Shown here one piece after another: positions 1-64,000 of a DNA stretch of 64,000 nt (positions are counted from its first letter, which is position 1; every line of letters starts with the position of its first letter). A program made the translations under genes and the position numbers. Under the pieces are notes generated by a model. The model saw only the letters and a program-made list of their open reading frames with translations. It was not told the origin of the DNA and searched no databases. This DNA is from Octopus sinensis (Eukaryota): positions 60,264,001 to 60,328,000 of the forward strand of contig NC_043009.1 in assembly GCF_006345805.1 (NCBI RefSeq). Direction: 5' to 3'.

Positions 1-99
1 AGAAATAACAGTAATAATGTTTAATAAATGTTGCTTACTGCAAGTTATGGATGATTCTTTTATGACTTCATTGCTTTCAGGCTTAGCTTAAGGTATTTT

Positions 100-277
100 C
101 GCTCCCGACATCACAAAATGCATCTGAATAAACATAGCCGGACAGCAAATAGAGACTCGGACATTGCTAAAAAAATATTTTTCATTTTTAACCTTGAATA
201 TAGTATGCACTAGGGATTTTGAACTTTAAATTGGGGGGGGGGCGGAAATGCGGATTATACTCGAGGATTTACGGTAT
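100..277. mobile_element. Right end of a pogo/Tc1-type DNA transposon
   Basis: gcggattatactcgaggatttacggta+TA terminal motif. Confidence 0.5.
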
Positions 278-977
278 ATAGGAAGTCAGTAAGGTGTGAC
301 AGAGACATAAGTTGCCCGTAGACCTAGCTCTACGGAAACCGTGCTATTGGTCACTGAGAAGAGTAGAAAAATGAATCACATGGTAAAAAAGGAACTTTCT
401 TACGACTGTTTCTGCCACCGTTCCACTGTCAAAAGTCAGGACGGTAGGGCTGTTGTTATCAGGGGCGGTTTTGTCCTTTACATTCTGAGTTCAAATCACA
501 CTGGAGTCTACTATGCTCTTCAACCCTCTGATATCAATAAATCACGTACCAGTAATGTCACCGGCGATCGATTCACTATACTTAATACTTAATACTCACT
601 GCAAGCTTATTTCTCTTACTTGTTCCAATATGACAAATGTAACAAATTGATATTAAGTATTGCCATGTGATGTCGAGTGAACGCAAAGCATCTCTCCACC
701 ATAATTTTTTTTTCTCTTTCTCTTTCCCCTTCCCTCTCTTCCACATATCTCCCCCTTTCGCTCTATTCTCTCTCTCTCATTCTCTCTCTCTCTCCCTCCC
801 TCTCTCTCTCTATCTCTCTCTTTCAGACAACTTTCATAAACAAACACTCAGCATGTGGTAATGAAATTATTCTTTGGCGGACGAAAATCGTTTTGACTGT
901 TTAATTAAGCGAATAGTCAAAATAAATGGAACCGGTGTGCCGTACTGACTTCTGTAATTTTATTAAACATACGTACA

Positions 978-1011
<34 letters not shown>

Positions 1012-1200
1012 TGTATATATGTATTCATTCATACATATATATATATGTGTGTGTGTGTGCATGTATATATGTATTCATTCATACATATATATGTGTGTGT
1101 GTGTGTGTGTGCATGTATATATGTATTCATTCATACATATATATGTGTGTGTGTGTGTGTGTGTGCATGTATATATGTATTCATTCATACATGTATATAT

Positions 1201-1251
<51 letters not shown>

Positions 1252-1751
1252 ATGTATGTATGTATGTATATATATATATATAAATATGTCTGTGTGTATG
1301 AATATATATATATATTTATATGTGTGTACACATGTATATGCATAAAAATATACACACATATATATATAGATACATACACACATGCACATATACACGGGTA
1401 CACATGGAACAATATATAAACACTCTTTCTCATTACACAGCAATATACGCACTGGCTTATTTTCCCTGGCTAAAGTAAATTCCAAAATGTGAGTGCATCA
1501 GCATGAACGTCGGAGAGAGGGGAGAGGAAAGACAGAGAGATAGACAGAGAGAGGGGAGACAGACAGAAAGAAAGGAAAGAAAGAGGGAGAGAGATAGAGA
1601 GAGGGGGGAAAGAGAAAGAGAAGGCGAGAAAGAGAGAGGAACATTGGTAGACAAAACATGATAAAATGCGAAGGGAAATACCAGATTGCAAAATAAGACT
1701 CCATAACTGTCGACGTCAGAGAAGGTGGGAAAGTGTTACTGAAAGAGATGA

Positions 1752-1785
<34 letters not shown>

Positions 1786-2097
1786 TCGCAGAAAGAGGGA
1801 AAGTGAGAGAAGCAGAGAGAGAGAGAGACCGGAGAAGAAGACGCTTCTAGATGCAATGTTATATATCAAGCAAAATGCGACGAAGAAAATTACGGAAAAT
1901 TACGAAAATTGCCAAGACTCAAGAACGAAAAGGATACACTCACACACACACACGCACGCACAAACATGCACACACTCACACACACATGCACGCACACAGA
2001 CTTGCACTCATACACACACACCCGCTGGTATATATATTTATATATATGCGTATGTGAGTGTGTATATGCATACATATACATACAGTGTATATGTGTG

Positions 2098-2140
<43 letters not shown>

Positions 2141-2341
2141 TTGTGTAATCGTAAATATCTACATATATATATATATATACATAATATATATGTGGGTACT
2201 TATGTGTATAACGTATACACCCAAACGTATAGATACATATACACATTTTCACACATTCCTTCAACCCCTTACACACTCACATACACACGCACACACACAC
2301 AATATATATATATACACATATTATAAACGTAGTCATACTTG

Positions 2342-2377
<36 letters not shown>

Positions 2378-2450
2378 TATATATATATATCATATATCAT
2401 ATATTATAAGTATGTGGTATACACATACATGCATAAGATACATACACACA

Positions 2451-2550
2451 NNNNNNNNNNNNNNNNNNNNNNNNNNNNNNNNNNNNNNNNNNNNNNNNNN
2501 NNNNNNNNNNNNNNNNNNNNNNNNNNNNNNNNNNNNNNNNNNNNNNNNNN
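2451..2550. other. Assembly gap (100 N)
   Basis: Run of N. Confidence 1.
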
Positions 2551-2659
2551 TTTCTTTTATCCGAATTTCACTCAGATTTCATTGGTTGACCAGAGGCTTA
2601 TATGAAACAAAGCTTGGGCAAGATGCCACTCGGTGAGATCGAACGCGGGACATACACAT

Positions 2660-3300
2660 AAGCAGCCACACATATACAGTCCTATGAATTCAATGAATAA
2701 CTGGAAACCACTTCAGATATAAGACGGATGGGAAGATGCATATTTAAAGAACATGGAAGAATGTTATGAATTATCCTTAAGGCCATGGAGTAATGAAGTG
2801 AGCTGGATGAATGGAGGATAAAAATGGAAATCGTTGATGAATCTTGTAGAGCGATATGCTTGATAAAAAGTTTCATCTATTTTTATCAAATGTAAAAATA
2901 AATCTAATAAAAATATGTGATAAAAAAATTAGGAATTCATAAAAATTTATAAAAATATATGATATAAAAATAAAAAAATTTTAATAAAATATATATTTTT
3001 TTTTAAATGGTAGAGTAAATTAAAATTGATTAAAAATAGATTGGATAAACGAATTGGATTAAAAGTGTGAAGGTAAAATATAGGAAACTATACAGGAATC
3101 TGGATTTAAAATGTATTAAAATGACCTAAGGTGAAGAGAAGTGAGTCGAAATAAAGAAAAAGCAATTGATAGTAATAGAGTATTGATCTGGTAACCAACG
3201 CGACAGGAAGTAAAGTAAGGGAGGAGGTGTTTCGGAATAAGCGGAAGTAATGAGAGCTCTTCGGAAAGGAGTTTACGAAAATTTACTAAGATGGCTGTAA
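2660..3300 (+). mobile_element. Highly decayed LINE remnant
   Basis: Broken Trp/Glu/Lys-rich frames resembling a LINE ORF2 C-terminus; many stops. Confidence 0.3.
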
Positions 3301-3389
3301 AATTTCCCAGTGTTTTTGTTCAACCAAAAGCAAAAGCGATGTTATTTGTTAAAGCAGTTTATAGCTGACTAAAAAGAATTTACATGTAT

Positions 3390-3812
3390 ACTCTTTTACT
3401 CTCTTTTACTTGTTTCAGTCATTTGACTGCGGCCATGCTGGAGCACCGCCTTTAGTCGAGCAAATCGACTCCTGGACTTATTCTTTGTAAGCCCAGTACT
3501 TATTCTATCGGTCTCTTTTGCCGAACCGCTAAGTGACAGGGACGTAAACACACCAGCATCGGTTGTCAAGCAATGCTAGGGGGACAAACACAGACACACA
3601 AACATATACACACACACTTATATATATATATATATATATACATATATACGACAGGCTTCTTTCAGTTTCCGTCTACCAAATCCACTCACAAGGCATTGGT
3701 CGGCCCGGGGCTATAGCAGAAGACACTTGCCCAAGATGCCACGCAGTGGGACTGAACCCGGAACCATGTGGTTGGTTAGCAAGCTACTTACCACACAGCC
3801 ACTCCTGCGCCT
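3390..3812 (-). mobile_element. SINE family B, full-length
   Basis: Reverse complement of 62755-63172. Confidence 0.92.
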
Positions 3813-5139
3813 ATATGTGTGCATGTACAAAAAGAGCCAAAGCTTGAATATTAATAACGAGATGTGATGTACGGGAGAATACATTTTTTTAAATGTCCTT
3901 ATGCCATTCTTAAAGTATGTATTATACACCTAGTGCTTTCGTGAGGGGGAAAAATGTAAACAAGAATAGGGCGGCTTCTCTGCCCTGAAGTCATGGCCCA
4001 TAATTATAATCTAAAATTTTCGCGGTTTTCTTTTTTCTCGAAAACGCCGATTCTGTTGGCACTCGCTCCATTACTCACTGTCCTCTAAAGATCGGAAACG
4101 TTAAACTTGCAGAAAATTGTAAAAGTTTTTCACTGAGAAGTAATATATAAAAATTCTTCAATATGCATTCATTCCTTTTTTTTTTACTACTCTTCGTTCA
4201 CGCAGTTCTTTGTGTCATGGCATAATAAGCACACACATACACACACATAGACATAATAGACATACACACATACATGCACGCATACATACATGCATGCGTA
4301 CATGCATACATACATACATACATACATACATACATACATACATACATACATACATGCATGCATACATACATATATACATACATACATACATGCATACATA
4401 CATACATGCATACATACATACATACATACATACATGCATACATACATACATTCATACATACATACATACATGCGTACATACATACGTACATACATACATA
4501 CATACATACATACATACATACATACATACATACATACATGCATGCATGCATACATACATACATACATACATACATACATACATACATACATACATACATA
4601 CATACATACATACATACATACATACATACATACATAGATGCGTACATACCTACCTTATAAATTTACGTTTATAGCATTAATAATTGGAACACTTCGTTTT
4701 GTTCGTAAATATCTAAGTCACAATGTGAAAACGCTAGAGTGTACAGAGAAAGAAATCAACCATCTAACTCGCATATCACAAGGGAAATCTCTTAACAGAA
4801 CAGTAAAAAATATGCATATCAAATAATGTCACGTTTTGAACGTGACATTATTTTTGCTACCTACATTCCAAAGATTTAAGCTTTGTATCTGTTTTAGAAA
4901 CCAACTCCTTCCTTATAGGAAGACTTCAAATTAATTAAAATGGAAAAGAACAAACGTATATACATGCCCACATACATACAGACGAATATACACACAAACG
5001 GATATACACACATACATACCGACAGACAAAATGAATATACGTACATACACCGAAACTATAAATTTTGATTTGTACCTATCATCATAGATGCATTAGGCTG
5101 TGTATCTATAGATTTACACACACACACACACACACGCAC

Positions 5140-5415
5140 AAAATAGAAGTGCTAGGTTTTTCGACGAAAGATCAAATGAAACTGACGCGGATTCTCCAAA
5201 GCTAATCTGTTAGTGGCACCGTGAAGATTTCTAAGACACTCCAAAACTTTTCCACCTGAGATTCTCATGCGAATAGATGCACACACTTGGGTGTGTGCAT
5301 CGACAGCTCAACCAATACCAACCACAAATTTTCAAACACCGGGAACTCTCTTGACTTAAAACGCCTTATCGCTTTGTTAGCGATTGGCTTGAAACTCTCT
5401 TAAGAACTTCAATGA
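5140..5415 (+). mobile_element. Dong/R4-type LINE 3' end (ORF tail + structured 3' UTR)
   Basis: LGFSTKDQMKLTRILQS*SVSGTVKISKT resembles the C-terminus at 41405; aligns with 33180-33500. Confidence 0.75.
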
Positions 5416-5749
5416 ATCCAAAAGAACAATATGCTTACATACATACATACATACATACATCTTTTTACTTGTATCAGCCATCTGACAGCCGTCATGTTAG
5501 GATACCGCCTTGAAGTGGGTTTTTTTTTTTTATCGAACAAATCTAGTCTCGGACTTATTTTTTAAGCCTAATACTTATTCTATCGACCGCTTTCTGTCGA
5601 ACCGCTAAGTTACGAAGACGTAAACACAACAACACGAGTTGTCAAGCGGTGGTAGGGGACAAACACAGACACGAAGACACACACGCACGCATCGATATAC
5701 ATACATACATACATACATACATACATACATACATACATACATACATACA

Positions 5750-5797
<48 letters not shown>

Positions 5798-6051
5798 AAC
5801 AAATTATGTTTAATTTATCTTTATATATATATATATATATATATACATTGGGCTTTTTACAGCTTCCGTCAACAAAATACATATACAGGGTTTTGGTTGG
5901 CCCGAGGCTATAGTAGAAGACCCTTTCCCAAAGTGCCACCTAAAACCATGTCGGTGGGAAACAAGCTTCTTACCACACAGACACGAACCATAGCCATCAC
6001 TCGCAAGTGCCGATGATCTGGCAGTATGTACCACATTTTTGCTAATTACTT

Positions 6052-6100
6052 TTAGGTCTCTATACATTTCTCAGCAGACATAGACACCATCTCCGACTTC
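6052..6100 (-). CDS. Tentative terminal coding exon (R-KSEMVSMSAEKCIET*)
   Basis: Phase-2 compatible AG at 6102/6101 would supply the tenth Cys, 11 residues after the junction. The acceptor is weak; the stronger acceptor at 6184 gives an immediate stop. Confidence 0.4.
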
Positions 6101-6356
6101 CTGTCGTTAGCTCAACGGAACATCGAGGACGTAACCGCTGGACGGAGATCTGCACCAGCACTTCGGCTGGTGCTCATTTTCAGCTGTGTAAACCGGAGAG
6201 ACGTAAAACGAAATGTCTTTCTCAACATATCATTCGGTCCAGGGTCGATTTGTTTGACTAAAGCTCTTCGAGGCGGTATCCCAGCATGACCGCAATCCAA
6301 TTACCGAAACAAGTAAAAGACAAATATTACGTCATTACCAGAAGCATTATACTGAC

Positions 6357-6610
6357 CTGTATTCTGTGTAGCCGTGTCCTCCGTACAAGTCATAGAACAG
6401 TTGAGTATTCTGAGGATCTTCTATCAAGCGGCAGAAGGCCCCATGTTGGAAGAAGCAGCTCTTATCGACATGATTTAATGGAAGGATTCCTCCGTTGAGT
6501 ATGTCAAACCCAGTTACCTCTATCTGGGAGCAAGTTGGGGCACTGGATTTGAGGGTCGGGATAAAAGCTGCCATATGACATCTCTTTACGTTTCGCAAAT
6601 ATTCTTTACT
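6357..6610 (-). CDS. Coding exon 3 of the stanniocalcin-like gene (SKEYLRNVKRCHMAAF...GHGYTEY)
   Basis: Acceptor tttttgtatatttgcag|, donor CAG|gtcagt. 254 nt, phase 0 in and phase 2 out, open frame with four Cys. Confidence 0.9.
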
Positions 6611-6652
6611 CTGCAAATATACAAAAACATATGGCAATGGTTAAAAATCTCA

Positions 6653-6742
<90 letters not shown>

Positions 6743-6764
6743 TGATTGATAGATTACTGTCTAC

Positions 6765-6925
6765 CTTTTCATCGAAAAAGTTGATGAATGACTCCACCTG
6801 GCGACACAAGTGATTACCAACATTAAAAGCAAAGTTTTGGTCAGCAGGACAGGTATGCGTTTCATCAAAACACCTATAAAAGTTGCAGTCACCTCTTGCC
6901 ACAAGCATGGCACACCTTTCTGCCC
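6765..6925 (-). CDS. Coding exon 2 of the stanniocalcin-like gene (AERCAMLVARGDCNFYRCFDETHTC...FFDEK)
   Basis: Acceptor ttttattcaacag|, donor AAG|gtagac. 161 nt, phase 1 in and phase 0 out, matching both flanking exons. Five Cys with spacing x8-x4-x6-x14. Confidence 0.9.
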
Positions 6926-7589
6926 CTGTTGAATAAAAATGATAGAAAAGTGTGAACATATACAAGTTAAGTAACATGGTGTAGAGACTGGGTTTGTAAT
7001 ATATGGGTGCGTTTAAGGAGGCGAGCTGGCAAAATGCTTAGTGGTATTTCGTCTGCCGTTACGTTCTGAGTTCAAATTCCACCGAGGTCAACCTTGCCTT
7101 TCATCCTTTCGGGGTCGATAAATAAAGTACCAGTTTCGCACTGAGGTCGATATAATCGACTTAATCCCTTTGTCTGTCCTTGTTCGTCCCCTCTGTGTTT
7201 AGTCCCTTGTGGGTAATAAAGAAATAGGTATTTCGTCTACCGCTACGTTCTGAGTTCAAATTCCGCCGAGGTCGATTGCCTTTCTTCCTTTCGGGATCGA
7301 TTAAATAAGTACGAGTTACGCACTGGGGTCAATGTAATCGACTTAATCCCTTTGTCTGTCCTTGTTTGTGCCCTCTATGTTTAGCCCCTTGTGGGCAGTA
7401 AAGAAAAATATTGTACATGTGTGTGTGTGTGTTAATTTATGCGCACTTATGTATGTGTTTGTGTGTGGTTTGTGCATGTCTGTATACTTGAGTGTATGCG
7501 CGCGCGTATGTGTGTGTACTTGTCTTTCTGTTTGTGTATGTTTCTCACCACACAACAAGTGGTGATGGTTTCTTTATGTCCCCGTATGT

Positions 7590-7645
7590 AGGTATGTCTA
7601 TATGTATCATCGTATGAAGGTTTGTAAGTAATTATGCCCATTCAC

Positions 7646-7686
<41 letters not shown>

Positions 7687-7782
7687 CGTCGTACTGCTGT
7701 AGGTATGTATGTACAGGTAACTACCACTCGCTCGTATTAAGCATTTTGCCAGGTGTACTAAGGATTCTGCCAGCTCTCTGCC

Positions 7783-7862
<80 letters not shown>
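7590..7862 (+). repeat. Direct-repeat copy 1 (paired with 12050-12275)
   Basis: Near-identical to 12050-12275 apart from an extra (TG)n tract. Confidence 0.9.
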
Positions 7863-7866
<4 letters not shown>

Positions 7867-8146
7867 CGAGACGAATAGAAAACGAGTCAAACTTATAAAG
7901 TAATGGCTGGTGTTTGGTTTGATTGCCCAAAACCCTCGATGACAATACTCCAACATAACAGCAATTCAATGACTGAAACAAGAAGAAATAAAAGGAAAAG
8001 AAAAAGGAAAAGAATCAAAGAAAGTAAATGAAGTGAAATGAGATTCTGTGATGTTCATGGTTTTATCCCAAGATCAAACAGCGTGCGTATAAGGAAATAG
8101 CTAAAGCCGAAAATCGAAGCTGATACAGAGACACATCTCTCAAGAC

Positions 8147-8570
8147 TAGTGGTTCTCATCGGAAGTCCGTATGACCCCTGGAGATCCATATAAAATTTGG
8201 GAGGGTTCCACGTAAGTAAAATAGTAAATTTGGGAGCTGCAGTAATATATTCAGGTTCCATGAAAATATTTGTTTTAGAAATATTTATAGCAAGAACAGC
8301 TCCGTTTTTTTCTCTAATGTTTTACGCTCTTCAACCTTTACAAGTGAATGTGTGACGAACTAAATAGATATTTTGAAAGAGGTATCTATAAGATTAGTTT
8401 ATAATTAGGCGCAGGAGTGGCTGTGTAGTAAGTAGCTTGCTTACCAACCACATGGTTCCGGGTTTAGTCCCACTGCGTGGCACCTTGGGCAAGTGTCTTC
8501 TACTATAGCCTCGGGCCGACCAAAGCCCATGTGAGTGGATTGGTAGACGGAAACTGAAAGAAATCCGTCG

Positions 8571-8603
<33 letters not shown>

Positions 8604-8665
8604 TATTATATATATACAAAGAAGTAAATATATGGCACAACGAAGTACCGATATTTGCATTACTA

Positions 8666-8703
<38 letters not shown>

Positions 8704-9013
8704 TATTATATGTGTGTGTGTGTATGTTTGTGCGTTTGTGTTTGTCCCCACAACATCGCTTGACAATGATGCTGGTGTGTTTACGTCCCCGTAACTTAGC
8801 GGTTCAGCAAAAGAGACCGATAGAATAAGGACTTACAAAGAATAAGTCCTGGGATCGATTTGCTCGACCAAAGGCGGTGGTCCAGCATGGCCGCTGTCAA
8901 ATGACTGAAACAAATAAAAAAAAATAAACATCGAATGGCTATTTGGGTCCACCAGAATAAAATAGTAATCAAAAGGGTCCATAGATTTTTTTTAAATAGT
9001 TGAGAGCCCCTGG
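8147..9013. mobile_element. hAT-like MITE interrupted by SINE-B (related copy 42619-43339 interrupted by SINE-A)
   Basis: Ends ctagtggttctca... and ...tgagagcccctg; internal gggtcc/ggaccc motifs shared with 42619-43339. Confidence 0.55.
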
Positions 9014-9192
9014 TCTAGACCTGCTCCATACAACAGGGGGCATTAAAATTGTTATTGATCAAAAACGAGATAAAAGATAGAAAATATAGATGGATATATT
9101 TGTTATAGATTTGTCAATGTACATGCGTGAGTGTGATAGAGAAAGAGAGAAAGAGAGGGGGAGAAAGAGGTGGAAGAGAGAGCGCAGAATTG

Positions 9193-9248
<56 letters not shown>

Positions 9249-9276
9249 TGTGTACAGCGCGCGCGTTTTTACTTAC

Positions 9277-11393
9277 TTAGGTTCGATGTTCTTTGAGCTA
9301 TTTTATTTCGAGCTGGTTGCCGGAAATTACGGGAAGAATCGTCAGTCGAGGGTCGAATGTCTGACCTCTGTCTCTGTGTGAAGGGCTTTACTGTTGACAA
9401 CATCGACTGCTGTACGCGTTCCTGCCACCAAGGAAACGGTCCATGGTTATTCCTATTGAATGAATGACTTGGATTTATTTTCAACCGAGGCCAAACTACC
9501 GGAGCTTTCCAATCGAATTCTTTGATTTGATCGCTGAAGCCACTTTTTAGTTTCGGTAGAGGAACTGTGATGCTCTCTGTTATTCTGCCTTGTTCAGGAA
9601 TTTTCTCGTTCCAGAAACTATTTCTCGATGCCCTCAATTTAGTTTTAGTTTGAGGAGTTTGTTCTGGTCCTGTTCTGTGGTTGCTTCTTGAAGGTACAGA
9701 GTGTAGTTTGGTAAATATTTCAGCTCTGGATATTTTTCGTTCGGGTTCAGGGTTTGATTGTCGTTGCTCAGATTCCGGATAAGGATTTCTTCGTTCAGGC
9801 TCAGGGCGAAGATTTCTCTGCTTATTTTCAGGGATTGAATGTGGGGGCCCAGACTCAGAAAATGGATTCCTTTGTTTAATCTCAGCAAACGGATTCTTTC
9901 GTTCAGGCTCAGAATGCGGATTTCTTCTTTCAGGCTCAGAAAATGGATTCCTTTGCTCAGGATCAGGACGAGAGTTCCTTCTTCAGGCTCAGGACGAGAG
10001 TTCCTTCTTTCAGGCTCAGGATGTGAATTCTTTCGCTTAGGCTCAGAAAATGGATTCCTTTGCTCAGGCTCAGGATGGAGGTTCCTTCTTTCAGGTTCAG
10101 AAAATGGATTATTTTGTTCAGGCTCAGGACGAGAGTTCCTTCTTTCAGGCTCAGGACGAGAGTTCCTTCTTTCAGGTTCAGAAAATGGATTTTTTGTTCA
10201 GGCTCAGGACGAGAGCTCCTTCTTTCAGGTTCAGAAAATGGATTATTTTGTTCAGGCTCAGGACGAGAGTTCCTTCTTTCAGGCTCAGGTTGGGAATTCT
10301 TTAGCCGAGGCTCAGAAAATGGATTTCTTCGCTCAGGCTCAGGACGCAAGATCCTTCTTTCAGGCTCAGAAAATGGATTTTTTCGTTCGGGCTTAGAAAA
10401 TGGATTTCTTCGCGCAGGCTCAGGACGCAAGATCCTTCTTTCAGGCTCATGATATGGATATTTTCGTTGAGGCTCGGAGTGTAGATTTTTTTGTCTTGTC
10501 TCATGATTTGCATATTTTTGCTGTAACTCTGGGATTGCAATTTTTCCTTCAGGTTTCGTGTAAGGACTCCTTAGTTCTAATTTGGGATTTGTATTTCTTT
10601 GCTCAGCTGCAGGTTGTAACCTTCTTCGTTCAGTAGCTGAAGGCTCTGGTTCAGGCTCAGAGTACAAAGAAATCCTTATCGAATTCTCACTCAACCAACT
10701 GTTCTTTCGATTCCTTTTATCTACATCAGATATTGGAAAAGTTCTTTGAATATTATCACCAGGAAATATTCCTGAAGGTTTTACATCAAGTACAACTTTT
10801 TCTCTTTTTGATTCTGTTCTTCCTGAATTTATTTTGTGATCTTTGTAAGGAATTAACCAGCCAGATTCTGAGAATCTTTGAATTGGATTAACACTTGGAT
10901 AAATAATCCTTGTCCACGGTCTAACATTGATTCCGTTGATTTCACCGGCAGTAAATCTATCTCTTTTAGACATCGCCGGATTTGCAGCAGACTTTATCCT
11001 TGGCTGTTGCGTACCACGTTTCACTCTGTTGCGTCTCAGAGACGTCCCGGCCTCTACAATACTGCGAAATGTTTCGATTGGAGGATCGGCGGGAAAAACG
11101 ATTCGCTTCGATTGAGTTTTTCGAAATCTAGAACTGACGTTTGGTGTGGCTGTCTCAACATCACTAATCAATATTTTTCGGAAATAATTTTTCGCGTATT
11201 CTTTATCGCGGTTCGAGCTTTCGCTGCTGAGGTGATCAGACAATGCTGCAATTCCCATGGTATCTGTTGTATGGACATCAATAAATGCAGTCGGCAAAAT
11301 ATGTACGTGAGATTTGGTGGTTAACATGCCTGTAACAGATGTAATGCATGTAGCTGTGGTTAGAAACCATAACACCGAGAACAAAAGATCCAT
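9277..11393 (-). CDS. First coding exon of a secreted stanniocalcin-like protein: signal peptide, pro-region and ~30 x 9-aa EPERR repeats; two 1-nt deletions (~10191, ~9982)
   Basis: ATG at 11393 starts the hydrophobic leader MDLLFSVLWFLTTATCITSVTG. A furin-like RNRVKR site follows. The EPERR repeat frame is continuous if single-base deletions at the T-runs 10190-10195 and 9982-9983 are corrected; both are visible against sister repeat units. The exon ends at a phase-1 donor CTAA|GTAAGT (9277/9276). An upstream acceptor is available at 11434 or 11414. Confidence 0.85.
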
Positions 11394-11895
11394 CCTTGCT
11401 CTCTTCAGCAAAACTGATTTAATTGTAAGTTACCTGTTCAGGTAAATGTAAAGATAGCTAACAGCGTCGATATTATGTTAGACAGTTTCGGTGGTAGGAT
11501 GTAGCTGTGATGGCGGAAGTGGTGGTGGTGATGGTATGGTGACGGTAGTGGGGGGGGGTATGGTGATGGTGGTGCTGCAGCTAATAGTAGAAGTAGTAAT
11601 AGTAGCAGTAGTAGCAGCAGCAGTGTTCGTGGTGGTAGATAAAGTAGACGTGGTGGAAGTGACGGTGGTATTAGAAGTAGTAATATTGGTAGTGGTGGTA
11701 GCATTGGTATTAGTGTTGGCGGAAGTGACGACAATGGTGGGCATGTAGTAGTAGTAGTAGTAGTAGTAGTAATTATGTTGATGCTTTTAGTGATAAAGAT
11801 GGTAGTGGTGATCGTTGTACAGGTTGTGGTGGTGGTGGTGGTGGTGGTGGTGAGAGGAACAGGAACATAATCATAGTGCAACTGCAATGGTAGTG

Positions 11896-11934
<39 letters not shown>

Positions 11935-12049
11935 AATTTTCAGGATATTTGACTAATTCGACATACGTGAGAGAATATGTATGTATCTACGAATGTATAT
12001 TTGTATACGTATGGGAATGTTTATACTTAATTTGTGTATATCCGCGTGA

Positions 12050-12210
12050 AGGTATGTCTATATGTATCATGGTATGAAGGTTTGTAAGTAATTATGGTCA
12101 TTCACGTATGTGAACGTCGTACTGCTGTGTGCATGTATGTACAGGTAACTACCACTCGCTCGTATTAAGCATTTTGCCAGGTGTACTAAGGATTCTGCCA
12201 GCTCTCTGCC

Positions 12211-12275
<65 letters not shown>
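12050..12275 (+). repeat. Direct-repeat copy 2 (paired with 7590-7862)
   Basis: Same ggtatgtctatatgtatcat...gccagctctctgcctt(aat)n sequence. Confidence 0.9.
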
Positions 12276-12749
12276 TTTTGGCACAAGGGCAGCTTGGGGG
12301 AGGTGGGGATGAGTCGATTACATCGACCCCAGTGTTCAACTGGTACTTTTTCAATCGACCCCCGAAAGGATGAAACGAAAAGTCGACCTCGGGTGTATTT
12401 GAACTCAGAACGTAGCGGCAGATGAAATACTGCTAAGTATTTCGCCCGGCGTGCTACCGATTCTGCAAGCTCACCGCTTCAGTAATCTTTTCTACTCTAG
12501 GCACAAGGCCCGAACTTTGTGGGGATGGGGGCCAGTATATTAGATCGACCCCAGTACGCAACTGGTACTTAATTCATCGACCCCGAAAGGATGAAAGGCA
12601 AAGTCAACCTCGACGGAATTTCAACTCAGAACGTTTCTTATTTCTTTATTGCCCACAAGGGGCTAAACATAGAGGGGACAAACAAGGACAGACAAAGGGA
12701 TTAAGACGATTACATCGACCCCAGTGCCTAACTGGAGTCGATGTTGTTT

Positions 12750-13245
12750 GAAAGGAACTTTACAAAGACATGTTACATTTTGTGTAAGGATTTACATATA
12801 ATTGTGTGAGGAATTACAAAAAGGAAAAGGAACTGCAAACTCTTACATATATATGAATACATGGAAACTTATAGATATACGAATACAAGGGTGATATCGT
12901 CCTTCTGTTAAAGAAAACCCTATACATCCAAGATCACTAGCTATCAAGGGCAAGTGCATTCGCCCAATAGTTACTCTCCGACCTGCAGACGCATGTTGCG
13001 ATTAGATTCATTCGCCTGAGCCATGTTCACCACAATCACCAACTTTTTGATAAATTCACTGATAGATAGTATCTCCTCTTCACTTCCACTTTCCTTTCCA
13101 AATGAAACTAAAAACTTGATTAGGGTTAACAGAAGGAAAAAGTGCTTGTCCTCGATTCTTTCGGTCTCGTCCACCATACAACCTTTTTCGTCGTAGCCAC
13201 CAGACACAGCAAAACTACCTAGTCTTATTAAAGGGGCAGTGAAGC
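12750..13245 (-). mobile_element. L1/Tx1-like LINE 3' remnant
   Basis: Frameshifted LLCLVATTKKVVWWTR...F...KKLV..VNMAQ resembles a Tx1 ORF2 C-terminus, followed by a pyrimidine-rich UTR. Confidence 0.55.
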
Positions 13246-13564
13246 GATGTATACAGTTTTTATGATTAGTTAAGAGTAGATAAGGGCAATTAGAGTTTAA
13301 GGGTTTTCTTTAACTTAAAATATTCAGCTGTATTGTGTTCAGAATAAACGTTGACACCCCCATTGCTTTCACACCACATTAGACATCACCTCACACTTTA
13401 GGGATTCCACCATGCATACGCATATTCACGCTCTGCTTCGCATCATTCTCATATATATACAGCCATCATGCATTACTTTTTACGTGCCCTTTCCAACGAG
13501 GGAGCCTTTTCGTGGTCTCGACCTTTTCACACCTCACAGTCGCAGAAAAGGGACACATTGTAAA

Positions 13565-13787
13565 TACATGGGGGGTGCTGAAAATTTCCTGGCTTTAAGG
13601 GTATCGCGAAAGACCTGGTTGACGGCCCAATCTTCCGAGTTCTTTTACAGGGCTTAAAAAAACTGAAGGACCCCTGCAATGAGTGTGTAAATCTGAGAGA
13701 GGAATATGTTGGATAAAAATCATAACTGACTGATCCTCCTGTGTTTTCTTTTAACTAAGGCCAGGAACCTTTCAGCACTTCTTCGTA
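13565..13787. mobile_element. Mariner-type MITE (second copy ~33503-33728)
   Basis: Degenerate TIRs ...GTGCTGAAAATTTCCTGGC / GCCAGGAACCTTTCAGCAC..., TA ends, ~220 bp, repeated in the window. Confidence 0.75.
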
Positions 13788-14002
13788 ATGTAGACTTGAG
13801 TTCTCTGCGTATAGGAACAAAGCGGGATTGTCACAGCTGGAATGTCATTGATCAAAGGTCTGCTCAATCAGGAACTGATCTGGGATTAAGCAATAATAAT
13901 CTCGATACTCCATAACACAGCCCCATTCAAACACCCACATACATAAACATACCATTTTTCCTCACATACATCAATGCGACCGCAACCAAATCACCACCAT
14001 CA

Positions 14003-14060
<58 letters not shown>

Positions 14061-14337
14061 ACACGCGCGCACATGTATGCACACACACTGCTAAGTTAAT
14101 TAATTTTTCTCGCTTCCACCACCGCTACCACGTGTCACAATACGTATAACTATGTGATGTCATTAAGATTTGATCGTGAAACTATTTCCTCCTCCTACCA
14201 ACCAACACACCGACGCACCACCATTAACCCCTGATACCACCACACCACCACCATCATCACCATCACCACTACCAACGCTACCACCCCCATAATCATTATC
14301 ACCAGGATATATCACAATCAAAACCATCACCACCACT

Positions 14338-14368
<31 letters not shown>

Positions 14369-14795
14369 CCATCACCAGCACCTTCCACCACCATTACCAC
14401 CAGCAGCTGTTAAAAAGGGATGGTCAGAAGTGGAATGCAGAGTTCAACTGGGGCTAAACAATAGCAACCACCACTACACATACTACTATCCAAACCCCAT
14501 CACCGCTACTACTACTATTATTACTACTGCCACGACGACAATCACCACCACCACCAGTACCTCTACTCTTACCACAACTATTATTACTACTACAACTATT
14601 ACTAATACTGCCACGACGATGACCACCACCACCACCACTACCAGTACCTCTACTACTACTGCTATTACCGTCACACTACATCTACTACCACTCCTACCAC
14701 CACTATCATTACTACGACGATGACGACCACCACCACCATCACAACCACCAACACACCACAAATACCATTACTACTACTACTACCGCTACTACTAT

Positions 14796-14839
<44 letters not shown>

Positions 14840-15629
14840 ACACGACGACAATCACCACCACCAGTACCTCTACTCCTACTTATACTACTACTACTACTAC
14901 AAACATCACTATCACCGTCACACTACACCTACTACCACTCCTACCACCACTATCATTACTACTACGATGACGACGACGACCACCATCACAACCACCACCA
15001 CACCACTAATACCATCATTACTACTACTACTTACTCGTATTGTCTAATTGCCATCCACGGGATCAGGTGGTGATTCTTGATTACCTGATTGTCTCCGCAA
15101 ACACGTATGTTTAATGTTTAAACAACTTAATAAATTCCCTTCCACTGATTGTATGTACATTTGCGGTGATTTGTGCTAAACCTATTAAGGGGCAACTCGG
15201 AAACTGGGTCACACATATGGTCAATGATTGAGGGGGTAAGGGACAAAAAAAATAGTATTTGCTACATTATATTTCGTCATTTTCGTTTCATCCCGTACCA
15301 TGTCACTAATATGGCGGCTAATTAAATGATAGACAGTTGTTTAACCCGTGGGTAAACCCCAGATCAAATCCCTGATTAGCCCTGATTAGTCTTTTATTTA
15401 TTTATTTTTTTCATCTTTTAATTCTTTCGGTCGTGCCTTAAAGAATTTTTAGTCGAATGAATCGATCCCAGTGCTTTTTTTTTTCTTTTCTTTTAAGCCT
15501 GATACTTATTCTATCGGTCTCTTTTGCCGAACTGCTACGTTACGGGGACGTAAACACACCAACACCGGTTGTCAAGCAATGAAAGGGGACAAACACAGGC
15601 ACAACCACCGCCCCCCATATATATATATA

Positions 15630-15850
15630 TATATATTATAAAATCCGTTCTGTCTGTCTGTGTGTGTGTCTTCTAGGATCTCGGACATCATCCATCCGAT
15701 TGCGCTCAAATTTGATATGTAGATACCGACGGTATCAGAGCGTGTATAAGTCTTGAAAAACTTACAAAAATCGATTCCACATGAGAATGCGATCGATAAA
15801 GCCGTGGGAACGTGCATTTGTACACGCAAGTACATCAGCTGTTATAATCG
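15630..15850 (+). mobile_element. Probable Helitron/Helentron-like non-autonomous fragment (similar one ~16900-17100)
   Basis: TATA-rich start followed by (CTGT)n, the typical opening of such elements; 3' end not seen. Confidence 0.35.
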
Positions 15851-16201
15851 ATACAACGCGTAAGCGAGAAAAATGCACGTTGTTTTTGTACTGCCTAAAG
15901 GCACGTTTCTTTCCTGCCAAGCTTACTGTTTAAACCATGTTTGTGTTCTCCCAGTCAACAGCCTTATCATTACTGGTTCTTTAAACTCTTCGGTTGCATA
16001 TTTGTGTGAAGAAAATCGTTTTTCATTGGAATAGAAAAAAGTCTATCGTTATTTCTTCTTTTGCTGGTGTCTCAAATTTAGGTTAAATCAGCGTTTCTCA
16101 AAGGGCCTATGGGGCGGTCGGACAAGTTGTTTTGAGAAAATTTGGTTTAAATGTTTGATAACTCAGCACCGTCCATTGAACGGGGTGGGGTGATTTGCTC
16201 G

Positions 16202-16234
<33 letters not shown>

Positions 16235-16252
16235 GTTTGTGTGTGTGTGTGT

Positions 16253-16284
<32 letters not shown>

Positions 16285-16874
16285 CATGCATGTATGTATG
16301 TATTTATGTATGTATATATAATATATTACACCAATGTATCTCGGATAAAATATCCCTGTAAGAGGTTTCAATATTGTCATAGTGATTATATATATATATA
16401 TATACATACATACATACATACATACATACATACATACATACATACATACATACACACACACAAATTCTTAGTTGATAAAGGAAGCGAAAGACGGATTTAC
16501 TACGAATCGTTATTCAGCCCGACAATCATATTAAATCAATCTTCCGTTTCCTTTATCGGCTATAAATTCAACAAGCACTGCGTATTTCCTGACGTAGATT
16601 CAACAAAAAATATATCGTTACTATGGATGACATCAGGCAGCTCACACGGAGAGTGTACTTTAATCGACATACTAATAGACATATACCCAAAGTCCAAGCT
16701 GTTATATATGCAGGCACACACACGCACGAGTAAACTCTTACATGCAAAACAAGGTAAAAGAAGTAGTACTCGAATACCGAGTGTAGAGTCTTGATCACGA
16801 CTATCCGACGAACGAGAACGTGAAATTCTGAATTACAGTTTCCTGTGACGCTTTTGTAGCTTTAATTTAAAAAG

Positions 16875-16912
<38 letters not shown>

Positions 16913-17504
16913 AATGGCAATTTCTGTCTGTCTGGCCGTCTGGCCATTACCATCTTGCTGTCCGAACCAGAGAACCAATCTTCACCAAACTTTGTATACA
17001 TGTCGAACTAACATCTGGTTCAATTACACGCTAATTAGATTTAAATAAAATTCGATAATGGACCGACTACGGGAGTTGGGCTATTACATGCTAAAATGAG
17101 AGGGGTGCAAATGTGTGAGTGTGTGTGTGTGTGTCTTCATACTGACCTCATATGTCATTCCAAGTACTGAAAATTGTATGGCGATGGAAGAATGACGACG
17201 TGTGCAGATTTAGCCAGTTGGAGGCGCGCAATTAGTTACTACTTTCAAGCGGTGCAGAACTGCAATGGGACTGAATAGTCATTTGAGAGGTCACAGATGG
17301 AAAATCAGAAATGCAATTGACAACAATGAAGCAAAAGGAGACAGCAATCATCTGCGAGGATGGATCAATCCCCACGTATGTGTGCGGGGGTGCGTGTGTG
17401 TGTGCACGTATGTTCGTGCGTGTGTTTGTGCACGTTTGTTCGTGCGTGAGTATCTTGGTCATGACTTTAAACCACATTTAAACCACATGAGGTCTATCCT
17501 AACG

Positions 17505-17780
17505 TGGATTAGTAGCACCTGTCGGGGACCCAGTTATAGGAGAAACTCCAAGCACAAAACCTCACTGCCTTGTGAATACCTTCGGGAAGGAAAAGGCTAG
17601 GGGAGTGAACCTTGACAGCAAATGAAGAAGTGGAGTCCCTCGGGTGATCTAGTTCCCTCTTTGACACCTTTCCAGCAACTCCAAGGTAGGTGGAGCTCTC
17701 CAGCCCCATAAAGCAATTTACTGTGGAGAACAGCTTGCTGGTCCCCGAGGCCATCTCAGCCCCCTAGGCTATTGTGGTAA
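17505..17780 (+). mobile_element. GC-richer repeat fragment, possibly an RTE 5' UTR
   Basis: Compositional island (cctgtcggggacccagttataggagaaactcc...) with no ORF support. Confidence 0.3.
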
Positions 17781-18142
17781 GAACTCCAAGTTTAATAAAC
17801 GTGGATAGAATTTTGCAGACTTACTTTCACTTTAAAACTACTAAGCAGGAAGAAAGCCCTCCCCTTGATTTCTTGTTTTATTTACAAAATTTTATTGTGA
17901 ATTTCCGAGAACTTCCGTGTTTTCATCTCAAGTGGAGACGACCACCATTCCTCCATGTAATCGACTTAAAAATTTAAGACATTAACATATTTTCTTGGAA
18001 TGAAATCAATGGTAGCCTTAAAACACAAATAAAGAAATTTTATCCACCAGTGCGGTATTGAGCACTCATTCGCATTGTTTGACATTTACACATACATATA
18101 CACACACCCACACGGACACGGACACACACACACATACACACC

Positions 18143-18173
<31 letters not shown>

Positions 18174-18759
18174 ATAGGGAGAGTTTACGAAAAAAACAAA
18201 AGACGAAGACAGGTGGTGTACAAAACAAACAGATGTATTAGTATAACGCTCAGGAATAGAAAAAGTCTTTCACGTTTCGAGCCTATGCTCTTCTACAGAA
18301 AGGGACACCGAATAGACAAGGAGAGAAACAAGGAGAGAAACAAAGAAGAGAAAACAATGTGTGCAGAGGCTAACGATCTATCATGGCGACTATCATGGCA
18401 TATATATATATGCATATCAGTAACAGAGCAAAAAGAAAGTAGCAAGGAGGGGGGAAAATCATCCTTACAAATTCTGGTCAAGAGAGTCAGGGGAGAGAAT
18501 TCAGAATTTAAATTAATTTAATATGAAATTAACCGTCAATTCTACGGGGAACGAGTTTGATCTTTGGCAGTATGTATCAACTCTGGATTTACTTGAGCTT
18601 GTCACTGTTTGTGTGATCAAGGAAGCTTCTACATTGTAACTCGACCTGCTACATATAGCAGCTGAATTTCCTAGCGTCTTAAAAAAAAAGATAATAAAAA
18701 ATAACAGAGAAATGATAACTTAGACAATGGAGTCTGAAATGTAAGAGGTGATAGGGGTG

Positions 18760-18929
18760 ATGGTGATGGTAGTGATGGTGAGGTTGTGATGGTGATAGTT
18801 GTGAGGGTGCTGGTATTAGTAACGGTGGTCGTCATAGTGATAGTGATCATGATGATGGTGATAATGATAATGATGATGTTGATGATAGTGTCGGCATCGG
18901 TGATAGTGATATGATGAAGATGAAGACGG

Positions 18930-18960
<31 letters not shown>

Positions 18961-18983
18961 GATGAAGACGGTGATGAAGACGG

Positions 18984-19025
<42 letters not shown>

Positions 19026-19620
19026 CGGAGATGATGAGGGCGATGACGATGATGACGATGATGATGATGACGATGATGATGATGACGACGATGATGATGA
19101 TGACGATGATGACGATGATGATGATGATGATGATGACGATGAGGAGGAGGAGGAGGACGATGATGATGATGACGATGATGATCATGATCATGATGATCAT
19201 GATGATGACGGAGATGATGAGGACGATGATGATGATGACAATGATGATGATGACGATGATGATGATGATGACGACGACGATGATGACGATGATGATGATG
19301 ACGACGATAATGATGATGACGATGATGATGACGATGATGATGATGATGATAGTGGTGGTGATGATGATGATGATGATGATAAGGAGGAGGTGGAGTAGGA
19401 GGAAGAGGAGTAGGAGGAGGTGGAGGAGGAGGCGGAGGAGAATGGTGGTGGTGGTGGTGGTGGTGGCAAAAGTGGTATTGGTAATGTTGGGGTTAATGAT
19501 GTTAGTGGTGATTGTGGTAGTAGTACAGCTGTTGGTGGTGGTGGTGGTGGTGGTGGTGGTGGTGGTGGTTTTGGTACTACTGGTCGGACGTAGGGGTAAT
19601 TGCTGTAGCGGAAGTGTTAA
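18760..19620. repeat. Compound trinucleotide tract (GAT/GAC)n-(GAG)n-(GGT)n
   Basis: Direct inspection; similar tracts at 11460-11935, 14200-15050 and 54115-54330. Confidence 0.95.
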
Positions 19621-20344
19621 TGATCACGATTATTATTATGATTCGCAATCGGTAAATGGTATTTTTTTAAAATTCTTCTTTCATTGTCAATATTTGAAAA
19701 TACAATAATTTCTAAATTTTTTTTTTTTTTTAAATAATCTAAATTCAGTTTCCCATTACCATCCAGTTTCAAAATGTGTTCTGTTTTATCTCTATTATTA
19801 ATGATTTCATTATTCCATTATTCATGATTCCTTTATGATTCCATTATCCTATGATTCCTTATAATTCTTCTATGCCTTTATTCCATTCTTCCGTCAATAT
19901 TCTATTGTATTAATTTTTGTTTGTTTCAATATTCTTGTTAGTGCGCTTGTAATGTTATTGGTATAATAAATACGGTTTGAAGAGAAAGGTATTGTTCCTC
20001 TCAAGCACTGTATTGGTGCTGCCGTTGCTACTGCTGCTACTGACGCTGTTGCTGCTGTTGCTGTTGCTGTTGCAGACGCTGCTGCTGCTGCTATTCTATG
20101 CTGCTGTTTCCATTGTTGTTGCTATCGATGCTAAGCAATCTAAACCGCTTCCCAAAAACTCGAACGTTAAATGTATTAACATATTTTGAAGTTTTCGTCA
20201 GGAGCACTTTCACTTTCGAGGCATGGCTATGTGATTAAGAAGCTCACTTTGCAACCGCGTGGTTTCAGGTTCCGTTCCACTGCGCGGCACCTTTGGCAAG
20301 TGTCTTCTATTATTATAGTTCCGGACTGACCAGTGCCTTGTGAG

Positions 20345-20665
20345 TGAATTTGTCAGGTTCCACATGACGGGTTCCACATGACGGGTTACAACATGACGGG
20401 TTCCACACGACGGGTTCCACGCGATGGGTTCCACATGACGGGTTCAACACGACGGGTTCCACATGACGAGTTCCACACGACGGGTTCCACACGACGGGTT
20501 CCACACGACGGGTTCCACATGACGGGTTCCACACGAGGAATTCCACATGACGGGTTCCAACACAACGGGTTCCAACACGACGAGTTCCTCACGACGAGTT
20601 TCACACAACGAGTTCCACGGGTTCCACATGACGGGTTCCACATGTTCCACACGACGGGTTCCAGA
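20345..20665. repeat. 14-15 bp minisatellite (ACACGACGGGTTCC)n inside a SINE-B copy
   Basis: About 20 tandem units between the SINE head (20215-20345) and the SINE body (20670-20910). Confidence 0.9.
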
Positions 20666-21621
20666 CATAAACTGCTTGGAACCCGTCGTAAAAATATGTG
20701 TTTGTCCCTCACCATCGCTTGACATTCACTTATGGTTTGTTTACGTTCCTGTAACTTATCGGTTCAGCAAAAGAAATCGATTGAATAGAATAAGTGTCAG
20801 ACAGACTTTTGAAAAATAAGAATAGCACGGTGGTCGGTATGTTCAACTAAACCCTTCAAGGCGGTGCTCTCGCAAGGCCGCAATCCAATGATTAAAACAA
20901 ACAAAAGGTAAACGAAGGAAAAACTGGACATGACCAAAATACACTGGCGGCGAACTGGCAGAAACGTTAGCACGCTGGGCGAAATGCTCAGCAGTATTTC
21001 GTTTGTCGCTACGTTCTGAGTTCAAATTCCGCCGAGGTCGACTTTGCCTTTCATCCTTTCCTGGGTCGATAAATTAAGTACCAGTTACTCACTGGGGTCG
21101 ATGCAATCGACTTAATCCGTTTGTCTGTCCTTGTTTGTCCCCTCTGCGTTTAACCCCTTGTGGGTAATTAAATAAATAGGTATTTCGTCTGTCTTTACGT
21201 TCTGAGTTCAAATTCCGCCGAGGTCGACTTTGCCTTTCATCCTTTGCTGGGTCGATAAATTAAGTACCAGTTACTCACTGGGGTCGATGCAATCGAGTTA
21301 ATCAGTTTGACTGTCCTTGTTTGTCCTCTCTATGTTTTAGCCCCTTGTGGGTAGTAAAGAAATAAATACGTTGAGCTGGAGGAGGAGGAGAGGGTAAAGT
21401 ACAAAATAGCTGAGAGTCTATGAAGCAGAGGATTCTTCGTTGAGCTGTTTTCTAGCCGTAACCATCCAAAATGATTTTCACGGGATCTTTGAATTGCAAC
21501 GAAGAAGAATAACGCAAAAAAGAAAAGAACATCTGAAATGAGAAGATAACTCTTAGGTAACTCGTAGATTTTGGTAGCGAGTTTGGTAGTGTTTTATTTA
21601 ACAGTATCCGTTATGGTTAGA

Positions 21622-21654
<33 letters not shown>

Positions 21655-21779
21655 CACACAGAATTTAGAGATGGGTTTTATGAGCGACGACGAAGTAGTA
21701 TTTTTTATAATATGCACAAAAAGTTAGACCAGTATTTGGACTAATGTAACTGATGTCGCTTTTTTTGCTAAATGGGCAT

Positions 21780-22695
21780 GCATAGAAATATGAATTTTAA
21801 CTACGCACACACACACACGCACGCACACACACACACGCGCGCACACACACACAGCACACACACATACACATACACACACACACATTATATTGTATTGTAT
21901 AATTATTTTATCAGTAAACGTATGTATATATACTATGTATGTATATATATATATATATATACTATATACGTATGTGTGTATGTATGCATATATCTCACAT
22001 ATATATTATATTGTATATATTAAGAGTATGTATATATACTCTTAATATATATACACACACATATATATATATATGTATGTATGTATATACATATACATAT
22101 GTGTATGTATATATACATGTATGTATAAATGCATATACATGTGTGTATGTATGTGTGTATGTATATATCCATTTATGAATGCATGCATGTATGTATGTAT
22201 GTATGTATACATGTATGTATGTATGTATACATGTATGTATGCATGTATGTATGTATACATGTATGTATGTATGTATGTATGTATGCATGTATGTATGCAT
22301 GTATGTATGTATGTATGTATGTATGTATGTATGTATGTATGCATGTATGTATGCATGTATGTATGTATGCATGTATGTATGTATGTATGCATGCATGTAT
22401 GTATGTATGTATGTATGTATGTATGTATGTATGTATGTATGTATGTATGTATGTATGCATGTATGTATGCATGTATGCATGTATGTATGCATGTATGCAT
22501 GCATGTATGTATGTATGTATGTATGTATGTATGTATGTATGTATGCATGTATGTATGCATGTATGTATGTATGCATGTATCTATGTATGTATGTATGTAT
22601 GTATGTATGTATGTATGTATGTATGTATGCATGTATGCATGTATGTATGCATGTATGTATGCATGTATGTATGCATGTGTGTATGTATGTATGAA
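21780..22695. repeat. (CA)n/(TA)n/(TATG)n microsatellite block
   Basis: Direct inspection; comparable blocks at 700-2450, 4230-4650, 31450-31850, 35100-35550, 37165-37630, 43860-44450 and 61608-61867. Confidence 0.95.
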
Positions 22696-23464
22696 GATTT
22701 TAATCAATAAATTACATCAATAACTCAATGATGACACTTTGAATGTTTTTTTATAATTGTTTACGTATCGTTTCTCTGTTTGTTTATTTTTATATTCTTT
22801 ATTACGCTTCTTCTTATCGTGTTTTATATTTTCTCATTATTTTCGTAACGTTTTTTTTATTTATTACTTTTAACATTTTTTAAGTACTTCTTATGATTAT
22901 GTATTTATATTTGTTGGCTGTGTAGTTAAGACACACGTTTTGAAATCACATGATTTGTGGTTCAGTCCCACTGCACGGTACTTTGAGCAAATGTCTTCTA
23001 CTGTAAACCTTAGGGCGACTAATATCTTGTGAATGATTACGTTCGACAGAAACTGTGAGGAAGCCTGTTACATGTGTGTGTGTGTGTGTGTGTTTGCTCC
23101 TTCTTCCACCGCTTGAAAACCGGTGTTGGTTCATTTGCATTCCCATAATTCAGCGATTCTGCAAAACGAATCCGATAAAATAAATACCAGGCTTGGTATT
23201 TATTTTATTTATAAAATTTCTGTATTTATTTTATTTATAAAATTTCTGTATTCATTTTACTCTTTTACTTGTTTCAGTCATTTGACTGTGGCCATGCTGG
23301 AGCACCGCCTTTAGTTGATCGAGCAAATCGACCCCAGGACTTATTCTTTCTAAGCCTAGTACTTATTCTATCATTCTCTTTTGCGGAACCGCTAAGTTAC
23401 GGCGACGTAAACACACCAGCATCGGTTGTCAAGCGATGTTGGGGGGAACAAACACAGACACAAA

Positions 23465-23563
<99 letters not shown>

Positions 23564-23986
23564 TACGACGGGCTTCTTTCAGTTTCCGTCTACCAAATCC
23601 ACTCACAAGGCTTTGGTCAGCCCGAGGCTATAGTAGAAGACACTTGCCCAAGGTGCCACGCAGTGGGACTGAACCCGGAACCATGTTGTTGGTAAGCAAG
23701 CTACTTACCACACAGCCACCCCAGTACTGGGGTCGATTTACACGACTAGACCCTTCAAGGCGGTGCCCCAGCACAGCCGCAGTTCAATGACTAAAACACG
23801 TAAAAGATAATTAATAAAAAGTCTGTTTACACCTGCGTTACTTAACATTCTTATAAATATTTATATACCTTTAATAAAATTATTTGTTTAGTGTTTTTCT
23901 CTATCTTCATTCAATTAAGTAACTGTTTACTAAAGGTTTTTGTTCTATCTACTTTGTTGTCTATGTTTGCGTATAAAACATTAATA

Positions 23987-24553
23987 TTGGGCTGTCCGGA
24001 AAGTTCGTGCCGATTTTTAAAGGAAAGAAAAATGTCAATAAATACTTGCCATTACATTTTTAATCAACCAAATATGAACCTTTTTCTTGCACAATGCGTC
24101 TCCATCTTTCCTTTAACTTGAAAATACCCTCTTCCCAGAATTGAGGTGGTTTCATGGCAAAGAATTCATCAAGGCATCTTTTTACGTCATCCAAGGAATT
24201 GAAATTTTTACCATTAAGTCTATTCTGCAGAGACCTCAATAAGTGGAAATCCGAAGGAGCAATATCTGGTGAATATGGAGGGTGGGGGTAACACATCCCA
24301 GCCGAGCTGCAGCAATTTTTGTCTGGTTCCCAAAGCATCAAGTGCCGAAAATGAAATTTCTTATCTTCCATTTTAAAGGGTTGCAGAATTAACACAGATA
24401 ATAGGAACATAAATCTTCTTCCACGAAAAGATAGCTTAAACTGTGCTCTAAATAGAGGTGTAGTCAAATCCTATTTTATGGACCCAACCACGTTCTAAAA
24501 TAAGTCGAAAGGTAAGCTACTATAAATCGGCACGAACTTTCTGGATAACCCAA
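23987..24553 (-). mobile_element. Internally deleted mariner transposon with transposase C-terminus
   Basis: TIRs TTGGGCTGTCCGGAAAGTTCGTGCCGATTT / AAATCGGCACGAACTTTCTGGATAACCCAA, TA target sites, and the mariner motif HPPYSPDIAPSDFHL...WRRIV. Confidence 0.93.
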
Positions 24554-24758
24554 TAAAACGTGGAATACAAGAGAAAATGGCGGCCTGTATCGGCAAAATA
24601 AATATGCAGTGTTGCTCATGCTTTAAGATAATCACAAGTCATTGGTCGGCGATCCGTGGCCGAAGTAGAAGAACCTTACCCAAGATAAACACTGCAGTGA
24701 GAACTGAACCCAATACCATGTGGTTCAAAGAGAAGATTCTTAACACATGGGCGCGCGT

Positions 24759-24795
<37 letters not shown>

Positions 24796-26362
24796 ATGCC
24801 GAGTGATTCATTCACTTTTTGAAAAAAGTAGAACAGGTGTTGCTTTGAAACATTTTCTGGGAGGTAGGGTTGTTTTTTTTGTTTGCTTGCTTGTTTGTTT
24901 TATAGAATAAGTACTAGGCTTTCAAAGAATAAGTCCCGGGGTCGATTTCCTCGACTAAAGGCGGTGCTCCAGCATGGCCGCTGTCAAATGACTGAAACAA
25001 GTAAAAGAGCAAAAGAGTAAAAATAATATTTTCTGCTATAGGTACGAGACCTGAAATTTTGAGGAGGTGGGGTCTAGTCTATATACATTGACCCCCGGCT
25101 GTGTTCAACTGGTCTTTGTTTCATCGACCCAGAGAGAATAAAAGGTAAAGTTGATTTTGGCGGAATTTCTACTCAGAACATAAAGACGGACGAAAGCTAC
25201 TAAGCATTTTGTCCGGCATGCTAACGATTCTTATTTCTTTACTGCCCACAAGGGGCTATTTCTGGAGCAACGTGAAATGAATTGTTTTGCTCAAGAACAC
25301 AACGCGTCACCCGGTCCAGAAATCGAAACCACAATCTTACGTTCATGAGTCCAACACCCTAACCACTAAGCCACGCGCCTCCACCATATAATGTAAAGTC
25401 GACCTCGGCGGAATTTGAACTCAGAACGTAAAGAGGGATGAAAGACGCCCTGCATGCTAACGATTCTGCCAGCCTACCAATAATAAGAATAACCCTTTCT
25501 TATTTTGGCAGGCCAGCAACTTTGAGGGGTGGGGAAGTCGATTACATCGAACCCAGTGCGTCCCTGGTATTCATTTTATTGACCCCGAAAGGATGAAAGG
25601 CAAAGTCGACCTCGGCGGAATTTGAACTCAGAATATAAAGTCGGGTGAAATGCCGCTAAGCATTTTATCCGGTGTGCTAAGCTCGCCAATAATAATAATT
25701 ATTGTTACATTTGCGTAGGCTTTTTACATGTTATATTATTTACCTAATTTCACAAGAGTCATTCTTCTTTCAAACAAAGGACCAAATACGCCTATCGAAC
25801 TCAACCTGGCCGCTTATGTTGTAATTCTGAAACCCTGGAACTGGGTGTGGGTGGTACCCTGTGGTGAGGTAGCGTTACACGATAGCAACAACCACAAGAC
25901 ACAAAGGATAAATATTTTAAAAAAATTATTTGTGATATTCAATACATTCGTACGTTCCACCACATGGATTACCGGTGGAACATTGCCATCAAAAATACCA
26001 CTAAATGCAATCACAATAGGTCTGACTGTTGTTTACGACAGAAGGCAAAATTTGTGCGTTGTCCAACGGATATGAGTATTTCATTGAAAATCAATGAAAA
26101 AAAATGAGAACATTTATTGATAAATGTTGCTTTACCAAGATTATAAATTTACACTTATACCTATAATAATGAGCTAACTCTAAAGGCGGCGAGCTGGCAG
26201 AATCGTTACCGCGCCGGCAAAGATACATAACAGCATTTCGTTCGTCTTCACGTTCAAATTACGTCAACGTTGTCTTTGCCTTTTGGAATCGCCGGCCTGG
26301 CTTGACAAAATTTCTTACTGGTGCAATAGTTTACATTATAGTATCACCTTAACCCTTCGTGG

Positions 26363-26609
26363 TGGAGGCGTGTGGTTTAGTGGTTAGGGTGTCAGCATCA
26401 TGATCGTAAGATTGTGGTTTCGATTCCTGAACCGAGCGACGCGTTGTGTTCTTGAGCAAAACACTTCATTTCACGTTGCTCCAGTCCACTCAGCTGGCAA
26501 AAATGAGTACCGCTGCGATGGACTGGCGTCCCGTCCAACTGAGGAACACATACGCCATAGAAACCGGGCTCATGAGCCTAGCTAGGCTTTAAAAGGGCGC
26601 ATTTTATTT
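26363..26609 (+). mobile_element. SINE family C, tRNA-derived (also ~59711-59962; variants 37915-38298, 51490-51823 minus, 25258-25385 minus)
   Basis: tggaggcg.gtgg.ttagtggttagg...ttcgattcc head; 14-bp TSD TTAACCCTTCGTGG. Confidence 0.9.
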
Positions 26610-26613
26610 TTAA

Positions 26614-27779
26614 CCCTTCGTGGGCCGGCGGGGTTGGAATTACACAAAAGGCCATTGGGGGTACCCTTTTATTTTTGCGCATTTCCGCACTGTCCATAAA
26701 GTAATATTTCTTTAATTTTAATTCCGCAGAGGTCGACTTCACCTTTCATCCTTTCGGAGGCGATAAATTAAGTACCAGTTGCGTACTGGAGTCGATCTAG
26801 TCGACTGGCCTCGCATACCCACCCACCCCACTCAAATTTTGGGCCTTGTGCCTAGTGTAGAAAATAATATTTGTTCAATCTTGTGTATATGTGTGAGTGC
26901 ATGATACAGAACAAGAAATTTAGCACTTTTTTTTATAGTTTTATAAACTATACATACTAAATATACATGCTATACATAATATACATACTAAATATATATA
27001 CTAAATAGATATATTAAATATAAATATACATACTAATTATAAAATAAAGCATTAAAAAGTATATCAATTCATACCAGTAAAAATACGAAGAAAATTGATT
27101 ATAGTTCATCAGAATATCTGAAAAAAGAACAGAAAAAAATAATTTCACAGGCGTAGGAATGGCTGTGGTAAGTAGCTTGCTTACCAACCACATGGTTCCG
27201 GGCTCAGTTCCACTGCGTGGCACCTTGGACAAGTGTCTTCTACTATAGCCTCGAGCCGACCAAAGCCTTGTGAGTGGATTTGGTAGACGGAAACTGAAAG
27301 AAACCCGTCGTATATGTATATATATATATATGTGTGTATGTATGTGTTTGTCTGTGTTTGTCCCCCAACATCGCTTGACAACCGATGCTGGTGTGTTTAC
27401 GTCCCCGTAACTTAGCGGTTTTGCAAAAGAGACCGATAGGATAAGTACTAGGCTTAGAAAGAATAAGTCCTGGGGTCGATTTTCTCGATCGACTAAAAGC
27501 GATGCTCCAGCATGGCCACTGTCAAATGACTGAAACAAGTAAAAGAGTAAAAGGGTAAAAGAGAGAAGGCCAATGAGGTCCAGTTGGCCCCCAATGACCA
27601 TATTTTATGCTATAACATTCATATGACTGGAAATTCTTAACTCAAAATTTGTACGAGCATACATGAACTATTGACAATAAGAGTCATGAGATATAAAATC
27701 ATTTAAGTAAAAAATATAAAAGTTGCATAACTTTTAAAATTCTCTGGGGTCCCAAGAGACACCGCCGGCCCACGAAGGG
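26614..27779. mobile_element. piggyBac-type non-autonomous element with nested SINEs
   Basis: Perfect 18-bp TIR CCCTTCGTGGGCCGGCGG / CCGCCGGCCCACGAAGGG, each flanked by TTAA (26610-26613, 27780-27783). Confidence 0.88.
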
Positions 27780-28221
27780 TTAAAGGCAAGGATCTGAATG
27801 ACAATTCAGATAGTGGAAATAATTAGTTCATAACAAGTTTGGTGGGACAGAATTCCTTTTTTTTTAAAGAAAATGGTGATATTCAAACAGCTCCACATTT
27901 GCATTGGTAGTCTGATATGAACATATTTTGTGCTATGTGTTTTTATTTGTACTTACAATTATTTTATCACTATGAAATATTGCGCTTATGATATCAGAGT
28001 AAATTCTTCAATATTAGCTTATTGGAGAGATAATGTTAAAATGCAAGGGAAAAATATATCATCAATTATGATATTTTTTTTATTTTTCACCTTTTTCAGT
28101 CACTGATCTACGGCCACCCAGAGACACCCACCTTGAAAGGGTTTTGTTGAGCAGATGGACCTCAGTAGTTATTTTTTAAAATTCTTGGCCAAACAGTGGG
28201 AGAATGGATAACACAAATACA

Positions 28222-28274
<53 letters not shown>

Positions 28275-28280
28275 ATATGA

Positions 28281-28316
<36 letters not shown>

Positions 28317-28506
28317 AACGGGCTTCCACACGGGTTCTGTCTACCAAATTCTCTCACGAAGAAGCATTGATTGGCCCGGGGTTATACTAGAAGGCACATG
28401 CCCAAGATTCTGTGAAGTTGGACTGAACTCAAAACCTCGGTGTTGCAAAGCGATCTTCTTAACCACAAAGCTGTCCCTGCGCCTGTCAAAATTTATATTA
28501 TTATTA

Positions 28507-28542
<36 letters not shown>

Positions 28543-28561
28543 GATTATTATTATTATTATT

Positions 28562-28617
<56 letters not shown>

Positions 28618-28969
28618 ATATGAATAAAACCCACACACTCAGGAAACTTAAGTGAAGCAGTCAAAATTTCAAGGAAAGGTTAAATGCATAAAATAGCTGC
28701 ATAAATTATGATAATTGTTTTAGAATTTAACGTGTATAAGGAACCCTTTTTTGTCAAAAATTAGGTAAAAAAAATATGGGAATTTTTTTATACCTGGATA
28801 GTTTTATAATCCTTTACATAACTTTTTCCCAAATTTTAAGCCCCAAAAATTTAGGGGTTAAAATACGGTAATTAGTGTGTTGCAGATCTATAACGTGATT
28901 CGAACTTGGAACTTCTTGGTTTCCGAACACGAAATATTGTATCCGGTATTTTGTCGTGCCAGCAAAAAC

Positions 28970-29180
28970 TGACCAATGGTTTCCTAGGAATTTTGGAATC
29001 TGGTCAAAACAGCTCGTAGATGTGATGACGTCAAGAAAAAACTAAACCGTGACGAGCAACGATCATACATTACATTCTTTGAGTGACGTCAACAAAAATT
29101 CAAACGAATCCAAAATTGTCGATTGGAAAAATCAGTCAAGCTTTGATTATGTTAATCACAGTCAGTAAAGTGAGTAGCGA
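28970..29180. promoter_or_regulatory. Promoter-like island with two full CRE palindromes and CCAAT boxes
   Basis: TGACGTCA at 29026-29033 and 29084-29091, TGACG half-site near 29050, CCAAT at 28973, ATTGG at 29122; unique, CpG-containing sequence. Confidence 0.5.
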
Positions 29181-31454
29181 ACAATAAAGTCAGACGAATA
29201 CAGAATTATATTTGGCCGGGTCAGAGGTCAGTGTGCAACGAACTGATACCGGTAGACAAGATGCTAAATACAGATAAATTACAGACAATAGAAGCTGATA
29301 GACAGAGTCATGAACAACGAAGCATCGCTGCAAACGAAATTCGAAATTCCTTCTCTTATAACAACCACCGAAAGGCTAACAAAACTTCTGCCATGCGAAT
29401 AATTTCGGCTGATTCTGTTTTGACAGAAAGACGTGAACGCTACACTAGTTAACCACTCCAGTATATCAACACTAATCACCACACAGAAAAATTCCAACAT
29501 AATAGAGTGAAATGGACTCTGTTTCACTTTTTGATTTTTGTTGTTGCTTGTTTTCTTTTCTTTTTCTTTTTTTTTTCTTCCGGGCCTAAGTGTCTGGCTT
29601 TTCTTTCTAAAGTATAAAAGGTAACAATAAGTATATGATTTCAACTCATATTCACATCATCAACTTCGGCTTATTATGAGGCGGCGAGCTGGCAGAGACG
29701 TTAGCACACCGGCGAAATGTTTAGCGGCATTTCGTCTGCCATTACATTCTGAGTTCAAATTCCGCCGAGGTCGACTTTGCCTTTCACCCTTTCGAGGTCG
29801 ATAAATTTAGTACCAGTTACGCACTGGGGTCGATGTAATCGACCTAACCCCTTTGTCTGCCCTTGTTTGTCCCCTCTGTGGGCAATAAAGAAATGTGTAT
29901 ATGATTTCAACTCATATTCACATCATCGGCTTCGGTTTATAATGAGGCGGCGAGCTGGCAGAAACGTTAGCACACCGGCGAAATGTTTACCGGCATTTCG
30001 TCTGCCGCTACGTTCTGAGTTCAAATTCCGCCGAGGTCGACTTTGCCTTTCACCCTTTCGGAGTCGATAAATTTAGTACCAGTTATGCACTGGGGTCGAT
30101 GTAATCGACCTAACCCCTTTGTCTGATCTTGTTTGTCCCCTCTGTGTTTAACCCCTTGTGGGCAATAAAGAAATAATAATAAAAACTTCGGCTTATTACC
30201 ATATCATTACAAATGTTTGAAACATTTGAGATATTTGTCATTTGTTTTATCAAATCTGCTGTAGTACAAACGAGTACTTCTCAATTTTGGTTCGTTATGA
30301 TTGCAGAATGAACATGTTTTTGTACAGAAATATTAGCCGGAAGTAAATCACAATAAAAGAAGACACGAAGTGGAAACGAGGAACTGGTGATACAGATTAT
30401 ATTTCTTTACTACCCACAAGGGGCTAAACATAGAGGGGACAAACAAGGACAGACAGAGGGATTAAGTCGATTACATCGACACCAGTGCGTAACTGGTACT
30501 TAATTTATCGACCCCGAAAAGATGAAAGGCAAAGTCGACCTCGGCGGAATTTGAACTCAGAACGTAACGGCAGTACGAAATACGGCTACGCATTTCGCCC
30601 GGCGTGCTAACGTTTCTGCCAGCTCGCCGCCTTTACTGGTGATACAGATTAACATGTATCTTGTAGTGCCAAGATACCAGGGAAACTAGTATAATGGTAG
30701 ATGATCGTTTTCATACTTCTTTGACTTAATGTCTTATACGCGTCTCATTTTTTGGACAGCAACCTTGAAGTATTTTCGTTGAACAAATCAATCCCAGTAC
30801 TTACTTCTCCTAAAGCCGTTGCCGAACCGGTAACTCATTGGGACACAAACATACGAAACAGTGGTCCAGTAGGGCGGTGGTGGGGAACAAATGCAAATAC
30901 AAGTCGTGACAAAGTATAATAAATATTCCTCACACTAATGAAAATGACAATACATAAATTTAATTATAATTACTATGGTTATAATTTTTTCTTACATACT
31001 TGTATTGTCCTTTGAAACGCGCGTATGTATTGAATCCTATTTTGTATTAGATCTGATTTTGATTCAACATATTTCCTCCTCCATTTTTCTATAATTGTTT
31101 ATGGTATTTTTATACCTATAACGGTATTTTCCAAATACTATTTTCATATTTTTATTACTTGCACTGGCTGTTTTTTTATGAATATGATGAATCTTTATTA
31201 GAAATCATTTTTTCTCTCTTTTTGAACCTCTCAAAAAGTTTGAATTGTTCTCTTTTGAACTTATTTTTTTCCTATGTATACATATATATATGTGTGTGTG
31301 TATATATGTTTGTGTGTAGTTGTGTATGGAGGGAATTATTCTGTTTTAATGCCTTATTAATTAATCCTTTCACCAATTCGATTTCCACTCATTTACCAAT
31401 TTGTTTTTTTACTAAAATGTTTGGGACTTCTTGCAACTTCTTCAATAGCTGTAT

Positions 31455-31548
<94 letters not shown>

Positions 31549-31582
31549 GCAGGCAGGCAGGCAGGCAGGCAGACAGACAGAC

Positions 31583-31667
<85 letters not shown>

Positions 31668-33179
31668 TGTATATGTGTGTATACAAACATACATAAATAA
31701 ATGTATACACATATACACACATATATAAATAAATATATACATGAAACAAAAATAGACGTGTATGTGTGTGTGTATGCCTCTGTGTGTGTATGTCTGTGTG
31801 TGAGTGAGTATGTGTGTGTTTTGTGTGTATGTGTGTGTGTGCGCGCGCGCTTATATGTGTATATATCTGTTACCGAGAATATTGATGTTAATACATAACA
31901 TATAAAAAAGATAGAAAGTGTGAAAGACTGAGTGAGAGAGGGCGAGAACAAGAGAAAGAGGCAGACAGACAGACAAACAGCAATGAGAAAGAGGAAGAAA
32001 AAAACAGCCATAAACACCAATCGTCTGCTGTCTTCCATTTTGCTGAAGGACATGATTAAGGTGCATTATCTTAAGAGAAAGACAAAACCAAGCTGCCTTT
32101 CAACACCAACACCAATACTACACATTGTATACGTCATCTTAAAACTACTATCGATATTTAAAGCGAATATTTTTTCCGGAGATCGATAAAATAAGTACCA
32201 GTCAAGACCTCAAGTAGACAATATAATCACTCTACCTAAGGTGATTCTTTCGAAGAATGTCTAGAACAATGATTCCCAACTTTTAATCATCACGGACTAT
32301 TTTGGCTAATCAATAATCCTCTACAGCCCTTCTTGGTTTGTTTGCTTTTTGTTTTTGTTTTTCAAAATATATATTGATATATTCCTTTTCTTCGAGAAAT
32401 TTTCTTCAGTTTTGTTGAAGAGCACGGTCAATGCTGTGTTGTGGCTTTTATGTATCTTTCTTTTTCTATAAAGTATTCGTGAACATTTTACATCTTATCA
32501 AATACTAGCATTTCCGGGTCTTGACTGGATTTATAGCAACATAAGAGAAATTCTTACATAGTTTATGACTTTCCCATGCCAAATTTCGGCTACCTAGCTA
32601 TAAAACTTATGGCCTACAACCTGGAACATACATACAGACAGATGGACAGATAGACAGACAGAGTGGATTCTCTCGTCAGCTCCGAAGAATGAGAGCCATT
32701 ATCATAATCGTTTGACAACCCACTCACATGATGTTTTTAATGGTGAAGGCGGCTTATGTAAGGCCAGCCACACTTATTGAAAACGCTGACTGCAGGAAGT
32801 TAGTGCAAATGCTTCGCAAAAACTCAATGAACAACATATCCCATGCTTTTCCATTAGATCTCTCCATCTCTTGGGTTAGTTGCCTTCGACACTGCTTTAT
32901 GTCCAACCTGCCCTACTCGACTAAATTCGAATCTGGGAACCAAATAAGAAATTATTAAGTCCTCGTGTATATGTATATCACGTAATTGGATAGCCGTTGA
33001 CTCGCCAAAGTTCATCCGCTCTTTGACGGGTCATGTTATTCATGCTGCAGGATGCCCAAGATCCGCCTTACTCGCCAAGCAGTCTTGGTGGTATTGCCGG
33101 TTTAGCCGACCCGACTCTGCAGCGAGTTATACTGGACTACATGTTACCAGCAACGCTCAAGGGCAACCTGATATAAATA

Positions 33180-33500
33180 CATACTTACAACAAATTTGCG
33201 CAAGAATCTAGAAATGCTAAGTTTTTCGAAGGAAGAGCAAAAGGAAGCGACGCGGATTTTCCAAATCTAATCTATTAGCGGCACAGTGAAGACTTGTAAA
33301 ACATTCCAAAGATTCTTCATTTGAAATTCTTTAGTTGAATAAATGCACACACTTGGGTGTGTGCATCGACAGCTCAACCAAAACACCAACTCAACCACCT
33401 CTATACAAACACTGGGAACTTTCTTACTTCAAAAGGTCTTGTCGCTTTGTTAGCGACCGGTTTGAACTCTCTTAAAAAGAACTTAAATAAAACTCAAAGA
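33180..33500 (+). mobile_element. Dong/R4-type LINE 3' end, second copy
   Basis: LEMLSFSKEEQKEATRIFQI*SISGTVKTCKTF plus the same 3' UTR as 5140-5415. Confidence 0.75.
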
Positions 33501-33502
33501 AA

Positions 33503-33728
33503 TATACAAACGAGGAAGTGCTGAAAAGTTCCTGACCTTAAGGGTATCACGAAAGGCTTGGTTTGAAGCCCAACTTTCCGAGTTCTTTTACAGAACTTAG
33601 AAAAACTGAAGGACCGCTGCAATAGGTGTGTGAATCTGAGTTGGGAATGTGTTGGATAAACTCATAATTAACTGGTTTTCCTTATTTTCTTTTACCCAAA
33701 AAAGGAACTTTTCAATACGCCCCCGCAC
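33503..33728. mobile_element. Mariner-type MITE copy
   Basis: Aligns along its length to 13565-13787. Confidence 0.7.
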
Positions 33729-34158
33729 GTGCACACACTTTTATATATTATTAGCTTAAAAGCCACACTCTGTGCAGACTTTTAAGCTGGCTCCTGCGGA
33801 GGATTAATTAGGCTTGCGGCCCAAAACGAAAGACAGCGATAATAATAAAGCATTTATTGGTACCCTATCAAAATGGTATTACTTTCAATTCAGTTGAAAT
33901 GAAAAACTTGTAAGTTCACAAATTTTGGGAGTTCTTTCAAAATTTTAATTTTCAACTGTTAGCATATAACAAATCCTCATCCAGACCTGATCCCAATGTT
34001 GGATATTCAAGAACCAAATGAAAGGCAGATTTTCAATTCTAGGATCATCCTGATTCCAAAACAGTATAATATGTCTATGTAGAGCAAATGTAGACTGAGA
34101 TACAGGGGTCCCAGATGGACAGACAGAATTTCGCGTTTATTATTATTATTATTATTGC

Positions 34159-34251
<93 letters not shown>

Positions 34252-34259
34252 TATTATTA

Positions 34260-34292
<33 letters not shown>

Positions 34293-34530
34293 TATTATTA
34301 TTATTATTATGAAATCTTCTCTCAATAATTATAGATAGATTTCATAAGTAAAATATTTTCTCTCCACATTTATCCACTAGAACAACTCATTAGATACTCA
34401 GCAGAGTATCTCTACGTTCCAAGTTCAAATCCTGTCAGGGTCCTTCCAGAGTTTCCTTAAAATAGATAGTAGTAGTCAACCAGTATCTTTCAGTTATCTC
34501 GTTAAGTCTCAATGGTGGCGGTGGTGCCTC

Positions 34531-34591
<61 letters not shown>

Positions 34592-35139
34592 TGGCGGCGG
34601 CGACGGCGATGGTGGTTTTTCGACTCGTAGTCTCCTTCATTATCTCGCTAAATAGCAGTTAAGAATTGAAGTCGATTTAATTGCCTTCAGCCCCACCCTG
34701 CTCCATTATTTACGGCCTTGTACCGATCTAAGAAATCGATGTTAAACACATATATTTAGCAATACAGAATGATTGATTGATTGATTGATTCCTTTCCTTT
34801 ATTGATTATAACTTTTCCAAACACTATTTCTTCTGTTTCCTTTCCTTCGGCCGACCATTGTCTTGTCTTTAATTCCGATTCTTTTCTTCCTCAAACATTT
34901 TGAAGAACATAATAGAAGAACATCAGTCGTTATCGCCGCTACCTAAGACCATAGATTTACTCGGAGTGCTTATATCTTTTGTTTATTTAAATCGGAATTA
35001 CAAAATTGTAGCTTAATGAGAAGTCGCCGAAAAAAATATTGCGTCTTAGTTCAGTTATCTGCCTTATCTATCGGTTAAATCGATGGGTATGTAGACAAAC
35101 AGACAGATAGACAAATAGACACACAAGCAGACAGACAGT

Positions 35140-35197
<58 letters not shown>

Positions 35198-35486
35198 TAG
35201 ATAGATAGATAAGTAGCTTTGTAGGTAGGTAGGTAGGTAGGTAGGTAGGTAGGTAGGTAGGTAGGTAGCTAAGTAGCTAGGTAGGTAGCTAGGTAGGTAG
35301 CTAGGTAGGTAGCTAGGTAGGAAAGAAGGAAAGTAGGTAGGTTGATAGATAGGGGGAGCAAGATGGAGATAGATAGACGGACAGGCAGGGAGGCAGGCAG
35401 GCAGGCAGGCAGGCAGACAGACAGGCGGACGGACGGACGGACGGACGGACGGATGGATGGATGGATGGATAGATAGATAGATAGAT

Positions 35487-35548
<62 letters not shown>

Positions 35549-36165
35549 TACACTATGGATAGGTTAGTCCAGTCAAGTTGGAAGGTTTATCTCTAATTCC
35601 TGCATTGATGATGCGGATGAGAATGATGTTGTGTGGCAAGGTCAGGAAAGTGGTGAGAATACCTTCAATGAATAATGTCTTGAAGCAGCATCTGAAAAGG
35701 AGAATCCATCAAGGAAGCTTTTGGAATACAGTACATGAGAAGGAGTTGTGAGATGAATTCATTGACACCCCATCGTCAAAATAGCTGGAAAGAGGTAGAA
35801 TTTATTCAGGTCTCAAGGACGATAAGCAAAAGTTAGAGGAAACATAGAGCTAAAAGTGGTTGTTGGGGTGAGTGCATAAAACAATACATTTCATTTCATT
35901 CAGCTGGCAAATATGAGTTCTACCTATAATTTAAAAGCCATCTTTGTCACATTCTATGTCATACTTATAATTTTAACCATATTTCAATGATGACGTGACA
36001 TTATTCGAGAAAGCACATTTCAAGGTTTCCATACATCCAAAGTATATAATGGTCTGAATCTCCATGAGACCATATTAAAGCTATGCGTATCTGTGGAGTG
36101 CTCGGCCACTTGAACGTTAATTTCACGAGCAGGCTGTTCCGTTGATCGGATCTACTGGAACAGTA

Positions 36166-36580
36166 AGGCGGCAAGCTGGCAGAATTGTTAGCACGCGGGC
36201 GAAATGCTTAGCGGTATTTCGTCTGCCGTTACGTTCTGAGTTCAAATTCCGCCGAGGTCGACTTTGCCTTTCACCCTTTCAGGGTCGATAAATTAAGTAC
36301 CAGTTACGCACTGGGGTCGATGTAATCGACTTAATCCGTTTGTCTGTCCTTGTTTGTCCTCTCTGTGTTTAGCCCCTTGTGGGTAATAAAGAAATAGGTA
36401 TTTCGTCTGCCGCTACGTTCTGAGTTCAAATTCCGCCGAGGTCAACTTTGCCTTTCATCCTTTCGGGGTCGATTAAATAAGGACCAGTTACGTACTGGGG
36501 TCGATGTAATCGACTTAATCCGTTTGTCTGTCCTTGTTTGTCCTCTCTGTGTTTAGCCCTTTGTGGGCAGTAAAGAAATA
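36166..36580 (+). mobile_element. SINE family A dimer with TSD
   Basis: TSD GGATCTACTGGAACA at 36148/36581; internal restart at aaata|ggtatttcgtc. Confidence 0.9.
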
Positions 36581-38590
36581 GGATCTACTGGAACAAAGAA
36601 AAAATGACTCACCCCAGACACAACAGACTCCACTGGAAAGAATTAAAATAAATAGAAAACAAAACAAACAAAAATGAACGAATTTATCTGACAACGCAGT
36701 AGTGTTAGTTTGAACTGCCCGACCCTTTGCAAAGAATGTCTTCAGTTTTGATATAAAATGCTCTTGCGCAGAATCATATTCTTCGTGCAAGTGTAACAAA
36801 GCAAATTGGATACGTACCCGCTTCACGCTTTCGCAACTGTAAATAACTTATAGACATTTCCAAATAATCTGACTTTGATTAATATCTGTATGCTCATTAC
36901 AAATTTTAAAACTCTTTCCACAATTCATAAAACTTTTTCTTGCCTGTAAATACTTTGTCTTCTGTGAATTTTGGCTGCTTGAAGTCTTTGATCATTCATG
37001 TTATATAATATTATATAAATTCTGACGTTAGCTTTCACCTGAAATAATTGCACATACAATTGCCGATCTTCAGCAGAAAGCAAATAACATCAAACATACA
37101 TGTTCAGATAGAACCGTCAATTTATATATTACAGTTATTCGAATATCACCATTTTCCTCACTAGACACACACACACACCACACACACACACAAAAACACA
37201 TTTAAACACACACACAAACACACAAACACACACGCACAAACACACAAACACACACACACACATACAAACACACACACACACGCACACAAACACACAAACA
37301 CACACACACACACTCACACATACACGCACACACAAACACACACACAAACACACAAACACACACACACGCACAAACCCACAAACACACACACACACAAACA
37401 CACACACAAACACACAAACACACACACAAACACACACACAAACACACACACTCAAACACACACACACACACACACAAACACACACATGCACACACACACA
37501 CAAACCACATAGACACACACACACACACACACACACAAACCACATAGACACACACATACACACACACACAAACCACATAGACACACACATACACACACAC
37601 ACACAAACCACATAGACACACACACACACTCCTAGCAGATTTTCGCAAAGCCCCTTATTTGGGTTGATCGTTTTCGACCCAATCTGATAGTGTAACTTTA
37701 GGTCGTCACCTTTTATGCAACACCAGCGAGTAAACTGTTGTGTCCATCTGAACTGGCTGCTTGGCGAGGTACCTCACTTGGACTGCAATCTAATCTGCTG
37801 AAGAATACTGTGTTCGAGAGCGTTGTATACATTGCAGTTTACCACACATTTAAGTCTATTTAGCCAACGCTAAGCTACGGTATTCAGCAATTGCACTAGA
37901 TTATATAATATTGGTGTGGAGGCGCAATGGCCCAGTGGTTAGGGCAGCGGACTCGCGGTCGTAGGATCGCGGTTTCGATTCCCAGACCGGGCGGTGTGAG
38001 TGTTTATTGAGCGAAATCACCTAAAGCTCCACGAGGCTCCGGCAGGGGTGGTGGTGATCCCTGCTGTACTCTTTCACCACAACTTTCTCTCACTCTTACT
38101 TCCTGTTTCTGTTGTACCTGTATTTCAAAGGGCCGGCCTTGTCACTCTCTGTGTTACGCTGAATATCCCCGAGAACTACGTTAAGGGTACACGTGTCTGT
38201 GGAGTGCTCAGCCACTTACACGTTAATTTCACGAGCAGGCGGTTCCGTTGATTCGGATCAACCGGATCCCTCGTCGTCGTAACCGACTGAGTGCTTCCAT
38301 AATATTGGTTCCATTTTTAGCACAAGGCCAGCAAGATCGGGGCAGTGGGTAAGTTGATTACATCCACCCCAGTGCTCAGCTGGTTCTTGTTTTATTGACC
38401 CCAAAAGAATGAAATGCAAAGTCGACGTCGGTGGAATTTGAACTCAGAACGTAAAAACGGATGAAATGAAATGCCGCTAAGTATTTCGCTCGATGTGTTA
38501 ACGATTCGGCCAGACGACTCCTAACCACATTACATAATATTGAACTACGTTAACTTACACAACACAGCATTATACTACACGTCAAATATA

Positions 38591-38670
38591 TTGGGTTGTC
38601 CGGAAAGTTCGTGCCGATTTGTAGTAGCTTACCTTCCGACTTATTTTAGAACATGGTTGGGTCCATAAAA
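38591..38670 (+). mobile_element. Terminal fragment of the same mariner family
   Basis: TA + TTGGGTTGTCCGGAAAGTTCGTGCCGATTT; reverse complement of 24475-24553. Confidence 0.85.
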
Positions 38671-39373
38671 TGTGCATATACACATGTGTGCGCGTGAGTA
38701 TATATACACATATACTGAAGGCGGCAAGCTGGCAGAAACGTTAGCACGCCGGGCGAAATGCGTAGCCGTATTTCGTCTGTCGTTACGTTCCGAGTTCAAA
38801 TTCCGCCGAGGTCAACTTTGCCTTTCATCCTTTCGGGGTCGACAAATTACGCACTGGGGTCGAAGTAATCGACTTGATCCCTTTGTCTGTCCTTGTTTGT
38901 CCCCTCTGTGTGTAGCCCCTTGTGGGTAGTAAAGAAATATATATATACACATATAGAGAGAGAGAGAGCGAGAGAGGGAGAGAGAGAGAAAGGGAAGAGG
39001 AGAGAGAGAGACCGTGTTACTTGTAGTGATGTAGTAATGGTGATACCGCTGGTGGCGGTGGAGACGATGGCAGCAGCGGCGACGGTGGTGGTGCTGGTGG
39101 TGTTGGTGTTTGTGGTGCTGGTAGTAGTGGTAGTGGTGGTAGTGGTAGTGGTGGTCGTCGTCGTTGTCGCCGACGTCGCTGCTCAGAGACTGTTATTACT
39201 CTTGTCGAAAGTATTGAATATTTTATGAACAGCGCTGTTTAGATGAAATTTTGATTTACCATAATGACGTCCTTTTCTCTGTCCTGTGCTTTGTACATGA
39301 TTTGTTAACAGCAAATTAAACTAGCAACAACAGCAGCGACAAACAGGCAACAACACTAACAACAAAAACAACA

Positions 39374-40517
39374 CCGACGACGTCAACGACGATGCGGAGG
39401 GGGAGTACGACGCCGACGACGATGCGGAGGGGGAGTACGACACCGACGCCGACGACGGTGCGGAGGGGGAGTACGACGCCGACGACGATGACGATGCGGA
39501 GGGGGAGTACGACGCCGACGACGATGCGGAGGGGGAGTACGACGCCGACGACGATGACGATGCGGAGGGGGAGTACGACGCCGACGACGATGACAATGCG
39601 GAGGGGGAGTACGACACCGACGACGACGACGATGCGGAGGGGGAGTACGACGCCGACGACGATGACGATGCGGAGGGGGAGTACGACGCCGACGACGATG
39701 CGGAGGGGGAGTACGACGCCGACGACGATGACAATGCGGAGGGGGAGTACGACACCGACGACGACGACGATGACGATGCGGAGGGGGAGTACGACGCCGA
39801 CGACGATGCGGAGGGGGAGTACGGCGCCGACGACGATGCGGAGGGGGAGTACGACGCCGACGACGATGACGATGCGGAGGGGGAGTACGACGCCGACGAC
39901 GATGCGGATGGGGAGTACGACGCCGACGATGATGCGGAGGGGGAGTACGACGCCGACGACGATGCGGAGGGGGAGTACGACGCCGACGACGATGCGGAGG
40001 GGGAGTACGGCGCCGACGACGATGCGGAGGGGGAGTACGACGCCGATGACGATGCGGAGGGGGAGTACGACGCCGACGACGATGCGGAGGGGGAGTACGA
40101 CGCCGATTACGATGCGGAGGGGGAGTACGATGCCGACGACGATGCGGAGGGGGGTACGACGCCGACGACGATGCGGAGGGGGAGTACGACGCCGACGACG
40201 ATGCGGAGGGGGAGTACGACGCCGACGACGATGCGGATGGGGAGTACGACGCCGATGACGATGCGGAGGGGGAGTACGACGCCGATGACGATGCGGAGGG
40301 GGAGTACGACGCCGACGACGATGCGGAGAGGGAGTACGATGCCGATTATGATGCGGAGGGGGAGTACGACGCCGACGACGATGACGATGCGGAGGGGGAG
40401 TACGACGCCGACGACGATGACGATGTGGAGGGGGAGTACGACGTCGACGACGATGACGATTCAGAGGGGGAGTATGACGCCGACGACGATGACGATGATG
40501 ATGACCTCAAACTATAA
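39374..40517 (+). repeat. GC-rich minisatellite (~34 units, 24-36 bp) translating as (DDDAEGEYDA)n
   Basis: Unit gacgacgatgcggagggggagtacgacgcc. Length variation is in multiples of 3 except one 1-nt deletion near 40153. The Asp frame ends DDDDLKL* at 40517. Confidence 0.9.
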
Positions 40518-40569
40518 ACAAAAAAAAAGGAGAAAGACCTGGACTCATCCACACACAGTGAGAGCGAGT

Positions 40570-53194: not shown

Positions 53195-53559
53195 CCGTTT
53201 CACAGTGGCCGATGCCAGCGCCGCCCCGACTGGCTTCTGTGCCGGTGGCACATAAAAAGCACCATCCGAACGTGGCCGTTGCCAGCGCCGCCTTGGCTGG
53301 CTTCCGTGCTGGTGGCACGTTAAAAGCTCCAACCAATCGTGGGCCGATGCCGGACCCCCACCCCCCTGGCACCTGTGCAGGTGGCACGTAAAAAGCACCC
53401 ACTACACTCGCGGAGTGGTTGGCGTTAGGAAGGGCATTCAGCTGTAGAAACTCTGCCAGATCAGACTGGAGCCTGGTGCAGCCTCCTGGCTTCGCAGACC
53501 CCGGTCGAATCGTCCAACCCGTGCTAGCGCGGAAAACGGACGTTAAACGATGATGATGT

Positions 53560-53614
<55 letters not shown>
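53195..53614 (+). mobile_element. SINE family E with internal ~65-bp repeats and (GAT)n tail
   Basis: Three ggccgatgccagc...ggtggcacgtaaaaagcacc units, then ggagtggttggcgttaggaagggc...ggacgttaaacgatgatgat. Confidence 0.75.
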
Positions 53615-54115
53615 TTTCTGTGTATAACAAATTATATTTACACGTCTTCACTGGTATACATGCTACGCATTACGCAGTGACATTGCGTATTTACAAATCA
53701 GTGCAGATAAAGAAGGCTAGCTCATCACAGTGTTGAAGCACTGGTGTAACCATGATATTCTGGTGATCTGATGAGAAAGCTTTTTTTAATAATAATAATA
53801 TAATGAAATAATGAAGTTATTGTATACAGTGCTCAGGTGCACCACAACTTGAGAAAAGTGCGTATAAAGCATATGCAGTAATGTACAAATGTCTGGGAAG
53901 TGAACAGTGTATGAGTTAGATACATGCTTGCGTGTGTCTGGAGGGGAGAAATATGATTAAATTCATATTTTTCATCAGCAAATTTAACTTAATCAATCAA
54001 TAGTCTATTTTTTTTCATCGTTCAAGACTTCTTGCGAACGTTCCCACTGGCTTATCGATATCATTACAGTAGACATTGTTGGGTCTTCTTGACACGAAGA
54101 ATTCCTCATACCACG

Positions 54116-54177
<62 letters not shown>

Positions 54178-54213
54178 GATGATGATGATGATGATGATGA
54201 CGACGATGACGAT

Positions 54214-54248
<35 letters not shown>

Positions 54249-54494
54249 TGATGATGATGATGATGATGATGTTGGTGGTGGTGGTGGTGGTGGTGGTGGT
54301 GGTGGTGGTGGTGGTGGTGCTGTTGTTGTTATTGAACGAAACCACCTCAAAAAACTGTTGGAGAGCAACCGACAAAGTCGGCAGTCTAAAGGCTCTATAT
54401 CAGAAGAATAAAAATGGATGCGGTAGAACTTTCCATCCAAACACTTATGATATAGCATTTTTGGTCGAATTAGCGACGAGGGGACCAATTATGT

Positions 54495-55135
54495 CATGCT
54501 GAAGATGCCACCAGTCGGGACGTTTGTGTCTTATTCATAGAGAAAGGGTACTTTTACTTGTACTTGTGACGGCGTTCACCCATGGCGGATTGAGCTGGCT
54601 TCTTCTCTGGTCCTGACAGCATCACGAACCATGGCGGCCCACGCTCGACGATCCCGTGTGAGGTCACTGGAGATAACAAGCCATTCGCGGTTTCATCTGC
54701 ACAGACTGACCACCTGCGGACCTGAGAGTTCGGAGAGGTCCCCCCTTTATCGTCGTTGCCCAGGTCTTCAGCTGCCCGCCCGTGCGTTTGCGCCAGCTGG
54801 GAAGTGGAGGTGGAAGGAGGACATCGCGAATCAGCTCACCCTCTGGACGCCGGGCTGCATGACCGAACCACCTTAAGCGCCGTTGTAGAAGCACCGAAGG
54901 GAGGGGCCAGAGATTCAGGCGATGACGAAGACCGGCTGTAGGAACCCGATCAATGCATCGGCAGCGAAGAATGCGGCGGAGACAGCCATTGTCGAATACC
55001 TCCAGCCTTCGCTGATCGACTACCCTCCTAGGCCATGTTTCACAACCATAGAGGAGGATAGTACGAACGACGGCCAGGTAGATTCGCACTTTGGTCACCG
55101 AGGGGAGAGGGTAACTGGTGACGGTATCATGAGAG
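54495..55135 (-). mobile_element. RTE-clade LINE 3' fragment
   Basis: TKVRIYLAVVRTILLYGCETWP...CLRRILR...RRLRWFGHAARRP...GGQLKTW is the RTE RT C-terminal signature. Confidence 0.9.
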
Positions 55136-55865
55136 CATTCAAGGCGGCGAGCTGACAGAAACGTTAACACGCCGGGCGAAATGCTTAGCGGTATTTCGTC
55201 TGCCACTACGTTCTGAGTTCAAATTCCGCCGAGGTTGACTTTGCCTTTCATACTTTCGGGATCGATAAATTAAGTACCAGTTACGCACTGGGGTCGATAT
55301 AATCGACTTAATCTGTTTGTCTGTCCTTGTTTGTCCCTTCTGTGTTTAGCCCCTTGTGGGTAGTAAAGAAATAGGTATCATGTGAGGTCTTCGTTGAACA
55401 GAACAGGTCAGCCGGAAGGTGGGGTGTCTGTGACTTCGAATTTCCCCTTGCTTGAAGCGTGACAGCCATCTCTGTGCAGTCAGTTCTTTCTGTAATATTG
55501 CTTTCTCTGTACACATAACAAATGTCGCGATTGGTTTTGGCAACTTTGGAACTTCGATTAAAATATTCTTTCTTTCTTTTGTTTTTCTACTCTTTACTCT
55601 TTTACTCTTTTACTTGTTTCAGTCATTTGACTGCGGCCATGCTGGAGCACAGCCTTAAGTCGAGCAAATCGACCCCAGGACTTATTCTTTGTAAGCCCAG
55701 TACTTATTCTATCGGTCTCTTTTGCCGAACCGCTAAGTTACGGCGACGTAAACACACCGGCATCGGTTGTCAAGCAATGCTAGGGGAACAAACACAGACA
55801 CATAAACATACACAGACATGTTTTCGTTTCTCGTTGTGTTCTACGATTATTTGTGGTGTCCTGTA

Positions 55866-55901
<36 letters not shown>

Positions 55902-55979
55902 TGTATATATACATGTAGATGTAAGTATGTATATATATGTATGTATATATGCATATATTTTATTTATTTATTATATTGT

Positions 55980-56011
<32 letters not shown>

Positions 56012-56564
56012 ATATATACGACAGGCTTCTTTCAGTTTCCGTCTACCAAATCTACTCACAAAGCTTTAGTCGGCGCGAGGCTATAGTAGAAGGCACTTGC
56101 CCAAGATGCCACGCAGTGGGACTGAACCCGGTACTATGAGGTTGGTAAGCAAGCTACTTACCACACAGCCACTCCTGCGCCTACTGTGACTGAACATTTG
56201 AGTTATGGTAAACTTGTGGTAAATAGTCAAGTGTGTGACATAAGTTCGATTCCCACTTGAACATTATTATTTATTGTCCTATGTCCGAAATAGAGGTAAG
56301 GTTTATTCAAATTTCAAAAACGATAAACAAAATTTGTAGGGGAAAAGGGATATATAAAAAAAACATACAACACTACGAAAATAAGTACTTTCCAGAAGAC
56401 GACAAATTTTTTTGAGAACCCTGTGTGTGTATGTGTGTGCGTGCGTGCGTGTGCGTGTGTGTGTGTCTGTGTGTGTGTGTGTGTGTGCGTGTGCGTGTGT
56501 GCGCATGTGTGTGTGTGTGTGCGCGCGCGTACGTGCGTGTGTGTGTATGTGTGTCTTCACATAA

Positions 56565-56959
56565 TCTCTCTATATATATAAAGCTGAAGTTGTCTGTGTG
56601 TGGCAGGTTTGGTAGCCTTCAACTAACACTATCTCCCCCGAGACCCTGCAGCGCAAGTTGACCAAAATTGAGAGTATGATAGAAGAAGGTTTGCTCTTCC
56701 TTCCGTAGAAGAAAAAAATTCAAATCGGACCATATTAACACAAAAATTATTTACATCAAAAAGGTGTTTTTTTTTCTATGAAAATCCCTATTTTTTACGA
56801 TTTTTTGACTGCTGTGTCGCCATTTTTCGGTGTATTTCAACCAGAAAAATGTTCACTTAAAGAGAAGAACAAGCTACACAATGCAAAATGTTTACTTTTC
56901 AAAAATTCCAATTCTAAAGGGTCGAAACAAACCCGAGCAACGCCGGGCGATACTGCTAG
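56565..56959 (+). mobile_element. Non-autonomous Helitron (different body, same 3' end)
   Basis: A|TC start; identical terminal aaacccgagcaacgccgggcgatactgCTAG|T. Confidence 0.8.
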
Positions 56960-57417
56960 TGAATTATAAATTCATTGTCCAACAAAGCAACGAAATTTGC
57001 AGGGGGATTAACTCTTGTAAAAATGCCAAGGGAGATAATTTGAGAGTGTATTCAAGGAAGATTAAATGGTAAGACGTGTCTGTGCTTCAATGTAGAAACG
57101 GACAGATTTGAACATAATAATGCGCACACACGCGCGCGCTTTTCAAACTAGTGCACTTACCGATCCTTCCAACATTTTTTTCCTCGATCCCTATTTTTTT
57201 GTATCCTCACCATCTCACTTTAAATCCATCTGTCTGTCTATCTCGTATTGACCACTTCAGCTGCACATTGTGTGTGTGTGTGTGTGTGTGCGTTTGTGTG
57301 CGTTGGTGCGTGCGTGCGTGCGTGCGTGGATGTGTATAGGTGTGTGTGTGTGTATGAGAGAGAGAGAGAGAGAGATTCGTTTCGTCTAATCAGAAAGGAT
57401 TTAAATATAAAACAAGA

Positions 57418-57620
57418 TACCGTAATGCCTCGATATACGAGTTAAACTGTTCCCGGATATTGCTCGTAAAGCGAAAACTCGCAAACCGAAAACTCGTAAA
57501 GCGAAAACGTGTAAAGCGAAAACACGTAACGCGAAAACACGTAAGGCGAAAACTCGTAAAGCAGTGCGGTAATTTTCCATATTAACAATGTTATGAATCG
57601 TAATTCGTTCCCAGATCAGT
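57418..57620 (+). mobile_element. Tigger-like MITE end with ~15-bp internal tandem repeats (gcgaaaactcgtaaa)n
   Basis: Start taccgtaatgcctcgatatacgag; a related opposite end ...ctcgtaaaatgaggtattactgta lies at ~62580-62638. Confidence 0.55.
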
Positions 57621-57723
57621 ATTTTACCTGTAAGATTTATAATATATTAATGAATGAATGTCAATAATACAACAGTAGAATGTGGAGAATATTTTATGTA
57701 AAGTAAAACGAATATCAAGATCA

Positions 57724-58622
57724 TCTTTATATATAAAAGTAAGGTTGTGTGTCTGTCTCCTACGATTTAGATTCCTAACTACTCCCACATTTTGCGGTGC
57801 AGTTTAACCAAAACCGGGTATCTTATAGTCGGGATTAATATCGAGCCCTTCTGGGTATTAGCGCGCGTCTACGATGAGTCTACGATTTTTTTTTAAAATT
57901 TACCATCATTTTTTTCCATTTTAATGCATTTTTTCGCTATTATATAAGGGAAGTAACTCTCTAAAAATGTCTACGATGAGTCAACGATTTAAAAAAAAAT
58001 TTACCATCATTTTTTTTCCATTTTTAATGCATTTTTTTTGCTATTTTTTGGCTATAACTCTCTAAAAATGCTTATATAGTTATTTCCCTTACAAACCCGA
58101 GCAACGCCGGGCGATACTGCTAGTTATATATAAAAGTCAAGTTGTGTGTCTGTCTCCTACGATTTAGATTCCTAACTACTCCCACATTTTGCGGTGCAGT
58201 TTAACCAAAACAGGCTATCTTATAGTCGTGATTCATATCGAGCCCTTCTGGGTATTAGCGCGCGTCTACGATGAGTCTACGATTTAAAAAAAAATTTGCC
58301 ATCATTTTTTTTCCATTTTAATGCATTTTTTCGCTATTATATAAGGGAAGTAACTCTCTAAAAATGTCTACGATGAGTCAACGATTTTTTAAAAAATTTA
58401 CCATCATTTTTTTTCCATTTTAATGCATTTTTTCGCTATTATATAAGGGAAGTAACTCTCTAAAAATGTCTACGATGAGTCAACGATTTTTAAAAAAATT
58501 TACCATCATTTTTTTTCCATTTTTAATGCATTTTTTTTGCTACTTTTTGGCTATAACTCTTTAAAAATGCTTATATAGTTATTTCCCTTACAAACCCGAG
58601 CAACGCCGGGCGATACTGCTAG
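57724..58622 (+). mobile_element. Head-to-tail Helitron dimer (57724-58123, 58124-58622) with internal ~98-bp repeats
   Basis: Two CTAG termini with hairpins; same family as 45650-45953. Confidence 0.88.
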
Positions 58623-60366
58623 TATTATTATAATCGCTTTCTGAATCATTTTTACTCGCACTCCATTCGTGCACGCCATCACTTGCAGACGCGATCGCCG
58701 ATTCACAAGCACTCATAGACGGACTTATTCTTTTATTCTTTTACACGTTTCAGTTATTTGTCTGCGACCATGCTGGAGCACCGTCTTTAGTCAAACAAGT
58801 CGACTACAGAACTTATTCTTTGTAAGCCTAGTGTTTATTCTAACGGGCTCTTTTCACAAACACACCAACATCGGTTGTCAAGTGATGATGCTGGAGGACA
58901 AACCCAACAAAATATAAATATGTCTAAAGAGAAATTGGACATAAGAGGCATCAGCTGTAGTGTGCAAGAGAGAAGACTGCACAGATATGATCACGTGGCG
59001 CGGATGGATGAGGGCAGACGAGTGGCTGTGTGGTAAGTAGCTTGTTTACCAACCACATGGTTCAGGGTTCAGTCCCACTGCGTGGCATCTTGGGCAAGTG
59101 TCTTCTGCTATAGCCCCGGGCCGACCAATGCCTTGTGAGTGGATTTGGTAGACGGAAACTGAAAGAAGCCTGTCATATATATGTATATATATGTGTGTAT
59201 GTGTATGTTTGTGTGTATGTGTTTGTCCCCCTAGCATTGCTTGACAACCGATGCTGGTGTGTTTATGTCCCCGTTACTTAGCGGTTCGGCAAAAGAGACC
59301 GATAGAATAAGTACTGAGCTTACAAAGAATAAGTCTCGGGGTCGATTTGCTCGACTAAAGGCGGTGCTCCAGCATGGCCGCAGTCAAAATGACTGAAACA
59401 AGTAAAAGAGAGAGAGAGAGAGATAGGAAAACTTGCGATGAAATAGTGAAGTCTGACAGCAGGATGTTGAACCTCACCAAGATGACAAAAACTTGGATGA
59501 ATGGCGATTCGCTGTCCTGGAGAACACCGGGCATTCTCAGAAAAACTGAGATCCTAAAAGGATATCGTCAGTGTCTATGTCTCCTTTTCTCCCGTACCTA
59601 ATTTGTACCGGTCAAACCTTCCCATATTCTCATCTTTATAGCTCCCACCCCATAATAGAACTTCAGTGCCATTTACAGCAAATCAAAACAGCTTTGCATG
59701 TATTACGATGTGGAGGCGCGTGGCTTAGTGGTTAGGGTGTCAGCATCGTGATCGTAAGATTGTGATTTCGATTCCTGGACCGGGCTATGCGTTGTGTTCT
59801 TGAGCAAAGCACTTCATTTCACGTTGCTCCAGTCCACTCAGCTGGCAAAAATGAGTAACGCTGCGATGGACTGGCGTTTCCGTCCAGCTAGGGAACACAT
59901 ACGCCATGGAAACCGGGAAACCGGGCCCATGAGCCTGGCTAGGCTTTAAAAGGGCGCATTTATTATTTCTTGTTTTTATTATGTATTAACTTACATTACA
60001 GAAGAGCATAAGTACGTCCGTAAGTAAAGTAACATAGTAGAATGTATGTGAGATTTTTAGCTACTGCACTCATAATAGAAAATTCATTTTGGAAACGTAG
60101 TCTTCTCCTTTTCCGGGTTAGTAAATAGAAAATCATGCGCGAGAACATGTGAAACCCTTCGGTCGCAACGGAAATTATACAAGGAGAGGTAGCTCTTCTT
60201 TCCTCTGGGACAAGAGTTTATTTATGCCTTCTTGCTTTTTCACTAGCAAGACTGTTTATTTACCTCCAGTATTGAAGAGGCTACTTCTTACCTCCGGCTA
60301 GCATGTTTGATGAATTATCAGTGTTGCCAAGGACAACACTAGATACGAAACCAATGGTAACGTCTT

Positions 60367-60596
60367 GGCGGCGAGCTGGCAGAAACGTTAGCACGCCGGG
60401 CGAAATGCTTAGCGGTATTTCGTCTGCGTTACGTTGTGAGTTCGAATTCCGCCGAGGTCGACTTTGCCTTTCATCCTTTCGGGGTCGATAAATTAGGTAC
60501 CAGTTACGCACTGGGGTCGATGTAATCGACTTAATACCTATGTCTGTCCTTGTTTGTACCCTCTGTGTTTAGCCCCTTGTGGGTAATAAAGAAATA
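60367..60596 (+). mobile_element. SINE family A, full-length (other copies ~7016-7410, 12290-12740, 20946-21365, 25385-25690, 29678-29895, 29944-30175, 30401-30633, 38716-38940, 42790-43190, 50126-50340, 52197-52428, 55142-55375, 61320-61550)
   Basis: ~230-bp ggcggcgagctggcagaaacgttagc...gtgggtaataaagaaata with internal B-box GAGTTCAAATTCC; 14-bp TSD GGTAACGTCTTGGC at 60356/60597. Confidence 0.92.
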
Positions 60597-61607
60597 GGTA
60601 ACGTCTTGGCCGTTTATATACCACAGAGAGAGAGGAGGGAAGAGAAAGAGAGAGAGAGAGAGACAGACAGAAAGAGTGGGTGTGCGCGTGTGGGTGTCTC
60701 TACAGATTAGATCCAGAGTTGTTCGATACAGAAAGCACTTGGTAGCGCTCAAATGATTTGAAATTACATTCTGAAATCTTTACCAAGGACGAAGTCCGCG
60801 GAGTAAAGAGTTGTTATAAGAAGAATCCAGGTGGGCAGGTGTGGAGATAACGATGCAAATAAACAAAAAAATTAACTTCTTCAATATTCAAGTACAAATA
60901 TGTAGGTAATTATATATTAACAGAACAAACTTACACACAGTACAAAAACAGAGAAATTTAAAGTGGAGGGGGTATACTGTTACAAGTCCGACAGCAGTTT
61001 CTACAGGTTTTAACTTACGTCATAATGTTGGCGGATGTAGTTCACAAAAATAGGTGCCCAGTTACGGATACTTATTTACTCATTTACTTGTTTCAGTCAT
61101 TTGACTGTGGCCATGCTGGAGCACTGCCCTTTAGTCGAGCAAATCGACCCCAGGACTTATTCTTTGTAAGCCTAGTACTTATTCTATCGGTCTCTTTTGC
61201 CCGAAGCTATAGTAGAAGACACTTGCCCAAGATGCCACGCAGTGGGACTGAACCCGGAACCATGTGGTTCGTAAGCAAGCTACTTACCACACAGCCACTC
61301 CTACGCCTATGTATATATTTTTTTCTTCTTTACTGCCCTCAAGGGGCTAAACATAGAGGGGACAAACAAGGACAGACAAAGGGATTAAGTCGATTACATC
61401 GACCCCAGTGCGTAGCAGGTACTTAATTTATCGACCCGGAAAGGATGAAAAGCAAAGTCGACCTTGGCGGAATTTGAACTCAGAACATAGCGGCAGACGA
61501 AATACGGCTACGCATTTCGCCCGGCGTGCTAACGTCTCTGCCAGCTCACCGGCGACCACACCTGTTCACCGTCGTCTACATAGAGCCGGAGATGTCGCAG
61601 TCTCAGC

Positions 61608-61653
<46 letters not shown>

Positions 61654-61658
61654 CAGAC

Positions 61659-62255
<597 letters not shown>

Positions 62256-62260
62256 CTTGG

Positions 62261-62327
<67 letters not shown>

Positions 62328-62376
62328 GTAGCTATTTATGTAGGTATGTAGGTAGGTAGGTAGGTAGGTAGGAAAG

Positions 62377-62408
<32 letters not shown>

Positions 62409-62754
62409 TAGACATAGGCGCTGGCGTGAGTGTGTAGTAAGAAATTTGCTTCTCAACCACACGGTTCCTTTTTTTCTTTTTACTCTCTGTAAGTTTCTCG
62501 GTAACATGTTGAAGCATTTGTCATGGTGGTAGAAATTTTTGCACTTCGTTCAAAATCTGGATCTTGTGTTTGAAAAATAAAACTCGTAAACCCGGGGTCT
62601 CGTAAAGAGGGTGCTCGTAAAATGAGGTATTACTGTAGTTCACTGACAGACAGGGCCGCTTCAAGGTACCGGTAACTCGAGCAGTCGCCCGCGGCGCCGT
62701 GTGCTGGGGCGCCAAGGAGAGCGTAACAAAGATAAGGGAATTCCCATGACCATC

Positions 62755-63172
62755 AGGCGCAGGAGTGGCTGTGTGGTAAGTAGCTTGCTTACCAACCACA
62801 TGGTTCCGGGTTCAGTCCCACCGCGTGACTTCTAGTGTCTTCAAGTGTCTTCTACTATAGCCTCGGGCCGACCAAAGCCTCGTGAGTGGATTTGGTAGAC
62901 GGAAACTGAAAGAAGCCGGTCGTATATATGTAAATATATGTGTGTGTGTGTGGTGTGTGTGTGTGTGTGTGTTTGTGCCCCAACATCGCTTGACAACCGA
63001 TGCTGGTGTGTTTACGTCCCCGTTACTTAGCGGTTCGGCAAAAGAGACCGATAGAATAAGTACTAGGCTTTCAAAGAATAAGTCCTGGGGGTCGATTTGC
63101 TCGACTAAAGGCGGTGCTCCAGCATGGCCACAGTCAAATGACTGAAACGAGTAAAAGAGTAAAAGAGAGTAA
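62755..63172 (+). mobile_element. SINE family B, tRNA-derived, full-length (other copies ~3390-3812, 5460-5990, 8407-8920, 20215-20910, 23255-23720, 27149-27560, 55590-56182, 59025-59408, 61075-61308)
   Basis: Head aggcgcaggagtggctgtgtggtaag...ggttcagtccc (A/B boxes), internal (TA)n(TG)n, tail (gtaaaaga)n. Confidence 0.92.
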
Positions 63173-64000
63173 AGATAGTATCAGGTTGTACAAGCCGAAG
63201 TTCAGCTTGCCCGGGGCGCCGGCAACCCTTGGGCCGGCTGTGCTGACAGGTCCCGATACTTAGGGATTTATTCCGTTCGGTTATGAAATCCGTGACCCTC
63301 CCATTTACTACAGCATCCAAGATGTGGTGTAGAGGAGCAATCCTAGGCTGTATCCAGTTTTGAAACTGTCATGTGCGATCTGAGAGAAATTTGGCTTCTT
63401 TTTTAACAGAAAACTTATTCAGAAAATATAAATGCAATAGTGATGCAATAATTGTTTTTTAAATCACTTTAATTTCGTATCCCTCTTTTCTACCGGCTAA
63501 AAATTACATAGAAATTATTTAAGTTGTATATTTTACATTAAATAAAAAGAAAAGAAAAGAAAGAAAAAAGTTTCAAAGAAAATATTCTTTTATTAACAAT
63601 AATTTCAGCAAGTTTTATTGACCTTCTTGTAAAATATGGAGAAAGGTTCAATGTTTAAGAATGTATGAGTGTATGAATATGCTAAGCATGTCTAACGTTC
63701 ATGTGTGGGTATGCAGTAAACGCATGTATACGATACATATATAATACAAAACCAAATTAAAAATATATATATACAAAACGGATGGGGGAAAAATGGGAAA
63801 AAGAAATTTTAAAAATATCAATTAAACAACCATTATCGAATACGTCACTACAGTGGTGGCGCCGGCGGTGGTGGTGGTGGTAGGCCTTTTTACTACTTGT
63901 TGAATCACATAGTAAGCACTATCTCGTGTGTGTGTTTGTGTATGTATTTAATCATGAGTGTCGGTGGGTGTTCCTGACTTGATAAGATAAGAAATATATA

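Follow-up and report, generated by a model that had tools for sequence, protein, structure and literature searches.

A minus-strand locus of Octopus sinensis raises the question of whether a domain resembling the hormone stanniocalcin is encoded behind a secreted, repetitive N-terminal region of ~700 aa, as was predicted from the sequence of a 64,000-nt window (the whole stretch of DNA analysed). Typical members of the stanniocalcin family are secreted proteins of 150-300 aa with five disulfides and a short N-terminus, and invertebrate homologues have been known since 2011 (Roch & Sherwood 2011, PMC5654410). The stretch corresponds to O. sinensis CM016871.1 (0 mismatches over 19.4 kb), where the minus-strand NCBI gene LOC118765724 encodes an "uncharacterized" protein of 216 aa (P0001), to which the exon translation is 100% identical. 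This annotated model lies inside the size range of the family, whereas the precursor proposed below, of ~880 aa, would lie outside it. It is argued here that LOC118765724 is a real gene for a divergent, mollusc-specific relative of stanniocalcin, and that a long, repetitive, secreted N-terminal extension probably forms part of its product.

Exon structure of the cysteine domain

The phase-1 junction 9277/6925, the phase-0 junction 6765/6610 and the donor of phase 2 that follows 6357 match the NCBI model exactly, the donor after 9277 reading A/GTAAGT in phase 1 with the intron beginning at 9276. The cysteine gaps in the translation of exons 2 and 3 are 8,4,6,14,23,15,24,7, and an R-A-E-R motif stands directly before Cys1. 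Exons 2 and 3, both junctions, the phases 1/0/2 and the cysteine spacing given in the original prediction agree with this translation and with the NCBI model. Its tentative last exon, at 6100..6052 on the minus strand, was rejected, as this segment is intronic and is not used in the NCBI product; the real last exon lies outside the window (Table 1) and is homologous to the last exons of relatives. A Cys gap of 36, expected from the tentative exon, is by coincidence also given by the real one. Throughout exons 2-4, the ten cysteines, a conserved Tyr and all splice sites are intact.

Table 1. Features of the LOC118765724 locus, in window coordinates unless stated otherwise.
Feature	Position	Strand	Description
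Start codon and 22-residue signal-peptide-like segment	11328..11393	minus	Segment ends V-T-G; read from the translation
Frame piece A	10194..11393	minus	400 codons; ~290 non-repetitive, then start of the repeat array
Tandem array	9850..10449	minus	~22 units of 27 nt; Tandem Repeats Finder period 27, 22.3 copies
First frame break	10202..10183	minus	Sub-unit of 20 nt versus 21 nt in sister copies
Frame piece B	9982..10182	minus	67 codons of repeat, second frame
Second frame break	9987..9962	minus	Sub-unit of 26 nt versus 27 nt in sister copies
Frame piece C	9277..9961	minus	228 codons plus one base; end of the repeat and 156 non-repetitive codons
Exon 2	6925..6765	minus	161 nt, Cys1 to Cys5; phase 1 in, phase 0 out
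Exon 3	6610..6357	minus	254 nt, Cys6 to Cys9; phase 0 in, phase 2 out
Exon 4 (last exon)	L001 26010..26118, ~6.6 kb beyond window position 1		Carries Cys10

Membership of the stanniocalcin family

A phmmer search of 1.84 billion proteins returned 36 homologues with E-values reaching 1e-24, so that the homology is not due to chance. Ten cysteines are conserved across all 36, with C47, C56, C61, C68 and C83 being invariant and C107, C123, C148, C156 and C193 being at least 90% conserved, and all ten octopus cysteines align with those of STC2. The Pfam Stanniocalcin profile PF03298 matches 19 of these homologues; among ten that were scanned individually, three (P0004, P0005 and P0009) scored above the curated cutoff, with 44-62 bits against 23. 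The profile check proposed for the spliced octopus peptide was negative, PF03298 giving no match to the exons 2-3 peptide at E up to 10 or to P0001 at E up to 0.01. Family membership is based on transitive and profile evidence (the 19 matching homologues) and not on a Pfam match of the octopus protein itself. When compared with PDB sequences, a family profile (A1) matched only human STC2 (chain 7y5q_C, E 5e-15), and a second profile (A2), derived exclusively from the mollusc clade described below, which is Pfam-negative, recovered STC2 at E 2e-5, STC2 chains being the sole PDB matches at E up to 10. The AF2 model is all-helical (pLDDT 86, pTM 0.77; the domain itself above 90). Foldseek placed STC2 chains at ranks 1-3 (probability 0.99-1.0, TM 0.44 on the query and 0.55 on the target) and a fourth STC2 chain at rank 5 (0.92), every non-STC2 match having a probability of 0.10 or less; the corresponding E-values were weak (0.09-0.2). 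The suggested structural comparison with stanniocalcins thus yielded STC2 chains as the only confident matches. The C-terminal ~170 residues, encoded by exons 2-4, have the all-helical stanniocalcin fold with its ten conserved cysteines. Together, profiles, homologues and structure support the predicted stanniocalcin-like identity as remote homology only, making the octopus domain a remote member of the family.

Intron positions are shared across the family. The phase-1 intron lies 3-7 residues before Cys1, the phase-0 intron lies after the second x of F-D-x-x-(G/S)-x-x-(Y/W), and the phase-2 intron lies ~11 residues before Cys10; all three positions are common to the octopus gene, the Pfam-positive stanniocalcin of Argonauta and five of six mollusc relatives. 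In the sixth, Haliotis rufescens, the introns of phase 0 and phase 2 are kept and that of phase 1 lies further upstream, while amphioxus has the first two positions in common with the octopus gene. Lottia 234526 and the stanniocalcin of Argonauta likewise have a second exon of 161 nt. The intron-phase argument put forward for this locus is thus upheld by comparison with a Pfam-positive cephalopod stanniocalcin and, as regards the first two introns, with amphioxus.

Relative to vertebrate STC1 and STC2 (Pfam PF03298; PDB 8A7D, 8A7E, 7Y5Q and 8HGH), the ten-cysteine pattern and the all-helical fold are alike, with Cys gaps of 8,4,5,8,23 then 15 in STC2 and 8,4,6,14,23,15 in octopus, whereas sequence identity to STC2 is only ~13%. 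The octopus domain lacks the eleventh (dimerising) cysteine of vertebrate stanniocalcins and the extra STC2 cysteine in the Cys6-Cys7 loop, contains no N-X-S/T sequon, unlike STC1 and STC2, and has longer Cys4-5 and Cys7-8 loops; its probable N-terminal extension of ~700 aa contrasts with the short N-terminus of STC1 and STC2.

A mollusc-only clade and its N-terminal regions

In the tree, the octopus gene falls within a mollusc-only clade (support 100/99) that includes a 'loricrin-like' protein of Liolophura (XP_064609416.1) and sequences from Lottia (XP_009060878.1 and XP_009060827.1), Patella (KAK6172245.1), Haliotis (XP_046356139.2 and XP_067660373.1) and Lymnaea (CAL1545289.1). These are its closest relatives (E 1e-24 to 5e-4, up to 34% identity), and no clade member is above the Pfam cutoff. 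Argonauta hians P0009, named after octopus LOC115215717, has the same three introns and phases and ten cysteines (phmmer E 2e-8) but, unlike the octopus gene, encodes a 222-aa protein in which the signal peptide immediately precedes the domain, and reaches 44 bits in Pfam. In the tree it lies in the main branch that does not contain LOC118765724, indicating that octopods have a canonical stanniocalcin besides the latter gene.

Upstream of the domain, as is probable for octopus too, at least six of these seven relatives have a low-complexity region, which ends at the same phase-1 intron in five of them. At least four (Lottia 234526, Haliotis, Patella and Lymnaea) have a signal-peptide-like start, and in these four the low-complexity region is located in the exon or exons before the phase-1 intron. 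The N-terminal regions of the relatives are lineage-specific, ~40-280 aa long and of differing composition (P/Q, T/P, G/C); the gastropod members have a common Met-rich ...GG(A)D tail that is absent from octopus, and Haliotis asinina has four tandem domains. The architecture, originally regarded as unusual, is less so given the low-complexity stretches preceding the domain in these relatives; the octopus copy is the extreme case.

Stanniocalcin-like domains also occur as modules within larger secreted proteins of deuterostomes, including amphioxus proteins combining PLA2 with two STC domains, or two STC domains with lysozyme g, and a Saccoglossus protein of 1204 aa; their partners are folded enzyme domains and not repetitive low-complexity sequence, and their clade differs from that of the octopus gene. 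Stanniocalcin 'doppelganger toxins' (superfamily SF5) have been described from octopus posterior salivary glands as proteins that are detectable by BLASTp and extend directly from signal peptide to C-terminus (bioRxiv 10.64898/2026.02.02.703354). Like the probably secreted product of the octopus gene, SF5 toxins are stanniocalcin-family secreted proteins of octopods, whereas LOC118765724 is too divergent for Pfam and probably has a long extension, which may set it apart from SF5 as described there.

The first exon

The ATG at 11393..11391 has A at -3 and G at +4, with an in-frame TAA 13 codons upstream, and AF2 places a helix at residues 2-25 of the N-terminal ORF. This ATG opens a frame with a signal-peptide-like start, as had been claimed; the single ~700-codon first exon predicted at 11393..9277, however, is not one open frame but three, and a ~700-aa pro-region is obtained only across two one-base gaps. 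The non-repetitive part of piece A is basic and Pro/Ser/Arg-rich; it has a single open frame, the remaining two containing 15 and 23 stops, and none of 2000 shuffles was open. AF2 gave a pLDDT of 39 for piece A. The peptide unit of the array approximates E-P-E-(R/Q)-(R/K)-N-(P/S)-(F/R)-(S/P), and of the 41 sub-units inside the 27-nt repeat array exactly two have a length that is not divisible by three. Each break amounts to one base missing at a run of A. At the first, the frame of the 'PE' anchor changes from coordinate mod 3 = 2 to 0, and the stop of the frame opened at 11393 (9965..9963) falls within the second; the repeat peptide runs on in the second frame from ~10182 and in the third from ~9961. 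Piece C, which ends at the phase-1 donor, likewise has just one open frame (with 8 and 10 stops in the remaining two, and none of 2000 shuffles open) and contains the start ATG of the NCBI model (9403..9401). Between ~9999 and 9403 there is neither an ATG nor a stop, leaving ~200 open codons upstream of the annotated start, and a signal peptide is absent from the 216-aa product as annotated.

The three pieces contain 29 dibasic sites, with RR, RK, KR or QR in most nonapeptide units, and glycine, as a potential amidation signal, is absent from the repeat units. Neither a Pfam match nor a homologue among proteins of 262-833 aa was obtained for the N-terminal ORF; the octopus N-terminus has no significant similarity to, and is not alignable with, the N-termini of the relatives, and no orthologue from another cephalopod was found.

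Interpretation and alternatives

The best explanation, with a probability of about 0.6, is that the locus encodes one secreted precursor of ~880 aa in four exons, belonging to the mollusc-only clade, with its first exon broken by assembly errors or very recent lesions. The first exon (11393..9277) would encode a signal peptide and ~680 further residues, basic, Pro/Arg/Glu/Ser-rich and probably disordered, including ~22 nonapeptide repeats and the 29 dibasic sites. The two one-base gaps inside the repeats would represent long-read consensus errors or very recent lesions, and would have led the annotation pipeline to start the protein at the internal ATG at 9403. A single long first exon is favoured because both non-repeat flanks are open in one frame each at a level not reached by any shuffle, because the array joining them departs from the triplet rule in only two sub-units, because ATG and stop codons are both missing ahead of 9403, because the annotated product has no signal peptide and yet five presumed disulfides, and because at least four relatives carry a signal peptide and a low-complexity region before the same phase-1 intron. 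Against a long protein, the sequence as assembled does not encode it, the first frame stopping at 9963 and NCBI giving 216 aa only, and the databases searched hold no homologue of the N-terminal part. The fusion of a ~700-aa secreted repeat region to the domain is thus plausible rather than demonstrated.

The frame breaks may instead be real, in which case the locus would be a recently disabled gene or allele whose upstream frame yields a secreted repeat protein of 476 aa lacking the Cys domain, useful translation of the stanniocalcin-like exons having been lost. This is unlikely, although the assembly reads with both breaks, tandem repeats are slippage-prone, and database searches recovered neither an orthologue nor another copy of the long form: exons 2-4 have kept the ten cysteines, the conserved Tyr and all splice sites, the domain is modelled with a pLDDT above 90, and a single base missing at a run of A is the usual residual error of long-read consensus. 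Moreover, past both breaks the repeat and 156 codons are still open in the shifted frame, so that any decay would have to be very recent. It is quite improbable that the 216-aa model is essentially right, with translation starting at 9403 or in another first exon and the upstream frame belonging to an unannotated gene of its own or representing a 5' leader or an upstream ORF. In favour of this, P0001 is the model given by NCBI, and the annotation of the 10 kb upstream shows no gene across 9963..11411; a product of this kind would nevertheless lack a signal peptide in a family that is secreted with five disulfides (PMC5654410), would leave unexplained ~200 codons open without an ATG, 156 of them non-repetitive with 0 of 2000 shuffles open, and would differ from the relatives, which encode a signal peptide and linker in an exon ending at the same phase-1 intron. 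A 216-aa product without a signal peptide is implausible and makes little biological sense. Small introns in the array could also remove the breaks, dividing the first exon into two or more exons and giving a long protein of less than 880 aa; the N-terminal regions of Lottia 234505, Liolophura and Lymnaea are indeed spread over two or three exons, but the register of the repeat peptide is kept through all three frames, which is unexpected for intron sequence and makes this arrangement equally doubtful.

Vertebrate STC1 and STC2 bind and inhibit the metalloproteinase PAPP-A. By analogy, the domain of the favoured ~880-aa precursor may, once secreted, bind an extracellular partner as a module locked by disulfides, although the covalent link involving the extra STC2 loop cysteine would not be possible since the octopus domain lacks this residue. 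The N-terminal region would serve as a disordered spacer, or would be removed or processed at basic sites, as is proposed because R-A-E-R directly precedes Cys1. That the precursor is a polyprotein from which ~22 dibasic-flanked acidic nonapeptides are cut out as bioactive peptides, with release of the stanniocalcin-like module, appears improbable. Examined as a multi-copy peptide precursor, the repeat peptide had no homologue, no Pfam family and no significant similarity in the N-termini of the relatives.

Implications

The locus is a case of two single-base gaps in a long-read assembly probably truncating a gene model. It points to a second stanniocalcin lineage, confined to molluscs and present alongside the canonical gene of these animals, that is missed by Pfam and whose members carry the database labels 'uncharacterized' or 'loricrin-like'. 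Most members combine a conserved five-disulfide module with fast-evolving low-complexity N-termini, a topical subject now that stanniocalcin mimics have recently been reported from octopus venom glands. Should the polyprotein reading be true, the octopus gene would encode a hormone or secretion precursor, possibly salivary or venom, of a type not described for any stanniocalcin, in a mollusc-wide clade where lineage-specific low-complexity N-termini would have grown repeatedly. The clade provides a defined gene set for asking what the stanniocalcin fold binds outside vertebrates.

Gene structure at the LOC118765724 locus

The record CM016871.1 (assembly GCA_006345805.1, Octopus sinensis) showed 0 mismatches to the window over a 19.4 kb overlap, with record position 60,264,001 corresponding to window position 1. 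The feature is overlapped on the minus strand by LOC118765724, a real gene annotated as encoding an 'uncharacterized protein' (P0001, 216 aa). Minus-strand translation reproduced exactly the predicted exons 2 and 3 and their Cys gaps of 8,4,6,14,23,15,24,7, and spliced mapping of P0001 gave the same junctions and phases as had been proposed (9277/6925, 6765/6610 and the donor at 6357; phases 1, 0 and 2). The donor after 9277 is GTAAGT, preceded by A, and good pyrimidine tracts precede both acceptors. Exact and tblastn searches found no place in the window that encodes the last 35 residues of P0001, and the tentative last exon at 6100..6052 was misplaced: P0001, whose C-terminus maps outside the window, does not use it. 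The real last exon was located in L001, a fetched stretch of CM016871.1 reaching past the left end of the window. This exon contains Cys10 and can be aligned to the terminal exons of the relatives; it places 36 residues between Cys9 and Cys10, and the agreement with the gap of 36 in the original prediction is coincidental.

Features of the locus and of the surrounding window (window coordinates unless L001 is given)
Feature	Position	Strand	Remarks
Exon 2	6925..6765	-	minus-strand translation
Exon 3	6610..6357	-	minus-strand translation
Real last exon	L001 26010..26118		13 kb downstream of exon 3, ~6.6 kb past the window's left end
Short sub-unit 1	10202..10183	-	20 nt vs 21 in sisters
Short sub-unit 2	9987..9962	-	26 nt vs 27 in sisters
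~80-bp repeat copies	6237..6320, 3402..3477, 5463..5515, 20832..20907, 23261..23310, 24936..25013, 27507..27546, 55606..55675, 58737..58804, 59339..59409, 61080..61150, 63089..63158
134-aa ORF	45166..45570	+	signal-peptide-like start, then long glycine runs
G+C-rich minisatellite	39321..40599		GC 0.53 vs ~0.39 around
Non-repetitive ORF	24060..24467	-
Non-repetitive ORF	54664..55206	-

The Cys domain and its intron positions

The stanniocalcin-like identity proposed for the Cys domain rests on homologues, profiles and fold rather than on a direct match to PF03298. The exon 2-3 peptide returned no stanniocalcin match in Pfam or in a single-sequence search of PDB sequences, and the domain was unrecognised by Pfam in P0001. 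With P0001 as query, phmmer identified 36 relatives among 1.84 billion representative proteins (E down to 1e-24), all sharing the ten cysteines; 19 of them match Pfam Stanniocalcin, and of the ten scanned individually three score 44-62 bits, the cutoff being 23. Searched against the PDB, a profile of all 36 retrieved human stanniocalcin-2 (STC2) chains only (E 5e-15, full domain, cysteines aligned), and a second profile, restricted to the Pfam-negative mollusc group (eleven domains), again retrieved STC2 alone (E 2e-5). AlphaFold2 with the 36-sequence alignment confidently predicted an all-helical domain (pLDDT 86, >90 over most of its length), and the proposed structural comparison bore out the resemblance: Foldseek against the PDB ranked STC2 chains 1-3 (probability 0.99-1.0, TM 0.44/0.55) and a fourth STC2 chain fifth (0.92), every non-STC2 match being at or below 0.10. 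Given the homologues' Pfam matches, the STC2-only profiles and the predicted fold, assignment of the domain as a remote stanniocalcin homologue is sound.

The loci of seven relatives were fetched and their own proteins mapped onto each. The phase-1 intron precedes Cys1 by a few residues, the phase-0 intron falls between Cys5 and Cys6 (where F-D-x-x is followed by G/S-x-x-Y/W), and the phase-2 intron precedes Cys10 by about 11 residues. All three occupy the same place in Octopus, both Lottia genes, Liolophura, Lymnaea and the Pfam-positive Argonauta stanniocalcin; in Haliotis rufescens the phase-0 and phase-2 introns are the same and the phase-1 intron lies further upstream, and amphioxus has the first two in common. 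Three of the compared genes have a 161-nt exon 2. A literature search for published stanniocalcin intron positions yielded nothing usable; among invertebrates, the intron-phase argument of the original prediction holds.

A probable long N-terminal precursor

The single open pro-region of ~700 codons that had been predicted over 11393..9277 is not one frame: from the ATG at 11393 it runs for 476 codons to a stop at 9965..9963. Tandem Repeats Finder identified about 22 tandem units of 27 nt at 9850..10449. When the array was split at its Pro-Glu anchors, the sub-unit lengths were all multiples of three bar two, each one base short, and at each of these the peptide register of the repeat shifts to the next frame. 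Each of the two non-repeat flanks, 290 codons following the ATG and 156 codons ahead of the 9277 donor, has a single open frame (0/2000 shuffles open in either case) and 8 to 23 stops in its other frames. The third frame contains no stop and no ATG over the ~200 codons that lie upstream of the annotated 9403 start. Because of the repeat register, the single open frames and the ATG-less open stretch, the first exon reads best as a long coding exon that carries two gaps of one base each; the open non-repeat flanks and the ~200 codons lacking stop or ATG speak against a short exon behind a long leader.

At the predicted signal-peptide-like start, the ATG at 11393 lies in good initiation context, the first 22 residues resemble a signal peptide, and single-sequence AF2 of residues 1-300 placed a helix at the N-terminus (pLDDT 39, uninformative beyond that helix). 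The N-terminal region is basic (pI ~10), with abundant Pro, Arg, Ser and Glu and 29 dibasic sites, and gave no confident structure in AF2.

We put the probability of a long secreted precursor, in which the first exon is joined to the Cys domain, at about 0.6; a genuinely broken allele, the short annotated model and internal introns together take what this leaves. The long N-terminus is favoured by the coding signatures of the first exon (frames, repeats and shuffles) and by the initiation context and signal-peptide-like residues at 11393. It is further favoured because the annotated product has no signal peptide, yet the stanniocalcin family is secreted and disulfide-bonded (PMC5654410). A comparable N-terminal layout also argues for it: in at least four of the relatives whose models appear complete (Lottia 234526, Haliotis rufescens, Patella and Lymnaea) a signal peptide and ~40-280 aa of low complexity precede the domain, in three of the four this part is encoded by one or more exons ending at the same phase-1 intron, and the domain is immediately preceded by basic residues or an R-R-K-R site.

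Against the long N-terminus stand the assembly as it is, the NCBI model and the lack of a cephalopod orthologue in the databases searched, as well as a complete lack of homologues for the N-terminal part: protein database searches found none for the whole 476 aa or for the non-repetitive residues 1-290, and Pfam gave no match for this ORF. The three frame pieces of the first exon (10194..11393, 9982..10182 and 9277..9961), searched separately without joining, matched the relatives' N-termini in BLASTP at E 0.37 at best, on the signal peptide and not significantly. With this value, two ideas were abandoned, namely that an ancestral 'NPF...EP' linker motif had been amplified and that the signal peptides are orthologous. 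The long precursor of ~850 aa remains a reasonable reading that rests on a first exon broken in two places; the extension is no one-off, but an extreme form of a pattern common to a so-far unnamed mollusc clade.

Other features of the window

An interspersed repeat of ~80 bp is present in at least 12 copies, 70-82% identical and in both orientations; one copy lies in intron 3 of the gene, and the repeat is the source of recurring 'FQSFD.GHAG..P' pseudo-ORFs. Translated on opposite strands, the minisatellite units give 'MRRGSTTPTT' and 'SASYSPSASSSS', producing long artefactual ORFs on both. The 134-aa ORF, with no Pfam match, possibly represents a short intronless gene whose secreted product would be rich in glycine. 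Pfam likewise gave no match for the two non-repetitive ORFs, which may represent C-terminal portions of a mariner-type transposase and a retroelement polymerase. The near-identical blocks 7783..7900 and 12186..12290, with the same flank '...GGCAGAATCCTTAGTACACCTGGCAAAATGCTTAA...' and long ATT/AAT trinucleotide runs, are probably copies of one microsatellite-carrying mobile element.

A divergent mollusc clade and the use of the stanniocalcin fold

A maximum-likelihood tree of 40 domains comprised two groups, a mollusc-only clade (support 100/99) uniting the octopus gene with chiton, abalone, limpet and pond-snail proteins, and a group of all remaining domains, canonical cephalopod stanniocalcin included. 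Since the canonical and divergent genes fall in separate groups, octopods carry both; in the databases searched, the octopus gene is the only cephalopod member of the divergent clade. A Met-rich tail, M-M-M-x-G-x-G-(G/A)-D, ends the vetigastropod and patellogastropod members, from Haliotis, Lottia and Patella (P0003, P0007, P0008, P0011, P0015), and is absent from octopus, chiton and Lymnaea. Both Lottia members are located immediately downstream of a Cation_efflux gene, ~950 kb apart on Lottia gigantea KB202685.1 (loci L002 1..524 and L004 1..70), which suggests a two-gene segmental duplication. No paper was found on the relatives (by accession), LOC118765724 or the Lottia models (by number). 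In a 2026 preprint, mimics of stanniocalcin are reported among the salivary-gland toxins of octopus; they are described as BLAST-detectable and without an extension (bioRxiv 10.64898/2026.02.02.703354).

Beyond its fold and family, which are shown, the octopus domain would most likely, by analogy with STC1 and STC2, be a secreted binding module. The N-terminal region may serve as a disordered spacer, be cut away as a pro-region or yield small peptides. STC2 links covalently to PAPP-A through a cysteine in the Cys6-Cys7 loop. The octopus domain lacks this additional cysteine of STC2, as well as an eleventh cysteine, so that a covalent link of the PAPP-A type and disulfide dimerisation would both be unlikely.

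Tandem stanniocalcin-like modules (two to four copies) or fusions to phospholipase A2, goose-type lysozyme, pesticin-like or WSC domains occur in P0004, P0006, P0012, P0003, P0013 and P0031, from amphioxus, Saccoglossus, abalone, a clam and a fly. These tandem copies and fusions point to a far wider use of the stanniocalcin fold as a module than the picture of a small hormone conveys.

Follow-up and report, generated by a model that had tools for sequence, protein, structure and literature searches.

Multi-copy neuropeptide precursors of the FMRFamide, TRH and enkephalin types are composed of many near-identical short units bounded by basic pairs. In the apidaecin polyproteins of bees and wasps, the sequence RR-EAEPEAEP forms a spacer of 10 residues between conserved peptides of 15–34 residues (PMC11549390). 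Stanniocalcins are recognized by a pattern of ten cysteines at identities of 13–37%, and those of invertebrates possess a six-residue hydrophobic stretch between the fourth and fifth cysteines (C4–C5) (Roch & Sherwood 2011, PMC5654410). From the posterior salivary glands of octopus, stanniocalcin "doppelganger" mimics have been described, which continue directly from the signal peptide to the C-terminus and are detectable by BLASTp (Koch et al. 2026, bioRxiv 10.64898/2026.02.02.703354).

The locus reported here resembles each of these systems in part. Within a 64-kb window of Octopus sinensis DNA (the window being the whole stretch analyzed, to which all coordinates refer), the minus strand carries an array of 27-nt units in an exon which begins with a signal-peptide-like segment and is spliced to exons matching the ten-cysteine pattern of stanniocalcins (Table 1). 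Our preferred explanation, held tentatively and with a little less than even confidence, is that the array is a recently expanded, disordered and convertase-cleavable pro-region of a secreted stanniocalcin homolog, LOC118765724, the heptapeptides of the repeat being by-products.

Table 1. Features of the repeat-bearing gene, in the order in which they are transcribed (the frame-slipped units lie within the array)
Feature	Position	Strand	Basis or remark
Start and 22-residue signal-peptide-like segment ending V-T-G	11328..11393	(-)	Hydropathy, inspection
N-terminal non-repeat region, ~226 residues, no Cys, pI ~10	10650..11327	(-)	9 adjacent-basic sites
RNRVKR, furin-type R-X-K/R-R, ORF residues 121-126	11016..11033	(-)	Read from sequence
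Array of 27-nt units, n=35	9707..10649	(-)	Consensus N-[PS]-x-[PS]-E-P-E-[RQ]-[RK]; TRF, anchoring, register layout
26-nt unit, first frame slip	10192..10217	(-)	One base short, A-rich run; anchor step 10205>10179
26-nt unit, second frame slip	9977..10002	(-)	One base short, short A run; anchor step 9990>9964
Non-repeat tail, ~145 residues, K/R-rich, in frame with last repeat units	9277..9706	(-)	Open frame
Splice donor GT of A/GTAAGTAA, phase 1	9275..9276	(-)	Open frame runs up to donor; junction in NCBI model
Exon 2, first five Cys of stanniocalcin-like domain	6765..6925	(-)	Phase-1 acceptor at 6925
Exon 3, Cys 6-9 of stanniocalcin-like domain	6357..6610	(-)	NCBI model
Exon 4, Cys 10	Outside the window, 13 kb further on; sequence L001, about 26009-26118		NCBI model

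The original prediction had reported nine-residue repeats that degenerate toward both ends of the array, and this description was borne out by TRF and by a register layout. TRF placed a 27-nt array on the minus strand at 9850–10449 (22 copies), with higher-order periods of 54, 81, 134, and 188 nt. Anchoring on the GAGCCTGA core (Glu-Pro-Glu) gave a spacing of 27 nt or of 21+33 = 54 nt throughout, bar two steps of 26 nt. The register layout comprised 35 nine-codon units running from 10649 to 9707 and reading N-x-x-x-E-P-E-R/Q-R/K: eight degenerate units on the 5′ side, 20 near-identical central units, and seven degenerate units on the 3′ side. The variants that had been named (NPFSEPERR, NSRPEPERR, ILRPEPERR, NLHPEPEQR, and NPHSEPERK) were all found in the array. 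When the 64-kb window was scanned with the 27-mer at up to three mismatches, five matches were obtained against none expected, all of them within the array.

A position-by-position consensus was drawn from 26 well-formed units. Position 1 is N in 21 of these, position 2 is P, S, or L, position 3 is variable and position 4 is P or S, followed by E at position 5 (24/26), P at position 6 (22/26), E at position 7 (19/26), R (17/26) or Q (7/26) at position 8, and R or K at position 9 (23/26). The best-kept residues are E-P-E-R-R, with positions 1–4 the least conserved and positions 2–4 the most variable. The composition is 19–22% P, 16–22% E, and 17–18% R, with a GRAVY of −2.0 to −2.6, and in the central piece K+R equals D+E with no pattern of hydrophobic residues. 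Because it is rich in P, E, and R, charge-balanced and very hydrophilic, the segment is expected to be disordered and exposed, lacking a hydrophobic core.

With regard to translation of the repeat, differing synonymous codons (GAG/GAA, AGA/CGA, and AGG/AGA) encode each of the retained residues Glu5, Glu7, Arg8, and Arg9, and codon 8 is CGA in nine cases, CAA in ten and TGA in none. CpG decay of CGA would yield TGA as readily as CAA. The synonymous codon use and the absence of TGA would be consistent with a translated frame, weakly so given that the units were copied from each other. Of the three readings of the repeat, it is the same one with which the two non-repeat flanks share their frame, and variation per codon position (0.81, 0.71, and 0.90 bits) shows a weak third-position bias among units that are not independent. 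A second minisatellite of the window (39377–40491, with a 30-nt period) is likewise open in several frames and spells a periodic RR, so that periodicity and openness prove nothing by themselves; that arrays outside genes give such long ORFs counts against the pro-region explanation. The plus-strand ORFs across the array, as well as an alternative minus-strand frame (IHFLSLKEG...), were rejected as being open through repetitiveness, with no start, signal, or flanking support.

In the assembly, the peptide reading of the repeat is spread over three frames because two of the units are each one base short (Table 1). Frame 0 extends from the ATG at 11393 to ~10200, another frame from 10197 to ~9979, and the third from 9982 to 9277. 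As assembled, translation from the ATG departs from the repeat reading after 17 units and ends at 9966. The claim of one secreted precursor consequently fails on the assembled sequence, in which no continuous ORF leads from the signal peptide through all copies, and this double break in the frame of the long precursor also counts against the pro-region explanation. The length of exon 1 from ATG to donor is 2117 nt, two bases under the requirement of the phase-1 junction, which makes the slips the sole barrier between the signal peptide and the Cys domain. Both of them sit among the most homogeneous central units, and apart from them the 2.1 kb of exon is without lesion. The assembly was built from PacBio data according to a citation in PMC11202624 (Li et al. 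2020). Since the slips occur in near-identical units of such an assembly and are not accompanied by any further lesion in 2.1 kb, we judge errors of assembly to be likelier than genuine losses of a base. Programmed frameshifting and transcriptional slippage were rejected from the sequence, which has no canonical slippery heptamer at the slips and A runs that are too short. We infer translation of the whole exon, and the two slips are treated accordingly as assembly errors or very recent lesions. Protein searches were run piecewise and never across the slips, with pieces A (11393–10200), B (10197–9979), and C (9982–9272).

The ATG at 11393 has A at −3 and G at +4, with an in-frame stop 12 codons upstream, and the hydrophobic segment which follows it was called signal-like by eye, using hydropathy and the −3/−1 rule. 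The furin-type RNRVKR that had been noted upstream of the array was located; it fits R-X-K/R-R and is followed by Gly (11033–11013), a non-Pro P1′ residue. There are 398 open codons from the ATG and 237 reaching the donor at 9276, and the 248 non-repeat codons after the ATG and 144 before the donor contain no stop or other lesion. The chance of the tail being stop-free by composition is ~3e-4. Adjacent basic pairs are absent from this tail, against 4.5 expected (P = 0.005 in a post-hoc test), while the upstream regions have 27. Such a gap is consistent with the pattern expected if dibasic cleavage were to matter in the compartment of the protein. The three pieces have pI values of 10.2, 6.7, and 11.0. 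A granin-type acidic secretory protein (pI about 4.5–5.5) was considered and rejected, as pieces with a pI of 6.7–11 are basic to near-neutral.

Database searches with these regions gave few matches. Pfam returned just a sub-threshold match to DUF1079 for the three ORF pieces and no family for the N-terminal region; a word-indexed protein search with a 476-aa ORF as query had no match; and HMMER, run with piece A against 1.84 billion representative proteins, found no homolog, the matches being three unrelated proteins with Pro-rich repeats. A two-unit repeat pattern had 0 matches in metagenome contig DNA, no paralog was identified when all pieces were compared by tblastn with the window and with sequence L001, nothing relevant on the repeat peptides or the LOC number came out of a literature search, and the supplementary data of a paper on the O. 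sinensis gonad transcriptome listed no entry for the gene. That no transcript, ortholog, or paralog of the N-terminal region or repeat was seen in the databases searched counts against the pro-region explanation.

The repeat exon and the stanniocalcin-like domain had been proposed to belong to one precursor, and that they form one gene is supported by the phase-1 donor at 9276 and acceptor at 6925, a junction identical to that of the NCBI model. A query joining the tail to the Cys-rich exons gave a single match, namely LOC118765724, an "uncharacterized protein" of Octopus sinensis of 216 aa, at 100% identity. This model carries the predicted junction ...TSNL-R-AERC... (9276 donor to 6925), and the stop codon closing the tail ORF falls within the donor consensus A/GTAAGTAA. 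Searches with the tail and Cys exons and with the LOC118765724 protein retrieved only LOC118765724 itself, a cluster of one, and an exact look-up of the protein matched only O. sinensis chromosome CM016871.1 of assembly GCA_006345805.1, at about 60.25–60.28 Mb in reverse orientation, and no transcript contig. The first residue of the model is a Met inside the tail (9403), and a signal peptide is lacking. Upstream of it lies the ORF with the signal-like start, the two frame slips falling between that start and the Cys domain. That this ORF supplies the signal-like start absent from the 216-residue ten-Cys model supports the pro-region explanation, and the 216 residues are most likely the C-terminal quarter of a precursor that is secreted and some 880 residues long. 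An additional signal-peptide exon between 9270 and 6925 was also sought and rejected, as the sole candidate was microsatellite-derived. Downstream of the stop following the donor, one AATAAA occurs at a distance of ~600 nt; it lies in an AT microsatellite and is uninformative as a polyadenylation signal.

The cysteine spacings of LOC118765724 (8, 4, 6, 14, 23, 15, 24, 7, 36) were compared with those of human STC2 (8, 4, 5, 8, 23, 15, 13, 6, 34), the sequence of which was taken from a PDB alignment. Local alignment to human STC2 scored 63, compared to 31.6 ± 5.4 for shuffled sequences (z = 5.9, 0 of 2000 composition-preserving shuffles), and hhalign against STC1 and STC2 paired all ten cysteines in order, with a pairwise P of 0.044. 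The C4–C5 spacing is 14 as against 8 in STC2, and the six extra residues include F-A-F-N-V. Family searches failed: Pfam, run on exons 2 and 3 singly and joined, gave no match at E ≤ 10, with Stanniocalcin PF03298 not reached, and phmmer of LOC118765724 against PDB, STC2 chains included, also gave no match at E ≤ 10. An AlphaFold model built from the single sequence consists of helices throughout but is of poor quality (pLDDT 44.7). Despite the failed family searches, the alignment of the ten cysteines, the shuffle z of 5.9 and the C4–C5 insert led us to accept the term "stanniocalcin-like" in the sense of a distant predicted relationship; the original label holds by the ten-Cys pattern and is below detection by Pfam. 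Shared with stanniocalcins are the ten-Cys framework, the insert of +6 at C4–C5 known from invertebrate forms, the helical prediction and the position of the domain at the C-terminus of a precursor predicted to be secretory. The octopus domain differs in having no N-glycosylation site in the C3–C4 loop and in being preceded by a putative pro-region of about 680 residues with 35 repeats, whereas known stanniocalcins follow the signal peptide closely.

A basic pair ends 18 of the 35 units (13 of the 20 central and five of the 15 flanking), and position 9 is basic in 31 of the 35, including 14 of the 15 old flanking units, although these mostly retain a single basic residue. The dibasic sites of the original prediction are present at these ends, but about half of the units have no pair, and position 8 is Gln in 11 of the 35. 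Neither P4 nor P6 is basic at the repeat sites (P-E-R-R or S-E-P-E-R-R), so that they are not of the furin type and furin would not be expected to cut them. PC1/3-, PC2-, or Kex2-type enzymes could cut such RR sites, and convertases of the neuroendocrine type would be expected to act well on RR with Asn or Ser behind it where the chain is exposed and disordered. Trimming of the pair leaves seven residues of acidic X-Pro character, with no Gly before the pair for amidation, no pyroglutamate start and no Cys.

Two other readings of a translated array were considered. It is possible, if unlikely, that the gene is a multi-peptide precursor, the 7-mers freed at RR or RK being selected bioactive products (a hormone, a pheromone, or a salivary or venom component) which are co-released with the stanniocalcin-like protein. 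The signal-like start, the dibasic unit ends, the basic position 9 kept in old flanking units and the depletion of dibasic sites in the tail all favor this, and a Pro at position 2 or 4, together with the penultimate one, would be expected to shield trimmed peptides from exopeptidases. Yet the peptides have none of the amidation, pyroglutamate, or Cys features listed above, positions 1–4, where specificity would reside, are the least conserved, Gln often occupies position 8, and few of the old units keep the pair. Octopus salivary glands do release peptide toxins at (di)basic sites and express stanniocalcin mimics, but these mimics have no repeat region (bioRxiv 10.64898/2026.02.02.703354); the unit resembles the spacer and not the cargo of known polyproteins, the repeat peptides were not found in the searchable literature, and the reading frame is broken in the assembly. 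The gene may also be an octopus-specific dual precursor in which recent multiplication of a coding minisatellite brought a dibasic-flanked acidic heptapeptide to ~30 copies ahead of a highly divergent stanniocalcin-like domain, so delivering exopeptidase-resistant peptides together with a hormone-mimicking protein, possibly in a salivary (venom) or reproductive gland; we regard this as improbable. Equally, the array may be an uncleaved, disordered, charge-balanced spacer or tether in a protein that is secreted whole or cut at RNRVKR only, with RR being part of a charge pattern. The strong charge balance with no hydrophobic pattern, the dispensability of the dibasic site in about half of the units and the unsuitability of the repeat sites for furin agree with such a spacer, as does the recent expansion, which suggests that length, and not sequence, may vary. 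This reading also appears doubtful, as RR before Asn or Ser in an exposed chain suits neuroendocrine-type convertases, and the avoidance of basic pairs in the tail would be puzzling if such pairs did no harm.

A different possibility is that the array is untranslated. The slips would then be genuine, and the upstream ORF would be either an exon in decay or a minisatellite of the 5′ untranslated region, with the gene making the 216-residue protein or nothing. The two slips in the sole available sequence, the start of the NCBI model at an internal Met, the open frames of the other minisatellite in the window and the lack of any protein homolog among 1.84 billion representatives are in keeping with this. 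It is nevertheless quite improbable in our estimation, given the long runs of non-repeat codons, free of stops and lesions, both after a good ATG and before the donor. The product would moreover be a ten-Cys stanniocalcin-type domain with no signal peptide, whereas homologs are generally predicted to have one (PMC5654410), and both lesions are situated where errors are likeliest to survive long-read consensus and short-read polishing.

According to the preferred pro-region explanation, a 27-nt coding minisatellite would have expanded recently through unequal exchange, and the array would form the central part of an unusually long pro-region of ~680 residues past the signal peptide. RNRVKR and the RR or RK ends of many units would serve as cleavage sites for subtilisin-like convertases in the secretory pathway, so that the pro-region would be fragmented and the tail and the ten-Cys domain released. 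The NPFSEPE- and NSRPEPE-type heptapeptides would probably be inactive by-products that resemble processing spacers and are not selected ligands.

The original prediction had drawn attention to EP/XP runs beside RR in precursors such as proapidaecin; in apidaecin polyproteins that motif is the spacer, and the peptides on either side of it have 18 residues (PMC11549390). As in the apidaecin precursors, a signal-peptide-like start is followed by many tandem units with RR and an acidic X-Pro run; in contrast, the whole nine-residue octopus unit is spacer-like with no cargo between, and a large Cys-rich domain follows. Similarly, many near-identical short units with basic pairs in a secretory-type precursor are shared with the FMRFamide, TRH, and enkephalin precursors, from which the octopus repeat differs in having no Gly-basic amidation signal, in the peak of its conservation at E-P-E-R-R with the lowest conservation in the would-be ligand part, in the loss of half of its pairs and in the presumably folded hormone-like domain that is also carried. 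The gene falls among known kinds, as a putative prepro-hormone whose pro-region bears repeats or as a repeat of polyprotein-like type, and is not a new category. If the peptides are made and active, it would represent a rare case of a young coding minisatellite yielding a multi-peptide product beside an old hormone fold; if they are not, it would be an ordinary fast-evolving repeat within a pro-region.

The salivary SF1 toxin precursors and SF5 stanniocalcin mimics come from the same animal group and involve (di)basic peptide release, as proposed for the octopus repeat, and a stanniocalcin-like secreted protein. Compared by description, LOC118765724 is far more divergent than the SF5 mimics, which were found by BLASTp and have no long pro-region, and it bears a long repeat region. 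The present results amount to a likely correction of its gene model and to a stanniocalcin ancestry which is invisible to Pfam. As stanniocalcin-like proteins have lately been proposed to be hormone-mimicking components of cephalopod venom, this divergent paralog, with its giant and putatively cleavable pro-region, is a concrete candidate for gland transcriptomes and peptidomes.

Tandem DNA in this window yields, by itself, long open reading frames and periodic basic pairs, and a GC-rich minisatellite with a 30-nt period serves as the control for this. Several frames are open along it on both strands, with one of these reading M-R-R-G-S-T-T-P-T-T with periodic RR. No Pfam match was obtained for the minisatellite and no gene signals were found in its flanks. 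Many spurious long ORFs also arise from the microsatellites in the introns and flanks of LOC118765724, the minus-strand gene whose first coding exon holds the 27-nt repeat array; these are of the types (TGTATGTA...)n, (TA)n, (CTAT)n, (TG)n and (GTA)n/(GGT)n. Elsewhere in the window, the ORF at 18911–19708 probably represents a hydrophobic stretch of low complexity rather than a gene.

The protein annotated by NCBI for LOC118765724 (P0004) starts at an internal methionine at 9403 (-) and is without a signal peptide. It forms a singleton cluster in a collection of 5.8 billion proteins, which contains no annotated counterpart from O. vulgaris or O. bimaculoides. The gene's final exon is found approximately 13 kb beyond exon 3 on L001, the chromosome sequence reaching beyond the window. 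Its acceptor is a clean polypyrimidine-AG, and its V-x-x-V-x-L-L-x-x-C motif aligns with human stanniocalcin STC2.

Features located within the window and on L001
Feature	Position	Strand	Remarks
GC-rich minisatellite	39377–40491		30-nt period; 34.6 copies; 12% indels
Dense microsatellites	4190–4660, 5610–5940, 6630–6750, 9191–9253, 11745–11934		Introns and flanks of LOC118765724
Scaffold gap	2451–2550		Exactly 100 N; inside long third intron of LOC118765724
Last exon of LOC118765724	L001 26009–26118		LFVHFVKLLEHC... segment with tenth Cys; outside window
265-aa ORF	18911–19708	+	Weak, sub-threshold Pfam: FA_desaturase (20.3 bits), Choline_transpo (18.4 bits)
tRNA-Asn (GTT) gene	48335–48410	-	Rfam (70.5 bits) and ARAGORN agree
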